Shown: positions 1 to 64,000 of the stretch, piece after piece
Layout of the letters: the number at the start of each line of letters is the position of its first letter
Numbering within the stretch: position 1 is the stretch's first letter
Source: Synechococcus sp.
Lineage (GTDB): Bacteria > Cyanobacteriota > Cyanobacteriia > PCC-6307 > Cyanobiaceae
DNA length: 64,000 nt
Direction of reading: 5' to 3'
Assembly (NCBI GenBank): GCA_047284725.1
Contig: JBJBEO010000001.1
Location: forward strand, 544,001-608,000
Notes under the pieces: generated by a model
Seen by the model: only the letters and a program-made list of their open reading frames with translations
The model's database searches: none
Told to the model about the DNA's origin: nothing
Made by a program: the position numbers and the translations under genes

Positions 1-1
1 C

Positions 2-427
2 GACAGCTACGGCCACGACGCCGGTGATCATGTGATCCGTCAGGTGTCCGACTTGCTCTCTCGCTTGGTACGCAGTGACGATCTGGTGGGACGCTTGGGC
101 GGTGATGAGTTCGTTCTGCTGTTACAGATGCCGAACAAGACGGCAACCCAAAAGCTGGAGTGCATCCTTGAGCAGTTAGGGAGTACTGACGCAGAAGTGT
201 GCGAAAGCAAGTCGGTCACCATCAGCATTTCTGTGGGAATGGCCAGCAGCAGCGGCCATGCCGCTTACGAGCTCAGCGCGCTCTTGAAAGCTGCCGACGC
301 GGCTCTCTATGTGGCCAAGGACCGTGGCCGCTCCCAGGTGGTGAACCTAGAGATAGAACAGGAGCATTCCAAGGGGGGGCGTCGCAGACCCTTGCGTCAG
401 AGCGATTGGGAAATCCGTGGAGCCTGA
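2..427 (+). CDS. Diguanylate cyclase (GGDEF domain), 5'-partial
   Basis: Frame is open from position 2: DSYGHDAGDHVI...RSDDLVGRLGGDEF...AADAALYVAKDRGR. GGDEF and the RxxD I-site are intact. Confidence 0.92.
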   Translation, partial: DSYGHDAGDHVIRQVSDLLSRLVRSDDLVGRLGGDEFVLLLQMPNKTATQKLECILEQLGSTDAEVCESKSVTISISVGMASSSGHAAYELSALLKAADAALYVAKDRGRSQVVNLEIEQEHSKGGRRRPLRQSDWEIRGA

Positions 428-848
428 GGAGACTCCCTTCCTTTAGTCGGCTACACAATCTCCCTGGCATTGCTGCCCTTAGTAGACCTCTTAGTGAGAC
501 ACCTTTGTGAAGTCACTTGCTGCGATAGCTCAAGATGTGTTGCTTCTGAGCCGTCAAAAATTGATGCAACTGCCGTGAGGCTTATGCAATCACTTTCGAA
601 GGCGGTGAAAGCAAAGCAGGTGGCATGCGACATAGCGTGTGCCCATCATCGAGTCTGCGCACATGGCAAAGACGCTCTTTTGTGAAGGCCCGTCGTCGAT
701 GACGTGGCGGCATCGAATTTTGAAAACCCATGGCAGTACAGGCTGACCAGATTGTGAGAAGAACAAGGCGGGTCATCAATAGCCATCGTCCTCGCTGAAT
801 TGACTATCGAATTGATTGCGCTGGATCCGCTACCCCTGCATGGGGACA

Positions 849-1204
849 TCATGTGATCTCAAAGTGCCTCTTGATGCAGGCACGTTTCGGTTTGAAAGGG
901 GTGCATTGCTCTCTTTCGTTTCGAGCCAAGCACAGCTGCTGGCTACTGAGATACCTCGGTGAACATCGGACCCACCCGGTCTTGAGCATCGCCTGCCACG
1001 CCTCAATGGCGTTGTGCCTGAGCATCCGCCTCACGACAGGTTGCCCACCACCACGTAGCGGCCTGGTCTCCACCTCAACCCACTTGGCATGGGCTGAGGC
1101 CAACGCATTCCGGAAGCAGACCACCTTCTGCTCCTGTTCATTCAGCAGCCAACCTTCCCCATTTATCTGAGGGTGTGGTTCAGGGTGCTGGCTCTTGCGT
1201 TCGC
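849..1204 (-). pseudogene. DUF1651-like gene, copy 1 (start altered, 3' frameshift read-through)
   Basis: GWLLN..QKVVCF...RRMLRHNAIEAWQAMLKTGWVRCSPR is nearly identical to 8170-8433. A 1-nt deletion (tctcagtag vs tctcaagtag) shifts the stop out of frame. Confidence 0.7.
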
Positions 1205-1209
1205 ACCGA

Positions 1210-1266
1210 TCAGAACCCGCCAGGCTCGTTCGGCTTCTCACCTGACTCGAACGTGGTGCGGAGCAT
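1210..1266 (-). pseudogene. Internally deleted copy of the 6437-6787 secreted-protein gene
   Basis: MLRTT fused in frame to FESGEKPNEPGGF; both ends match 6437-6787. Confidence 0.8.
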
Positions 1267-1271
1267 GGGTT

Positions 1272-1427
1272 TCAGTCTTGGTTGACGGTGAGGCCAATCG
1301 CCTAGAAATGATCGAGCACGGTGCTCACAGCTGCAAGCACCTGCTTGGCGCGTGCCAGCGTCTCGGCAGGGCCTTGGCCCCGGCTGATGCACCGGTTGAG
1401 ATTGCTGCGGGTGACCTGTTGCTGCTG
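1272..1427 (-). pseudogene. Decayed small ORF (QQQQVTRSNLNRCISRGQGPAETLARAKQVLAAVSTVLDHF*AIGLTVNQD)
   Basis: Homologous to 6273-6431, with an internal TAG at 1302-1304 and no start codon. Confidence 0.55.
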
Positions 1428-1454
1428 CGATCAGCGTTGAAGGGGATTGGTTGA

Positions 1455-1589
1455 TTTCTGCGCAGGAGAGCACCAGCCCCCTTAGGCGAAGAGGCCGGTG
1501 CTCTGTGGGACCCCTCTATGCCCTCAAGGCCCCACAGGTGAATCAACTCCCGACTCATGAGGGATCGATACCCCTAAGTGGGGACATTG
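1455..1589 (-). repeat. ~135-bp repeated element, copy 1 (candidate structured RNA 1463-1552 plus conserved upstream block)
   Basis: Aligns with 1883-2014 and 6114-6245; stems are conserved. Confidence 0.85.
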
Positions 1590-1804
1590 ATCTGTATTGA
1601 GGGAGCCGTGTTGAGAGCCTGAGAAAGATCATCAAATTGATGGATTCGGCATGCATCTGATTTAGAAAACTCTGAATCAGATGCGCAAAGTCGCCTCACT
1701 AGTAAGTCCTTGTCGACATCTGAAAGAGAACCATCTGGAGACCATTTCAGGCAGGTCCTGCCGATGCAAGTGTCGTCTGTTGTTCCTTTAGAGATCAGGG
1801 TCAT
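1574..1804 (-). CDS. Small hypothetical protein
   Basis: 76-aa ATG ORF (CIGRTCLKWSPDGSLS..DLLVRRL) resembling small picocyanobacterial hypotheticals. Confidence 0.55.
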   Translation of the reverse strand: MTLISKGTTDDTCIGRTCLKWSPDGSLSDVDKDLLVRRLCASDSEFSKSDACRIHQFDDLSQALNTAPSIQINVPT

Positions 1805-1882
1805 TTACACCTCCCTTGCCTTGTGTCCAACTTGGGACAGCGATCTCCATTGCAGATACCCCCTAACGAGGACGTTTGCTCC

Positions 1883-2014
1883 TGCATGAGAGCACCAGCC
1901 CCCGGAAGGGAGAGGGCAAGTGCTCCATGGGGCTCTCGTTCTCTCACCAAGAACCCAACAAAAGGACTCAACTCCTGATCCATGAGGGATCGATACCCCT
2001 TGGTGGGGACAATG
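1883..2014 (-). repeat. ~135-bp repeated element, copy 2 (candidate structured RNA 1885-1977)
   Basis: Shares gagagcaccagccccc, tcaactcc and catgagggatcgatacccct..gtggggaca with copy 1. Confidence 0.85.
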
Positions 2015-2062
2015 AGAGGGCTGAGGGTCAGGTCCTGGTTGACCGAGATTCTCCAGAGGCGC

Positions 2063-2093
2063 AAAAAAAAAACGCCCCTGGCTCACAGGGGCG
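2063..2093 (-). terminator. Rho-independent terminator
   Basis: Minus strand cgcccctg-tgagc-caggggcg followed by a long T run. Confidence 0.8.
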
Positions 2094-2300
2094 CTTCAAT
2101 CGCTATTTGTCTGACGTGTTCAGTAGCCAAGACCGTCCAGGCTGTCGGTTCCGAACATGGTGACTTCACGTTCATCGTTGAAGGGGATTGGTTGAGGTCA
2201 GGGCATGGCCGTGATTTTTGATCTTTTGTGGTTGTCGGTCATGATCAGATCCTGCAGTGCTGGGCGGCCATGGCCTTAGTTCACAGGTGACAGACCTCGA

Positions 2301-3389
2301 TCAAGACATAGAGAAAGCAGAAGGGTCCGGAAGGACACGCCAAGCCTCTAACTCCATGGCAAATGCCGCATGGCGCTGAATCGCATCATCCATGAACAAA
2401 GCGACACGGATCGATGCAGCATCGCTTGAGGCAAAACCATGCATGGCGTCACCAGCCGTCATACACCGAAGAGCCGCCAACCTCCAGTCGCGCCAAGCAT
2501 CGTCAAGTCTGTAATGACAGATGCCGCGTTCAATCAGAACAGCATGCCAAGCCTGAACAAGATCCTCGTAACGCCCCTGCCTTTGCGCAACAGGCGTACT
2601 TCCTCCCACTAAAAAGGCCACATCAAGGGCGGCGAGTCCACGGGCAGCCCACGACCAGTCAAGGATGACCGACTTAGGCGCAGCAGCATCAGTATCGAAC
2701 AACAGATTATCCGCCCTGAGATCACCGTGAATCAGAGTCCATTGAGATTCAGATAGAGCTTTATTAATCGCATCACTTTGCTCAAGCACACAAGAATAGA
2801 GCTTGCAGACTTCCGAACCAAATCTCACCCCATACGTCGCGAAAAAATCCTCAACAATCTCTTGCTTGGGCGCCCCAAACCACAGACCGTGGTGGGGCAA
2901 CCAATCGTGGTCTACCAAAGCATCATCCATCCAAAATTCTGCATGAATTGCCGCCATATTCTTTACAGCAGACAGCGTTTGTTCGTAGGTCAGACCCACC
3001 ACTTGATCGCCAGCCTTCAGATCCGAAAGATCCTCCATCAACAACCAAGCGGGGGCCTCTCCACTGCTGGCGTACACGACAGGCTGGTAGCCCTTCAGCC
3101 GCGGCGTGCAATGTTGATAAACACCAACCTCACGCTGAAAAGCATTGTTCAAACGACTGAGTTCGTTGAACATTGGATCAGCTGTTTCACTCTTTAGGAT
3201 GAGTGTTGATGGGCACTCATTCGCAGACTCCGCTTCAAGACTGAGACGCCAAGCTGTTGACTGAAGACCGCGTCCATCGCCAAGACGATCGGCCTGCAAA
3301 GCCTTGACCCTGCAGCCAAGCGCATCACCAATCCATTCGGGCTCTGGCGCCCTCACAATCGAAGGATCGAAGATGCTGCCATCAACCAT
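2301..3389 (-). CDS. APH/choline-kinase-like phosphotransferase
   Basis: LILK, LLMEDL, LIHGDLRADNLLF and ILDW motifs. Confidence 0.85.
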   Translation of the reverse strand: MVDGSIFDPSIVRAPEPEWIGDALGCRVKALQADRLGDGRGLQSTAWRLSLEAESANECPSTLILKSETADPMFNELSRLNNAFQREVGVYQHCTPRLKGYQPVVYASSGEAPAWLLMEDLSDLKAGDQVVGLTYEQTLSAVKNMAAIHAEFWMDDALVDHDWLPHHGLWFGAPKQEIVEDFFATYGVRFGSEVCKLYSCVLEQSDAINKALSESQWTLIHGDLRADNLLFDTDAAAPKSVILDWSWAARGLAALDVAFLVGGSTPVAQRQGRYEDLVQAWHAVLIERGICHYRLDDAWRDWRLAALRCMTAGDAMHGFASSDAASIRVALFMDDAIQRHAAFAMELEAWRVLPDPSAFSMS

Positions 3390-3827
3390 TCACGGGCTCG
3401 TCAACTGGGATCAAGTTAGCCTCACCATCCAAGAGAAGCCGCCCGTCAGAACAGGGGTGATACAAGCACAACCAATCAACACAATTCACAGAGGTCCACA
3501 GAAGGTAGGCAGCTCAACTTGCGGGCCACTATGGTTCTGAACAGACTACGCATAACTTTCCAACGCCATGAATCCGTGAAAGCAACACGAAACTGCTAGG
3601 GATTGTCCGCAAACAATTGGCTGTCATTGCTGATTACAGGACAGGCAGAAGCTGGCATTAGTTACCAGCTTCTATCTGCAGTCGCTGCCAGTAACCGTCT
3701 GAACTAGGGCGGCATTCTTGCGCCTGGGTTGGGCGCCCGATGGCATCAAAGTAGTTGGCGCGGACTAACTCCCAGCGAGAAGCCATGTGGAGCTGGTCAG
3801 CGGTGCAGATGTATTAACGTCTTGCTA

Positions 3828-4055
3828 TCAGTCAACCTCCAGCCGACAGGCGGCAATGGCAATGGCAATGTTGATTAACTTGCACGCCTTGGACAGCTCA
3901 CGTTGAGCGGCAATCAGATTGCGTGCATTGGCTGCATTTAGCTCAGTGTTCTGCAAGATGTCTTCCAGGTCTGACAGTGCAGCTTCTGCCGTGGGGAGGA
4001 TTTTCTGAGAGAGCTGAATCGATAGCTCTCGGTAGTTAGCTGGGTGTCGTTTCAT
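3828..4055 (-). CDS. Hypothetical helical protein
   Basis: ORF from MKRHPANYRE; start chosen at the ATG. Confidence 0.45.
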   Translation of the reverse strand: MKRHPANYRELSIQLSQKILPTAEAALSDLEDILQNTELNAANARNLIAAQRELSKACKLINIAIAIAACRLEVD

Positions 4056-4306
4056 TGTTGGAACCCCGCCGAAGCGGGGCGTGATGGTGTTCAGGCGAGG
4101 CAATAACGGCGTGCAGTGGTCTGAGAGATGTGCAGGCGTTCAGCGATGACGCGATAGGTGTGGCCGCGTTTGCGCCAGCGGCGGGCTTTCAGCTGTGGGC
4201 TCTCTGTGAGCCAGAGCAGGAAGACGATCGGCAGCAACAGTGCAACTGGCAAGCAGCATCACCAGCCGTCTTTTCAGTATCTGAATCGACAAGCGAACAA
4301 GACCTA

Positions 4307-4699
4307 GTGATCAAACGGCTGCTCTCCCTAATGGCAGTGCTGCTCGCCAGTTGCACTGCTGCTGCTGGACCGTACCCCGAGGTGCAGATCGCTCGTTGCT
4401 ACGACGGCGATACCTGCACCAGCACCACCGGAGAGAAGATCCGACTGGCCTGCATCGATACGCCAGAGCTCCAGGGGCGCAATGCTGATCCGATTCCAGC
4501 GAAAGCTGCACGGGACTATCTGCGTGGCTACCTGAAAGGGAAGACCATCACCATCCGCCGGATCGATACCGATCGCTATGGCCGCACCGTGGCGGAGCTG
4601 TTTGCTGATGGCGTGAACGTCCAGCAACAGTTGGTTGCGAGCGGACATGCAGAGATCTACCGCCGTTACGCAAAACCGTGCGAATGGGTCAATCACTGA
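4307..4699 (+). CDS. Thermonuclease (SNase-like), probable exported protein or lipoprotein
   Basis: DGDT, IRLACIDTPE and DRYGRTVA motifs; N-terminal signal LLASC; GTG start chosen. Confidence 0.9.
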   Translation: MIKRLLSLMAVLLASCTAAAGPYPEVQIARCYDGDTCTSTTGEKIRLACIDTPELQGRNADPIPAKAARDYLRGYLKGKTITIRRIDTDRYGRTVAELFADGVNVQQQLVASGHAEIYRRYAKPCEWVNH

Positions 4700-4838
4700 G
4701 TCGCAACAACATCACTGCTGTAGACCCCACCCGCGACTCCACTGCCCCCTCCAGTTGATCCAGCTCTGACACGACCCGCAAGCACAACTGTTCAACGCAG
4801 AGCATCAGAAGCGATGGCAGACCATCAACCAGGTTCGG

Positions 4839-5051
4839 CTACTTGCGCCCAGCAATTGCGTCGGTTATGTCATCGATAATTTGACAAAAATTTGTGGAAG
4901 CAAAGGGGGGGAATTCGCAATTCCATGCCGATAAAGCAAAATAAGCCTCAGCCTTCTGTCGCTTATCAAGGTTTGCAGATGCTGGCGATGCCAAGCTGAT
5001 TGCCAACAAAGCAGCAGCTCCAACGCTAGTGAGCGCTTTAGAACGACGCAT
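4839..5051 (-). CDS. Small secreted hypothetical protein
   Basis: 70 aa with a classic signal peptide ending ASA. Confidence 0.55.
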   Translation of the reverse strand: MRRSKALTSVGAAALLAISLASPASANLDKRQKAEAYFALSAWNCEFPPFASTNFCQIIDDITDAIAGRK

Positions 5052-5270
5052 GATGTGGCCCTTTAATACCTAGCCTTGTTTAGCTGAGTGTGCTCTTTCT
5101 CGGCAACGAGGTGTGTTTGGCTGTAGAAGACCTTCCCCCCTCTGGTTGCCTTTCTCAGTCGTATGCCATCGACTCTGGTGAGTGTGGCCACGCAGGGTTC
5201 ACCCGTGAGATAATGAGGTCATCGACAGGGCAGCCACAGGCGCCGGTCGATCACCACAGCATTCAATCCA

Positions 5271-5426
5271 ATGACCAACGCCGAACGCGCGGTGGTCCTC
5301 TACGAGCTCTACACGAAGCTCGATGAGTTGATCACCGCTGAGGAGATGGAAACCTTCCCATTCCTCGAACATCTTGCCGACCTCATTGAAGATCTGGAGG
5401 GGGAACCCCCGCCTTCGTCGTCTTAA
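5271..5426 (+). CDS. Small acidic hypothetical protein (51 aa, not in ORF track)
   Basis: MTNAERAVVLYELYTKLDELITAEEMETFPFLEHLADLIEDLEGEPPPSSS, with host-like codon usage. Confidence 0.55.
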   Translation: MTNAERAVVLYELYTKLDELITAEEMETFPFLEHLADLIEDLEGEPPPSSS

Positions 5427-5702
5427 TCAGCTTGTTGGGAACTCAACCTGATCAACAGGAAAGGTTGAATTTTGGCATTTTTCGACCCATTTAACCTTTC
5501 GAATAATATCGTCAGTGCCTCTAATAGGGAGAGGCCAGTCGGCTTTCGCTCTAGCCCAACAAGGTCTTTGACGATCAAATCTCCTCATATTGAGCTGCTC
5601 TTGCTGAATGACTGTCCAGCCCAGCCATACGGAAGGGGGGGCGATGACAATGGTCCAGGCAAAAATGACGAAATTCTTGGTGGTCTTATCCATGTAGCCC
5701 AC
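5427..5702 (-). CDS. Hypothetical membrane-anchored protein
   Basis: 91-aa ORF with an N-terminal hydrophobic segment. Confidence 0.5.
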   Translation of the reverse strand: MGYMDKTTKNFVIFAWTIVIAPPSVWLGWTVIQQEQLNMRRFDRQRPCWARAKADWPLPIRGTDDIIRKVKWVEKCQNSTFPVDQVEFPTS

Positions 5703-5740
5703 TCTGCACCGGTCCTGATGCGAGTGACACCCTCGCCTTC

Positions 5741-5769
5741 AGCTCGTCGGGCTCATAACCCGAAGGTCG
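5741..5769 (+). other. tRNA-Met(CAT, initiator-type) fragment, probable att-site scar
   Basis: agctcgtcgggctcataacccgaaggtcg matches the 3' D-stem, the anticodon arm (GGG/CCC stem, CAT) and the variable loop of bacterial tRNA-fMet. Confidence 0.8.
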
Positions 5770-5770
5770 A

Positions 5771-6085
5771 TCAGGCGGCTTTGACAGCAATGGATCGCTC
5801 AACGGTCCACAGGGTGCGATTGCGCTGGCGGTGCTTGCCGAAGCGATACCCGAACGCCTCATCACCATCAGCGAAGCCATCGATGCCTTTGACCCCCAAG
5901 GCAGTCAGCTCATCAGTGGTGAGCACCAGGGCGTGATCAGCAGCGTCGGCAAGACCCTTCGCTCGCTTCAAGGGATCAGACGATGCGGCCTGCTGTTGCC
6001 CCATCACTGACGCCATCACAGACATCAGTGCAGCGGTGTCTGGCGGGACAATCCCGGACTGTTCAGGACCGTTTAAAAGCGTCAT
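5771..6085 (-). CDS. Hypothetical protein, possibly 5'-truncated
   Basis: 104-aa ORF with strong coding codon usage, beginning right at the 6087 repeat. Confidence 0.55.
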   Translation of the reverse strand: MTLLNGPEQSGIVPPDTAALMSVMASVMGQQQAASSDPLKRAKGLADAADHALVLTTDELTALGVKGIDGFADGDEAFGYRFGKHRQRNRTLWTVERSIAVKAA

Positions 6086-6113
6086 CTCAGCCGATCCCCT
6101 TCAGCGCTGATCG

Positions 6114-6245
6114 CAATGTCCCCACCTAGGGGTATCGATTCCTCATTGGTCGGGAGTTGAGTCCTTTTGTGGGGCTTTGACAGACGGAGCCCCATAGAGC
6201 ACTTGCCCTCATGAGCCCGGGGGCTGGTGCTCTCCTGCGCAGAAA
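6114..6245 (+). repeat. ~135-bp repeated element, copy 3 (candidate structured RNA 6151-6237)
   Basis: Reverse-complement homolog of 1455-1589 and 1883-2014. Confidence 0.85.
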
Positions 6246-6272
6246 TCAGCCGATCCCCTTCAACGCTGATCG

Positions 6273-6431
6273 CAGAAGCAACAGCAGATCACCCGCAGCA
6301 ATCTCTACCGGTGCATCCGCCGGGGCTAAGGCCCTGCCGAGACGCTGGCACGCGCCAAACAGGTGCTTGCATCCGTGAGCACTGTGCTCGATCATTCCGA
6401 GGCGATTGGCCTCATCAACAACCAAGACTGA
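6273..6431 (+). pseudogene. Decayed small ORF, twin of 1272-1427
   Basis: QKQQQITRSNLYRCIRRG*GPAETLARAKQVLASVSTVLDHSEAIGLINNQD, with an internal TAA at 6327-6329. Confidence 0.55.
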
Positions 6432-6436
6432 AACCC

Positions 6437-6787
6437 ATGCTCCGCACCACACTCACCGCCATCGCATCCACGGCTGCGCTGATCGCTGTCAGCGAACCGA
6501 TGGATCCACCAGTGGCCCAGGCCGACACCGTGAAGGATGCGCTCTGCGTCCTTTCCCGCCACGACGACTCCATCCCCAGGGAGGAGTTCCGCTGCGACTT
6601 CACCCAGACCATGGGCGGCGCTTATGTCGACAGCACGCGCTGGGCATTCATCTTTCCCCACTCCGAGCAGGACAAAACCTTCAGTCGGCAGAACACCGAA
6701 GATTTCATTCGCTGGACCCGTGAAGGTCAATACACACTGACCCTGTTCCAAAGCGGAGAGAAGCCAAACGAGCCCGGCGGGTTCTGA
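6437..6787 (+). CDS. Secreted hypothetical protein (116 aa)
   Basis: MLRTTLTAIASTAALIAV..AQA signal peptide, two Cys, strong codon bias. Confidence 0.75.
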   Translation: MLRTTLTAIASTAALIAVSEPMDPPVAQADTVKDALCVLSRHDDSIPREEFRCDFTQTMGGAYVDSTRWAFIFPHSEQDKTFSRQNTEDFIRWTREGQYTLTLFQSGEKPNEPGGF

Positions 6788-6852
6788 TCGGTTGGAACGT
6801 AAGAGCCAGCTCAGGTTCTGCAAATCACTGATCAAGGCTTCAATCAGACACT

Positions 6853-6881
6853 AAAAAAGCCCCGCCGAAGGGCAGGGCTTT
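6853..6881. terminator. Rho-independent terminator (mainly for the minus strand)
   Basis: aaaaaagccccgcc-gaag-ggcagggcttt between convergent genes. Confidence 0.75.
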
Positions 6882-6904
6882 GCGGGTCTTGATAAGGCAG
6901 CGCC

Positions 6905-8017
6905 TTACACAATTAGGAAGCCATTGACAACATCGTAGGTGTTGCCGAATTCGAGAGCAACTGCGCCCATTTCATTCACATCGTCATTTTGATCAATGGT
7001 GCCGCTAATGCCGCTAATCAGTTCAAAGTTACGGATAATCATACGGCCCCCCGAACCGTCGACGAGGTAGGGAGACCCTCCGTTTTGGCCATCGACATAG
7101 CTATAAGTACCATTACCGAGCACAATTTTGTCTTTAGTGCCTGCAACTTCTCCGTCTCTTACAAACCCGTCACCGTCGAATCTAATCCCGGAGCTAAAAC
7201 CATCTCCAATCAAGGTGTCGTTGTCTGCGCCAAGATAAATACGCCCGAACCCTTCGAAACCGCCAGTAAGTGCATCGACCGTATCATTGCCTGCGCCCGT
7301 AATAATAGTATTTCTAGAAAAAGTGAAGGAAATCCCGGCGTCGTCACTGGTGCTAACACCAGTAATTGAATCGTCGCCGCTACCGGTTCTGATAAATCCT
7401 CGGGTAAGGCTGATCCCAGTCGCCCCCTCTCCGTAAATTGAATTATTTCCGTCGCCCAATTGTATGTTTGAACGATCTAAATATACCCCGACAGCTCCAC
7501 CCGTTCCGTTAACCGAATCATTGCCATCTTCGGCTAGAAGGAGAAGGCCCGAACTTTCCAGATTAATTCCATGACTTCCACCTGTTCCATTGATTGAGTT
7601 ATTTCCATTGCCCATGTCTATTAGTGATAATTTTGCTGATACCCCATAGACTCCCCCTTCTCCATTAATCGTATCGTTGCCATTGCCAGTAGTAAGCGCG
7701 GACTCAATTAGGTATACACCATTGAGTTCACCAACACCAACAAATGTATCGCTTCTGTCGCCTGTAATCAGTCTAGATCTAACTAATAGGATGCCATCAT
7801 CTTCAAGCAGAACGTTTCCTTCGGAATCTTCTTCGCCATTGCCGACAATGGTTACTTTTTTGTTTAGCGACCCAGCCTGCCCTCCCCCAGTGACTGGATC
7901 AGTACTAGTTGTGTCCAATACTTGACCATCCAGCACCCAAGAGCTTGCTTTCAATGATGCACGGCTTTGAGGGGAAAGCTCTTGGAATGCTTTCAGAAGA
8001 TCAAAATGATCGGACAT
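6905..8017 (-). CDS. Gly/Asn/Asp-rich repeat protein, RTX/hemolysin-type Ca-binding-like
   Basis: Repeats TGNGNDTING, MGNGNNSING, LGDGNNSIYG, TGSGDDSITG, TGAGNDTVD and LGADNDTLIG; lower GC than the host; start uncertain. Confidence 0.75.
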   Translation of the reverse strand: MSDHFDLLKAFQELSPQSRASLKASSWVLDGQVLDTTSTDPVTGGGQAGSLNKKVTIVGNGEEDSEGNVLLEDDGILLVRSRLITGDRSDTFVGVGELNGVYLIESALTTGNGNDTINGEGGVYGVSAKLSLIDMGNGNNSINGTGGSHGINLESSGLLLLAEDGNDSVNGTGGAVGVYLDRSNIQLGDGNNSIYGEGATGISLTRGFIRTGSGDDSITGVSTSDDAGISFTFSRNTIITGAGNDTVDALTGGFEGFGRIYLGADNDTLIGDGFSSGIRFDGDGFVRDGEVAGTKDKIVLGNGTYSYVDGQNGGSPYLVDGSGGRMIIRNFELISGISGTIDQNDDVNEMGAVALEFGNTYDVVNGFLIV

Positions 8018-8169
8018 TAAAAAACAGTAACTAGCTTCAAACTTCGTCGGCAGGCGCTTGGTTTGTCTTAAGTCCTCATGAGAATCGGGTGAGCGTATTT
8101 CTTGCGTTTCTATCTGACTCATTTCCAGATCGGTTACAAGACATGCGAGAGAGAGCAGTGTTCTGATCG

Positions 8170-8433
8170 ATGGAACGCAAAAGCCAGCACCCTGAGCCGC
8201 ACCCTCAGAAAAACGGGGAAGGCTGGCTGCTGAACGCACAGGAGCAGAAGGTGGTCTGCTTCCGGAATGCGTTGGCCTCAGCTCATGCCAAGTGGGTTGA
8301 GGTCGAAACCAGGCCGCTGCATGGTGGTGGGCGGCCCGTCGTGAGGCGGATGCTCAGGCATAACGCCATCGAGACATGGCAGACGATGCTCAAGACCGGG
8401 TGGGTCCGGTGTTCACCGAGGCATCTCAAGTAG
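8170..8433 (+). CDS. DUF1651-like protein, copy 2
   Basis: GEGWLLN...RRMLRHNAIETWQTMLKTGWVRCSPR signature. Confidence 0.75.
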   Translation: MERKSQHPEPHPQKNGEGWLLNAQEQKVVCFRNALASAHAKWVEVETRPLHGGGRPVVRRMLRHNAIETWQTMLKTGWVRCSPRHLK

Positions 8434-8446
8434 CCAGCAGCTACTT

Positions 8447-8854
8447 CTAAAAGCCGGACATGATCCTCAGCCTTGTGGCGATGAATTTCTTGGTCTGTTC
8501 CCTGGTGTCTTCGCTGCACCTGGCGGCTCGCATTGTGATTCCGTAGCCGAGCTTCGTAGGGACATTCAGCTCGATTCCGTTGCGGCCAAGGAATAAGCGA
8601 GTGGCGATAAAAGACATCCGCTTGTTGCCTTCTGCGAAGCCGTGGTTTTTGTTCATCGCCAGCATTAGATGGGCGGCCAAGACGAAGCGATCGTCTTCCT
8701 CGGCGTAAAACCAAAGCTGCTGCGGTGCGGCCAAAGCCTGCTCCAGCTTGTGGGTGTCGATACCGGGAATCCCTCCGTAAAGCTTCAACATCCGGGCGTG
8801 AGCCGGTTCAAGCCACTCCCGCTTCAACCAACTCGGCTCAACCGGCCGAGGCAT
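8447..8854 (-). CDS. doc: Death-on-curing (Doc/Fic family) toxin
   Basis: H..MLKLYGGIPGI and HGFAEGNKR, matching the Doc-type motif HxFx[DE][AG]NKR. Confidence 0.9.
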   Translation of the reverse strand: MPRPVEPSWLKREWLEPAHARMLKLYGGIPGIDTHKLEQALAAPQQLWFYAEEDDRFVLAAHLMLAMNKNHGFAEGNKRMSFIATRLFLGRNGIELNVPTKLGYGITMRAARCSEDTREQTKKFIATRLRIMSGF

Positions 8855-9063
8855 CAGCTATCGGAAAGGAGCCGCATCAGCTCGTCGTTTTCCTCGAAAG
8901 TCCTCTCCAAGGCCCTGAGCATTCCGGCGTCACCGCAGACGTCAGAGTTGGCCTGGGGCAGATCAACGACAGAGCGTCGCTTCACATCAACGCGCCGGAC
9001 GAACTGCATCGACCGACCTTCAGGGCCGGGGTTGATACGGATTTTCCGCTTCTCCTTCTCCAT
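8854..9063 (-). CDS. Probable antitoxin of the Doc toxin
   Basis: 69-aa ORF directly upstream of doc with a TGATG stop/start overlap; acidic amphipathic C-terminal helix FEENDELMRLLS. Confidence 0.65.
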   Translation of the reverse strand: MEKEKRKIRINPGPEGRSMQFVRRVDVKRRSVVDLPQANSDVCGDAGMLRALERTFEENDELMRLLSDS

Positions 9064-9088
9064 GCCGTCGATTCTGGACTTGCCGGCT

Positions 9089-9241
9089 TCAGACCGCAAG
9101 CAGTTGGGCCAAGGCCAGGGCGTCGGCCACATCGAGGCAGACCTGGCCGTCCATCGGGTGGGCCTGGCTGAGGGCAGTGTGGAGGCGGCCGATCAGGGCC
9201 AGCCTGGGGTTGTCCTCCACAGCACTGGTGGCCTGATTCAC
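9089..9241 (-). CDS. Small hypothetical protein (50 aa)
   Basis: GTG ORF NQATSAVEDNPRLALIGRLHTALSQAHPMDGQVCLDVADALALAQLLAV with high GC3. Confidence 0.4.
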   Translation of the reverse strand: MNQATSAVEDNPRLALIGRLHTALSQAHPMDGQVCLDVADALALAQLLAV

Positions 9242-9479
9242 ACCCACCGCCGCCACCTACACCCTGGGCAGACCGGCGCTGGCTGCAGTACAGGCCAGAC
9301 GGCTGGAAATTCTTTGGAACCCTATTGCGTCTTGAAACTCAGAGATGGCGCATTTCTCTTATTGATCCACCTTGTTCCGGCTGACCCGGCCAGGGATCTC
9401 CTCTATATCCGACTGGCCCGAGAGCTGATCCGGTTGATCGCCGACCTGAAGAAGCTGAGTGGGTGAACTGGCTCATCCC

Positions 9480-9770
9480 TCATCCTGGGCCCGGGATGCC
9501 GTTGGCGATCCGCCGCCGGCGCCTGGCCTGATCACCATCCACCCGGCGGTGGCCACCACCCACCGTGTTGATCCGGGGCCACGGCCTCGCAGCCACCCTC
9601 CACCAGCTGCCGCCCTCGGGCCTGGGCCTCCTCCAGCGTGGCCTTCCCCTCCGGTGTGGCCAGATGCTTCCCCCACCATTCCGGCCCTCGCCCTCGCCGG
9701 CTGGCCAGTGCGTCCCGTCCCGATCACCCTGGCTTCTCTTCTGCCTCGGCTTCCGCTTCGCCGGCATCGC
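9480..9770 (-). pseudogene. Frameshifted gene remnant at the island border (possibly an integrase N-terminus)
   Basis: Basic start MPAKRKPRQKRSQG, then ATPEGKATLEEAQARGRQLVEG in another frame; no catalytic domain visible. Confidence 0.3.
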
Positions 9771-9859
9771 CCAGGGACGCACCTGCCCCCATGCTGCGCC
9801 CAATTCTGCGCCCCGGTGGTGCTTTTCAGATCAAGGCCGCGGCCGCCAGCCCAGTGCTG

Positions 9860-10633
9860 TCAGTCGATCTCTAGCCCCTCGGCCATCTCAAGATTGGCGC
9901 TGACGCCGCTCACGTCGTCGAGTTCGTCGAGCGCGTCGAGCAGCTTCAGGCATTGCCGCGTTGTTTCGACGTCATTGATCGTCACGTTGGTGAGCGGATG
10001 CCAGCAGTGCTCCCAGCTCTGCACGTCCCAACCCTTCACCCGAAGGCCGTTCTGCAGGCGTTCTAGGGCGTCAAATGGCCCATGCACCACGGCTGATCCC
10101 GCTTCGCTGAGGTCATAGCCGTCGGCATCGAGATCGAGAAGGGTTTCCAGCAGTTGGTCTTCGCTCAGTGCTCCCTTGGTCGCATCGGGAGTCGCAGCAG
10201 GGCGGATGCGCACTTCACTGCGGTGCTCAAACAGATAACTGACGCAACCGATCTCGCCGAGATTGCCTCCGTTCTTGCTGAATGCCAGCCGAACGTCGGC
10301 GGCGGTGCGATTGCGATTGTCGGTGAGGGCCTCAATCAGCACCGCGACTCCCCCCGCTGCGTAGCCCTCATACCGGATTCTTTCCAGCTGAAGGGCACCG
10401 TCGCTCCCCTGACCTGACCCTTTGGCGATGGCGCGATCAATGTTGGCGGCTGGAAGACCAGCGGCTTTGGCTTTGGCGATGGCGGTTCGCAGTTGAAAGT
10501 TGCCGGCTGGATCACCGCCACTGCGGGCTGCCACCGTGATCTCGCGGCCGATGCGGGTGAACACTGCACCGCGTTTGGCATCCACCAAGGCCTTGGTGCG
10601 TTTGATCTGGGCCCATTTGCTGTGGCCGGCCAT
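9860..10633 (-). CDS. yebC: YebC/PmpR family protein
   Basis: [18 protein letters not shown] and LTDNRNRT motifs. Confidence 0.97.
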
Positions 10634-10698
10634 CGAATCGCAACTACAGCTTTGCAGGAGAAGGGTAGTGGCTGGTCTGCAACCGCCTCAGCCACCGC

Positions 10699-11616
10699 TC
10701 AGCCATGGGCATTGAAGACCACCTTGGGTCGCAGGAGCTCGTCAGTTTCCATAATCCCGATCCCCAGCATCGGCCCGCTGGTCTGCAGCACCATCACCGT
10801 GTCTCCTTGGTTGGCAAGGCCCTCAGCCAGCTGCAGGCGTCGGCCACAGCGCCAGTCCTCGCGCTCCGCTTCAGTGGCCAGGTGATGGGTGAGGTGAGAC
10901 AACGCCTGCTCCGGGGGCAGGACCTCCGGCAACGCCTTCTGGTTGGCCTCTTGGTGGTCGGGCCAGTCCGGCAAGGGCACGGCTTGATCGATGGGGAAGC
11001 CAAGGGCCTGAATCCGCCGCAAACCGGCCAGACAGCCACCGCAACCAAGCCGTGCCCCCAGGTCACGGGCCAACGAGCGGATATAAGTGCCTGCCGAGCA
11101 GTGAACCTCCAGCTCGAGGCGCCCCGTTTCTGGGTTCCAGTCGAGTAGCTGAAGACGGTGGATGGTCACCGGCCTGGGCGGTAAATCCATGCTTTCGCCG
11201 CGTCGCACCCGTTCATGGGCCCGCATGCCGTCGACATGCACGGCCGAGACCTGAGGGGGTTGTTGAGCGATCGCTCCGCGAAAGGCGGCAAGCGCTTCGT
11301 CGAGCTGATTCGTCGTCAGTTTGGGCCACGACCTTGTGGTGAGGGGCTCCCCGTCGAGGTCGTCGGTGCTGGTGGTCTGTCCCAGTTGGATGCTGCCGCG
11401 ATAGGTCTTTTCACCAGGTAAGTAAGGCAGCAGGCGTGTGGCTGGGCCCAAGGCGATGGGAAGCACCCCGGTGACTGCCGGATCGAGGGTGCCACCGTGG
11501 CCGACACGTTTTAGGCCAAAACATCGCCTCAGGCGACTGACGCAGTTGTGGGAGGTGAGACCGGCGGGTTTATCAATCACCACGAAGCCGAAGGGACCCT
11601 CCACCGACGCATCCAT
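10699..11616 (-). CDS. truB: tRNA pseudouridine(55) synthase
   Basis: DKPAGLTSH, GHGGTLDPAVTGVL and CSAGTYIRSLARDLG motifs. Confidence 0.97.
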   Translation of the reverse strand: MDASVEGPFGFVVIDKPAGLTSHNCVSRLRRCFGLKRVGHGGTLDPAVTGVLPIALGPATRLLPYLPGEKTYRGSIQLGQTTSTDDLDGEPLTTRSWPKLTTNQLDEALAAFRGAIAQQPPQVSAVHVDGMRAHERVRRGESMDLPPRPVTIHRLQLLDWNPETGRLELEVHCSAGTYIRSLARDLGARLGCGGCLAGLRRIQALGFPIDQAVPLPDWPDHQEANQKALPEVLPPEQALSHLTHHLATEAEREDWRCGRRLQLAEGLANQGDTVMVLQTSGPMLGIGIMETDELLRPKVVFNAHG

Positions 11617-11680
11617 CACGCTTCGACGACTGTGCCAGTTCAAGCTGCCCGGTAGGTTGGCCGACGACTCCAAGCACTCC

Positions 11681-12430
11681 ATGCAAGAGCTTCGATCCAC
11701 CAGCGTGGATGTGAATGCCTTCCTCCGGGATGGTTTGCGGGTGAAAGAGCACCTCAGCACCTACCTCGACCTTGCGTTGCAGGAGGTGGAACAGCGGCTG
11801 CACCGTGGTACCGAAGCGTTGGCAGCGCTTCACCCTGGCGCGTTTCAGGCCGATGACGCCACCGGGTTTTATGAAGAGACGGTGGGCACTGGTCACTTGC
11901 TGGAACTGGCGGCGTGGCATCTGAGCAGTGCCGACTACATCGCCGACACCTTGCGCCTGCAGCAGCAGTTCGCTTCAGGTCAGGTGCTCGACTTTGGTGG
12001 GGGCATCGGCACCCATGCCTTGTCGGCAGCGGCCTTGCAGAGCGTCGAGCACGTGTGGTTTGTCGACCTCAACCCTCACAATCGAGCCTTTGTTGCGCAG
12101 CGGGCAGCTGCGCTGGGTCTTGCTGGCAAGCTCTCGGTGCACCGGGATCTCGAAGGCTGCGCCGATCAACGGTTCGACACCGTGGTGTGCCTGGATGTGC
12201 TGGAGCATTTGCCGGATCCATCTGCTCAGCTCGAGCGTTTTCATGCCGCCATGGCCCCCGGCGCCACAGCCTTACTCAATTGGTATTTCTTTAAAGGTCA
12301 CCACGGCGAATATCCCTTCCACTTCGATGACCCTGTCCTCGTTGAAACGTTCTTTCGAACATTGCAGAGGTGTTTTCTGGAGGTCTTTCACCCCTTCCTG
12401 ATCACCACTCGCGCCTACCGGCCGGCCTGA
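11681..12430 (+). CDS. Class I SAM-dependent methyltransferase
   Basis: VLDFGGGIG and FDTVVCLDVLEHLPDP motifs. Confidence 0.9.
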   Translation: MQELRSTSVDVNAFLRDGLRVKEHLSTYLDLALQEVEQRLHRGTEALAALHPGAFQADDATGFYEETVGTGHLLELAAWHLSSADYIADTLRLQQQFASGQVLDFGGGIGTHALSAAALQSVEHVWFVDLNPHNRAFVAQRAAALGLAGKLSVHRDLEGCADQRFDTVVCLDVLEHLPDPSAQLERFHAAMAPGATALLNWYFFKGHHGEYPFHFDDPVLVETFFRTLQRCFLEVFHPFLITTRAYRPA

Positions 12431-12437
12431 GGGCAAG

Positions 12438-12474
12438 ACAAAGCCCCCGCTCATCTCGTGAGCAGGGGCTTTGT
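12438..12474. terminator. Bidirectional terminator hairpin
   Basis: acaaagcccccgctca...tgagcaggggctttgt between convergent genes. Confidence 0.75.
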
Positions 12475-12496
12475 TGGAGAAGCGACGAAAATGCCT

Positions 12497-12763
12497 TCAG
12501 CCGGCGGTGGCGACGCTGATGCGCTTGCGGTTGCGAAGGCCACGCTTGATGGTCTCGAACGTGACGACCCCGTCGATGAGGGCGAACAGGGTGTCGTCTT
12601 TGCCCTGGCCGACGTTCTGGCCTGGCAGCACGGCGGTGCCACGCTGACGAATCAGGATAGAGCCGGCAGTGACGGTCTCGCCGCCATAGGCCTTCACGCC
12701 GAGGCGCTTGGAATTGGAATCGCGACCGTTGCGTGTGGAGCCTGTGCCTTTTTTATGTGCCAT
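12497..12763 (-). CDS. rpmA: 50S ribosomal protein L27
   Basis: [24 protein letters not shown]. Confidence 0.99.
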
Positions 12764-12803
12764 GAGAAAGCGGGGAAAGTGAAGGTCTGTGCTGTGGAGA
12801 GGG

Positions 12804-13154
12804 TCAGCTGATGGACTTGCCGCCAACTTTGATGGACTGAACCATCACACGAGTCAGTTCCTGACGATGACCGTTCTTGCGGCGGGTTTTCTTCTTGGGG
12901 CGCATTTTGTACACGATCACCTTGGGGCCGCGGCGGTGATCCATCACCTTCAGCTCAACGGTGGCATTGTTGACGTAGGGCTGGCCGAGGGTGGTGCCTG
13001 AACCGTCCTTGACGAGAAGAACGTTGTCGAGCGTTACGGTCTCATCGACGCCGGCCTGCAGACGGTCGAGGTCGTAATAGCGGTTGGGCTGGAGCCAGAA
13101 CTGCTGGCCCGACGCCTCGACAATTGCGTAGCTATCGGTGCTGGGATCTGCCAT
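12804..13154 (-). CDS. rplU: 50S ribosomal protein L21
   Basis: [11 protein letters not shown]...[15 protein letters not shown]. Confidence 0.98.
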
Positions 13155-13324
13155 GGAAATGGGGCGACGCGACCAGGCTCGAGGCAATCGAATGGTCGGA
13201 CCGTATCGATCCCCAGCCGATCGCTTCGATTCGGCCTGAACCGCAATCGAAAGACAAACAAAGATCCTCGCCTTTCGGTTTCCCTTTCGTCAAGATCAAG
13301 TCAGAGGCATTTCCCGCCCAGTCG

Positions 13325-14221
13325 ATGAGTGGACCGGCCCTTGACATCGCTTTGTTGCTGAAGACGCCGAATCTCGTCGATGCCTGTTGCTCCTGGTTGC
13401 CGAGGAACCGCTACACGACTGTTGATCTTGGGTTGACGGCTGGGTTGCATGACCTGTTGACGGTGTTGGAGGAGCAGCGGGAGGCCGTGGATGCGGTGGT
13501 GATCGAGCAGTCGTTGCTTGGTCCTGATCTCAAGCAGTCGCTGATGGAGAAGGGGCTTCTGTTCCCTGCCGTCGTGGTGGGCGAGGTGATGGGCCGCGTT
13601 GATTACCACCCTGAGGAGGTGCATCTGCCTGTCGATCAGCTGGAACAGCTGGGCTACAACGTCGATGCTGCGATTTCCCGCTTTCTTCGTCATGGCCAGA
13701 AGGAAGAGAGCCAAGGGGAGGGGCAAGCCCTGGATGTGGAGGGCGGAAAGGCTGTCGAGGGAAGTCCCTGGCGCATGGCCAGTCGCTTGCAGGAGCGTCT
13801 CGGCTATCTCGGTGTCTTTTACAAGCGGGATCCTTCCCGCTTTCTCAGCAACCTGCCTTCAGAAGAGCAGCAGGAGTTGCTCAAGTCGCTGCAGCGCACC
13901 TATCGCGATCTTCTGCTGAGTTACTTCCGGGATCCGGCTGCGGCCAACCAGGCATTGGAGAGCTTCGTGAACACGGCATTTTTTGGTGATTTGCCGATCA
14001 CGCGTGCTGTTGAAATTCACATGAACCTGATTGACGATTTTTGGAAGAAGCTCAGACTTGAAGGGCACAAGAACGACTTTCTACAGGACTATCGCTTGGC
14101 GTTGCTTGATGTGATGGCCCATCTCTGTGAGATGTACCGCCGCTCGATACCGACCGAGGCACAGCTCGACCCTGCCCCAAGTGCCACCGCCACTGTCACC
14201 GATTTGGAGGTGTCCTCATGA
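13325..14221 (+). CDS. kaiA: Circadian clock protein KaiA
   Basis: [16 protein letters not shown] and [22 protein letters not shown]; lies upstream of kaiBC. Confidence 0.98.
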
Positions 14222-14577
14222 GCCCACGCAAGACTTACATCCTCAAGCTTTATGTGGCGGGAAACACACCCAACTCCATGCGAGCACTCAAGACCCTGCG
14301 CAACATTCTTGAAACGGAGTTTCAGGGTGTTTACGCGCTGAAGGTGATTGATGTATTGAAGAATCCTCAGCTGGCAGAGGAAGACAAGATTCTTGCCACT
14401 CCAACGTTGTCGAAGATTTTGCCTCCCCCTGTGCGACGAATCATTGGCGACCTTTCGGATCGGGAGAGGGTCTTGATTGGCCTTGATCTGCTTTATGACG
14501 AACTTGCTGATGGTTCCCTCAGTTCGTCGTTGATGGATACGTTGGAAGATGCTGACCAGGCGGCCACAGAACCTTAA
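14218..14577 (+). CDS. kaiB: Circadian clock protein KaiB
   Basis: [17 protein letters not shown]...ILATPTL. Confidence 0.99.
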
Positions 14578-14643
14578 GCAGAGCGCGTGTCTTGCGTTCG
14601 TTTGCTCCTTCTGTATCTAGCGTTGTAGTAATCCCCTCCAGCT

Positions 14644-16182
14644 ATGAAGTTCTCAGGTTCGACTGGCTCACCTCAGATGCAGGTCCAGAAGCTCCCAACG
14701 GGGATTGAGGGCTTCGATGATGTCTGTCAAGGGGGCTTGCCGATTGGTCGAAGTACCCTGATTAGTGGGACGTCGGGTACGGGGAAAACAGTTTTTTCTT
14801 TGCATTTCCTTCATAACGGAATTTCTCACTTTGATGAGCCCGGGATCTTTGTCACGTTTGAAGAGTCACCGCTCGATATTCTGCGCAATGCCGCCAGCTT
14901 TGGCTGGAATCTTCAGGAGATGGTCGAGCAGGATAAGCTGTTTATCCTTGATGCATCGCCTGATCCTGATGGTCAGGACGTGGCAGGAAGTTTTGATCTT
15001 TCCGGTCTGATTGAGCGGATCCATTACGCGATACGTAAGTACAAGGCAAAGCGGGTGGCGATCGATTCGATTACAGCTGTTTTTCAGCAATACGATGCTG
15101 TGTTCGTTGTGCGGCGCGAGATCTTTCGCTTGATTGCGCGATTGAAGGAGATTGGTGTTACCACGGTGATGACGACTGAGCGCATTGATGAATATGGTCC
15201 GATCGCTCGTTATGGTGTTGAAGAATTTGTGTCAGATAATGTAGTGATTCTACGCAACGTGCTTGAGGGCGAGCGCCGCCGCCGCACGGTGGAAATTCTC
15301 AAATTGCGTGGAACCACTCACATGAAGGGCGAGTTCCCCTTCACGATGGGTGCCCATGGGATCAGTATCTTCCCCTTGGGAGCCATGCGGCTCACACAGC
15401 GTTCGTCAAACGTTCGTATCAGCTCCGGGGTGCCACGACTCGATGAGATGTGTGGCGGCGGGTTCTTCAAGGATTCGATCATCCTTGCCACGGGTGCAAC
15501 TGGTACTGGCAAGACCTTGCTGGTGTCGAAATTCATTGAAGATGCGTGCCGTAACAAAGAGCGAGCTATCCTTTTTGCCTATGAAGAATCCCGCGCTCAG
15601 TTGCTGAGAAATGCCACTAGTTCGGGGATTGATTTCGAACAGATGGAGCAAGATGGTTTGCTCAAGATCATCTGTGCCTATCCAGAGTCGACAGGTCTTG
15701 AAGATCACCTTCAGATCATCAAAACGGAGATCAGTCAGTTCAAGCCTTCCAGGATGGCGATCGACTCACTGTCTGCTCTGGCCCGTGGCGTCAGCCATAA
15801 CGCCTTCCGCCAGTTTGTGATTGGCGTTACTGGTTACGCCAAACAGGAAGAGATTGCAGGCTTCTTTACTAATACGTCTGAAGAGTTCATGGGTAGTCAT
15901 TCCATTACTGACTCTCATATCTCTACAATCACTGATACTATTCTGCTGCTGCAATATGTGGAAATTCACGGTGAAATGGCCCGTGCTCTGAACGTGTTCA
16001 AGATGCGTGGCTCCTGGCATGACAAGGGCATTCGTGAATTCGTGATCACAGGTAATGGTCCGGAGATCAAAGACTCCTTCTCCAACTTTGAGCGAATCAT
16101 CAGTGGTGTCCCCCATCGCGTCACCACTGATGAGCGCAGTGAGCTTGCACGCATTGTGCGCGGGGTCAAACCCGACGACTAA
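14644..16182 (+). CDS. kaiC: Circadian clock protein KaiC
   Basis: Two Walker A motifs (GTSGTGKT, GATGTGKT) and the DSHISTITD phosphosite motif. Confidence 0.99.
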   Translation: MKFSGSTGSPQMQVQKLPTGIEGFDDVCQGGLPIGRSTLISGTSGTGKTVFSLHFLHNGISHFDEPGIFVTFEESPLDILRNAASFGWNLQEMVEQDKLFILDASPDPDGQDVAGSFDLSGLIERIHYAIRKYKAKRVAIDSITAVFQQYDAVFVVRREIFRLIARLKEIGVTTVMTTERIDEYGPIARYGVEEFVSDNVVILRNVLEGERRRRTVEILKLRGTTHMKGEFPFTMGAHGISIFPLGAMRLTQRSSNVRISSGVPRLDEMCGGGFFKDSIILATGATGTGKTLLVSKFIEDACRNKERAILFAYEESRAQLLRNATSSGIDFEQMEQDGLLKIICAYPESTGLEDHLQIIKTEISQFKPSRMAIDSLSALARGVSHNAFRQFVIGVTGYAKQEEIAGFFTNTSEEFMGSHSITDSHISTITDTILLLQYVEIHGEMARALNVFKMRGSWHDKGIREFVITGNGPEIKDSFSNFERIISGVPHRVTTDERSELARIVRGVKPDD

Positions 16183-16216
16183 CGGCAGACATGGCCTTTC
16201 TTGTGAGTGACCAGAA

Positions 16217-18274
16217 TCAGGCGATGAGGTTGCTCTCCAGCTCGATCTGTTGCTGACGGTTCTGACGTTCTGACTGCAATTCCAGTTCGTCTTGGTCGGC
16301 CGCGGCCAGGGGCAGATCGAACCAGAAGGTCGTCCCCACGTCAGGCTCGCTCACCATGCGGATCCTTGATCCATGCTTTTCAACGATGCCGCGCACGATC
16401 GAAAGGCCCAAGCCGGTACCGACTTCCGTGTGCACGGTGTTCTCCACGCGATAAAAACGCTCGAAAATACGTTGCTGATCGGCATCGCCGATCCCGCAGC
16501 CGGTGTCTGCGACTTCCACCCGTAAACGTGGTAATGGAGACACCAATTCGCAGAAGGGCGCTTCGCCTTCATCAGCATGAGTTTTTACCGGACTGTCCAT
16601 GCTGCAGACGTCTGGCCAGGTGTAAGCCTTCAAGCGCAGGCTGCCCCCTGGACGACTGAATTTGAGCGCGTTGCCCACCAGATTGTCGAGCACCTGCAAA
16701 AGTAGATCCCAGTTGCCGAGCACATCGGGTAATTCTGTTTCTGCATCGAGCACAAGGCTCACATTTTTATCGCTCGCATTGAGTTGATAACTGCGTAATG
16801 TCTGCTCCATGGCAGGGCGCAGTTCGATCGCGCTGAACTGCACCTTGCGCTCCGCTTCCAGTCGAGACAGGTCGAGCACATCGTTGACCAACCTGGTAAG
16901 GCGGTCGGTTTCGTCGTTGGCAACACCAAGAAACTCCTGCTTCTCCTTATCGGTGAGCTGATCCCCCATGTCGTACAGGGTTTCCACGTAGCTCTTGATG
17001 TTGAACAGCGGTGTACGCAACTCGTGCGACACGTTGCTGATGAATCGACTCTGGGCAGCGTTCAGCTCGACTTCACGGGTGAGGTCCTGGATGGTGACTG
17101 CAATGCCTTTGAGGCTTTCGCCACTGGCATCCCTCACGGCTTGCAGAACCACGCGGAGGGTGCGGGGCGGCTCACCAATGCTCCGGCGCAGTTCGTTGCT
17201 ATCGCTGAGGTTGTTGAGCACTGCATCCAGCGGATTATGCAATTCCACCGCCAAGAGCTCGGGGAGTTCGCCGAGGAACTCCTGGCCTTCAAGTCGGCGA
17301 CCCTCCCATCGAAACAGCCGGCGCGCTGTGGGGTTGGCCAGCACGATTTGGCCTTGTTCATCGAGCAGAACAGCGCCGTCGGCCATGGTGGCGATCAGCG
17401 AGGCCTGCTTCACCTGAGCTGCGGTGAGCTCTTCAATATTGGCGGCGTCGTAGGCCTGGAGCTGGGAGGCCATGGCGTTGAAGCCGTCGAGCAGTTCGCC
17501 CAGTTCACCGCCGACCGGAAGGCCGATGCGGGTCTGGAAGTCGCCAGTGGCAATTCTCCTCACTCCTCGGAGGAGTTCCTTGACCGGTCTGGTGATGGTG
17601 AGAGCGTTGAACACGGCTCCAAGGATCACCAGCACCCAGATGGAGATGAACACAGCAACGGTGACCTCACGGGTGAGAGCGGCGCTGGCCAGCCCTGTTT
17701 CGCTGGGGTTCACGCCCAGGGCGAGGACTCCGAGGTAACGACCATTGCGCACCAGGGGAACGAAAACATCCGTCACCTTTCCCTGGGGTGTGAGGTGTTG
17801 CCGCACCAGGGGGTTCTGCGGCCGAGTCCGCAGTTCATCGGGCAGCTCCAGGCGACGGCTCAGGCGTAAGTCTTCGCTGCCTCCAGTGGCCGCTCCGCTG
17901 ATGGGAATGCCGAGATAAACGACTCCTTCGGGATCAGCGAAGAAGATGTAGCGAAGGCTGGTGCTGGAGCGCCAGAATTTTTCGGCGACATTGGCCAGCT
18001 CCCTGTCTTGTCCCTGGTCGACCAGTTCGGTCACGTTGCCGGCCAGGAGCAAACCGAGGTCGCGGGCATAGCGCGTGTCGTTCATCACCGCGTCGCGCTG
18101 AATGCCGTTCAGAGCGAAAAAAGTGATGCCCGTCATCATCAGGCTCACCACGAGGGTGGCGATGGCCAGCAGCTTGGTCTGGAGGCTGAATTCCGCCCAC
18201 CACAGCCCGAACCGTTTCCACCAGCTGATGGAAACGGATTCAGTGTCTGTCTCAACTGGGGTGCTGGTGACCAT
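16217..18274 (-). CDS. nblS: Sensor histidine kinase NblS/Hik33
   Basis: TM-HAMP-PAS-HisKA (NVSHELRTPLFNIKS)-HATPase architecture; position between kaiC and purD. Confidence 0.93.
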   Translation of the reverse strand: MVTSTPVETDTESVSISWWKRFGLWWAEFSLQTKLLAIATLVVSLMMTGITFFALNGIQRDAVMNDTRYARDLGLLLAGNVTELVDQGQDRELANVAEKFWRSSTSLRYIFFADPEGVVYLGIPISGAATGGSEDLRLSRRLELPDELRTRPQNPLVRQHLTPQGKVTDVFVPLVRNGRYLGVLALGVNPSETGLASAALTREVTVAVFISIWVLVILGAVFNALTITRPVKELLRGVRRIATGDFQTRIGLPVGGELGELLDGFNAMASQLQAYDAANIEELTAAQVKQASLIATMADGAVLLDEQGQIVLANPTARRLFRWEGRRLEGQEFLGELPELLAVELHNPLDAVLNNLSDSNELRRSIGEPPRTLRVVLQAVRDASGESLKGIAVTIQDLTREVELNAAQSRFISNVSHELRTPLFNIKSYVETLYDMGDQLTDKEKQEFLGVANDETDRLTRLVNDVLDLSRLEAERKVQFSAIELRPAMEQTLRSYQLNASDKNVSLVLDAETELPDVLGNWDLLLQVLDNLVGNALKFSRPGGSLRLKAYTWPDVCSMDSPVKTHADEGEAPFCELVSPLPRLRVEVADTGCGIGDADQQRIFERFYRVENTVHTEVGTGLGLSIVRGIVEKHGSRIRMVSEPDVGTTFWFDLPLAAADQDELELQSERQNRQQQIELESNLIA

Positions 18275-18299
18275 CGCGCCTGGCAGTGAGATGGTGAGC

Positions 18300-19625
18300 C
18301 TAGGCCCGTCGAACCTGGTGACCGATGTCGCGCCGGTAGTGCATGCCGTCGAAGTGAACCTCGGACAGAGCGTCGTAGGCAGCGGCGAAGGCCTGATCAA
18401 AATCGCTGCCTTGGGCGGTCATCGTCAGCACGCGCCCCCCTGACGTCATCAGCTGGTTCTGCTCATCCCGGCGGGTACCGGCATGGAAGAGCTGCTGATG
18501 GCTGCTCTCAGGAAGGTTCACGCTGATCCGATCGCCTTTGCGCGGCGCTTCGGGGTAGCCGGCCGCCGCGGCCACCACGCAGACACTGCAATCGGGCCGG
18601 ATGCTGAGGGTGGGAGCCAGGTCAAGCCGTCCGAGGGCACAGGCTTGCAGCACCTGCGCCAATTCGGCTCCCATCAGGGGCATGAGGGTTTGGCACTCCG
18701 GATCCCCAAAGCGGCAATTGAATTCGATCACCTGAGGTCCACTGTCGGTGAGCATCAGACCGGCATAGATCACCCCGCGATAGTTGATGCCTCGGGCTCT
18801 CAGCGCCGACACCGTTGGTTCCAGCACCAGGCGGCGCACGGTCGCCAGCCCTTCAGCATCAAGAAGAGGGGCTGGTGCATAGGCCCCCATGCCGCCGGTG
18901 TTCGGTCCCTGATCGCCATCGAGCAGACGTTTGTGATCCTGGGCCGGCGGAAGCACTACCATCCGTTCGCCATCACAAAGAGCGAAGACCGATACCTCCG
19001 GGCCCTGCAGGCATTCCTCCAGCACCACCTTGTCGCCGGCACTGCCAAAGCGCCCCCCAAAAGCCTCTTCAATGGCTGCTGCTGTGGTCTCCACGCTGGT
19101 GGCGACAGTGACGCCTTTGCCGGCAGCCAGCCCATCGGCTTTCACCACCAGTGCTCGTTGCAACTGCTTCAGCAGATTCAACCCTTCTTCGGCGGAGCTG
19201 ATGGACCAGTGGCCAGCGGTGGGGATGGCCGCTTCGTCCATCAGCTGCTTGGCCCAGGCTTTGCTCGCTTCAAGCTGCGCACCATCGGCTCCGGGACCAA
19301 ACACCGCCAGTCCCGCGGCCCTCAGCTCATCAGCCAGACCTTTGGCCAACGGAGCCTCTGGCCCGATCACCACAAGGTCAATACCTTCGTTGCGGCAGTG
19401 ATTCAGCAGTCCTTCATGGTCGGTCTCTGCCAGGGGCAGGCGGCAATACCCACCCTCGCTGGATGAATCGGGGACCCCGCCGTTCCCAGGACTGACCCAG
19501 ACGGCTTCAATCCCGGGGCAGCGACTCAAGGCCCAGCCGAGGGCATGCTCACGCCCACCACTGCCAACGATGAGGAGTTTTTTCAGGGGGGGCAGGGTCT
19601 GAAGACCGGACGCAGAGTTGGCCAT
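18300..19625 (-). CDS. purD: Phosphoribosylamine-glycine ligase
   Basis: VGSGGREHAL, KADGLAAGKGV, GPNTGGMGAY and EFNCRFGDPE motifs. Confidence 0.98.
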   Translation of the reverse strand: MANSASGLQTLPPLKKLLIVGSGGREHALGWALSRCPGIEAVWVSPGNGGVPDSSSEGGYCRLPLAETDHEGLLNHCRNEGIDLVVIGPEAPLAKGLADELRAAGLAVFGPGADGAQLEASKAWAKQLMDEAAIPTAGHWSISSAEEGLNLLKQLQRALVVKADGLAAGKGVTVATSVETTAAAIEEAFGGRFGSAGDKVVLEECLQGPEVSVFALCDGERMVVLPPAQDHKRLLDGDQGPNTGGMGAYAPAPLLDAEGLATVRRLVLEPTVSALRARGINYRGVIYAGLMLTDSGPQVIEFNCRFGDPECQTLMPLMGAELAQVLQACALGRLDLAPTLSIRPDCSVCVVAAAAGYPEAPRKGDRISVNLPESSHQQLFHAGTRRDEQNQLMTSGGRVLTMTAQGSDFDQAFAAAYDALSEVHFDGMHYRRDIGHQVRRA

Positions 19626-19705
19626 GACAGCGGAACGGGCGGGGCAGGGCCCTTAGGTTTGAGCGGATCTCCTGGCGGACTTGCCGGGAGGATCTGTGTC
19701 CATCT

Positions 19706-20713
19706 TTGTTGAACGGCTGCCCCATGGGGATTTCCTCGCTCTCCATTTCTCTGCTGCTCGCCGCCGTGCCCGTCCCTTTGGCTGGAGAGCGCACTGTTGC
19801 CGCAGCCCCGATGGACGCTGAGGTGTTCCAACAGGTGCTGTTGGAGGGTGAGGTGGTGCAACTGGGCGAGGCCTGCCGCGATGCGGCGCGATTCGGCCTC
19901 AATGACCGGCTGAAGCAGCTGCGCGACAGGTTGATGGTGGTGGCGCCATCGCCCCAGCCCTTTGCTGTGGTGATGGGCAATACGCGGGCTTTGCTGGCCT
20001 GCAAAGCGCCTGGCAGTGCTCGCAGGGTGCTCAGTCGCTATACCCCTGGTGCGGGGCCTAGACGTCAGCAGTGGCTGTTGCTGTCGTGGCGGACTGCTGC
20101 CGCTGCCCGTGACCATGAAGCGGCCATCCTGGCGTTGCGCCGCTTGGCGGCTGGCGACCTTGCGCGGCTTGACGCGGTGCAGTTGACGCTGGGTGACGAT
20201 GCCAGTGGCATGCCGGTAAGCCGTTCGGCTCTTGATCAACTGGCCGAGCATGAAGTGGCTCTGAACCGCCTTGACCGAGCCGCTGCTGTCGCACTCTCCG
20301 GTCGCGCCTCGGGCGTGCAAGGGGCACGTCGCCTGGCCCAGGCGGCGCGTTGGTTGGAGGCTCTGGGACAGAACGATGCCAGCAACCTGTTGGAAACAGC
20401 TCTTGATCAGGCGGCCTTGGCCCAGGCCTGGTCGCTGGCGGAGGAGCTGCTCACCATCCAGCTGCGCATGGAACGCAAGGCTGGAGGTGACGGGGCCAGA
20501 CCCCGCCAACGACTTGAACGTCTGGCCAGTCGTGTGGATGATCGCTACACCCTCTGGCAGCTGTTGCAGGACGACCCCGAGTCACCCGAAACAGAAGCCC
20601 GTCGTCGTGTGCTTGAGCAGCAGCTGCGCTCCCCGCGACCGGCAGCGGCAAGCACCCTGGGAGAATCGGAACAGGAGGAGCCCGTCGGCTCCGATTCGCC
20701 TGCAACTCCATGA
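19706..20713 (+). CDS. Conserved hypothetical (exported, helical) protein
   Basis: Long ORF with a signal peptide, overlapping the purC start. Confidence 0.7.
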
Positions 20714-21462
20714 CCATGTCTCCCGGCCCCCTTCTCTATGAGGGAAAGGCCAAGCGTGTGTATGCAACCGATCAAGACGACCGGGTGCTGGTGGAATACA
20801 AGAACGACGCCACCGCGTTCAATGCTCTGAAAAAAGAGCAGATTCCTGACAAGGGTCGCTTGAATTGTCAAATCTCGGCCAGGCTGTTCGAAGTGCTCGA
20901 TCAGGCCGGGATCCCCACCCATTACCTCGGCCTGGTGGATGAGACCTGGATGGCCGTGGAGAGCGTGAAGGTGATTCCGCTGGAAGTGGTGTTGCGCAAT
21001 GTCGCCACGGGCTCTCTGTGCAAGCAGGCTCCGATTGAGAAGGGAACCTGCCTCGACCCTGCCCTGCTTGACCTCTATTACAAGGATGATGCCTTGGGGG
21101 ATCCGCTGCTCACGGAAGCGCGTTTGGAGTTACTGCAGTTGGTGACTGCGGATCAGCGTCAGGCGATTGAGGCGCTTGCCCGGAGCGTCAATGCCGTGCT
21201 GGTGCCGTTTTTTTATGCATTGGATCTGCAGCTGGTGGATTTCAAGTTGGAGCTGGGTTTCAATCAAAAGGGTGCGTTGGTGGTGGCTGATGAGATCAGT
21301 CCTGACACCTGCAGGCTCTGGGATCAGAGGGTCAGCGACCCGAACGACCGCATTCTTGATAAAGATCGCTTCCGTCAGGATCTCGGTGGTGTGATCGAGG
21401 CCTACGGGGAGGTCTGCAAACGGGTCCAAGGGGCCTGCCCGAACCCCCGCAACTACAGGTAA
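20710..21462 (+). CDS. purC: SAICAR synthase
   Basis: [19 protein letters not shown] and [13 protein letters not shown] motifs. Confidence 0.98.
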
Positions 21463-21504
21463 GGTCTCGGGAACTTCGAGGCCTCAGGGCCGGTTGCCCC
21501 CTCC

Positions 21505-23814
21505 ATGGTCAATCTCTCCTCAAGCCTGAGCAACAACGTCTTTTACAAGGGGGCATTGGGTCTTGCTTTGTCATTGCCCCTGCTGACGGCACTGCCGGCA
21601 CGGGCTCAGACGGAAGCGATCACCGAAACAGACACCGAGTCGTTGACGGTTGACGTGCTTGAGCAACCCACGGGCGATGGCGAAGTGGCTGACGAGGTTG
21701 AGGTCGAGGCGACCGAGGTCGACAGTGTTGAGGTTGACGTTGAATCCACTCCTGCGGCTCAGCCGATTCCGGTGGAGCAGCCCCTGGTTGAGCAGGTGCC
21801 CGAGCAGCCTCGTGTGTTGATCAGCGAGGTGGTGATCGAGGGTCTCCTCAGTCATCCGGAGAAAGAGCGTCTTGAGTTGGCTGCCTATGACGCCATGGCC
21901 GTACGACCGGGCAGCCGTGTCACCCGTGATGAACTCAAGGGTGACCTGGATGCGATTTATGCGACGGGATGGTTCTCCGATGTGCGCATCGAGCCGATCA
22001 ATGGCCCACTGGGCGTCCAGCTTGTGGTGCAAGTCGTCCCTAATCCTGTTCTCACCAAAGTTGAGTTAGCACCAGAGGACTCCATTCTTCCTGATACGGT
22101 CATTGCTGACACGTTCAGCTCTGATTACGGCCGCACCCTCAACCTCAATGAGTTGCAGCTGCGGATGAAGCAGTTGCAAACCTGGTACAGCAAGGAGGGA
22201 TATTCTCTGGCCCGGGTGTCCGGTCCCAGCCGTGTTGGCCCCGATGGTGTTGTGGTCCTCAAGGTGGTGATCGGCACCGTTTCCGATGTTGAGGTGAAGT
22301 TCCTCAATAAAGACGGTGAGTCCACCAATGACAAAGGTGAGCTGATCAAGGGTAAAACCAAGCCCTGGGTGGTGACGCGAGAAATTTCGATTCAGCCTGG
22401 AGAGCCCTTCAATCGAACTCAGCTTGAGGAGGATCTCAAGCGTTTGTATTCCACCTCTCTCTTCAGTGATGTGAAGGTGACCCTGAAGCCGGTGGCCGGC
22501 GAGCCTGGTCAGGTGATCATTGTGCTTGGCATTGTCGAGCAGTCGACGGGTTCCCTCTCCGGTGGTCTCGGCTACAGCCAGAGCCAAGGTGTGTTTGGCC
22601 AAGTGCAATTGGCCGATAGCAATATGTTCGGTCGTGCCTGGAATTTTGCTCTCAATCTCACCTACGGCCAATATGGTGCGCTCGCGAACTTCACATTCAC
22701 CGACCCGTGGATCAAAGGTGACAGCCACCGTACCTCGTTCCGTACATCACTCTTCCTGAGTCGTGAAGTTCCTCAGGTTTTTCAGTCTCAGAACAATGGC
22801 AACATCCTGACGTTGAGGGACTATGCCGACAACGGTGGCCAATACGCCTATTCGATTGACAATCCCCCAAGCCGTTTCAACGAAGATCGGTTTAAGAATG
22901 TCGATCAGGCTGATAAAGACTTCCCTGATACCAGTTGGTTTGAATACGAGGGCGATTCTGTTGCCCTTCAGCGTGTGGGAGGCACGATCATTTTTGCCCG
23001 TCCGCTCAATGGTGGTGACCCCTACAAGGTTGCTCCCTGGAGCGCACTGGTTGGCTTGAATATTCAGAGTGTGCGTCCTATTAATTTTGCTGGGGACACG
23101 AGGCAATATGCATTGCCGAACAGAAATATTGACGACGATCGCATTGAAAATGACGACATTATCTGCATTGCCTTTAATTGCGCGACTGAGAATAATCTTG
23201 TTGGCCTTCGCATGGCGGCTACATACAGTAATATTAATGATCCAAGGAATCCGACCTCGGGTAATTTCTTTAGTTTTGGTACTGAGCAATTTGTTAGTGT
23301 GGGCGAAAATTCTCCCACGTTCAACAAAGTTCGAGCCAGTTATACCCATTTCATTCCGGTGAATTGGTTGAAGCTTGCGAAGGGATGTCGTCCGAAGGAA
23401 GGAGAGAAAGCCAATTGCCCGCAAACGCTGGCGTTCCAGTTCAAGGCCGGCACCGTTCTGGGGCAATTGCCCCCCTATGAAGCGTTCTGTATGGGAGGTT
23501 CGAATTCCGTGCGTGGTTGGGCTGACTGCGATCTGGCCGTCGGACGAAGCTTCGGTGAGGCAACGATTGAATATCGCTTCCCGATTATCAGCATTTTCTC
23601 GGGCGAACTGTTTGCAGACGCGGGTACTGACTTCGGCAGTCAGTCGAATGTTCCAGGCAAGCCTGGACAATTGCTTGAAAAGCCCGGCTCCGGTTTCTCT
23701 GTGGGCGCTGGTGTGATCGTCACGACCCCTGTGGGTCCCCTGCGTTTGGAGATGGCCAGTCAGGATTTCACCGGAGACTGGCGTTTCAACCTTGGTGTTG
23801 GCTGGAAGTTCTGA
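21505..23814 (+). CDS. bamA: Omp85/BamA outer-membrane assembly factor
   Basis: POTRA domains, GGSNSVRGW motif, C-terminal FNLGVGWKF; upstream of lpxC. Confidence 0.95.
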   Translation: MVNLSSSLSNNVFYKGALGLALSLPLLTALPARAQTEAITETDTESLTVDVLEQPTGDGEVADEVEVEATEVDSVEVDVESTPAAQPIPVEQPLVEQVPEQPRVLISEVVIEGLLSHPEKERLELAAYDAMAVRPGSRVTRDELKGDLDAIYATGWFSDVRIEPINGPLGVQLVVQVVPNPVLTKVELAPEDSILPDTVIADTFSSDYGRTLNLNELQLRMKQLQTWYSKEGYSLARVSGPSRVGPDGVVVLKVVIGTVSDVEVKFLNKDGESTNDKGELIKGKTKPWVVTREISIQPGEPFNRTQLEEDLKRLYSTSLFSDVKVTLKPVAGEPGQVIIVLGIVEQSTGSLSGGLGYSQSQGVFGQVQLADSNMFGRAWNFALNLTYGQYGALANFTFTDPWIKGDSHRTSFRTSLFLSREVPQVFQSQNNGNILTLRDYADNGGQYAYSIDNPPSRFNEDRFKNVDQADKDFPDTSWFEYEGDSVALQRVGGTIIFARPLNGGDPYKVAPWSALVGLNIQSVRPINFAGDTRQYALPNRNIDDDRIENDDIICIAFNCATENNLVGLRMAATYSNINDPRNPTSGNFFSFGTEQFVSVGENSPTFNKVRASYTHFIPVNWLKLAKGCRPKEGEKANCPQTLAFQFKAGTVLGQLPPYEAFCMGGSNSVRGWADCDLAVGRSFGEATIEYRFPIISIFSGELFADAGTDFGSQSNVPGKPGQLLEKPGSGFSVGAGVIVTTPVGPLRLEMASQDFTGDWRFNLGVGWKF

Positions 23815-24671
23815 TGGTCACCTGGCCGACTGATTACAACGGGGCCTGGACCCTGGCGGGTCCCGTCAGCCGTGCTGGTGTCGGTTTGCACAGCGGCGAT
23901 TCGGTGTCGGTGACGTTGCTTCCCAGTGAGAAGCCGGGATTTTTTGTGTCGTGGCATGACACTCCGCAACGCGCACCGGTGCGGTTGGCTCCCTCCCAGG
24001 TGCGCGATAGCCAGCTCTGCACCACGCTTGACCTGGGTGACAGGCATCTGTCGACTGTCGAGCATCTTCTGGCAGCCCTCGCCGGCACCGGAATCACCCA
24101 TGCCGAACTGCGTATGCGTGGCGGCGAGGTTCCCTTGCTCGATGGGTCGGCCCTTGATTGGGTCGATGCGATTGCTGAAGCCGGTCTGGCTCCTGCCGCA
24201 ACAGCTCCCCCGCCGCGGCCGAACCTCCAGCATGCCGTCATGAAGCATCGCGGTGCAAGCGTGATCACCGCTGTTCCTGCCGAAGCGTTCAGTGTGGTGG
24301 GGGTGATTGATTTCCCTCAGTCAGCCATCGGGCGTCAGCAGGTTGCTCTCACGGTCACTCCAGAGGTGTTCGTGCGTGAGATCGCTCCCGCGCGCACCTT
24401 CGGATTCCGCGACCAGGTGGAGCAACTCCGATCCGCCGGGTTGATTCAGGGTGGAGCCTTGGACAATGCTTTGGTCTGTGATGGCGATCACTGGCTCAAT
24501 CCTCCGCTGAGGTTCGATGATGAACCAGTGCGCCATAAGCTCTTGGACCTGATCGGGGATCTGGCTCTTGTCGGCTTCCCTTGTGCGCAGGTGCTGGTTT
24601 ATCGGGGTTCCCATGGCCTGCACACTGATCTCGCCGCTTCCCTTGCGGCCACCACTCTCCCCTCCAGCTGA
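23814..24671 (+). CDS. lpxC: UDP-3-O-acyl-GlcNAc deacetylase
   Basis: [25 protein letters not shown] and [10 protein letters not shown] motifs. Confidence 0.97.
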
Positions 24672-24678
24672 AGTTCCC

Positions 24679-25140
24679 TTGTCTCAGGTCTCTCCTGCTC
24701 CCAACGAACCGCTGCTCAACAGTGAACAGATCATGGGGCTCCTTCCCCATCGTTACCCGTTTGCTCTTGTTGACCGGGTCCTCGAGCATGAGCCTGGGGT
24801 GCGAGCGGTGGCCATCAAGAACATCACCTTGAATGAACCACAATTCCAGGGACATTTCCCTGAGCGCCCTCTCATGCCGGGTGTGCTGATCGTCGAGGCG
24901 ATGGCGCAGGTAGGAGGACTGATCGTGAAGCAGATGCCTGACCTCCCGAACGGACTCTTCGTGTTTGCTGGCATCGATGGTGTGCGCTTTCGCCGCCCCG
25001 TGGTGCCAGGGGATCAGCTGCGGATCAGTTGTGAGCTCGTCAGCCTCAAGCGTCGGCGCTTCGGGAAGGTGAAAGCCGAAGCCACCGTGGATGGCCAGTT
25101 GGTGTGTTCCGGCGACCTGATGTTCTCGATGATGGACTGA
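24679..25140 (+). CDS. fabZ: 3-hydroxyacyl-ACP dehydratase
   Basis: [13 protein letters not shown] and [20 protein letters not shown]; start uncertain. Confidence 0.97.
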
Positions 25141-25145
25141 GGGCC

Positions 25146-25991
25146 ATGACCGAGAACGCAGCTCCAGCGATCACCAACGACCAAGGCGCCCAGATCCACC
25201 CTCTCGCCTGTGTGGATCCCAAAGCTGAATTGGCTGACGGTGTGGTGATCAGCCCCGGCGCCGTGGTGGGCCCTGACGTGCGCATCGGCGCCGGTACCTG
25301 GATTGGCCCCCACGTGGTGCTGGATGGACGGCTCACGATTGGCCGTCACAATCGCGTCTTCCCCGGTGCTTGCCTCGGGCAAGAACCTCAAGACCTCAAG
25401 TACAAAGGTGCTCCCACTGAAGTGGTTATCGGTGATCACAACACCATTCGCGAATGCGTGACCATCAACCGCGGTACAGAGGAGGGAGAGATCACTCGCA
25501 TCGGCGATCGGAATCTGTTGATGGCCTATTGCCACCTGGGTCATTTCTGCCAGCTCGGCAATGACATCGTGATGTCCAACGCGATTCAAGTGGCTGGTCA
25601 TGTGGTGATCGAAGACCGTGCGGTGATCGGAGGCTGTCTGGGTATTCATCAGTTCGTTCATATCGGCTGTATGGCGATGGTCGGCGGCATGACCAGGGTC
25701 GATCGCGATGTCCCTCCTTACTGCCTGGTGGAAGGCCACCCCGGCCGTGTGCGCGGTCTCAATCGGGTTGGATTGCGTCGCAGCGGTATGGCGGACCGCC
25801 ATGAGGGCCGCGAACTGAAGCAGCTCCAGGAGATCTGGTCCTTGCTCTATCGCTCAGACCACGTGATGGCGGATGCCCTGCATCTGGCCCGTCAGCAGAC
25901 CTTGCTGCCGTGTGCGGATCACCTCTGCCAGTTTCTGGAGGGTTCCATCAGCAAGGGACGCAGAGGCCCCATGCCTGCTGGCGGCCGCTGA
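25146..25991 (+). CDS. lpxA: Acyl-ACP--UDP-GlcNAc O-acyltransferase
   Basis: Hexapeptide repeats, PQDLKYKG and [11 protein letters not shown]. Confidence 0.97.
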
Positions 25992-27169
25992 TGGTGCGTG
26001 TCCTGATCAGCACCGGAGAGGTGTCTGGCGATCTGCAGGGTGGGCTTCTGGTGGAAGCGCTGTACCGTCAAGCGGCTCTCCGGGGCCTATCGCTTGAGGT
26101 GATGGCCCTGGGGGGGCAGCGCATGCAGGCAGCGGGGGCTGAATTATTGGCCGATACGGCCCCCATGGGGGCCATTGGTCTATGGGAGGCTCTGCCACTC
26201 GTGCTGCCAACGCTGAAACTGCAGGCCCAGGTGAACAGGGTTCTGAATCAGCGCCCCCCCGATGCGGTGGTGCTGATCGATTACATGGGCGCCAATGTGC
26301 GTTTGGGCAAGCGTCTACGCAGAGATTTGCCTCAGGTGCCGATCACTTATTACATCGCTCCGCAGGAATGGGCCTGGCGAATGAATGATGGGGGCACCAG
26401 CAGTCTGCTGGCGTTCACCGATCGCATTCTGGCGATCTTTCCTGACGAGGCCTCCTTCTACGCCGCCCATGGGGCTGCAGTCACCTGGGTGGGGCATCCT
26501 CTGCTGGATCTGGCCTCCCGTCGCCCTGACCGCCATGGGGCCTGCCGCCAGCTGGGGCTTGATCCTGATGGTCGTCTGCTGCTGCTGTTGCCAGCATCAC
26601 GGCCCCAGGAGTTGCGCTATCTGATGCCTGTGCTCGCCAAGGTGGCTGCTGCACTGCAAGCGAGAGATCCTTCCCTGTCGGTCATCGTGCCAGCCGGACT
26701 CCAGCGCTTTGAGCAGCCCCTGGCGGATGCGCTGGTGGAGGCTGGTGTGCGCGGCAGGGTGATCGCGGCGGATGAGGCTGATGCACTTAAACCGGCCTTG
26801 TTCGCTGCAGCGGATCTGGCGTTGGGCAAATCGGGCACCGTCAATCTCGAATTGGCGCTCCAGGGGGTTCCGCAGGTGGTGGGTTATCGGGTCAGTCGCC
26901 TGACCGCTTGGGTGGCGAAGAATCTGTTGCGCTTTCGGGTGGATCACATTTCGCCTGTGAATCTGCTGCTGAAAGAGCGGTTGGTCCCCGAACTGCTGCA
27001 GGATGACTTCACCATGGAAGGCTTCCTGAAGCAGGCAGTGCCGTTGCTGGAGAACAGTCAGGAGCGTGATCAGATGCTGGAGGGCTACAGGCGCCTCCGC
27101 GAGACCCTGGGGACTCCTGGCGTCACCGACCGTGCCGCTGTGGCCATTCTCGATTCAATCTCTCCATGA
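25991..27169 (+). CDS. lpxB: Lipid-A-disaccharide synthase
   Basis: [25 protein letters not shown] and [11 protein letters not shown] motifs. Confidence 0.97.
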
Positions 27170-27810
27170 TGTTGATGCTCATACGCGCCTTGCGTGGCCT
27201 GATCACGGTTCTGTTGCTGGTCGGTTTGTTCGGACCGGTTCCCGCAGCTCGGGCCGGTGCCACGCAGGAAGCGGTCCTGGCAGGAGGTTGCTTCTGGTGC
27301 CTTGAGCACGATCTTGAGACCTTGAAAGGGGTGTTGTCGGCGGAAAGCGGCTACAGCGGAGGACATGTCGACCGCCCGACGTATCGACAGGTGAGTGGTG
27401 AGACAACCGGGCATCAAGAGGCGGTACGAGTCCGCTTTGATTCAGGGGTGATCAGTTATGCCACGTTGTTGCGCAGCTACTGGCGCAACGTCGATCCTCT
27501 GGATGGCGGTGGCCAGTTCTGTGATCGAGGTGATTCCTATCGCCCCGTGATTTTCACCGCTGATGCGTCTCAGCAGCAGACGGCCAAGGCCAGTGCAACG
27601 GCAGCGGCCCGGGAGCTCGGCGTGTCGCTTGAACGCATCAGGGTGGAGATCCGCGAAGCGGCTCGATTCTGGCCCGCTGAGGGTTACCACCAGAATTACG
27701 CAGACCGCAACCCGATTCAGTACAACTACTACCGCTGGGCCTGTGGTCGAGATAAGCGCTTGGATGCTGTCTGGAGCTCAGCGGCCCGGAGCGGCGATTC
27801 TTGGAAGTGA
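27166..27810 (+). CDS. msrA: Peptide-methionine (S)-S-oxide reductase (exported)
   Basis: AGGCFWC and AEGYHQNY motifs; N-terminal signal. Confidence 0.95.
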
Positions 27811-27975
27811 GAGCTCTTGGATCTGGAGTTCGACCAGGGATTGCAAATATGAGGAAAATCTGAAGAGGTTCTTGTTCTTTTTCTTGCCGATTTCTCAGTG
27901 AAGGTACGGGTTTTCCCTACTTCGCTGCATCGCAGGTGTTGGTTACCATTTCGTGGTGATTCGTGGGAGAGATGT

Positions 27976-28188
27976 ATGTATCTGCTGACCATCAAAGACG
28001 GGCTGGTGACGCGTCATGTTGGTCCCTACCCTTCGCCGAAGCAGGCATCTGATGATCTCGAGCGTGTCTTGACTTCCTGCTCGGATCGGGCGCGCTGGCA
28101 GATTCATGCACTCGAATGTCCGGGCGATGTTCCTTTCGGTCAGGTCGCGGGTGATGAAGAACGTTCAATGGCTGCGATTGCATCCTGA
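27976..28188 (+). CDS. Conserved hypothetical small protein
   Basis: MYLLTIKDGLVTRHVGPY ORF. Confidence 0.65.
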   Translation: MYLLTIKDGLVTRHVGPYPSPKQASDDLERVLTSCSDRARWQIHALECPGDVPFGQVAGDEERSMAAIAS

Positions 28189-28207
28189 GCCAGGCTTAGG
28201 TCAGCCC

Positions 28208-28456
28208 TCACTTGCGCTGTTGCGGATTTGAACGGGTCGGAAAGCCCCGAAGCAGTCCACTTTCAATCATCAGGCCGACGCCTGCATTGATCAACACGAG
28301 GCTGAGCACGCCGTACCACCACCAGGGGCCGATGTCGCTCCCGGCGAGTTGAAGGGTCCGACGGCTGACGGCTTCCCCAAACATGCAAAAGCCAGCTGGG
28401 AGAAGAAGGATGCCCAGCTGGGCTTTCACAAACCAGCGCAAGGGGCTGGATGCCAT
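28208..28456 (-). CDS. Small membrane protein
   Basis: 82 aa with two hydrophobic helices, downstream of pepA. Confidence 0.7.
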   Translation of the reverse strand: MASSPLRWFVKAQLGILLLPAGFCMFGEAVSRRTLQLAGSDIGPWWWYGVLSLVLINAGVGLMIESGLLRGFPTRSNPQQRK

Positions 28457-28483
28457 AAGGGCTTGCTCCGTTGTGGGTGGAAT

Positions 28484-30013
<1,530 letters not shown>

Positions 30014-30136
30014 TGATGCTAAGGATCCAGCCGACGGGGAGCTGCTGTTGATGCCTCGGTCGCGTGACGTCCAGGGTGCTCAGGGGCACTCTCGTCGTGG
30101 TGCGTCGCGCGCTGTGATGCTTGGCGTGGGCGTTGT

Positions 30137-30733
30137 TCAGTCAGCGTTGAACGGAGTGGCCCATCCTTCCCTGGTTTCCTTGTTGAAGGGAGGCCGCCAG
30201 GTTTGGATCAGGTGCTGCTCCAGTTGGCGTCGAGCCCTCGTGGCTTGGGGGACATCACCCCAGAAGCGGATGCTGGGCTGGCTGTTAAGCCCGGCGCTGC
30301 TGAGGGCTTCGCCGTAGGCCGCCAGGTAGGTCTTGCAGTCGTGGTCACCTTTCCAGCGGCGGTCTGCCGCCAGGGTTTCGCCCACATACAGCAAAATCGG
30401 GTTTGGTAGGTGATCGGGCCTGTCCATCACCAGGTAGATCGCGGCCCCTTGATGGGGGCTTTGGGGCCAGCGCCAGAAGCTGAGGGGAAGGGGCTGTAAA
30501 CGCAGTGGCTGCAGGTCGCTGAAGAGGGGTGTGGTTGGGGCGAACAGTTGGGCTTGGGCAGCCTTGGCTGGCTTCCCAGCAAACAGAGGCTCTTGATACT
30601 GATGAATCCGGCTCTGCCAAGTGCGCAGCAGGTCAGGGCTCAGGCTGAGCTGTTCATCCAGCTGTGATGGGTGGTGCTCATCGCTGGGTTCGAACCGAGC
30701 GAACAGATTCCCCTGACGCGCTGATGCAGCCAT
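30137..30733 (-). CDS. GIY-YIG-like conserved protein
   Basis: AIYLV...LLYVGET and E..LI..WRPPFNKE motifs. Confidence 0.75.
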   Translation of the reverse strand: MAASARQGNLFARFEPSDEHHPSQLDEQLSLSPDLLRTWQSRIHQYQEPLFAGKPAKAAQAQLFAPTTPLFSDLQPLRLQPLPLSFWRWPQSPHQGAAIYLVMDRPDHLPNPILLYVGETLAADRRWKGDHDCKTYLAAYGEALSSAGLNSQPSIRFWGDVPQATRARRQLEQHLIQTWRPPFNKETREGWATPFNAD

Positions 30734-30734
30734 C

Positions 30735-31316
30735 TCAGGGGTGCGGCGGCAGGCTGGGACTTGGGCGCCGCTCACCAAAGCGCACTTTGCCGAACAGCTG
30801 CTCGACGGCTTCGGGGGGAAGGCAGAGGCGTTCCTGCAGATCCGCAAGGTTGTCGAAGGCCCTGCGGTTGCGTTCCTGGAGCAGTCGAGACAGCCTCGGC
30901 TCCGGCCAGAGAAGCGTTTGTTCGAGTTCCAGGCGGGATGCTGCATTCAGCTCCAGAGGGCTGGGCTCCGGCAGTGGTGAAGCGTCGCCATGCCAGTGGA
31001 ACACCAGGTGGGGCCTCCATTGCTCCGCCTGAAGGGAGGGAAGTTCGAGCAGCTGGAACAGGTCGTCGGCCTGGCTGAACTGCACGCCTGCGCGCTGCAG
31101 ACGCAACAGCACATCCACCATGGCTTCACTGCATCCGGGAAGTTGCATCCATTGCTCTGCCGTGGCGCGGTTGACGTCGAGACTCCATCGCGGGGCGGCA
31201 GGAGGAGGAGCGGAAGGCCGAGGCGATGGAGCCTGAATCTTGACGTCGTTCGGCAGCTCACCGACGGCCTGGAGCACTTTCCTGGCCAGTGGATCCAACC
31301 AGTGACCGGGGGCCAT
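30735..31316 (-). CDS. ComEA-like helix-hairpin-helix protein
   Basis: LDVNRATAEQWMQLPG and LELNAASRLEL repeats. Confidence 0.8.
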   Translation of the reverse strand: MAPGHWLDPLARKVLQAVGELPNDVKIQAPSPRPSAPPPAAPRWSLDVNRATAEQWMQLPGCSEAMVDVLLRLQRAGVQFSQADDLFQLLELPSLQAEQWRPHLVFHWHGDASPLPEPSPLELNAASRLELEQTLLWPEPRLSRLLQERNRRAFDNLADLQERLCLPPEAVEQLFGKVRFGERRPSPSLPPHP

Positions 31317-31388
31317 CAGGATCGATGTAAATGAGCTGACCTTAACGACTGCAGTAGCGGATGGCTTTGCCCTGAGGCTTGCGCTGCC

Positions 31389-32123
31389 TCAGCGGCTCCA
31401 GGGGGGTGCGCTGCTCGGCAGCTCCACAAGCCCCTGCTCAAAGGCTGCGACGACGGCTTGGGTCCTGTCATTCACGTTCAACTTGCGCAACAAGCTGCTC
31501 ACGTGGCTTTTCACCGTGTCGGTGGACACCGTGAGGGCATCGGCGATGTCGTGATTGGTCATGCCTTTGCAAAGGCCTCGCAGCACATCCTCTTCGCGAA
31601 GGCTGAGGGGGGCGAGAGGACCGGTTTCAACGGTGCCGGGACGTCTGAGGCGACCGTGGCTGAGCACGCCGCTCGCCACGTGATCGAGGTAGGTGCCATC
31701 GGTCTCGATGGCGTTCAGCGCGGCGAGCACCGTACCGCTGCCTGTGAGTTCAGCGGCACAGATGCCATCACACCCACTTGCAACGGCATCAAGGATGGTG
31801 CGCACTAGGGGCCTGCGCACCACTAGCAGAGTCTTGAGATCAGGGAGGTGCTGTCGCGCCTGACGCAGCAGGCCGGTCGCGCTGCCTTGTTCGAGCCGAT
31901 CCGTGCAGATCAGAAGACCTGGTCGCCCCTGGTGGATGTGATGGAGCAGTTCTTGTTCTGTGGTGGCAGCGCCCACCAGTGGTCCCAGTCCCTCCAGCCA
32001 GGAAACAAGAGACGCCAGCAAGACTCTGTCGCCGGTCCCAATCAAGGTGCGGCTGCGGCGCAACAGGCTGTGCCCTTGGCGGCGACGTTCTTGCAGCAGG
32101 GGGATTTGGCTGGTGATGTCCAC
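31389..32123 (-). CDS. LuxR-family regulator with atypical receiver domain
   Basis: LSLREEDVLRGLCKGMTNHDIA...TVKSHVSSLLRKL HTH. Confidence 0.9.
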   Translation of the reverse strand: MDITSQIPLLQERRRQGHSLLRRSRTLIGTGDRVLLASLVSWLEGLGPLVGAATTEQELLHHIHQGRPGLLICTDRLEQGSATGLLRQARQHLPDLKTLLVVRRPLVRTILDAVASGCDGICAAELTGSGTVLAALNAIETDGTYLDHVASGVLSHGRLRRPGTVETGPLAPLSLREEDVLRGLCKGMTNHDIADALTVSTDTVKSHVSSLLRKLNVNDRTQAVVAAFEQGLVELPSSAPPWSR

Positions 32124-32240
32124 GGAGCCCAGGGCAATGGAGGGACCCTCTTCATCCTGGCTTTGTTTGAAGGGCGTGGATCCGCACTGTTAGGGATCGG
32201 TTGAATTGGCCAAAATTGGAGGGATCCGAATGCGCAGCTG

Positions 32241-32567
32241 ATGGCGTTCTTTGAATCCGAAATTGTTCAGGAGGAAGCCAAGCGGCTGTTCACCGATTAC
32301 CAGCAGCTCATGCAGCTTGGTAGTGACTACGGCAAGTTCGATCGCGAGGGCAAGAAGAAGTTCATTGACACGATGGAAGAGCTCATGGGGCGTTACCGCG
32401 TCTTCATGAAACGCTTTGAGCTGTCGGAGGATTTCCAGGCGAAGCTCACCGTGGAGCAACTCCGCACCCAACTGGGCCAGTTCGGCATCACCCCTGAACA
32501 GATGTTTGAACAGATGAATCAAACGCTTGAACGCATGAAGAGTCAGTTGGAGCAGTCGCCTTCCTGA
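32241..32567 (+). CDS. DUF1825 family protein
   Basis: [17 protein letters not shown]...[10 protein letters not shown]. Confidence 0.85.
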
Positions 32568-32628
32568 GCAGCTCTCGCTGGCAGGTGGTCGCGCAGGCCC
32601 CCGTACGATCCCTTCTTCCCTTGATCGA

Positions 32629-33885
32629 TTGGCTGCCATGACGCCATCTCCCCATTCCCTGCCGAGTTGGCTGGCACGGGGGATGGCCGATCTCTTTCCA
32701 GCAGGCGATTCGACTGATGTGGATCAAGCCCTGGAGGCTCGACTGATTGCAGCGGCCAAGCAAGAACGGCCACTGAGGATCAAGCTCGGCATTGATCCGA
32801 CCGGCAGCGACATCCATCTCGGCCACAGCATCCTGTTCCGCAAGTTGCGGGCCTTCCAGGATGCGGGTCACACAGCGGTGTTGATCATCGGCGACTTCAC
32901 TGCCCGGATCGGGGATCCCACTGGAAAAAGCGCCACCAGGGTTCAGCTCACCAAAGAGCAGGTGGAAGCCAACGCCACCACGTATCTCCAGCAGCTGGGA
33001 CAGGGCAAGCCCAAAGAGAAGTCACTGCTGGATTTTGAGACACCGGGCCGACTGGAGGTGCGCCGCAACAGCGAGTGGCTGGAGGGACTGAGCCTTCCCG
33101 AGGTGATCGGACTGCTCGGTACGGCCACCGTCGGCCAGATGCTGGCGAAAGATGACTTCTCAAAGCGCTATGGCAGCGGGACGCCGATTGCGCTGCACGA
33201 ATTCCTCTATCCGTTGCTGCAGGGGTACGACTCCGTGGCGGTGGACGCCGATGTGGAACTGGGCGGCACCGATCAGAAATTCAACGTGGCCATGGGCCGT
33301 GATCTGCAGCGCCATTTCGGCCAGCGCACCCAGTTCGGCATGCTGTTGCCCATCCTCGTCGGTCTCGACGGGGTGCAGAAGATGAGCAAGAGCCTCGGCA
33401 ACGTGGTGGGTCTCGAGGAGGATCCGCTTTCGATGTACTCCAAGCTCGAGAAGGTTGGCGATGCGGCCATCGACGACTACCTGACGTTGCTGACCGATCT
33501 GGATCTGGCCTCGTTGCCGGAGAACCCACGCGAGAAGCAGAAGGCGATGGCTCTGGCGGTCACCGCCAGCCGCCACGGTCTTGAGGCGGCCGAGAAAGCC
33601 CAGAGCGATGCCGCCACCCTGGTGGCCGGCAGTGGTGATGCCGGCGCCGATGTGCCCGAGGCCTCCCTGGCTGAGGTCAATTTCCCTGCCAAAGCCTTTT
33701 ATCTGTTCAGTGCCGTGGGGATCTGCGCCAGCAGCAGTGAGGCCCGCCGCCAGATCAAGGGCGGTGCTGCGCGCTTGGAGGGGGAGAAAATCACCGATCC
33801 GAACCAGGAGTTCGCTTCAGCGGCGGAGCTGGAGGGCAAGGTGCTGCAGCTGGGCAAGAAGACCTTCCGGCGGCTCACCGCCTGA
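32629..33885 (+). CDS. tyrS: Tyrosine--tRNA ligase
   Basis: [13 protein letters not shown] and KMSKS motifs; C-terminal S4 domain. Confidence 0.98.
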
Positions 33886-33963
33886 TCAGTCAGCGTTCCC
33901 CCTTTTGGGGGATCCGCCGAGAGAGAACTGGCGCGATGGTGTGTTCCATCCGAGCCACGAAGA

Positions 33964-34950
33964 ATGCCAGCGTCAGCTCTTGAAACTGAATGCAGATCTG
34001 ATCAGCAGATCGCTGCTGATTTTTTGTCGTATTTGCAAGCGGAATCGTCAGACCGTGTCACTTACGAGCTGGAACCGATGCGCCTGACAGGAGGTATCGA
34101 TGCCCGGTTGTATCGCTACAAGCTGATTGACCAGGAGCCAAGAGTGCTTCGCATTCTGCGACCTGAGCGCAAGGTGGAGGAGCTGATGTATCACCAGCTT
34201 GTGCATCAGACTCTGAACCAGCAGGGACTGAAGGCTCCTGTGATTCATCGTGTCTGTGGAGACCAATCGTTCTTGGGCGGTGTGTTTGCCGTGATGGATC
34301 TGATGCCAGGCCGGCCTTTGGTTGAGCAGAAGCCAGAGGTCTTTGCGTCGGTCTTGGGTGAGTCAATGGCCCGCATGCATGGGCTTGATGTAAGGCCCGT
34401 TGTTGAAGACTTAAGGCGTGCTGGTGTTCCGGATGAGCGGTTTTTAAGCCCTGATGTTCATCAAAAGGGGTTGGAAGTTGCTGAGCAGACGATCTCATGG
34501 GCTGCTGATCTGGTGGGTTGGCTTCGTGATCATTTGCCCTTGAATGGTGAAAATCTTGCTGTGATTCATGGTGACTATCATGGAGGCAATATTATGTTTG
34601 ACAATGGCTCCATTTCAGGGGTGCTGGATTGGGGATTTTTTATTGCTGATCCTGCAATGGATCTGGCGCACACTATGAATGATTGTCTGGTTTTTAGTCG
34701 CCAGATTGATCCGGCAATTTCGATTCATGGTTTGGAGCAGATCATGGATGGGGCTCTACAGGCTTATCAAGTCATCAGGCCCCTGAATCATGAGCACATC
34801 AAGGCCTGTCGTGTTGCTCACCTCTTGAGCTTCTTGGCTCTCGGTGTCGCTGGTGTTGGCCCCGAATTCGTGCGAAAGCCTGAATCGCAGCGCGACTATC
34901 TGACCTTCATCGAGCAAGCAGCCGGTCTCAGGCTGTCGCCCCCAGCCTGA
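33964..34950 (+). CDS. APH-family phosphotransferase
   Basis: VIHGDYHGGNIMF, GVLDW and DPAMDLA motifs. Confidence 0.85.
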   Translation: MPASALETECRSDQQIAADFLSYLQAESSDRVTYELEPMRLTGGIDARLYRYKLIDQEPRVLRILRPERKVEELMYHQLVHQTLNQQGLKAPVIHRVCGDQSFLGGVFAVMDLMPGRPLVEQKPEVFASVLGESMARMHGLDVRPVVEDLRRAGVPDERFLSPDVHQKGLEVAEQTISWAADLVGWLRDHLPLNGENLAVIHGDYHGGNIMFDNGSISGVLDWGFFIADPAMDLAHTMNDCLVFSRQIDPAISIHGLEQIMDGALQAYQVIRPLNHEHIKACRVAHLLSFLALGVAGVGPEFVRKPESQRDYLTFIEQAAGLRLSPPA

Positions 34951-35009
34951 ACCTCAGTTGAGATAAATCTATCGTCGCGACAGGATGGGATCTGGATCAC
35001 CCGTTTGCC

Positions 35010-35735
35010 TTGGCTCCGTCGCTCTCCGCTGACCCCGCTGATCGGATCATCGTGGCCCTTGATGGCATGGCGCCAGAGCAGGCGCTGCGCTTTGCCCTCC
35101 AGGTGGAGGGGCTGCGCTGGGTGAAGGTGGGCCTGGAGTTGTTCGTCCAGGCAGGCCCGGAGGTAGTGGCGCAACTGCGCGATCAGGGCCTGCGGGTGTT
35201 CCTCGATCTCAAATTTCACGACATCCCGGCCACGATGGCCGGTGCCTGTCGTCGAGCGGCTGCGCTGGGGGCCGAACTGATCACGGTGCATGCCTGTGCC
35301 GGCCATGCAGCGCTGAAGGCGGCGCAAGCTGCTGCGATGGTGGGTGCGCTGCAGACAGGCCAACCGGTTCCCACCCTGCTGGCGGTGACGGTGCTGACCA
35401 GTTGGGACGAGCAGCGGCTGCAGCATGAACTCGCCCTCAGTCAGGGCATTGCCGAGCGGGTGCCGGCATTGGCCCAGCTCGCCGCTGCGGCCGGGATCGG
35501 CGGTTGTGTGTGCTCTCCCCTGGAGGCCGCGGCACTGCGGGGTCAGCATCCCGAGCCGTTTGCGTTAGTCACGCCAGGGATCCGCCCGAAGGGCGCCGCC
35601 ATCGGCGATCAGGCCAGGGTGATGGGACCGGCGGAAGCCATCAAGGCAGGTGCAAGCAAGCTGGTGATCGGTCGTCCGATCACCAAAGCTCCGGATCCAA
35701 GCGCCGTGTTTGCAGCCTGTTGCGCTGAGCTTTAA
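35010..35735 (+). CDS. pyrF: Orotidine-5'-phosphate decarboxylase
   Basis: [24 protein letters not shown] and VIGRPIT motifs. Confidence 0.98.
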
Positions 35736-35819
35736 TCGACTGGCTGTCTCCTTGCATGCGTAGAAAGATGGTGCGCATCTAATCCAGAAGTGACTGGTCA
35801 GAGTCCCGTGGCTCGACGC

Positions 35820-36419
35820 TCAGTCCTGTTGGCCCAAGCGTGGCTCGGTCCCGTTCATGATCCGCTGAAGGTTGCTGCGATGGCGCCAGATCACCAAAGC
35901 CATCGCCACCACGGCGACCACGAGCTTGGCGCTGCCTTCACTGCCAGCAGCCATCAACAGAGGCAGGCTGATGGCTGCCACGACACTGGAGAGCGACACG
36001 ATTCGAAAAAGCGTGATCGTGGTCAGAAACACCCCGAAGCAAGCCAGCCCCACAGGCCAAGCCAGCCCCAGGAACAACCCGAACCCTGTGGCGACCGCTT
36101 TGCCGCCCCTGAATCGCAGCCAGATGGGCCAGATGTGACCGGCCAGCGCCGCAAGACCTGCTGCCACCTGGATCCAGTCGCTCCAGGGCTCCCCTTGGCT
36201 GAAGGAGGCGGCCAGCAGCACCGCGGCTGCGCCTTTGGCCACATCGATGACAAACACCACCAGCGCTGCACCCTTGCCCACCTGGCGCAGCACGTTGGTG
36301 GCGCCGGTGGAGCCTGAACCAAGCTCCCGAAGGTCGATACCCTTGCACCAGCGCCCTGCCAGGTAGCCACTGGGAATGGAGCCGAGCAGATAGCCCAGCA
36401 GAAGTGAAATCAGGCTCAT
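35820..36419 (-). CDS. plsY: Glycerol-3-phosphate acyltransferase
   Basis: GYLLGSIP, GSGSTGATNVLR, FRGGKAVAT and HRSNLQRI motifs. Confidence 0.97.
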   Translation of the reverse strand: MSLISLLLGYLLGSIPSGYLAGRWCKGIDLRELGSGSTGATNVLRQVGKGAALVVFVIDVAKGAAAVLLAASFSQGEPWSDWIQVAAGLAALAGHIWPIWLRFRGGKAVATGFGLFLGLAWPVGLACFGVFLTTITLFRIVSLSSVVAAISLPLLMAAGSEGSAKLVVAVVAMALVIWRHRSNLQRIMNGTEPRLGQQD

Positions 36420-37420
36420 CAGAGCAGGTCATCGTCAATCAGCAGTTCATCCGGCTGGGCCGCAAAGGCAAGCCAGAGGGGGAACTGAAGCACAGGAATG
36501 TCCACGCTGCGTTCGGCTGCATCGATCAGGATCAGCGGCACCTCACCGCGTTCCTCCAAACGGTCGGCCCGCTCCACCAGGGCATCTGCTCGATCAAACA
36601 GCACGATGCCGCTGTTGGGGCCGAAATCCTCACGGCCGAGGCCCAGGCAATCCTGGAGTCCCCGGCGCCATTCCCCGAGCCGTTCCGGCTCCCCCGCCAG
36701 CACAAGCGTCTGGAACTGGTCGCCGTAGAGCTCCCCAATCACGGCGATCAGGCCGGCTGCCAGCAGCACATTGCGGGGGCGACTGCCACGGCTGGCCTGG
36801 GCCCCACGGCCTCCCTGATTGAAAAACCAGTCTTCCAGAAGGGTGATGTCTTGTCCATCCAGACTTCGGCGCAGTTTCCAAGGTCCGGCATAGAAGTCAG
36901 GCTGCCCCTGGAAGCCCTCCAGGCAGGAGCGGATCAACGCCTCATCGGGCCTGAAGGTGTCGGCCAAGGCCGGCGGCGGGGGTGCGTCATCACTGGATGC
37001 GTCGCCTGTGGCGGCCTGTTGATCAAGGGGTGAGGGCTTCACCATGACCGGTTGCATCACCAGTTCAAGGTTTTCCACCGATTGGGCCAGATCTTGCAGT
37101 GCACCGCCGAGGTACTCCTGGAATCCTTTCACCCGCCGTGCGATGGCATCGGATTGCCCCGCGAACGACTGCTTCAGCTCCTGTTCGAGTTGCTGTTTGC
37201 GCTGACTGAGTTCCTTGATTTCGGATTCGAGTGCCTGGCGACGCTCCAGCAGTTCTGCTGTGGCGAGGGCCTGCCAGTTGGCGCCGTCTGTGGTTGCTCT
37301 CGTGGCACTCTCCGTGGTGCTTTTGTCTGCGGAGGGAACTGCCTCAGGCTCCGGATTGGTGCCGGGGGTGGAGGTGTCACCGGTCTCGCCGATGCCGTTG
37401 CTCTGGAGTTCGTCAGCCAT
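36419..37420 (-). CDS. DUF3086 family coiled-coil protein
   Basis: IARRVKGFQEYL and ERLGEWRRGLQD; upstream of plsY; start chosen at MADEL. Confidence 0.8.
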   Translation of the reverse strand: MADELQSNGIGETGDTSTPGTNPEPEAVPSADKSTTESATRATTDGANWQALATAELLERRQALESEIKELSQRKQQLEQELKQSFAGQSDAIARRVKGFQEYLGGALQDLAQSVENLELVMQPVMVKPSPLDQQAATGDASSDDAPPPPALADTFRPDEALIRSCLEGFQGQPDFYAGPWKLRRSLDGQDITLLEDWFFNQGGRGAQASRGSRPRNVLLAAGLIAVIGELYGDQFQTLVLAGEPERLGEWRRGLQDCLGLGREDFGPNSGIVLFDRADALVERADRLEERGEVPLILIDAAERSVDIPVLQFPLWLAFAAQPDELLIDDDLL

Positions 37421-37850
37421 GGAACGGTTCAGGAGGGTCGCTGTTGGTGCTGGCGTCATGTTCCAGATTGCCAACCCGAGCGCGTAATTGCTCACGCAGC
37501 TCTGTGGCGTTGAACAGCACTGGGATCAGATGGGGGCTTTTGCGCTCGCGGAAATAGAGCACTGTTGGAAAGCCATTCCAGAACAAACGCCAGCTGATCC
37601 AGTAGTCGTAGGGAAAACGCCGGAGTTCCTGATCTCCGCGCCACACGATCAGTGCTTCGGCTTCGAACTCAAGGCGCAGGCTGTAGCTCTGGATCAACAG
37701 GGCCAGGGCGATCAGGCTGTTGATCAGCGTGGTCCATGGATGCAGGGGCAAGGGCAACAGGGCAGGGCCCAGCAACAGGATCAACAGGGGCAGACGTGGG
37801 CTGGGGCTGATCGTGACCGGAGGCTGTCGTGGCGTTGTGGACTCAGGCAT
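37413..37850 (-). CDS. DUF3119 family membrane protein
   Basis: LRRFPY..W..WRLFW...LYFRE..SPHLIPVLF. Confidence 0.8.
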   Translation of the reverse strand: MPESTTPRQPPVTISPSPRLPLLILLLGPALLPLPLHPWTTLINSLIALALLIQSYSLRLEFEAEALIVWRGDQELRRFPYDYWISWRLFWNGFPTVLYFRERKSPHLIPVLFNATELREQLRARVGNLEHDASTNSDPPEPFHG

Positions 37851-37873
37851 GGGCGGGGGCTCTCAACGAAGAA

Positions 37874-38620
37874 TCAGCCGAACAGCAGCTGCGTGAGCAG
37901 CACATCCATCAGGGCCACGGTGACGAGGATCATCACCACCGACCCCGTGGTGCTGGTGCCGACTTCCTTCGGCCCGCCCGATGTGGTGAGGCCCCAGCCG
38001 CATGAGAGTACGGCGATCTGAAGGCCGAACACCAGCGCTTTGATCAACATGAACGGAAGGTCATCGGGCTGCAACCAAGTGCGCACCGAGTTCCAGAACA
38101 CCGCTGGAGGGATGCTGTAGAACCCGGTGCTGGTGAGCTGGCCGCTCCAGATCGCCACCCCGAAGAACAGAAGGCATTGCACCGGTGCCATCACCACCAT
38201 CGCGATCAGGCGGGGAACCACCAGATACTCCACAGGATCCGTCCGCAGCATGGTGATCGCATCAATCTGCTCGGTCACCTTCATGGTGCCGAGTTGGGCG
38301 GCGTAGGCCGTGGCCACCTTGCCGGTGAGCAGCGTTGCGGTGAGCAGTGGGGCGATTTCCCTGGCCAGGCCGATGGCCAGCACGCCACCAACTGTGGAGC
38401 CTGCTCCCATGCTGCTCAGCTCGGCAGCGACTTGAATGTTGAACACCGAGCCTGCTGCCACACCGGTGATCAGCACGATCAGGAAGCTGCCCGGGCCAGC
38501 CTCCATCAGCTGATCAAACAGATCGATGGTGTTGATGCGGCCTCGCGCGGTGGAGGCAACGGCCTGGCCACCGATCAGCAGGCTGCTTCCCAGACGGCGT
38601 AACCAGCGGGGGGCTCTCAT
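37874..38620 (-). CDS. mlaE: MlaE-family lipid ABC transporter permease
   Basis: REIAPLLT and AQLGTMKVTEQIDAITML..DPVEYLVVPR motifs. Confidence 0.92.
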   Translation of the reverse strand: MRAPRWLRRLGSSLLIGGQAVASTARGRINTIDLFDQLMEAGPGSFLIVLITGVAAGSVFNIQVAAELSSMGAGSTVGGVLAIGLAREIAPLLTATLLTGKVATAYAAQLGTMKVTEQIDAITMLRTDPVEYLVVPRLIAMVVMAPVQCLLFFGVAIWSGQLTSTGFYSIPPAVFWNSVRTWLQPDDLPFMLIKALVFGLQIAVLSCGWGLTTSGGPKEVGTSTTGSVVMILVTVALMDVLLTQLLFG

Positions 38621-38636
38621 CGGCGGGGGCTTGGAT

Positions 38637-39953
38637 TCACGAATGCTGGAGGTGTGCACCTCGATCGGGCCAGCGTTGCATCAACACCAGACCCAGCACC
38701 ACCAGTACAGCTGGAATCAAGCCCATGCACAGTCGAATGGCAAGCAGGGCGGTGGCCGGTTGCTGGATGAAACTCAGGGCGCCATTGCAGGTTTGGCTGG
38801 AGATGTAACCGGTGAGCGACAGCAGTCCGCCAAACACCGACATGCTCAGGCCGATGATCAGTTTCTGACCAAGCACCATCCAGGCGGTGTACAGGCCGGC
38901 GGGGTGAGAGGGGTCGGAATCAATGGCATCCGGCAGCAGTGACCAGGGGATCAGATAAGCGGTGGAGGCGCCTAGGCCCACCATCATGATCAGGCCGATC
39001 AGTGGGGCCAGTGTCAGGCCACTGGCGTCCGGCGCCAGTGGCGAAAACAGCATGGAGAGGATGCACGCGATGATCCAGATGCTGCCGCCCCAGCGCAGGG
39101 CCACCAGGCGACCGCGGCGATTCGAGACGAGGCTCCAGATCTGCAGGCCGACCAGAGCGCTGATCTGGAAGGGAAGCAGAATCCAGGTGGAGAGGCCGGG
39201 GTCGACGTGGATCACCTGCACCAGCCAGATCAGAGCCACCACCTGCATCAACTGCAAGCCGAACCAGAGCAACAGGTAGAGCCCCAGCACCATGAGGAAA
39301 CGGGGGTTGGAGCGGATGCGTTTCAGCTGATGCAGCACCGGCTCGCTAACACCGCTCGGTCGCTGGGCCCGCTTGGCAAACGGGGCCAGGCCCCAGCAGC
39401 AGATCAAGGTGGCAGCGGCGGCAATGGTGCCAGTGATGCGGCCCATCAGCAGATAGCCATCGGATCCGTTGCTCAGGACCAATGCCCCCACCACCAGTCC
39501 GCTCAGCCCGGCCACGATGGACCCCGTGAAGCGCGCCGCATTGAGGCGGGTGCGGATGGCGGTGTCGGGAGTGAGTTCAGTGGACAGCGCCGCATAGGGG
39601 AGGTTGACGCTGGTGTAGGCGGTCATCAACAGGATCGCCATCACCACGTAGTAGATGGTGCGCTGCCAAACACTTCCCTCGGGCACCCACCACATCGCTG
39701 CAAGGCTGATGCCGAGGGGTAGCGATGCGCCAAGCATCCACGGCAGTCGAGGGCCCCAGCGGCTCTGGGTGTGGTCACTCATCCAGCCGATCAGAGGATC
39801 GTTGATGGCGTCCCACACCTTGATCACCGTCAGCAGTGAGCCGGCGATGAAGGCTGGTAGGCCAGCGGCACAGGTGAAGAACGGAAAGAGGTAGAAGCCA
39901 AGTTGGGTGGCTGCCAGGCCGGTACCGGCATCGCCGAAGCCGTAGGCAAGCAT
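38637..39953 (-). CDS. GPH/MelB-type MFS transporter
   Basis: WDAINDPLIGWMSD.T.SRWGPR.PW and PYAALSTELT motifs. Confidence 0.9.
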   Translation of the reverse strand: MLAYGFGDAGTGLAATQLGFYLFPFFTCAAGLPAFIAGSLLTVIKVWDAINDPLIGWMSDHTQSRWGPRLPWMLGASLPLGISLAAMWWVPEGSVWQRTIYYVVMAILLMTAYTSVNLPYAALSTELTPDTAIRTRLNAARFTGSIVAGLSGLVVGALVLSNGSDGYLLMGRITGTIAAAATLICCWGLAPFAKRAQRPSGVSEPVLHQLKRIRSNPRFLMVLGLYLLLWFGLQLMQVVALIWLVQVIHVDPGLSTWILLPFQISALVGLQIWSLVSNRRGRLVALRWGGSIWIIACILSMLFSPLAPDASGLTLAPLIGLIMMVGLGASTAYLIPWSLLPDAIDSDPSHPAGLYTAWMVLGQKLIIGLSMSVFGGLLSLTGYISSQTCNGALSFIQQPATALLAIRLCMGLIPAVLVVLGLVLMQRWPDRGAHLQHS

Positions 39954-40082
39954 CAAGCGGCGGCGATTACCCCCGGTAAGCGTGTCGGAGCGGGTCAAAC
40001 GGCTGACAGGGGGCGGCGCATGGTCATAATGCACGGGTACTGACGCAACAAGCCCATCGCCGGATGGTTTGTTTGTACTAGT

Positions 40083-40153
<71 letters not shown>

Positions 40154-40232
40154 TTCTGAACGTTCTGTCTGCGGCTTGACGTCGTGGCATCAGGGTGTGG
40201 TTGGAGCAGTGACCGATGCGTCCCTGCTCCCC

Positions 40233-42299
40233 TCAGTTGGGCAGGAGTTCGCTTGCCACCATCACCACCAAGCTGCGGCTCTCCAGCGGAACTCCATTCG
40301 GCGACCAGGGTTCGGGCTGCTCCGGCAGGTCCTCACCTGGGGGCAGGGCTGTATCGATCAGGCGATGCCAGGAGGATGCGGCTTCCGGCAAGTCGAAGTG
40401 CATCGCTTTGAAGTAGCTGTTGAATCCCATCCACACCACGGCACCACGGTTGCCGCGTTGCAGGCTGGTGGCCAGGCAATGGGACCAGCTGGCCCAGTCG
40501 GGCTTGTTGAGTTCCACGCCGTGCCATTGGCGCCAGATCCTGTCGGGTGGGTCACCGCGACGCTGTGGCACTTCGCTGAAGGGTGCCTCAGGGTTGAACA
40601 GATCGGACAAGCGACGTCGGGCCTTGAGAAGTCTCCGCACGAACTGGAAGAGAGTCTGGTCGCACTGATCCGGACGCCAGATCATCCAGCTCAAGGCGCT
40701 GTCTTGGCACCAGGTGTTGTTGTTGCCCCCTTGGCTGCGGCCTACTTCGTCGCCCATCAGCAGCATCGGGACCCCGCGGTTGAGCAGCAGGCTGGACAGC
40801 AGATTGCGTTGTTGGCGGTTGCGCAGGGCCCTGACCGCAGGATCGGTACAGGGGCCCTCGATGCCGTGATTCCAGCTGATGTTGTGGTTCTCGCCGTCGC
40901 GATTGTCTTCGCCATTGGCCAGGTTGTGCTTCTGGTTGAAGCTGACGAGATCAGCCAGGGTGAAGCCGTCATGCGCGGTGATGAAGTTCACCGAGCGATC
41001 CAGTTTCAGAGGCTTGCCTGCATTGATGTCGGGGCTGCCCCGCAGGCGTTGGCCCAGTTTCCAGGTGCTGTTTTCATCCCCTTTCCAGAACCCGCGGAGG
41101 TCATCGCGGAACTTTCCATTCCAGGTGCCGATGCGTTTGGCAGGAAAGTCACTGAGGCGATAGAGCCCGCCACAATCCCATGGCTCGCTCACCAGCTTGA
41201 GATCGCTCAGCAGTGGGTCCGCATCAATTGCTTCGAACAGGGGTGGATGGTCGAGCGGCTTCAGCTTCTCGCCACGGCTGAGGGCAATGCCCAGGTCAAA
41301 GCGGAAACCATCAATGCCCAGCTCGATGGCCCAGCAGCGCATCGACTCAAGAATCAGTTGACGCACTAGGGGCCGGTTGGCAGCAACGCTGTTGCCGCAG
41401 CCGCTCACATCCTGGTAATCCCCTTTGGCGGTCTGGTGGTAGTACAGCTGATCGTCGATGCCGCGCCAGCTCAGGGTCGGTCCCTGCTGGTTGCCTTCGG
41501 TGGTGTGGTTGTAAACGACATCCAGCAGCACCTCGATGTCGGCGTCATGGCACGCTTCCACCAGTTCCCTCATCTGACGGCGGGCTGCCAGGGGATCGTC
41601 CCCCTCGATGAAGCCATGGTGAGGGGCGAACCAACTCAATGGGCTGTAGCCCCAGACGTTGTCGCGCCCGGGCGGTGCATCCTGGGGATCGAAGGCCTGG
41701 ATCGGCAGCAGCTCGATCGCTGTCACTCCCAGTTCTCGCAGGTAGGGGAGTTTGGCGATCACGCCCCGCAGGGTTCCCTGTTGCGATGCTGCGATGCCTG
41801 AGTCACTTCTGCGCGTGAAGCTGCCCACATGCAACTCGTAGATCACGCTGAGGTTCCAGCTGTGGCGAGGTCGCGGGTGGGCGTTGAAGTCAAAGTGGTC
41901 CCGTTCCGAGACCACGGCTTTGAGGCAGGTTTCAGTGTTGGGCGATGCGCCTGTGGCGGCACCGCGTTCGTAGACGTTCCACCCTGTGATCGCACGGGCA
42001 CAGGGATCAAGCAGAACCTTGGCGGGACGGAAGCCATGGCCACCAGGCTTGAGGGGCCCGAAGACGCGGTAGCCGTAGCAACAGCCTTCGCTGAGGCCCT
42101 CCACCTCCACATGCCAGTAATCCCCGGAGCGGTGTGCGCTGTCGAGCTCGATGATCCGTGCGGGCTGGGTCGCATCACCGTGGGGAAAGAGCAGCAGCTC
42201 TACCCGGTTGGCTGAGGGGGCCGCCAGGGAGAAATTCACGCCTCTGGGCGTGATCGAGCTCCCCATGGGCCAGGGGCTGCCGCGGTGGATCGTGGTCAA
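40233..42299 (-). CDS. glgX: Glycogen debranching enzyme / isoamylase
   Basis: WGYSP, DVVYNHTTEG, DGFRFDL, EPWD and AHDGFTL motifs (GH13). Confidence 0.95.
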   Translation of the reverse strand: MTTIHRGSPWPMGSSITPRGVNFSLAAPSANRVELLLFPHGDATQPARIIELDSAHRSGDYWHVEVEGLSEGCCYGYRVFGPLKPGGHGFRPAKVLLDPCARAITGWNVYERGAATGASPNTETCLKAVVSERDHFDFNAHPRPRHSWNLSVIYELHVGSFTRRSDSGIAASQQGTLRGVIAKLPYLRELGVTAIELLPIQAFDPQDAPPGRDNVWGYSPLSWFAPHHGFIEGDDPLAARRQMRELVEACHDADIEVLLDVVYNHTTEGNQQGPTLSWRGIDDQLYYHQTAKGDYQDVSGCGNSVAANRPLVRQLILESMRCWAIELGIDGFRFDLGIALSRGEKLKPLDHPPLFEAIDADPLLSDLKLVSEPWDCGGLYRLSDFPAKRIGTWNGKFRDDLRGFWKGDENSTWKLGQRLRGSPDINAGKPLKLDRSVNFITAHDGFTLADLVSFNQKHNLANGEDNRDGENHNISWNHGIEGPCTDPAVRALRNRQQRNLLSSLLLNRGVPMLLMGDEVGRSQGGNNNTWCQDSALSWMIWRPDQCDQTLFQFVRRLLKARRRLSDLFNPEAPFSEVPQRRGDPPDRIWRQWHGVELNKPDWASWSHCLATSLQRGNRGAVVWMGFNSYFKAMHFDLPEAASSWHRLIDTALPPGEDLPEQPEPWSPNGVPLESRSLVVMVASELLPN

Positions 42300-42383
42300 G
42301 GATCCAGCCCGCGGTTCGCAGGACGCACTGGCTCCAAGTTAGGGAGGTGCGCAAACTGGGGGTTGCGGATCCAGCCACCCCTC

Positions 42384-43064
42384 ATGACCCTGTCTTCAGC
42401 CTTGGAGCCTGGTCGCCCTCCGCAGCAGATTCGTGAGGATCTCTGGCTGTTTCCTCCGAATCGCGATTGCCGTGGAGGATCGTCCTGGTGGCTCGACTGC
42501 GGAGAGGAGCCTGTTTTGATCGACTGCCCTCCCCTGACGGACGCCACGATCGCCGCCTTGACGTCGATGGCGGCTGGTCGTTGTCCGAGGGTGTTGCTCA
42601 CCAATCGCGAGGGGCACGGCCGAATCCGGCGATTGCAGGAGCGCCTGGGCTGGCCGGTGTTGGTGCAGGAGCAGGAGGCGTATCTGCTGCCAGGCGTCGA
42701 TCCCCTCGACATGTTTGGGGAGGAGCACCTGCTGGCTTCGGGTTTGCGATTGCTGTGGACGCCTGGACCGACACCAGGTAGTTGCGCTGTGCATGCACCA
42801 GCCCCTTGGAACGTGTTGTTCTGCGGACGGTTGCTGGTTCCTGTGGCAGTGGGAGTTTTGGCTGGATTGCAGCATCGACGCACATTTCACTGGCCGCGGC
42901 AGCAGCGCAGCCTCCAACGTCTACGGGATTGGGTTGGGGAAGACCCATTGCTGTCACTGGCGTCTGGAGCTGGTCTCGGTGCTCTTCGTGGGGAACGCCT
43001 GCCGACATTGAGCGCCTGGCGTGTTGCGTCGGGTTTAGAAGCAACTCACACGAGCCTCACGTAA
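42384..43064 (+). CDS. MBL-fold hydrolase-like protein
   Basis: VLIDCP, LLTNREGHG and WTPGPTPGS motifs. Confidence 0.8.
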   Translation: MTLSSALEPGRPPQQIREDLWLFPPNRDCRGGSSWWLDCGEEPVLIDCPPLTDATIAALTSMAAGRCPRVLLTNREGHGRIRRLQERLGWPVLVQEQEAYLLPGVDPLDMFGEEHLLASGLRLLWTPGPTPGSCAVHAPAPWNVLFCGRLLVPVAVGVLAGLQHRRTFHWPRQQRSLQRLRDWVGEDPLLSLASGAGLGALRGERLPTLSAWRVASGLEATHTSLT

Positions 43065-43197
43065 AGCATTGCGGCATCAGACATTTGGCTTGCCGCAACC
43101 TCGCACTCTCCATACCATTGACCCGTTCAGGGAAGCCTTCGCGGATGTCGACCTCCGCATCGCCAATCAGCCGCTTCCGCAACCCACTCCCTCGTCA

Positions 43198-43473
43198 ATG
43201 AACAAAGCCGACCTCGTCAACCTCGTTGCCGCTCGCACCGAGCTCACCAAAACCGACGTTTCCCTCGTCGTGGATGCCGCCATCGACACGATCATCGACT
43301 CTGTTGTGGAGGGCAAAAAAGTTTCGATCCTGGGCTTTGGTTCTTTTGAGCCCCGCGAGCGCTCCGCCCGCCAGGGGCTGAATCCCAAAACCGGCGAAAA
43401 GATCAAGATCCCAGCCAAGCGCGTGCCTGCGTTCACCGCCGGCAAGATGTTCAAGGACCGCGTGCAGGGCTGA
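43198..43473 (+). CDS. hup: DNA-binding protein HU
   Basis: MNKADLV...GFGSF...RQGLNPKTGEKIKIPA. Confidence 0.98.
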   Translation: MNKADLVNLVAARTELTKTDVSLVVDAAIDTIIDSVVEGKKVSILGFGSFEPRERSARQGLNPKTGEKIKIPAKRVPAFTAGKMFKDRVQG

Positions 43474-43513
43474 TCCTGGCCAACGGGCACTGCCTGTGAT
43501 CAGTGCAGTGAGT

Positions 43514-43541
43514 GGGGTGGCCGGTGCGGTCACCCTTTTTT
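43514..43541 (+). terminator. Rho-independent terminator of hup
   Basis: gggtggccg-gtg-cggtcaccc followed by tttttt. Confidence 0.75.
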
Positions 43542-43562
43542 GATGGCATCCACCGGGGCCTG

Positions 43563-44462
43563 ATGGCGCACTCTTCTGACTTGCCAAGTCATCTGCACCG
43601 GCTGCTCACCGCCGGCTCCGGGCTGCATCAGCGTGGCTATGTCGGTCGTTTTGCGCCGACCCCATCAGGCCCGTTGCATCTGGGCAATCTTCGGACAGCC
43701 TTGCTGTCCTGGTTGGTGGCTCGCCGCCAGGCTGGTGCCTGGTTGCTACGCATCGACGATCTCGACACGCCGCGGCTCCGTTCCGGTGCCGTGCTCAGCG
43801 CTCTTGAGGACCTGCGTTGGCTTGGTCTGGACTGGAATGGCCCTGTGTTGCTGCAGAGCCGCCGCCGAGGTTTGTACAACGCCGTGTTGTCACATTTGCG
43901 GCGCTGCGGCCTGGTGTATGCCTGCCGCTGCAGCCGCCGTCAGCTTGGAGGGGTGAGCGTCTACCCCGGTACCTGCAGGGAACGCGGTTTGGCCTGGGGC
44001 TGGAAGGACCATCGACTGCCGGCCTGGCGGCTGCGCGTTCAAGACCAAACCGGTGGTTCGTGCGGTGATGTGGTGGTGCGGCGGGCTGATGGATTCATCG
44101 CCTATCACCTGGCGAGCGCTGTCGACGAGCTGGCCTGTGGAGTGACCGAGGTGGTGCGCGGTGATGATCTGGCGCCCGTGCGGTTGGCTCAGGTGGAGGT
44201 GATGGCTGCGCTCGGTCAGTCGCCTCCTTCCTATCGCCACGTTCCGCTGCTGTGTGACGTCTTTGGTGACAAGCTGGCGAAGCGCGATGGAAGTGCTGGC
44301 TTGATGCCCTGGCGAGACAAGGGGGCTTGCCCGGCGGATGTGGTGGGGTACCTGGCCCAGGGGCTGCAGCTGGTGCCTGCTGGAACGGCACTGACGGCTC
44401 AGGAGTTGTTGGTGGAGGTGACCTCGCGTCCGGCAGGACTGGAGGCTTGTCTGAATCCCTGA
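43563..44462 (+). CDS. gluQ: Glutamyl-Q tRNA(Asp) synthetase
   Basis: RFAPTPSGPLHLGN, LRIDDLD, VVRGDDL and KLAKR motifs; no anticodon-binding domain. Confidence 0.93.
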   Translation: MAHSSDLPSHLHRLLTAGSGLHQRGYVGRFAPTPSGPLHLGNLRTALLSWLVARRQAGAWLLRIDDLDTPRLRSGAVLSALEDLRWLGLDWNGPVLLQSRRRGLYNAVLSHLRRCGLVYACRCSRRQLGGVSVYPGTCRERGLAWGWKDHRLPAWRLRVQDQTGGSCGDVVVRRADGFIAYHLASAVDELACGVTEVVRGDDLAPVRLAQVEVMAALGQSPPSYRHVPLLCDVFGDKLAKRDGSAGLMPWRDKGACPADVVGYLAQGLQLVPAGTALTAQELLVEVTSRPAGLEACLNP

Positions 44463-44531
44463 TTCTTCAGGAAAGCTTCGGGATCAATTGCTCAAGAACC
44501 GCTCACACTGAATGCACGAGCAGGGATTGAG

Positions 44532-44729
44532 GTGATGGTGTGCAGCGATTGTGGTGGCAGCGGTATTCAGCGTGTCGCCGATCAGCGGTTCCGCACCTGT
44601 CAGCGGTGTTTGGGACAGGGCAGGATCCTGAGTGATCCGTTGGGCGAATCGAGGCAGCCTGTCGGTGCCGCTCGATCCGCCGAAGTCGTCGAAATCAACG
44701 CAGTTGCTTCTTCTTCTGCTGCCAGATAA
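44532..44729 (+). CDS. Small DnaJ-type zinc-finger protein
   Basis: CSDCGGSG and CQRCLGQG (two CxxCxGxG). Confidence 0.7.
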   Translation: MMVCSDCGGSGIQRVADQRFRTCQRCLGQGRILSDPLGESRQPVGAARSAEVVEINAVASSSAAR

Positions 44730-44811
44730 AGAAGACGACGGTGGTCACCACCGCCAACAGGGGCACGGCGGTGAACAACAGAAGGGCAACGGCAGTCCAG
44801 TCGGTGTACAT
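44695..44811 (-). CDS. 38-aa single-pass membrane protein (not in ORF track)
   Basis: MYTDWTAVALLLFTAVPLLAVVTTVVFFIWQQKKKQLR. Confidence 0.6.
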   Translation of the reverse strand: MYTDWTAVALLLFTAVPLLAVVTTVVFFIWQQKKKQLR

Positions 44812-45018
44812 CCGCAGAGAAAGAAAACCCGCATATCCTCTCAGGAGAGCGTTGCTGAACGACTTCTACCGCTGCATTTGATCGAGATTGCAAGGTTGTG
44901 GGCGTCGAGCGCAGCGTTGATGCAGGCTCCTTTTTCTGCACCGTTTGGCATCACTGGCCCCGTCTTGGTGGCGCCATGTGCTTCGGCAGAGGAAAGTGGC
45001 TCAGGTTGCTTGTGATGG

Positions 45019-45342
45019 ATGCGTCTGGTGTCTCTGGGCGTTGGTGTTGGTGCCTCGCTGTGGATGGCAGGGCTGGGGGCCGTGGCCAGGGCCGATGCGT
45101 TTGCCGGTCTTGAACCCTGGGTGCGCGATTGCTTCACCACGCAAAGGTCCCGGGCCTGTGAGCAGGCATTGTTGCGAGCGGAGGCTCTGCAGCAACGGGC
45201 GGCTGAGCAGGATCGTTATCCCTGCCAAAGCATGGTCCTCGGACTTCAGGCCGACGTGGTGATGGTGCAGTTTCGTCAGGGCCGTGGGGCTCGAGCCTTC
45301 GAGACGTTGGCAGCGGTGCGGCAACGCTGCAGCGGCTTGTGA
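45019..45342 (+). CDS. Secreted hypothetical protein
   Basis: Signal peptide ending ARA; four Cys. Confidence 0.65.
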   Translation: MRLVSLGVGVGASLWMAGLGAVARADAFAGLEPWVRDCFTTQRSRACEQALLRAEALQQRAAEQDRYPCQSMVLGLQADVVMVQFRQGRGARAFETLAAVRQRCSGL

Positions 45343-45674
45343 TCGCCTCTGCGATGACGGTGCTGACCAGCATCCCCTTGACGGTTCGTCTCCTTAGCGT
45401 GGTGGGGCCTGGTGATGGTCTGGGGATGGGGGTGACACAGCAAGAGAAGGATGAGTGGCGAGATTGTCTGTTGCAGGAGGTGGTGAGCTTTCTGGCGGCT
45501 CGTAAACACGACATTCATGGCAACTACATGCGTGGCAGCGCAGGCCAGCTGCCGCTGGAGCAGTTGGAGGCGGAGGGACTGTTGGATGTGGAAGTGGCGA
45601 TCACCTTCCTCCAGGACAAGCGTCCTGGCTGGGGCCTGGGTAAGGGATTTTTGGGAATGAATCTGATTCAGTGA
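45339..45674 (+). CDS. Hypothetical protein
   Basis: ORF with a coding-like C-terminal 80 aa; start uncertain. Confidence 0.55.
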   Translation: MIASAMTVLTSIPLTVRLLSVVGPGDGLGMGVTQQEKDEWRDCLLQEVVSFLAARKHDIHGNYMRGSAGQLPLEQLEAEGLLDVEVAITFLQDKRPGWGLGKGFLGMNLIQ

Positions 45675-45848
45675 GCCAGCGCACAGATCGCCGTTCGGCA
45701 GGGTTTGAGGAATGGATGGCTCGGCGGGCGCGTTGATCGGGTTTGCTTGGCAAGCATCAGTCTGATTCTCAGAAAGCTCGCTTTGGGTTTGTGAAGTGGC
45801 GATTCGCCAGCGAAGGCCCTCTATCTGCGAGCAGCCTTGAAATCCAGA

Positions 45849-45866
45849 TTTACAACCCGTTACAAA
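45849..45866 (+). promoter_or_regulatory. HLR1-like (RpaB) direct repeat
   Basis: TTTACAAC-CC-GTTACAAA against the consensus (G/T)TTACA(T/A)(T/A)-N2-(G/T)TTACA(T/A)(T/A), one mismatch. Confidence 0.7.
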
Positions 45867-45898
45867 GCTGTTAACATTGGTTCATATGCGTGCTTCTT

Positions 45899-46018
45899 AT
45901 GACTGATTACACGATCTGGATCTACGCCATGCTCGCCTTTGGGGGGCTGATCACTGCTGCTGTGCTGTTCACGCTCTCCAGGCCCAGTGACCTCCCTTAT
46001 CTCCAAAAGAAAGGCTGA
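45899..46018 (+). CDS. 39-aa single-pass membrane protein (not in ORF track)
   Basis: MTDYTIWIYAMLAFGGLITAAVLFTLSRPSDLPYLQKKG, starting 32 bp after the HLR1 motif. Confidence 0.65.
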   Translation: MTDYTIWIYAMLAFGGLITAAVLFTLSRPSDLPYLQKKG

Positions 46019-46099
46019 GTCCGTGCGTGCATCCTCGATTCATTGCCTTGTTGAAGAGATGCATGCCGTAGCGTCGTTTGTGGTGCTGCTACCGATGTC

Positions 46100-46264
46100 A
46101 TGATCGAGTGGTCTGAAGAGCAGGACTATCTGGAATGCTGGGCCATCGCAGGACGGCCATCCCACTCCAAGCATTCGAGGGAGTTTTGTTTTCGGGAAGC
46201 CGGAGTGGCTCGTTTCAATGACGTTGTTGACGATGAGTATGGCCAGCTAGAAGACGATGCTTGA
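46100..46264 (+). CDS. 54-aa acidic hypothetical protein
   Basis: MIEWSEEQDYLECWAIAGRP... ATG-TGA ORF. Confidence 0.4.
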   Translation: MIEWSEEQDYLECWAIAGRPSHSKHSREFCFREAGVARFNDVVDDEYGQLEDDA

Positions 46265-46329
46265 ACGCCTCTAGGCTGGTCATCTCCTCTACTACTGCTG
46301 CTAAAAAGGAAAGTTCTGAGATCGGATCA

Positions 46330-46590
46330 ATGCCGGCAAAATCCACAACACAACCGAATGCTCGGTGTTGGGTGTGGTTTAAAGGGGGGTTGAATGAGGA
46401 GTCCCACTGGCGCAGTGGTTGGTATGGAGCTCCTTCCGTGCTGGGAGGGATTCGAATTGAGCATAGTGATTATGTGCCCTGCCGTTGTCCGGAGTGGCGC
46501 GTGACATTTGAGGAGCCTGCCGACCCGAAGCAGGCGCCCGCTATCCCTGCAGGCGCTGAGTGGAAGTTGTTTCCTACCGAACCGTGCTGA
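46330..46590 (+). CDS. Trp-rich hypothetical protein
   Basis: CWVWFKGG...W..GW...CRCPEWRV.FEEP. Confidence 0.65.
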   Translation: MPAKSTTQPNARCWVWFKGGLNEESHWRSGWYGAPSVLGGIRIEHSDYVPCRCPEWRVTFEEPADPKQAPAIPAGAEWKLFPTEPC

Positions 46591-46605
46591 TGTTCTCAGG
46601 GGCGG

Positions 46606-46959
46606 TCAACGACGATGGCCTAGTACAAATCGTTTCACGACGCCTTTGCTTTTCTGATAGCGAATCAGTTCGTCTTCTTCCAAGGTGTTGAGGCTCAGAA
46701 TGCCATTCTCTCTGTACTCGCGCTCGAATGGAACGACCCAGGACGTTCCATCTTGCATGGCGTAAATCAACTCTGCTTCGTCTGTGCTGATGCAGAAGCG
46801 CACTTTCACATCATCAAAGACGCCCACATCGCTGATAAATTCCGCATGGCTGTAATGGCATGCCTGGGCTCGCTCAAACTCATCTTTGATGTTGGCGAAC
46901 GCTGGCATGACGCTGAGCGTCACTGAAGCGCCAAAGAGAGCCAGGCTGGCAATTCGCAT
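46606..46959 (-). CDS. Secreted hypothetical protein
   Basis: 117 aa with a signal peptide ending AFA. Confidence 0.65.
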   Translation of the reverse strand: MRIASLALFGASVTLSVMPAFANIKDEFERAQACHYSHAEFISDVGVFDDVKVRFCISTDEAELIYAMQDGTSWVVPFEREYRENGILSLNTLEEDELIRYQKSKGVVKRFVLGHRR

Positions 46960-48090
46960 GGAGTCTGGCCTTCAAGAGATTGAAAGGCTTTGTCATAGCA
47001 GTGATTGGCATCTGGTGCTGTGTCAGGTCAGGTCGTAGCGCCGCTTGCTCAAAGAGGTTGGTCATGAGAGGCATTCGGAATGATCCGAAAGATGCCAGGG
47101 ATCAGGTTCAGGCTGCAGATTTTGCAGCTTTGTTGACGCTCTCTTTGCTTGCTTGGTGTCTGGCAGGGTTGTGCATTGTCTCTGCTTCGGTGGACTTTCT
47201 TTTCGTTGAAGCCTTCATGTTTCCAATGACAATTTTAGCGTTGGTTGCGTTGATCGTTGATGCATGTCTGCGTCGCCTGGACTTGGACAATCCCTCATCT
47301 CAAACAATTGCGAGCGCTCCATGCATTGTGAGAGCGCTGAGGTCTCTGTGCGCTTCAAGGCGAAAGTGGTGGCACCTTGACTGTGTTTCAGAATGGTGAA
47401 TCTCCAAGCGAATCCGGCGGCTGGTTTGCAGGTTGCCATGTTCCGTATGAACGGAACATGCTCATCCGCCACTCAAGGATTTGGCGTTGCTCATCAAGAC
47501 AAATCCAACCACAGTTGAAAGGATGATCAAGATTGTGGCTGGCCATTCCAGATGCTTCCACCATCCCCGCATGCATGGAACATGCTCTGTGAGTCGATAG
47601 ACAACGATCAAAACCACAATCGTTCCTACAAAGAGTCCCCAGCCACTCATGAAAACCTGACTGCACAGCTCCTTGTTGATGGCAGTTTCGCAGGCAGACG
47701 TTTGACGTTGAAGTGCCCCGCGTGTGCCAAGCCACTGCAGTTCAATCCCAATCAGTGAGAGGTGTATCTTCAATTGCTGGCCGTGGTCGCTTTGGCAATC
47801 GAAATCGACTGAGTGTGTGTGGAATGGTCGCCGTGGTTGAGCCTGTTGAATTCAGTCGGGTTCATGTCTGGTCACCGTGCAAGCCTCATCGTTTAAAGGT
47901 GGAATCCATTGGTGAATTCGCCTCGCTCTCGCCGGCGGTGTATTGAGGTGTTGGACGGCGGAGTCGACGTATAGCTGGCTGTTGATTTTGCGGAAACTTG
48001 GGATCAACAGAGTTCCTGAGACCGTTCTGCGGCAGGCGTTGTTGTTTTCAAGCTCTGAATTGACGTCCCAGGTGCCGTGGGAACTTAAAA

Positions 48091-48162
<72 letters not shown>

Positions 48163-48172
48163 ATGTGGAGGA

Positions 48173-48254
48173 TGGGCCGGGTTGGATTTGAACCAACGTA
48201 GGCAGAGCCAGCGGATTTACAGTCCGCCCCCATTAACCACTCGGGCACCGACCC
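48173..48254 (-). tRNA. tRNA-Tyr(GTA)
   Basis: GGGTCGGTGCCCGAGTGGTTAA...GCGGACTGTAAATCCGC, long variable arm, GGTTCAAATCC. Confidence 0.97.
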
Positions 48255-48360
48255 GAACCACACCGCAAGAATTTACCAGCTGGTCTGCCCCCTGGGTCGC
48301 GATCTTGGGAGATTGCCCGGTCTCGATACGATCTGATTCGTTCTCGCTTGCCTTGCGGCC

Positions 48361-48813
48361 ATGCGTTTGCTTCTGCTCAATGGTCCCAACCTCAATTTGT
48401 TGGGGCGTCGGGAGCCTGGGCTGTATGGCAGTGCGACGCTGTCTCAGATCGAATCGGCCATGGTGCAGCAGGCGCGCGCCTTGAACGTGGACATCGATTG
48501 CTTTCAGAGCAATTTCGAGGGGGCTTTGGTGGAGCGCGTCCACCAGGCCATCGGCCAGGTAGATGGGATTCTGATCAATGCCGGGGCTTACACCCACACC
48601 TCGATTGCTCTCCGGGATGCGTTGCTCGGCGTGGCGATTCCCTACGTGGAGCTTCATCTGAGCAACACCCATGCTCGGGAGTCGTTTCGGCATCACTCCT
48701 ATCTGGCGGATCGTGCCGTTGGTGTGATCTGCGGGTTTGGGGCCGATAGCTACCGCCTCGCGATGGATGCCCTTGTCCATCACCTCAGGGCCCTTGCCGA
48801 GGGGGATGTGTGA
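48361..48813 (+). CDS. aroQ: Type II 3-dehydroquinate dehydratase
   Basis: [25 protein letters not shown] and ELHLSN..ARE.FRH motifs. Confidence 0.97.
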
Positions 48814-49493
48814 TGGCGTCGTCTCCACTGACAACCTCTGTGGTTGCAACCGCTGCCCTGGCTCAACCTCTTGAAAAATCCGTGGCCAGCATTCGATGGT
48901 TGGCCGCTCCCACGAATGCAGCCTGGGTTGCCCAGGCCACGGCGCGGCCGATCGAAATCCTGATTGATCACGCCCATTGCGAGCGCAAAGCGGCTGGAGC
49001 TGCCGTTCAGTTGATGTTTCGCTATCTCTGCGAGCCGGGGTTAGGGGAGGCCCTCAGTCCTCTGGCGCGGGAGGAGCTCGAGCATTTCGAGCAGGTGCTT
49101 GCCGTGCTCAAGGGGCGCGGCCGCTATCTGGAGCCACTCCCCTCACCGGGGTATGGCGCTCAGCTGGCCAAACACGTGCGCAGGCCCGAGCCCGAGCGCA
49201 TGCTCGATTCTTTTCTTGTGGCTGGCTTGATTGAAGCCCGCAGCCATGAGCGCATGGCCTTGCTGGCTCAGCACAGTCCTGAGCCTGAGCTTCGAGCGCT
49301 GTACCAGGATCTTCTGGCCAGTGAGGCGCGTCACTTCGGTTTGTATTGGGTGCTGTGTGAAGAGCGCTATCCCCGCGAAGTGATCGTGTCTCGTTTGGAG
49401 GAGCTGGCTGCTCTGGAAGCCCAGATCCTCACCGGAGATCTCGATCATCCAGGCGACGTGCGTATGCACTCCGTGGGGGTGATGCGCACTTGA
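48813..49493 (+). CDS. miaE: tRNA-(ms2io6A) hydroxylase MiaE
   Basis: DHAHCERKAA, REELEHF, IEARSHER and SEARH diiron motifs. Confidence 0.93.
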   Translation: MASSPLTTSVVATAALAQPLEKSVASIRWLAAPTNAAWVAQATARPIEILIDHAHCERKAAGAAVQLMFRYLCEPGLGEALSPLAREELEHFEQVLAVLKGRGRYLEPLPSPGYGAQLAKHVRRPEPERMLDSFLVAGLIEARSHERMALLAQHSPEPELRALYQDLLASEARHFGLYWVLCEERYPREVIVSRLEELAALEAQILTGDLDHPGDVRMHSVGVMRT

Positions 49494-49586
49494 TCCCGAT
49501 CGTGCCGTTTCAGTCGCGATTGGTGGCGTGTTGTGTGAGTGCTGTCTAGAGGTGAGGTCTCTCGATCGATCTCAAAGGTCAGCGCT

Positions 49587-50504
49587 ATGGGTTTGCGTAA
49601 GACGGCCACATGCGGATTGCTCTCTCTGTCAGCTCTGGCTTTAGTGGCGTGTCAAAAGCCTGCCGCCGAGGTGAAGGAAGGTCCGAGTGAGGTGGCCTCA
49701 TCCAGCGCCTTGGAAACAGGCAAGCTGCGGGCTGTGGTGATCGGTCAAGCGTTGCCGATGGTTGAAAAGACTGGCGACAGCTATGACGGCTTGACGTTTG
49801 TGGTGCTCGAGGCGATCCGGGATCAGCTGGCGCATTCTCCTCAGGCCAAGGCGGAGAGTTTCAGCATCGAACCTGTCGCCGTGAGTTCTGCCCGTGAGGG
49901 TCTCGACAAGATTCAGTCGGGCGAGGCTGATATCGCCTGTGGGGTTGCTTTCAGTTGGGAGCGGCAGCGGACGCTCAATTTCACAATTCCATTTGCCAAC
50001 GGCGGGGTGCGCTTGCTCGCTCCGAAGGGCAATGACGGCACCCCCGCCAGCTTGAAGGGAAAAACCATTGGTGTCGTGAAAAACAGTGTGGCTGCCGATG
50101 TGTTGGCGGGGGCTGTTGAAGACGCTCAGTTCCAATTTTTTGAGACGCCGGCGAGTGCGTTAGCGGCGCTCAAAGGTGGTGACGTGACGATCTTGGGCGG
50201 AGACAGTCTCTGGTTGAAGGCCAATCGAGCCGAGACTGCGCCTGATGATGATCTCGTTCCTGATCGGGCTTACTCCCGCTCCGGCGTTGGCTGCGTCGTC
50301 GGAGGGAGCACCCCCCATCTGCTCAATGTCAGCAATTTGGCGATCGGTCGCTTGCTCTCGGCCTATGTCGAGAACGACCCTGCCGTACGTACAGAGATCA
50401 ACCGTTGGATCGGTGATGGGAGTGCCATCGATCTGAGTGACAACCAGATCAGCAGATTTTTCCGAATGGTGTTGGCAACGACCGCTGAGCTGAGAAATCC
50501 GTAA
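49587..50504 (+). CDS. grrP: Orphan extracellular solute-binding lipoprotein GrrP
   Basis: LVAC lipobox; family-3 SBP-like sequence; no permease nearby; directly upstream of grrA-grrM. Confidence 0.8.
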   Translation: MGLRKTATCGLLSLSALALVACQKPAAEVKEGPSEVASSSALETGKLRAVVIGQALPMVEKTGDSYDGLTFVVLEAIRDQLAHSPQAKAESFSIEPVAVSSAREGLDKIQSGEADIACGVAFSWERQRTLNFTIPFANGGVRLLAPKGNDGTPASLKGKTIGVVKNSVAADVLAGAVEDAQFQFFETPASALAALKGGDVTILGGDSLWLKANRAETAPDDDLVPDRAYSRSGVGCVVGGSTPHLLNVSNLAIGRLLSAYVENDPAVRTEINRWIGDGSAIDLSDNQISRFFRMVLATTAELRNP

Positions 50505-50556
50505 GTCCGCTCGATGCATTGGTTCATTTTTCAGTTTTTTCGCTCTGGTGATTCCC

Positions 50557-50868
50557 ATGAACAAGACCACTCTTCTCAGCCTTGCTGCCGCCCTCGCGGC
50601 CAGTTCCGTTCTCTGTGACTCGACCCGTGCTGCTGTTCATAGCCAGCCGGATCCGTCGAATGCGCTGGAGCAGCGTATTCAGAAGTTCGGATCACAAGCC
50701 TGGTCGGCTCAGGGAGATCAGCTTCCCCAGCCGCCAGACCTTCTCGCTCGCGCCTGGGGTAATGGTGGAGGCCGCGCCTGGGGGAACGGTCGCGGTCGCG
50801 GTTTTGCCAATGGTGGCGGTGGCCGCACTTTTGCAAATGCCTACCGGGGAGGTTTCGCAAACTGGTGA
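50557..50868 (+). CDS. grrA: GrrA/OscA-family Gly-rich RiPP precursor
   Basis: Hydrophobic N-terminus, LEQRI leader motif and core AWGNGGGRAWGNGRGRGFANGGGGRTFANAYRGGFANW. Confidence 0.9.
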   Translation: MNKTTLLSLAAALAASSVLCDSTRAAVHSQPDPSNALEQRIQKFGSQAWSAQGDQLPQPPDLLARAWGNGGGRAWGNGRGRGFANGGGGRTFANAYRGGFANW

Positions 50869-52013
50869 AGACTTCTGATTTTGGTCCGATCGGCCTGGTG
50901 GTGATCCAGGCCACCTCCCTCTGCAATCTCGATTGCAGTTACTGCTATCTGCCGGATCGTCAAAAACGCCATCGTTTTGATCTGCAGCAGTTGCCTCTAC
51001 TGCTGCAGAGAATTTATGAAAGCCCCTACTGGGGACCCCAGCTTTCCATCCTTTGGCATGCGGGTGAACCCCTGACGCTGCCCTGCCGGTATTACGACGA
51101 GGCGACCGACCGTCTTGATGAGTTCACGGCCGACCTGCAGCAGCAGGGCGTGTTGATTGAGCAACATGTGCAGACCAACGCCACCTTGATCAACCAGGAG
51201 TGGGTGGATTGCTTTCGGCGCAACCGTCTCGTTGTGGGCGTGAGTGTGGATGGTCCGGAGAAGCTCCACGACACTCATCGTCGTTTTCGTAATGGGCGTG
51301 GATCCCACGCTCTCACCATGCGGGGTATCCGCTTGCTGCAGGATCAGGGCATTCCCTTTCATGCCATTGCTGTGCTTACGGAAGAGGCGTTGGGCCAGCC
51401 GGAGGCAATGTATGCGTTTCTCCGGGATGAGGGAATTCATCACATCGGCTTCAATGTGGAGGAACAGGAAGGGGTGAATGCCAGCTCTTCCATGCAGGGA
51501 CTCAGGCGTGAGCATCAATACCGCGACTTCCTGACCCGTTTTTGGATGTGCAATCAGCGGGATGGTTTCCCGATCAAGTTGCGTGAATTTGAACAAGTGC
51601 TGGAGATGATTCGCTGCGGCCAACGGCTGCGGCAGAATGAAATGAATCGGCCTTATTCGATTCTGAGCGTCGATGCTGCGGGTCACTTCTCCACCTTTGA
51701 CCCTGAGTTGTTATCTGTTCAGACAGATCGCTACGGAGTCTTCAATCTGGGTCACCTGCGTGACCTCTCCCTGGAGGAAGCGACACGAACCGAGGCGTTT
51801 CGCCAGCTTCATGGCGATATGACGGCGGGCATGAGCCGTTGCCGTGACCAGTGCGAGTACTACGGCTTCTGCGGTGGTGGTACAGGCAGCAACAAGTTCT
51901 GGGAGCACGGCACCCTGGATGCCAGCGAAACCTGTGCCTGCCGATTTGCCTCTAAGATTCCTGTTGATGTGGTGTTGGATCAGCTCGAAAGCCAGGTGGC
52001 GGAAGCGGGCTGA
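50865..52013 (+). CDS. grrM: Cyclophane-forming radical SAM/SPASM maturase GrrM/OscB
   Basis: CNLDCSYC, WHAGEP, STFDPELL and Cys-rich C-terminus CRDQCEYYGFCGGG...ETCAC; overlaps the precursor stop. Confidence 0.92.
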   Translation: MKTSDFGPIGLVVIQATSLCNLDCSYCYLPDRQKRHRFDLQQLPLLLQRIYESPYWGPQLSILWHAGEPLTLPCRYYDEATDRLDEFTADLQQQGVLIEQHVQTNATLINQEWVDCFRRNRLVVGVSVDGPEKLHDTHRRFRNGRGSHALTMRGIRLLQDQGIPFHAIAVLTEEALGQPEAMYAFLRDEGIHHIGFNVEEQEGVNASSSMQGLRREHQYRDFLTRFWMCNQRDGFPIKLREFEQVLEMIRCGQRLRQNEMNRPYSILSVDAAGHFSTFDPELLSVQTDRYGVFNLGHLRDLSLEEATRTEAFRQLHGDMTAGMSRCRDQCEYYGFCGGGTGSNKFWEHGTLDASETCACRFASKIPVDVVLDQLESQVAEAG

Positions 52014-52212
52014 GCCTTTCGTTGCCATGCCGGTGCGCCATCCAGGACAGCTGTCAGCAGCCGCTGGTCTGGCGTTTCGCTGGGGCTGGTGCTGGGCTGG
52101 AACACGGGCAAGTAGGCGTCGCTACGGAATCGCAATCAAAGTCCAAAAGAAGTCCAAAGAGATCGACCAGTGACCTGTAGGCAGTTTTATAATTGACCCA
52201 GTCGTTGTCCGA

Positions 52213-52452
52213 TTGGCGATGGTTGACCCTGTGGTGGCAGTAGCTGATTCACTTCAGGCTCTTCGGAATGGAACCACTGATGACCAGTGGGACCACCTCA
52301 AGGCCAACCCCCTAGTGAGGGATCTGCTGGGGAAGTGCTCCGATCTTGAAGCCGCATTGCTGGTGGGGGATGCGCTCCATCACCATCAGCGCAATGCACA
52401 ACGCATTCCTCTGAAATCAGTTGTTGATGCTCATCTTCTTCTCGCTGCCTGA
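52213..52452 (+). CDS. Hypothetical protein
   Basis: 79-aa ORF; start uncertain. Confidence 0.5.
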   Translation: MAMVDPVVAVADSLQALRNGTTDDQWDHLKANPLVRDLLGKCSDLEAALLVGDALHHHQRNAQRIPLKSVVDAHLLLAA

Positions 52453-52490
52453 GGTGGTCTTGGGGTGTTGGAAAGACGCACACCCTTCCC

Positions 52491-53036
52491 TCACTCGACC
52501 AGTGAAAAGCGCTCAGGTATCACGTCGCCTGTGAATTGAGCGACCCACCCTTCCGCGTTGTCGAAGAAGCGGATGACGCACAAGTTCGGTTCACTTCCCA
52601 TGTCGAACCAGTGCTTGATTCCTGCTGGGATTGAGATCCAGTCGTTGGCTTCACAGAGGACCTGGACAACTTCGTCGCCGATGTGAAGGTAGAACAAGCC
52701 CTGCCCCTCCACGAAAAAGCGCACCTCATCGTCGGCATGGCTGTGTTCGCTCAGAAATTTGCGGCGCAGGCTGTCGCGGTCAGGGTGGTCTGGGGTGATC
52801 CGAATTGCATCCACGGTTCGGTAGTGGCCTGAGGCCTGCACCCGGGCCAGCTCATGCGCATAGGCCTGAAGGATCGACTCCTGGTCGGCCCCTTCGGCTA
52901 GGGGCTTGTCGGCAGCCCATTGCTGGAAGCTGATCCCCCTGATTGCCAGCATCTGCCGGATCACAGCGGGGTCCGAGGTTTTCACTTGTGGCGCTGCGGT
53001 GGGCTTGCAGGCGTTGTGGATCTGAAGCTCGCTCAT
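52491..53036 (-). CDS. mtnD: Acireductone dioxygenase
   Basis: KFLSEHSHADDEVRFFVEGQGLF and IPAGIKHWFDMG cupin motifs. Confidence 0.93.
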   Translation of the reverse strand: MSELQIHNACKPTAAPQVKTSDPAVIRQMLAIRGISFQQWAADKPLAEGADQESILQAYAHELARVQASGHYRTVDAIRITPDHPDRDSLRRKFLSEHSHADDEVRFFVEGQGLFYLHIGDEVVQVLCEANDWISIPAGIKHWFDMGSEPNLCVIRFFDNAEGWVAQFTGDVIPERFSLVE

Positions 53037-53100
53037 GCCTGGGCTGAGGCAGTTCATCATTTTGGAGCCGCTTGGAGCCGCCTCGGTGTGGCCTAGAACG

Positions 53101-53883
53101 TTGCAAGTTGCAAACAGGTGTCTGAGCTCCACAGCCTCCTCCGCGCCGTCTCAGTCGGCGCCACTGGTCTTGATCGGTGTGGGCCCAGGTGATCCAGATC
53201 TGCTCACCCTGCGGGCCCATCGCTGCCTGGGTGCGGCCGATGTGGTGGCGTATCCGGTGGCCCATGCCGATGCCAAGGGGATGGCCGCCACCATTGCGGC
53301 CCCATTTCTGACGGCGGCCCAGCGGCATTTGCCGCTTGTCTTCCCGATGGTGAAGGATCCGGCGGTGTTGCAGGACGCCTGGAGGGCTGCAGCGGCTTGC
53401 TTGGCAAAGGAAGTGGAGCAGGGCCACCGCGTGGTGTTTCTCTGCGAAGGCGATGTGTCGTTGTTTGCCACCGGCAGTTACGTGCTGCTGGCTCTGCAGC
53501 GTCACCACCCCAAGGTGAAGGTGCAGGTCATTCCTGGCATCTCCTCGGTGGCTGCGGCGGCTGCCGCAGGTTCCTGGCCCCTCGCGTTTCAGAAGGAGGG
53601 GTTATTGATTCGCCCCTGCCCAGAGACGCCGGAGGCCATGGACGCCCTGTTGGCACTGGCAAAGGCCAGTGGAACCGTTCTGGCTCTCCTCAAGCTTGGT
53701 GTTCGCTGGCACTGGATTCAGCCTTTGCTGCAGGCCCGTGGTCTGTTGGATGATGCCTTGTTCGCCGAGAGAGTGGGCTGGCCAGATCAACGGGTGATGT
53801 CGGCGGCTGCCGTGCAGGCTGGGGAGCGACCCTATTTCTCGTTGCTGCTGGTCCGTCAGGGCACCAGTGCCGTTTTGCCGTAG
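53101..53883 (+). CDS. cobI: Precorrin-2 C20-methyltransferase
   Basis: IGVGPGDPDLLTL, LVFPM, FLCEGD, VIPGISS and PYFSLLLV motifs; start uncertain. Confidence 0.9.
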   Translation: MQVANRCLSSTASSAPSQSAPLVLIGVGPGDPDLLTLRAHRCLGAADVVAYPVAHADAKGMAATIAAPFLTAAQRHLPLVFPMVKDPAVLQDAWRAAAACLAKEVEQGHRVVFLCEGDVSLFATGSYVLLALQRHHPKVKVQVIPGISSVAAAAAAGSWPLAFQKEGLLIRPCPETPEAMDALLALAKASGTVLALLKLGVRWHWIQPLLQARGLLDDALFAERVGWPDQRVMSAAAVQAGERPYFSLLLVRQGTSAVLP

Positions 53884-53886
53884 GAG

Positions 53887-54528
53887 ATGACCGTGATCCT
53901 GCTTTCTGTGCCGTCCCTCAGCCTGATGCAGTGGCTGGGGCTTGTGCATCCGGTGCTGATCATTTTGTTCGTGTACCCGGTGGTGGGCGCCACGATCCGG
54001 CTGGGGATCCTGGCGCGCGAGCGGCGCCTGGATCTCAATCCGATTGCGCCCACCGTGCCAGTTGAGCATGCTGATCACGGCCGCTGGGTCACGGCTGTGA
54101 TGGTGGTGGCGGTGCTGATCGCCATGGCCCATAACGTGGCCACCGCGCCGGTGACTCTGGCTGCCCCTCGGATTGCCGGTTTTCTTGCGGCTGAGCTCGG
54201 TGTGATTGCCGCGTTGGTGGCACTGCTGCGTTCCAGGCGCACGGTCTTGCGCCTGGGTTGGGCGATCAGTACCTGGATCGGTTTGTTGCTGCTGGGATCG
54301 CAGCCGGAGGTGCATCGCGGTGCCGACTGGCCCTGGCAAGCCGCCTTCTGGCAATCCCATTACTGGGGCGGCATGGCTTTGTGCGCGTTGTTGCTGCTCT
54401 CCATGGGGCTGCAAGCGGAGATCGGCAGGCGACTGTCGATGCGGCGCCTCCATGTGGGCTTGAACCTGATGGTGGCGTTGTTGCTGGCGACCCAGGCGAT
54501 CAGTGGCACCCGCAACCTGATCAGCTGA
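53887..54528 (+). CDS. DUF4079 family membrane protein
   Basis: HPVLIILFVYPVVGATIRLG...EHADHG and Q..SGTR.L. Confidence 0.8.
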   Translation: MTVILLSVPSLSLMQWLGLVHPVLIILFVYPVVGATIRLGILARERRLDLNPIAPTVPVEHADHGRWVTAVMVVAVLIAMAHNVATAPVTLAAPRIAGFLAAELGVIAALVALLRSRRTVLRLGWAISTWIGLLLLGSQPEVHRGADWPWQAAFWQSHYWGGMALCALLLLSMGLQAEIGRRLSMRRLHVGLNLMVALLLATQAISGTRNLIS

Positions 54529-56533
54529 GCTTCTGTCGCATCAAGCTGCGTTGCAGCGGGCCTGGCGCGGCTGCCGGACGCACGATGCGGCTGAGCAACA
54601 CCAGCAGAGCTTTCCATTCCCCCTGGGCTTGACGATCGGGCCAGCACCCTGGGCGCCCGTAGAGCCAGCGGATCAACGCTTGTTTCCTTGGGTCGTTTGT
54701 GACCATTGGCCATCGCAGCGCCATGTGCTGGCCGCGGCGTTGGACCAGGCTGATCGGCATGGCCGGCACCTGTTGGCACCAGCTCAGGTCTTGACCCTTC
54801 AGGTCTTGAAGCTCAGAGCCTGGAAGCCTCAGTTCAACGCCCGACTCACTGATGGCGGTGATCGTGCAGGGGCGAGTCGAGCCGCTGGTGTCGCTGAGCC
54901 AAGCGGGGCAGTTGAGCTGCAGCCAGGGGGCAGGATCGGAGGCCGGTGGATCCCAGCAGGCCCGCAGCGCTATCAGCAGGCTGATCAGATTCACGCTGGC
55001 CCAGAGCAGACCAATCGGGCGGCCACTGACCGCCTGGGGGTCCAATGGGGCAGAGGGCATCAGAAGGCCCTGCAGGTTGATCAGGCTGATCACCGTCAGC
55101 CCCAACAGGGGCAGCACCAATGCAGCGCTGCAACTGCCGCGGTCGCGGCGCTGATGTTTCGGTGTGATGCGAAAGCCACTGCTTGATCGCCTCAGGAGCA
55201 GTCGCCAGCCTTGTTGCAGCACAGTGATGCTCAGAGGCACCGCCAGCACCCAGCTGGTGAGCTCACTGATCAGGGCCCCGCGGGAGCTGCGGTTCAGCCA
55301 GCCCACACCGAGTAGCAGTGTTCCCCAGAGCGGCAGCAACTGATCCCGGGCGTCTTGCCAGCTCATCAACACCGGCAGTGTGTGCAGCAGCCCATAGCTG
55401 AGGGGCATCAGCAACAACGCCATCCGGATCAGCATGTTGAGCCAATGCGCCGCGCCCTCCAGATAGGCGATGCGTTGGCCGAGGTTGAGATTGGGACTGC
55501 GCAGGGGGCCCTGCTTCAGCCCCAGGCTTTGCAAGGTGCCTTCAGCCCAGCGTTGTCGCTGACGCACGAAATCAGTCATCGTTTCTGCTGCCAGGCCAGC
55601 ACTGAGCTTTTCCTGCAGGTAGATCAGCCTCCAGCCTTGGGCGTTGAGGGCGATCCCGGTGACGAGGTCCTCTGAAATCGCATTCCCGACAAATCCACCC
55701 ACGCTCTCGAGGGCTGATCGGCGGGCCACAAACGACGTGCCAGCGCAGACCACGGCGCCCCACCCATCACGCACGGGCTGAATCCAGCGATAGAAGCTTT
55801 CTTCATCGGAGAGAAGCCACGGTTCCATCCCCAGATTGCGCATCACCGGATCTGCATTGAGGAAGCATTGCGGCGTCTGCACCAGGGCCACATCCGGTTC
55901 GCTCAGAAATCCGATGCAGCGGCGGAGAAAGTCCTTTTGGGGAATGAAGTCAGCATCCAGTACTGCCACCAGTTCCCCTCGGCCATACCTGAGCCCGTGG
56001 TTGAGGTTGCCGGCTTTGGCCTGCACCCGTTCCGGTCGGTGCAGATACCGGCAGCCCAGGCGGAGTGCCAGTTGCCGCACATCCGCGCGGCCGCTGTCAT
56101 CCAACACCCAGACCTGGGTGTGGGCATAGCTCTGCTGCCTGCATCCGATCAGGGTGCGTTCCAGCACGGCCAGCGGTTCGCCGCAGGTGGGCACGTAGAG
56201 GTCCACCTTGGGTCGCCAGTGACTGGCTAGCCAGCGTTGTTCCACGGCATCCATTTGGTCGCGGCGATCCGGAAACCGTTTCCATGCCAGCCCGATGGCG
56301 ATCAGGCCCGTGAGCAGCAGCCAGCTTTCGGTCAGCAGCAGCCCCAGGCTGAGACCGCTGGAGAGAGGCGTGCTGAGGTTGAGGCTGTCAGTGACGCGCC
56401 AGCACAGATAGCGCAGGGTCAGCAGGCTGATGAGCAGGATCAGGCTGCGGCGCGCCCATAAAGGACTCTCGTGTTCTGGGCGTCGCCGGAGCCAGAGGGG
56501 CAACATCAGTGCCAGCAGGGCCCACCAGCTCAT
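54521..56533 (-). CDS. Cellulose-synthase-like GT2 (BcsA/XcsA-type)
   Basis: VLDD, KAGNLN, DAD, QTPQ, SED and QRQRW motifs; TM helices; PilZ-like C-terminus. Confidence 0.88.
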   Translation of the reverse strand: MSWWALLALMLPLWLRRRPEHESPLWARRSLILLISLLTLRYLCWRVTDSLNLSTPLSSGLSLGLLLTESWLLLTGLIAIGLAWKRFPDRRDQMDAVEQRWLASHWRPKVDLYVPTCGEPLAVLERTLIGCRQQSYAHTQVWVLDDSGRADVRQLALRLGCRYLHRPERVQAKAGNLNHGLRYGRGELVAVLDADFIPQKDFLRRCIGFLSEPDVALVQTPQCFLNADPVMRNLGMEPWLLSDEESFYRWIQPVRDGWGAVVCAGTSFVARRSALESVGGFVGNAISEDLVTGIALNAQGWRLIYLQEKLSAGLAAETMTDFVRQRQRWAEGTLQSLGLKQGPLRSPNLNLGQRIAYLEGAAHWLNMLIRMALLLMPLSYGLLHTLPVLMSWQDARDQLLPLWGTLLLGVGWLNRSSRGALISELTSWVLAVPLSITVLQQGWRLLLRRSSSGFRITPKHQRRDRGSCSAALVLPLLGLTVISLINLQGLLMPSAPLDPQAVSGRPIGLLWASVNLISLLIALRACWDPPASDPAPWLQLNCPAWLSDTSGSTRPCTITAISESGVELRLPGSELQDLKGQDLSWCQQVPAMPISLVQRRGQHMALRWPMVTNDPRKQALIRWLYGRPGCWPDRQAQGEWKALLVLLSRIVRPAAAPGPLQRSLMRQKLS

Positions 56534-57549
56534 CCCAGTTGTTGCAACTGGCCATCCAGCAGGTCCAGTGCGTCCTGAGGGCTGGGGGCGCGCATCAGGG
56601 CATGGCGTAACTGGGGAGCTCCAGGGAAGCCAGTGCAGGTCCAGCTCATGTGTTTTCGGGCAATCAACAGCCCGTGATCCCCGCGGTCGGCCACTAGGGC
56701 GACCAACTGCTCGCGGGCGATTGTCAGGCGTTCGGCCGCTCCAGGCGTGGTGGGAATTGGTCGGCCCGAAAGCGCGGAATCAATCTGGCCCACCAGCCAG
56801 GGGGAGCCCATCGTGCCCCGGCCGACCATCACTCCATCGGCCCCTGTCTCTGCGAGGCAGCGCAGGGCGTCATCCGGTGTGTTGACGTCGCCGTTGGCGA
56901 TCACTGGAATCGTGAGGGCGTTCTTGACGGCGGCGATCGCCTGCCAGTCGGCACGACCACTGAACTTCTGTTCCCGGGTGCGGCCATGCAGCGTGAGCAG
57001 GCGAGCACCGGCCCTTTCCAGCTGTTGGCACCACTGCACGGCATCGGCGGTCGATCCATCGCTGCCACACCAGCCCAGGCGGGTCTTCACGGTCACAGGA
57101 ATGGCAACGGCTGCGGCCACCGTGTCCACGATCCGTGCGGCCAGGTCTGGCTCACGGATCAGACCGCTGCCCCCGCCTTTTTTGGCGATTTTTTTGACCG
57201 GGCATCCCATGTTGATGTCGATCAGGAAGGCTCCCGATGCTTCAGCTCGACGAGCGGCTTCCGCCATGGCCTGGGGCCGGTGATCAAACAGCTGCACCCC
57301 GATGGGGCCGGCTTCCTGGGTCAGCTCCTCCACCTTGCGGCGTCCATGGCCGAGCTCAAGGCTGGTGGCATTCACCATTTCGGTGAACAGCAGAGCATCG
57401 GGTGCCCACCGGCGCACCAAGTGGCGGAAGATGCGGTCGCTGACTCCGGCCAGCGGAGACTGGAGAACCCGGCAACGCAGCTGCCGCTCGCTCCGACTCC
57501 CCTTCAGGGCAAGGGGAGTGACGAACCGTTCGATGGCGGCTGGCGTCAT
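56530..57549 (-). CDS. dusB: tRNA dihydrouridine synthase
   Basis: PLAGVSD, IDINMGCP, HGRTREQ and VIANGD motifs. Confidence 0.93.
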   Translation of the reverse strand: MTPAAIERFVTPLALKGSRSERQLRCRVLQSPLAGVSDRIFRHLVRRWAPDALLFTEMVNATSLELGHGRRKVEELTQEAGPIGVQLFDHRPQAMAEAARRAEASGAFLIDINMGCPVKKIAKKGGGSGLIREPDLAARIVDTVAAAVAIPVTVKTRLGWCGSDGSTADAVQWCQQLERAGARLLTLHGRTREQKFSGRADWQAIAAVKNALTIPVIANGDVNTPDDALRCLAETGADGVMVGRGTMGSPWLVGQIDSALSGRPIPTTPGAAERLTIAREQLVALVADRGDHGLLIARKHMSWTCTGFPGAPQLRHALMRAPSPQDALDLLDGQLQQLG

Positions 57550-57606
57550 GGCTGCCTCCTGGAGCAATCATTCTCCCTTGCGATCCCAGGCGTTCGCGAT
57601 CGGGAT

Positions 57607-58188
57607 TCAGGCCGCCGAACGTCGGTTGTCGCGTTCCCGTTGTGCCCGGCTCACCTGGCTTTCGATGGCATTGCGTAGCCAGGCCGACACTGACCAGTCG
57701 CCAGCCTTGGCGAGCCGTTCCACCTCCTGCATGAGATCCACAGGCAGTGAAAGGGGCACCGTCTGGATGCTGTGGGGGCTGGCGGGCCTGTTTTTGCCTG
57801 CGGGGGCATCGATCAGCAACAACTGCACCTTGAGGACTTCCAGTCGCGTGCCTGGCCTGGATCCGCCTCGCTGCACCTGGCGCAGCGACAGTCGCACGGG
57901 TTGGCCGGTGTGGATCTGCTGGCGGCTGCGGCGTGGCAGCGGTTCATCGCGCCGATCGCAGAACAGCGGCTGACTGCGCTGAGAGCTGGTGCTGTAGGTG
58001 AAGGTCACCAGGCCGTCGCGATCCCAGGGCAATGGAGCCAGGGCTGCAGCCTCTTTGCCCATCCACCTGCGCTGGTTCTTGCGCACTTTGCGTTGCAGGT
58101 CAGGCGGCAGCGGAAAGACCAGCCGCTGCAGAGAGCTTTCCTTCGTAACGCGAGTCCCTGAGGAGAGGGTGGTGTCAACGACATACAT
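57607..58188 (-). CDS. Hypothetical protein with C-terminal ribbon-helix-helix-like domain
   Basis: TVPLSLPVDLMQEVERLAKAGDWSVSAWLRNAIE. Confidence 0.65.
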   Translation of the reverse strand: MYVVDTTLSSGTRVTKESSLQRLVFPLPPDLQRKVRKNQRRWMGKEAAALAPLPWDRDGLVTFTYSTSSQRSQPLFCDRRDEPLPRRSRQQIHTGQPVRLSLRQVQRGGSRPGTRLEVLKVQLLLIDAPAGKNRPASPHSIQTVPLSLPVDLMQEVERLAKAGDWSVSAWLRNAIESQVSRAQRERDNRRSAA

Positions 58189-58249
58189 GCCCCGAATTTA
58201 TCGGGTGGGTTTGTGGGCTGTCTGTCGCCTGGATGCATGAAACGATGAG

Positions 58250-58735
58250 GTGCCTCGCCCTGAAGCTCAGGTGCCTCTTTGGCTTCTCAGTCGTGCTCTG
58301 CTGCAGCAGATCCTTGAGGACCGCACCAGTGATCGTTTCGTGGCGGAACGCATCTGGGAGCGGCTCGGCTATCAGCGCCCATCGGGGAGCGAAGGCGGTG
58401 GCCCATGGCTTGCCGGCCCAGACACCCCCGAAAGTTGGCGTGAGGCTTTTCCCGAGGGGCCGGAGGTGATTGCCACCCGTCCTGCGTCGGTGGCCCTGAC
58501 CCGTTCAGTGCCGAAGCCCCTGAAGCAACTGCTGAAGGAGCAGATGGGCTTCAAGGGTTACAAGATCGGTGAGCTCTATCCCCGACGAACCCGCCGAGCC
58601 ACGGCGGTCAACTGGTTGCTCGCTTGGTTGGTGGAGGCAGGTGAGCCCCTCCTTGAGGAGGGGCCCCTTCCTCCACGGCTTGAGCCCCCAGCTGACCCTG
58701 TGGGTGGTCATCCCGGCGATCTGCCCGTGAGCTGA
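58250..58735 (+). CDS. DUF1823 family protein
   Basis: SDRFV...WERLGY and GFKGYKIGELYPRRTRRATAVNWLL. Confidence 0.85.
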   Translation: MPRPEAQVPLWLLSRALLQQILEDRTSDRFVAERIWERLGYQRPSGSEGGGPWLAGPDTPESWREAFPEGPEVIATRPASVALTRSVPKPLKQLLKEQMGFKGYKIGELYPRRTRRATAVNWLLAWLVEAGEPLLEEGPLPPRLEPPADPVGGHPGDLPVS

Positions 58736-58771
58736 GTCCAAGGGCGTGTGGCGCCGCGATGGAGTCGTTGT

Positions 58772-59155
58772 TCAGACCTGGATCAGCACTTTGGTTCCCT
58801 TCTGGGTGTTTTCGAACAGCCAACGGGCTTCGGCGGTGGGCATGCGCACGCAGCCGTTGCTGCGGGGAACGCCAAAGGCCTGCCCTGCATCTTCCTGCCA
58901 GGGGGCACCGTGCAGGCAGATCATTTCGTTGGCGGTGATGCACATGGCATAGGGAACGCCAGGGGCGACATAGTTACGGCCGCGCATCGTCACCGATCGG
59001 TATTTGGTCAGCACTGACCCCAGTCCTGTCGGCGTGGGTGTGGCGGCTTTGCCGGTGCTGACTGGGATGATCCGCACCACTTGTTCCTGGCTGTCATACA
59101 CCGTCAGTTTCTGGTCGGAGAGATCCACCACCAGCGAAGCGATCAATTCGATCAT
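58772..59155 (-). CDS. L,D-transpeptidase (YkuD)
   Basis: VSTG...TPTG and LHG...SNGCVRM motifs. Confidence 0.88.
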   Translation of the reverse strand: MIELIASLVVDLSDQKLTVYDSQEQVVRIIPVSTGKAATPTPTGLGSVLTKYRSVTMRGRNYVAPGVPYAMCITANEMICLHGAPWQEDAGQAFGVPRSNGCVRMPTAEARWLFENTQKGTKVLIQV

Positions 59156-59291
59156 GGGAAGACCCGCCGCGGAGGCGGAGTGAACTCTCCGACCCATAGC
59201 TGTCTCTTTTGGTTCTCATGCGTCTCAATTGGAAAGGTTTTGTTTTTCGCGCCTCTGTAGTGTCAAAAACATCTGTTCTCGTGGTATCGCC

Positions 59292-60659
59292 GTGGCGCGT
59301 CCGGTCGTAGCCATCATCGGACGCCCCAACGTCGGTAAGTCCACGCTGGTCAATCGCCTCTGCCGCAGCAGGGAGGCCATCGTTCACGACGAACCCGGGG
59401 TGACCCGAGACCGCACCTACCAGGATGGCTATTGGGGCGACCGCGACTTCAAGGTGGTCGACACCGGCGGCTTGGTGTTCGACGACGACAGCGAGTTTTT
59501 GCCTGAGATCCGTGAGCAGGCCAATCTGGCGATGGCTGAGGCCTGTGTCGCGTTGGTGATCGTCGATGGCCAGCAGGGCATGACGGCAGCCGATGAGTCG
59601 ATTGCGGAATGGTTGCGCACCCAGAACTGCCCCACGCTCCTGGCGGTCAACAAATGCGAGTCGCCCGATCAGGGTCTGGCGATGGCAGCGGAGTTCTGGA
59701 GTTTGGGGCTGGGCGAGCCCCACCCGATCTCCGCCATTCATGGTGCTGGCACGGGTGATCTGCTCGATCAGGTGCTCACCTTCCTTCCTCCGAAGAATGA
59801 ACAAGGAGATGAGGATGAGCCGATTCAGATGGCGATCGTTGGACGCCCCAATGTGGGCAAATCCAGCCTGCTCAATGCCATCTGCGGCGAGCAACGGGCG
59901 ATTGTCAGCCCGATCCGCGGCACCACCCGCGACACGATTGACACCAGCATCGAGCGCCAGGGCATGCCCTGGAAGCTGGTGGACACCGCTGGAATTCGCC
60001 GTCGCCGCAGCGTCAACTACGGCCCGGAATTCTTTGGCATCAACCGCAGTTTCAAAGCGATTGAGCGCAGCGATGTCTGCGTGCTGGTCATTGATGCTCT
60101 TGATGGCGTGACCGAGCAGGATCAGCGCCTCGCCGGACGGATTGAAGACGAGGGTCGTGCCTGCGTGGTGGTGGTCAACAAATGGGATGCCGTCGAGAAA
60201 GACAGCCACACCATGCCGGCGATGGAGAAGGAGCTGCGCGCCAAGCTCTATTTCCTCGATTGGGCGCCGATGTTGTTCACCTCGGCTCTCACGGGGCAAC
60301 GGGTCGACAGCATCTTTGCCCTGGCCGCGCTGGCGGTGGAGCAGCATCGCCGCAGGGTGAGCACATCAGTGGTGAACGAAGTGCTGAAGGAGGCCCTCAG
60401 CTGGCGCAGCCCGCCGACGACCCGCGGCGGGCGCCAAGGACGCTTGTATTACGGCACTCAGGTGGCGAGCCGTCCCCCCAGTTTCACGCTGTTTGTCAAC
60501 GACCCCAAGTTGTTCGGTGATACCTACCGTCGCTATGTGGAACGGCAAATCCGTGAAGGTCTTGGTTATGAGGGCACTCCCTTGAAATTGTTCTGGCGCG
60601 GTAAGCAGCAGCGCGATGCCGAGCGTGATCTCGCCCGTCAGCAGACCCGCTCCAGCTGA
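59292..60659 (+). CDS. der: Ribosome biogenesis GTPase Der
   Basis: Two GRPNVGKS G-domains. Confidence 0.98.
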
Positions 60660-60662
60660 CGC

Positions 60663-61577
60663 ATGGATTGGTTGCGCCAGATCCCCATCGGTCAGTACGT
60701 CGATGCCAAAGCGGGCTGGCTTCGCTGGATGGACCCCCGCCTCAAGCTTGGCTGGGTGCTGATGTTCCTGCTCACGCCCGTGTTGGCCGGACCGATCTGG
60801 CGTGTGTCTCTGTTGCTGCTGTTGCTCCTGTTCACGTTCTGCAGTGGGGTGCCCTTCCGAGTGTGGTGGCGTTCGCTTGGGGTGCTGGTGCTGCTGGCGG
60901 GTGTCGCTGGCCTTCTTGCGACGTTGCTGCCCACTGGTGATGCACCGGCTTTGCTGTCCGTGCGTCCTTCGCAGGAGTTGACTGCCACCGTGCCAGATGC
61001 TCCGGCCTGGGAGGTGCTGCGTCTGGGCCCGCTGCACGTGGGGAGTTTCCGTCTGGGCCCCCTGGTGGTGAATCGTCGTTCCGCCGCACTGGGTCTTAAC
61101 AGCGCCACCTTGATTCTCACGGTGGTGCACAGCGTCAACCTGATGCTGCTAACAACCCCAAGTGAAGATCTGGTCTGGGCGCTCAGTTGGTTCCTTGCAC
61201 CTCTGGCGGCCCTCGGACTTCCCGTGGATCGGCTCAGCTTTCAGTTGCTGTTGGCCCTGCGCTTTTTGCCTCTGGTGCAGGAAGAGCTGCAAAACCTATT
61301 GCGGTCGTTGGCAAGCCGAGCAGTGAATCTCAAGCGCCTCGGCTTCAAGGCTTCCTTTGGCTTGGTGCTGGCGGTTGGTGAGCGTCTTCTGGCCAACATT
61401 CTGCTGCGAGCCGAGCAGGGGGCGGAAGCGCTGATGGCGCGAGGAGGGCAATGGTTGCCATCCGAACATTTTCGGCCGAGTCATGTTGCTGCAACTGGTT
61501 TTAAGCCTCAGAACTGGCTTGGGGGGTTGCTGTTGCTGGGGATGGTTGTGATGCGCGGGAAGTACGGTTCTCTTTAA
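60663..61577 (+). CDS. ECF transporter T component (CbiQ/EcfT)
   Basis: DPRLKL, LALRFLPLVQEE and AEALMARG motifs. Confidence 0.9.
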   Translation: MDWLRQIPIGQYVDAKAGWLRWMDPRLKLGWVLMFLLTPVLAGPIWRVSLLLLLLLFTFCSGVPFRVWWRSLGVLVLLAGVAGLLATLLPTGDAPALLSVRPSQELTATVPDAPAWEVLRLGPLHVGSFRLGPLVVNRRSAALGLNSATLILTVVHSVNLMLLTTPSEDLVWALSWFLAPLAALGLPVDRLSFQLLLALRFLPLVQEELQNLLRSLASRAVNLKRLGFKASFGLVLAVGERLLANILLRAEQGAEALMARGGQWLPSEHFRPSHVAATGFKPQNWLGGLLLLGMVVMRGKYGSL

Positions 61578-61589
61578 TTCACTGCGATT

Positions 61590-61865
61590 TTGGGATCTGT
61601 GGGAGCCGAGCGTTATCTCAATCACCCCACCTTCGGCATGCTTTACCGCGTTGCACCCGCTGGTGAAGGACGAGATGTGTACGCCACGCTCTATGCCCAG
61701 CGCATGTTTTTCCTGGTCACTTTGCAGCCCCGAGGGGCTCAGTTCGAGGTGATTCCGTTTCAGGATGCTCGCCATCACGCTGAAATCAATCTGGCCCGCA
61801 GTCGCCGTGATGGTCAGGAGGAATATGAGCGTTGGAAAGGGTTGTTTGACCAGACCTTCATCTGA
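61590..61865 (+). CDS. pipX: PII/NtcA-interacting protein PipX
   Basis: ERYLNHPTFGMLY...ATLYAQRMFFLV; start uncertain. Confidence 0.96.
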   Translation: MGSVGAERYLNHPTFGMLYRVAPAGEGRDVYATLYAQRMFFLVTLQPRGAQFEVIPFQDARHHAEINLARSRRDGQEEYERWKGLFDQTFI

Positions 61866-61882
61866 ATCCCGGGGCTGAGGTC

Positions 61883-62563
61883 GTGAGCGAACGTGATGCA
61901 AGGGCGGAGCGATGGCGCCTGCTGCATGAGGCGATGCCGCAGGGGGTGAACCTGTTGGCCGTCAGCAAGGGGCATCCAGCGGAGCGGGTGCGTGAGTTGG
62001 CTGAGCTTGGTCAGATTGATTTCGGCGAGAGCAGGGTGCAGGAGGCATTGCCCAAGCAGGGGCAATTGGCTGATTGTCCCCAGCTGCGCTGGCACTTCAT
62101 CGGTCGCCTTCAGGCCAACAAGGTGAGGCCTGTGGTGCGTGCCTTTGCTGTGATTCATTCCGTCGATTCGCTCGCTCTTGCCCAGCGGCTGTCGCGCATT
62201 GCCACTGAAGAGGCTGTGGTGCCGTCGGTTCTGCTGCAGGTGAAGCTCCGCCCCGATCCGGCGAAGGCTGGCTGGGATCCGCAGGCGTTGCGCGATCACT
62301 GGGCTGAGCTGCAGGCGTTGCCCAGTCTTCGCCTGACCGGTCTGATGACCATGGCTCCCCTTCTCTTCCCGCTCGATCAACGCGCTGCATTGTTTGAGGA
62401 CTGCCGTGCCCTGGCGGATCACCTGGCCCTGCCCGACTGTTCGATGGGGATGAGTGGCGACTGGCGGGAGGCTGCTGCGGCCGGTGCTACCTGGGTGAGG
62501 GTCGGTTCAGCCCTCTTCGGTGCTCGCCCACGGCCGGAGGACGATCATGCTCCGCAGGATTAA
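61883..62563 (+). CDS. pipY: PLP homeostasis protein PipY/YggS
   Basis: LLAVSK, FGESRVQE, WHFIGRLQANK and SMGMSGD motifs. Confidence 0.95.
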   Translation: MSERDARAERWRLLHEAMPQGVNLLAVSKGHPAERVRELAELGQIDFGESRVQEALPKQGQLADCPQLRWHFIGRLQANKVRPVVRAFAVIHSVDSLALAQRLSRIATEEAVVPSVLLQVKLRPDPAKAGWDPQALRDHWAELQALPSLRLTGLMTMAPLLFPLDQRAALFEDCRALADHLALPDCSMGMSGDWREAAAAGATWVRVGSALFGARPRPEDDHAPQD

Positions 62564-62654
62564 GCAGGAACATTGAAACAATTGAATCATCGCTGAGCGC
62601 TTGCTCCGGTTTGCTCGGAGCGCTATTCAGGGTCAAGGTTCTTGCAGTCTCCCG

Positions 62655-63236
62655 GTGTCGTTGATTTCCCGCCTTCGTGCAGTTGTTGCTGGCGATGACT
62701 ATCTCGACGGTGACTATGACGATCTTGATTACGACACCGGCGAAGAGATTGAAGCTGACCATGGCGCGAGCCATGCGATCGGAGGTGCTCTTGCGCCGCT
62801 TGATTCGGGGAATCCCTTCGGCGATGCTGAGCCATTTGCCTCCGGGAGTTCCAATGTGATCGGCATGCCCGGCATCAGCACGAATGCGGCCGAAGTCACC
62901 TTGATGGAACCCCGCAGTTTTGATGAGATGCCGCGGGCGATTCAGGCACTGCGTGAGCGGAAGACGGTGATTCTCAACCTCACCATGATGGAGCCGGATC
63001 AGGCGCAGCGTGCCGTCGACTTTGTCGCCGGTGGCACTTTCGCCATTGATGGTCATCAGGAACGGGTGGGCGAAAGCATCTTCCTGTTTGCCCCCAGCTG
63101 TGTCACGGTGACCAATGCCAGTCAGGAGGAGGCCTCTGCCCCCACTGTGGTGACACGTGATGTGGAGCAGAGCTCTGCCGACGCCAGTGTCGCCCCCGCT
63201 CCTGCTTGGGGTGATGCCGGTGCTGCGGCACTCTGA
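62655..63236 (+). CDS. sepF: Cell division protein SepF
   Basis: EPRSFDE and [17 protein letters not shown] motifs. Confidence 0.95.
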
Positions 63237-63260
63237 GAGCACTGATCTGCTGAGCTCTCT

Positions 63261-64000
63261 GTGACGCTTTCCCTTGGCGTAATCGGCCTGGGCCGCATGG
63301 CGCAGGCTTTGCTGTTGCCATTGTTGGAGCGGGGCGATCCCTCTGTTACCGATGTGATGGCTGTGGTGGGCCAGGCCAGAACGGTCGCGCGCCTGTCAGC
63401 TGATCTCCCTGCCGATCTCGCCCTGGTGGCAGCCGACGACCCACAGGCGATGGCCGCTTGGCATGCACCGGTGCAACTGCTGGCGGTTAAGCCATATCAG
63501 CTCGATGCCGTGGCTGCTGCGGCTCCTCCTGTGGCGGCGGGTGCGTCTCCCCTGCTGATCTCAGTGCTGGCGGGCATCACCCTGGAACGACTGGAGCGCA
63601 GCTTTCCTGGCCGGGTTTGTGTGCGGGCGGTGCCGAACACACCTTCCCTGGTGCGGGCAGGCCTCACAGGTTTGGCCTGGGGGAAGGGAGTGACCGCAAC
63701 CCACAAAGCATGGGTGCAGGCTTTCTTCGCCTCGGTCAGTGAGGTGCTGGAACTGCCTGAGGAGCGTCTGGATGCCTTTCTGGCCCTCACATCCTCAGGT
63801 CCAGCCTATGTGGCGATGGTCGCTGAAGCCCTGGCTGATGGGGCTGTGGCGGTGGGAATGCCCAGGGATCAGGCTCTGCACCTGGCGAATCGGACGCTGG
63901 CGGGTTCGGCGGCTCTGCTGCATGAACAGAGCTTGCATCCAGCACAGCTCAAAGACATGGTGGCCTCTCCGGGGGGCACCACCATGGCGGCGATCCGGCG
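63261..64000 (+). CDS. proC: Pyrroline-5-carboxylate reductase, 3'-partial
   Basis: GVIGLGRMA, LAVKP, RAVPNTP, SSGPAY and VASPGGTT motifs; runs off the window. Confidence 0.95.
   Translation, partial: MTLSLGVIGLGRMAQALLLPLLERGDPSVTDVMAVVGQARTVARLSADLPADLALVAADDPQAMAAWHAPVQLLAVKPYQLDAVAAAAPPVAAGASPLLISVLAGITLERLERSFPGRVCVRAVPNTPSLVRAGLTGLAWGKGVTATHKAWVQAFFASVSEVLELPEERLDAFLALTSSGPAYVAMVAEALADGAVAVGMPRDQALHLANRTLAGSAALLHEQSLHPAQLKDMVASPGGTTMAAIR

Follow-up and report, generated by a model that had tools for sequence, protein, structure and literature searches.

A variable, low-GC island of a marine Synechococcus-type genome carries three copies of a sequence of about 130 bases, one strand of which folds into two strong hairpins. 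All three lie within the 64,000-nucleotide stretch of DNA analysed here (the window). The question this locus raises is what the element is, and whether it acts as RNA, as DNA or as coding sequence.

Three copies of a two-hairpin element

Each copy consists of a near-invariant, imperfectly palindromic 31-nt box followed by hairpins P2 (stem of 8-12 bp) and P3 (stem of 14 bp). The positions, with covariance model scores and RNA minimum free energies (MFE), are:

1455-1589, minus strand: copy 1 (box 1587-1557; P2 about 1535-1505; P3 about 1504-1467); 150.3 bits; MFE -63.6 kcal/mol, z -3.16
1877-2014, minus strand: copy 2 (box 2012-1982, starting TTG, not ATG; P2 about 1959-1927; P3 1926-1889); 131.8 bits; MFE -57.9 kcal/mol, z -2.96
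6114-6245, plus strand: copy 3 (box 6116-6146; P2 about 6169-6195; P3 6196-6233); 149.7 bits; MFE -59.2 kcal/mol, z -2.92

The 27-nt pattern CCCCAC-NN-AGGGGTATCGAT-N-CCTCAT matched without mismatch at 1557-1583 (minus), 1982-2008 (minus) and 6120-6146 (plus), and was found in none of 100 shuffled sequences; the 3′ arm of P3, GGGGGCTGGTGCTCT, gave three exact matches against a shuffle mean of 0.45. When the three copies were combined into a covariance model, it recovered these loci alone over 64 kb and extended the boundary of copy 2 from 1883 to 1877. The runners-up were the same P3 hairpins on the other strand (at most 18.7 bits), and all hits beyond the three loci had E ≥ 0.17. The three-copy element proposed in an earlier note on this DNA is real, and P2, P3, the GAGTTGA linker and the closing stem (4-5 bp, with one G·A mismatch in copy 2) are as first described there.

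The same note held that the hairpins are retained despite sequence change and that G·U pairs make the pairing favour one strand, and both statements were borne out. The arms of P2 and P3 pair in all copies although arm and loop sequences vary: 116 of the 120 cells of the 40-pair consensus fold are paired, and among pairs that vary yet still pair, 12 changed on one side and two on both. MFE values range from -57.9 to -63.6 kcal/mol on the element strand (z -2.9 to -3.2) and from -44.9 to -48.2 on the opposite strand (z -0.2 to -1.5). G·U occupies 19 cells and A·C 2; by pair column the counts are 12 and 2 (one-sided P = 0.0065), and P2 and P3 alone have 15 G·U and no A·C. This enrichment could alternatively come from a transcription-linked C-to-T bias, or partly reflect the slightly raised G+T content of the strand. 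Covariation, scored on a fold derived from the same three sequences, gave a value that was reached by 61 of 500 shuffles, with only two compensatory pairs. No significant fold was detected in the box and its flank (z about 0), and there is no U-tract 3′ of P3. With DNA parameters the gap between the strands is small (-25 versus -23 kcal/mol); because of this we keep in play a role in single-stranded DNA, with which such a gap may be compatible.

Repeated modules and neighbouring genes

The element is flanked by a 29-nt direct repeat, DR29, that the earlier note had overlooked. Full units and lone modules (solo DR29, solo box) are dispersed across the low-GC island, among the following features:

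6087-6115, plus strand: DR29, TCAGCCGATCCCCTTCAGCGCTGATCGCA, directly 5′ of copy 3
6246-6274, plus strand: second DR29 of copy 3, adjoining its 3′ end and 159 nt from the first
1426-1454, minus strand: DR29 with 2 mismatches, directly 3′ of copy 1
2167-2195, minus strand: diverged solo DR29 (6/29 mismatches), about 150 nt 5′ of copy 2 and upstream of the terminator
2015-2068, minus strand: degenerate DR29-like 5′ flank of copy 2, a flank type also found in protein clusters P0003 and P0007 ('DRAEGQVLVDRDSPEAQK', reverse frame)
823-849, minus strand: solo partial 5′ box, ATGTCCCCATGCAGGGGTAGCGGATCC, immediately following the left DUF1651 gene's stop codon; 78% in one comparison
6275-6436, plus strand: conserved 160-nt stretch from DR29 to the 116-aa gene, 91% identical to 1263-1425 (minus)
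6437-6787, plus strand: gene for a 116-aa protein, 190 nt downstream of copy 3; a real family with 55 clusters at 56-96% identity
1210-1266, minus strand: internally deleted remnant of the 116-aa gene, MLRTTFESGEKPNEPGGF*, downstream of copy 1
5774-6046, minus strand: 5′-truncated gene encoding only residues 94-184 of homologues of 184 aa; the truncation point is about 40 nt away from the DR29 next to copy 3
2069-2097, minus strand: intrinsic terminator (12-bp stem, then ten consecutive T) belonging to the upstream kinase-like gene, located 55 nt 5′ of copy 2

The element copies are located at rearrangement junctions. A large inverted duplication of at least 640 nt, likewise overlooked in the note, has copies 1 and 3 at its inner ends. 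The two copies are conserved over 323 nt, from box to gene start, of which copy 2 shares only a 130-nt part; the 160-nt stretch within this region has no significant fold (z -1.3 on both strands). The flanks of copies 1 and 3 are 91-95% identical, their P2 and the 5′ arm of P3 are about half identical, and both fold. Copy 3 is a mosaic, its interior resembling copy 2 and its exterior copy 1.

One reading of this arrangement is neutral: segmental duplications in a hypervariable island would have left the copies behind, with hairpins that are inherited palindromes and have no function today. That copies 1 and 3 lie within a duplication, that the family is rare in public data and that covariation among three sequences falls short of significance would all suit it. 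We nevertheless consider it improbable, since the interior is far more diverged than the flanks, yet both hairpins are kept in the three copies and, to the extent that it is readable, in a fourth; G·U pairs outnumber A·C pairs as described in P2 and P3; and the box is near-invariant across the three window copies and eight translated relatives, in differing contexts.

The placement of each copy 5′ of small genes, as the earlier note had it, is only partly borne out. Copy 3 precedes the 116-aa gene, whose product has a hydrophobic N-terminus that looks signal-peptide-like. Copy 1 is followed by the deleted remnant, and copy 2 by a 76-aa ORF that has no Pfam or PHROG hit and whose exact sequence is absent from the protein collection. 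All three full copies share the orientation of their downstream genes, and copy 2 follows an intrinsic terminator of the same orientation. The idea of a gene-specific leader found no support: the N-terminal extensions of 17 homologues of the 116-aa gene (of 55) contained no element, and P0001 carries elements in tandem. There is no fixed link between the element and its downstream gene. The box had also been suggested as a promoter or operator; a consensus scan found no promoter near any copy, and P0007 would have G for A in the putative TATCGA -10 (an I-to-T change in the reverse frame).

A less likely contender is that the element is a repeat at the DNA level, either a non-autonomous mobile element (MITE, REP/BIME or IS200-PATE type) or a cassette junction with DR29 as a site-specific recombination core. 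In that case the hairpins would be there for a transposase or recombinase, which might work on single-stranded DNA, and any RNA would be incidental. DR29 on both sides of copy 3 resembles a duplicated core, and DR29 also edges segments that do not contain the element (P0002; 2068-2166; the leader of the 116-aa gene). Solo modules, mosaics and tandem arrays occur, a truncated gene adjoins copy 3, a 4.5-kb segment is enclosed by copies 1 and 3 in inverted orientation, and G·T pairs are also tolerated in elements recognised as single-stranded DNA. This reading is weakened by the scan of 18 island ORFs and 17 further ORFs, in which no domain of a transposase, integrase or recombinase turned up. 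Set against MITEs, IS200/IS605 PATEs and REP-RAYT systems, the element lacks terminal inverted repeats; and while IS200/IS605 derivatives have similar hairpins at their two ends, P2 and P3 share no sequence relationship. DR29 is not an ordinary target-site duplication, because the same sequence recurs at different sites. The co-orientation of all three copies with neighbouring genes, and a strand asymmetry that is large by RNA energies and small by DNA energies, also argue against it.

Reading frames and relatives

The earlier note had stated that no reading frame is shared, which does not hold for the opposite strand, where one frame runs uninterrupted across all three copies. ORFs of 65-93 aa have been annotated there by public gene callers, in five protein clusters, and a small protein gene (MGLSFS...HEGSIPLGGD...) might be encoded. 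We judge this most unlikely. The window copies have no consistent start codon, the 37-aa ATG ORF of copy 3 is absent from the protein collection, and the called ORFs match no Pfam family and have unrelated C-termini that run into whatever lies upstream. In P0001 the frame changes between P3 and P2 through indels. The box and linker of copies 2 and 3 differ in the reverse frame by five non-synonymous and one synonymous substitutions; the forward ORF of 10-14 codons has four non-synonymous, one synonymous and one start-codon change. These substitutions do not look coding, and the element is probably non-coding.

The called ORFs also lead to relatives of the element. P0007 is probably a fourth copy elsewhere in the same genome. 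When it is back-translated, every P2 pair fixed by codon positions 1 and 2 appears, in our reading, to be a pair, including a change from U-A to U-G. By the same approach the single P2 mismatch of copy 2 seems restored to G-C in the relatives that cover it (P0001-3, P0007 and P0010-12), and neither P0002 nor the upstream unit of P0001 seems to keep the loop-closing pair of P2. Tandem element-DR29-element arrays, as in P0001, are present in metagenome contigs reached via the protein clusters, which also show mosaic copies. P0008 is syntenic with the terminator region of copy 2 (71 residues align), and P0003 and P0007 may contain a terminator-like stretch, as read from their reverse-frame residues only. 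In the species-representative genome collection (185,579 species) the exact box 19-mer had one match, in an unrelated gene, in a scan that diverged homologues would escape, and relatives came to light through five protein clusters only; the distribution looks very narrow.

Known families and the favoured reading

That the element matches no known family, as the earlier note supposed, agrees with Rfam 15, in which it had no match at gathering score over 64 kb or at E ≤ 10 over 700-7000; three tRNAs are the sole families at gathering threshold in the 64 kb. Eight sub-threshold hits (E ≤ 10) lie in 700-7000, none overlapping the element stems. Archaeal sR55 is the only one to touch an element flank (6068-6131; 16.8 bits against a gathering score of 35), and the remainder sit on terminators. 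No tRNA was found at the copies by ARAGORN or Rfam, and alignments to the three tRNAs of the window were weak (21-24) and on the opposite strand. Yfr-type families are present in Rfam.

With Yfr103 and Yfr2-5 the element shares the marine Synechococcus/Prochlorococcus group, several paralogues per genome and a predicted conserved structure, and it could be a diverged member of such a described multicopy non-coding RNA that is missing from Rfam. PMC5069720 describes Yfr103 as structured and multicopy (seven paralogues in Synechococcus CC9605), with a conserved imperfect palindrome upstream of its transcription start site (TSS) that recalls the imperfectly palindromic box. It gives a length of 290-328 nt and occurrence in WH8102, WH7803, CC9311, CC9605 and others (PMC5069720). 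The 323 nt shared by copies 1 and 3 up to the gene start would fit that length; however, copy 2 shares just the 130-nt part, the unit common to all three copies is about 130-190 nt, and a TSS 29 nt past the palindrome would land inside P2. The wide strain distribution is likewise not seen for the element by the exact 19-mer scan, which would miss diverged homologues. Membership of this kind is very unlikely.

The earlier note had suggested a mobile-element RNA analogous to the phage P1 C4 or P4 CI RNAs. The likeness is one of layout only, in that a candidate for a short structured RNA precedes small genes and the region is variable. The analogy is unsupported because no phage genes of the structural or integrase type, and no transposase, were hit among the scanned island ORFs; the phage-type genes there are limited to a nuclease, an HTH protein and a Doc toxin. 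Nor does the element have a phage context, an Rfam match over its stems or identified target repeats, and 50,697 phage and 72,556 plasmid records gave no match. A phage- or plasmid-type immunity or antisense RNA is already close to refuted.

Three further systems were compared and rejected. Integron attC sites and the Vibrio cholerae repeats are similar in size (about 120-130 nt), strand-specific structure and position within a variable region, between co-oriented small genes whose function is unknown. An attC site, however, is one long imperfect palindrome with R″/R′ cores whose ends, RYYYAAC and GTTRRRY, pair, whereas the element is two independent hairpins with unpaired 5′ and 3′ ends; the ORFs scanned for recombinases contained no integron integrase. 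CRISPR arrays combine short direct repeats, unique spacers of 26-72 nt and cas genes; here DR29 has a period of 159 nt, the 130-nt intervals are mutually homologous and no cas gene is present in the scanned ORFs. Type III antitoxin (ToxI-like) arrays have tandem repeats of 34-45 nt, then a terminator and an endoribonuclease toxin gene; here the unit is 159 nt and the downstream gene, with its 55 homologue clusters, encodes the small protein whose N-terminus looks signal-peptide-like.

Pneumococcal BOX, enterobacterial REP/BIME and ERIC and neisserial Correia elements are modular intergenic repeats that fold in RNA; they are co-transcribed with their neighbours, affect mRNA stability or termination and are sites of rearrangement. 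Like them the element is multicopy and intergenic, has strong hairpins and modules that also occur alone or in tandem, and lies at rearrangement sites. Unlike them it has a nearly invariant 31-nt box module and no known transposase, and numbers three in 64 kb and probably at least four in the genome; there is no sequence relation.

The reading we favour, with about even confidence, is that the element is a lineage-restricted, modular intergenic repeat, most likely acting as RNA when transcribed with its neighbours. One unit, of about 160-190 nt, would comprise the DR29-type 5′ flank, the 31-nt box, P2 and P3. It would be transcribed on the element strand from a weak promoter in the 5′ flank or by read-through; a possible -10-like GAGAAT, not flagged by the consensus scan, lies at 2053-2048 in the 5′ flank of copy 2. 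The hairpins would function at the RNA level, either in a small RNA of their own or as a structure that stabilises or processes the transcript in front of whichever cassette comes next, and the element would not be a sensor for any one gene. Copies would spread and be reshuffled as the repeated modules recombine with one another.

The element and its genomic setting

The three copies proposed in the earlier note are real. A 27-nt pattern for the box, the 31-nt module at the 5' end of the element, has three exact matches in the window and none in 100 shuffles, and the 3' arm of hairpin P3 also has three exact matches in the window. A covariance model built from the three copies recovered only those same copies when run across the 64 kb (150.3, 149.7 and 131.8 bits); the other 21 hits with E <= 10 were either P3 hairpins on the opposite strand or had E >= 0.17. 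Our alignment agreed with the reading given in the earlier note, with a conserved CAWTGTCCCCAC-YW-AGGGGTATCGAT-Y-CCTCAT, a GAGTTGA linker and hairpins P2 and P3. The element is a real, reproducible feature, and no family in Rfam matches it. It is probably a new family.

Features of the element and its surroundings in the window
1455-1589 (-): copy 1
1877-2014 (-): copy 2
6114-6245 (+): copy 3
823-849 (-): solo partial box, directly behind the stop codon of the left DUF1651 gene
1426-1454: 29-nt direct repeat (DR29), directly after copy 1
6087-6115 and 6246-6274: DR29 on both sides of copy 3, period 159 nt
2167-2195: solo diverged DR29
6046-5774 (-): 5'-truncated gene left of copy 3, covering residues 94-184 of 184-aa metagenome homologues
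6437-6787 (+): 116-aa gene downstream of copy 3
8447-9132 (-): Doc-family toxin gene (Fic/DOC, 1.1e-12) and 92-aa ORF at the right border of the island

The window derives from a cyanobacterial chromosome, with kaiA, kaiC, rplU, truB, purD, purC, lpxC and lpxB identified by Pfam to the right of 9.8 kb. Pfam also identified two copies of DUF1651, which we take to be a marine picocyanobacterial family; the right copy is shorter (87 aa) and has no box. Every part of the element finding falls within a low-GC island, the GC content being 52-56% at 1-8000 and about 60-63% over most of the remaining window. The island contains small or orphan genes and is bounded by a GGDEF gene (ending at 427) and the phd/doc pair, in which the 92-aa ORF preceding the Doc gene has the position of a Phd-type antitoxin and no family match. 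Much of the strain-to-strain variation of marine picocyanobacteria is held in hypervariable islands. The analogy drawn in the earlier note with phage P1 C4 and P4 CI found no backing, since blastn in distant mode with 6080-6460 gave no match in phage and plasmid collections and the island's only PHROGs matches were an HTH protein, a nuclease and Doc. A tRNA-remnant origin was rejected on comparison with tRNAs. Separately, a 28-nt inverted repeat (93%; 4231-4258 and 4338-4365, with a 79-nt spacer) lies in the 5' part of a staphylococcal-nuclease-like gene (4130-4699); in Rfam it matched only isrG, at 11.5 bits.

DR29 and the inverted duplication

Overlooked in the earlier note were the solo partial box, the DR29 copies, a large inverted duplication and an open frame on the opposite strand, which is described below. 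Copies 1 and 2 each have a degenerate form of DR29 as their 5' flank. The duplication (947-1589 against 6114-8428) carries copies 1 and 3 at its inner ends, and its arms are 82-95% identical and enclose a 4.5-kb segment. Both arms run in the order element, DR29, 160-nt stretch, 116-aa gene and DUF1651 gene; the 116-aa gene of the left arm has suffered an internal deletion (the equivalent of 6451-6739 is lost), and inserted in the right arm is a repeat-rich gene of 444 aa (6905-8239, opposite strand) that matches nothing in Pfam or PHROG. The flanks of copies 1 and 3 are 91-95% identical, whereas identity drops to only about one half across P2 and the 5' arm of P3. Copy 3 is like copy 2 inside and like copy 1 outside, and is therefore a mosaic. 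Since the gene to its left is 5'-truncated, the element-bearing segment adjoins a rearrangement break; the 104-aa ORF there begins with 14 codons of unrelated sequence, and the homologues have an N-terminal part resembling a DNA-binding domain.

The main rival to a function in RNA is that DR29 and the hairpins have a mobile or recombination role at the level of DNA. We consider this a possible but rather unlikely account, and one compatible with an RNA-level role. No recombinase was found among the domains of the scanned ORFs, which comprised 18 in the island and 17 others.

Two other stretches resemble parts of the unit. Between copy 2 and the following 76-aa ORF, a scrambled stretch (1831-1875, (-)) contains a box-like TTAGGGGGTATC and GATCGCTGTCCC, which is like the junction of DR29 with the box; it may be a decayed further unit. 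At 2167-2286 (+), a putative 26-codon ORF for a hydrophobic peptide (MAVIFDLLWLSVMIRS...) begins 10 nt past the solo DR29 and overlaps the 3' region behind a kinase-like gene.

Fold, strand asymmetry and coding potential

On the strand in which the box is 5' of the hairpins, predicted RNA folding energies for copies 1, 2 and 3 were -63.6, -57.9 and -59.2 kcal/mol (z of -3.16, -2.96 and -2.92), against -45.2, -48.2 and -44.9 kcal/mol (z of -0.24, -1.48 and -0.74) for the reverse complements. With DNA energies the strand difference was only about 3 kcal/mol. An RNAalifold consensus of the three copies comprises 40 pairs, in which 116 of 120 cells are paired, and pairing is kept despite one-sided changes at 12 pairs and two-sided changes at 2; three of the four broken cells lie in P1. 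The outer P1 (columns 11-13 with 35-37) was discarded, being broken by copy 2 and by a U to C change at column 37 implied by P0001, P0002 and P0008, three of the predicted proteins described below. Sliding the pairing partners lowered the paired fraction from 96.7% to at most 57%, for a fold taken from these same sequences. Covariation was not significant in a shuffle control (the observed score was reached in 61 of 500), three sequences being too few for such a test. G·U pairs outnumbered A·C by 19 cells to 2 and by 12 pair columns to 2 (P = 0.0065), and in P2 and P3 alone by 15 to 0. This strand asymmetry is a clearer signal than covariation and provides suggestive evidence, from modelled folds, for a strand-specific structure. 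Neither the box, its 5' flank nor the 160-nt stretch behind DR29 gave a significant fold, and an imperfect hairpin of 11-12 bp can form within the box (GATC-ATG-CCCC / GGGG-TAT-GATC).

Contrary to the earlier statement that the copies share no reading frame, all three are spanned by a single open frame on the opposite strand. Copies 2 and 3 have six differences within the box and linker; there this reverse frame shows five non-synonymous changes and one synonymous, and a forward ORF of 10-14 codons (MSPPRGIDSS...) shows four non-synonymous, one synonymous and one start-codon change. The ORFs called in the reverse frame have unrelated C-termini and no Pfam family. Taken together, this substitution pattern, the unrelated C-termini and the lack of a Pfam family indicate that neither strand is coding. 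A 93-aa forward-frame ORF across copy 2 had no relatives in the protein collection. The reverse strand has been called as hypothetical proteins of 65-93 aa, at 1876-2163 (+) and 6082-6195 (-) and in P0001-P0003, P0007 and P0008; such database entries are most likely spurious.

Relatives, neighbouring genes and interpretation

The relatives described here are read from such predicted proteins. Among 1.84 billion representative proteins, a profile built from the reverse-frame translations had nine matches, of which five are clearly translations of the element (P0001, P0002, P0003, P0007 and P0008); a search of 5.8 billion proteins returned the same five clusters and none further, the P0003 cluster having four members. 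In all five the start ATG corresponds to the reverse complement of CCCCAU in the P2 3' arm, and the translation runs through linker and box (HEGSIPLGGD) into DR29 (IAISAEGDRL) or a degenerate DR29. P0004, P0005 and P0009 were dismissed as unrelated repeat proteins. P0006, a 275-aa predicted protein with five 53-aa repeats, has a 159-nt period equal to DR29 plus element; LSxQESTSP is all that it shares with the P3 3' arm translated in the reverse frame. The likeness is probably chance, although a distant relative in tandem array could also account for it.

P0007, from outside the window, probably represents a fourth copy in this genome that has diverged further than the other three. An exact scan of species-representative genomes with the 19-mer AGGGGTATCGATNCCTCAT found one locus, in a coding region of a Peptostreptococcaceae MAG where the element is otherwise absent, which we take as a chance match; the fourth copy deviates from the 19-mer at one base, so the pattern was too strict. 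The family looks narrow in distribution. Back-translation of the relatives fixes codon positions 1 and 2 only, and so speaks to compatibility with the fold rather than providing a statistical test. At the fixed positions of P0007 all P2 pairs can still form, one U-A having become U-G, and the single P2 mismatch of copy 2 is G-C in the relatives that span it; neither P0002 nor the second unit of P0001 keeps the loop-closing P2 pair. P0001 has the order element-DR29-element, so that units stand in tandem with no gene between. P0008 shares synteny with the terminator region that precedes copy 2, yet its DR29 is intact, and in P0002 DR29 is next to a non-element segment of about 135 nt.

Of the proposal that each copy sits 5' of small genes, the orientation held, all three being co-oriented with the genes downstream, but nothing supports the 76-aa ORF that follows copy 2. 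Copy 2 lies 55 nt behind a strong intrinsic terminator, and a terminator-like stretch, read from reverse-frame residues only, is present in P0003 and P0007. The 116-aa gene, whose product has a signal-peptide-like N-terminus, belongs to a genuine and common family of 55 clusters, most of them metagenomic. Upstream of the 17 of 55 homologues that were read, N-terminally extended ones included, no DR29 or element residues were found, which means that the element is not a dedicated leader of this gene. A/T-rich hexamers, one for each copy, 33-38 nt upstream of CAWTG (GATGAT, 1633-1628; GAGAAT, 2053-2048; TTAAAA, 6073-6078) and AGAAAT ahead of the downstream DR29s (6241-6246 and 1459-1454) are, judged by their sequence, candidate -10 boxes; a consensus promoter scan did not flag them.

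BOX, REP/BIME, ERIC and Correia sequences are modular intergenic repeats that fold as RNA. They and the multicopy Yfr RNAs of picocyanobacteria are closest in kind to the element. Among the papers found on genomic islands, non-coding RNAs and repeats of marine Synechococcus, none describes such an element, going by title and abstract, and literature searches with its motif strings and for miniature inverted-repeats of Synechococcus returned unrelated work only. For Yfr103 as described (PMC5069720), length and spread across strains argue, along with the failed motif scan, against identity.

In its behaviour the element resembles a modular intergenic repeat whose hairpins are kept on the strand co-oriented with the neighbouring genes. 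We regard an RNA-level role as the likeliest reading, with odds of about even. As units occur in tandem and are not bound to one gene, we prefer a small RNA standing by itself, or a generic structure for stabilisation or processing, to a dedicated sensor. A far more speculative idea, which we think improbable, is that DR29 and the element would form a portable, self-contained transcription/RNA module, reshuffled among hypervariable-island cassettes of marine Synechococcus by site-specific recombination at DR29 with a recombinase encoded elsewhere. If so, this would be an integron-like cassette system with a new type of structured junction, one that would also give an incoming cassette its promoter, or else a small RNA or structured leader. 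Should the element be merely a rare local repeat, its value is modest, as one more unannotated intergenic repeat and a caution about the spurious 65-93-aa proteins that gene callers make of it. The expression and reshuffling of small island cassettes are poorly understood, and a strand-specific junction module, which could both mark recombination junctions and supply an RNA leader or small RNA, may offer a handle on both.
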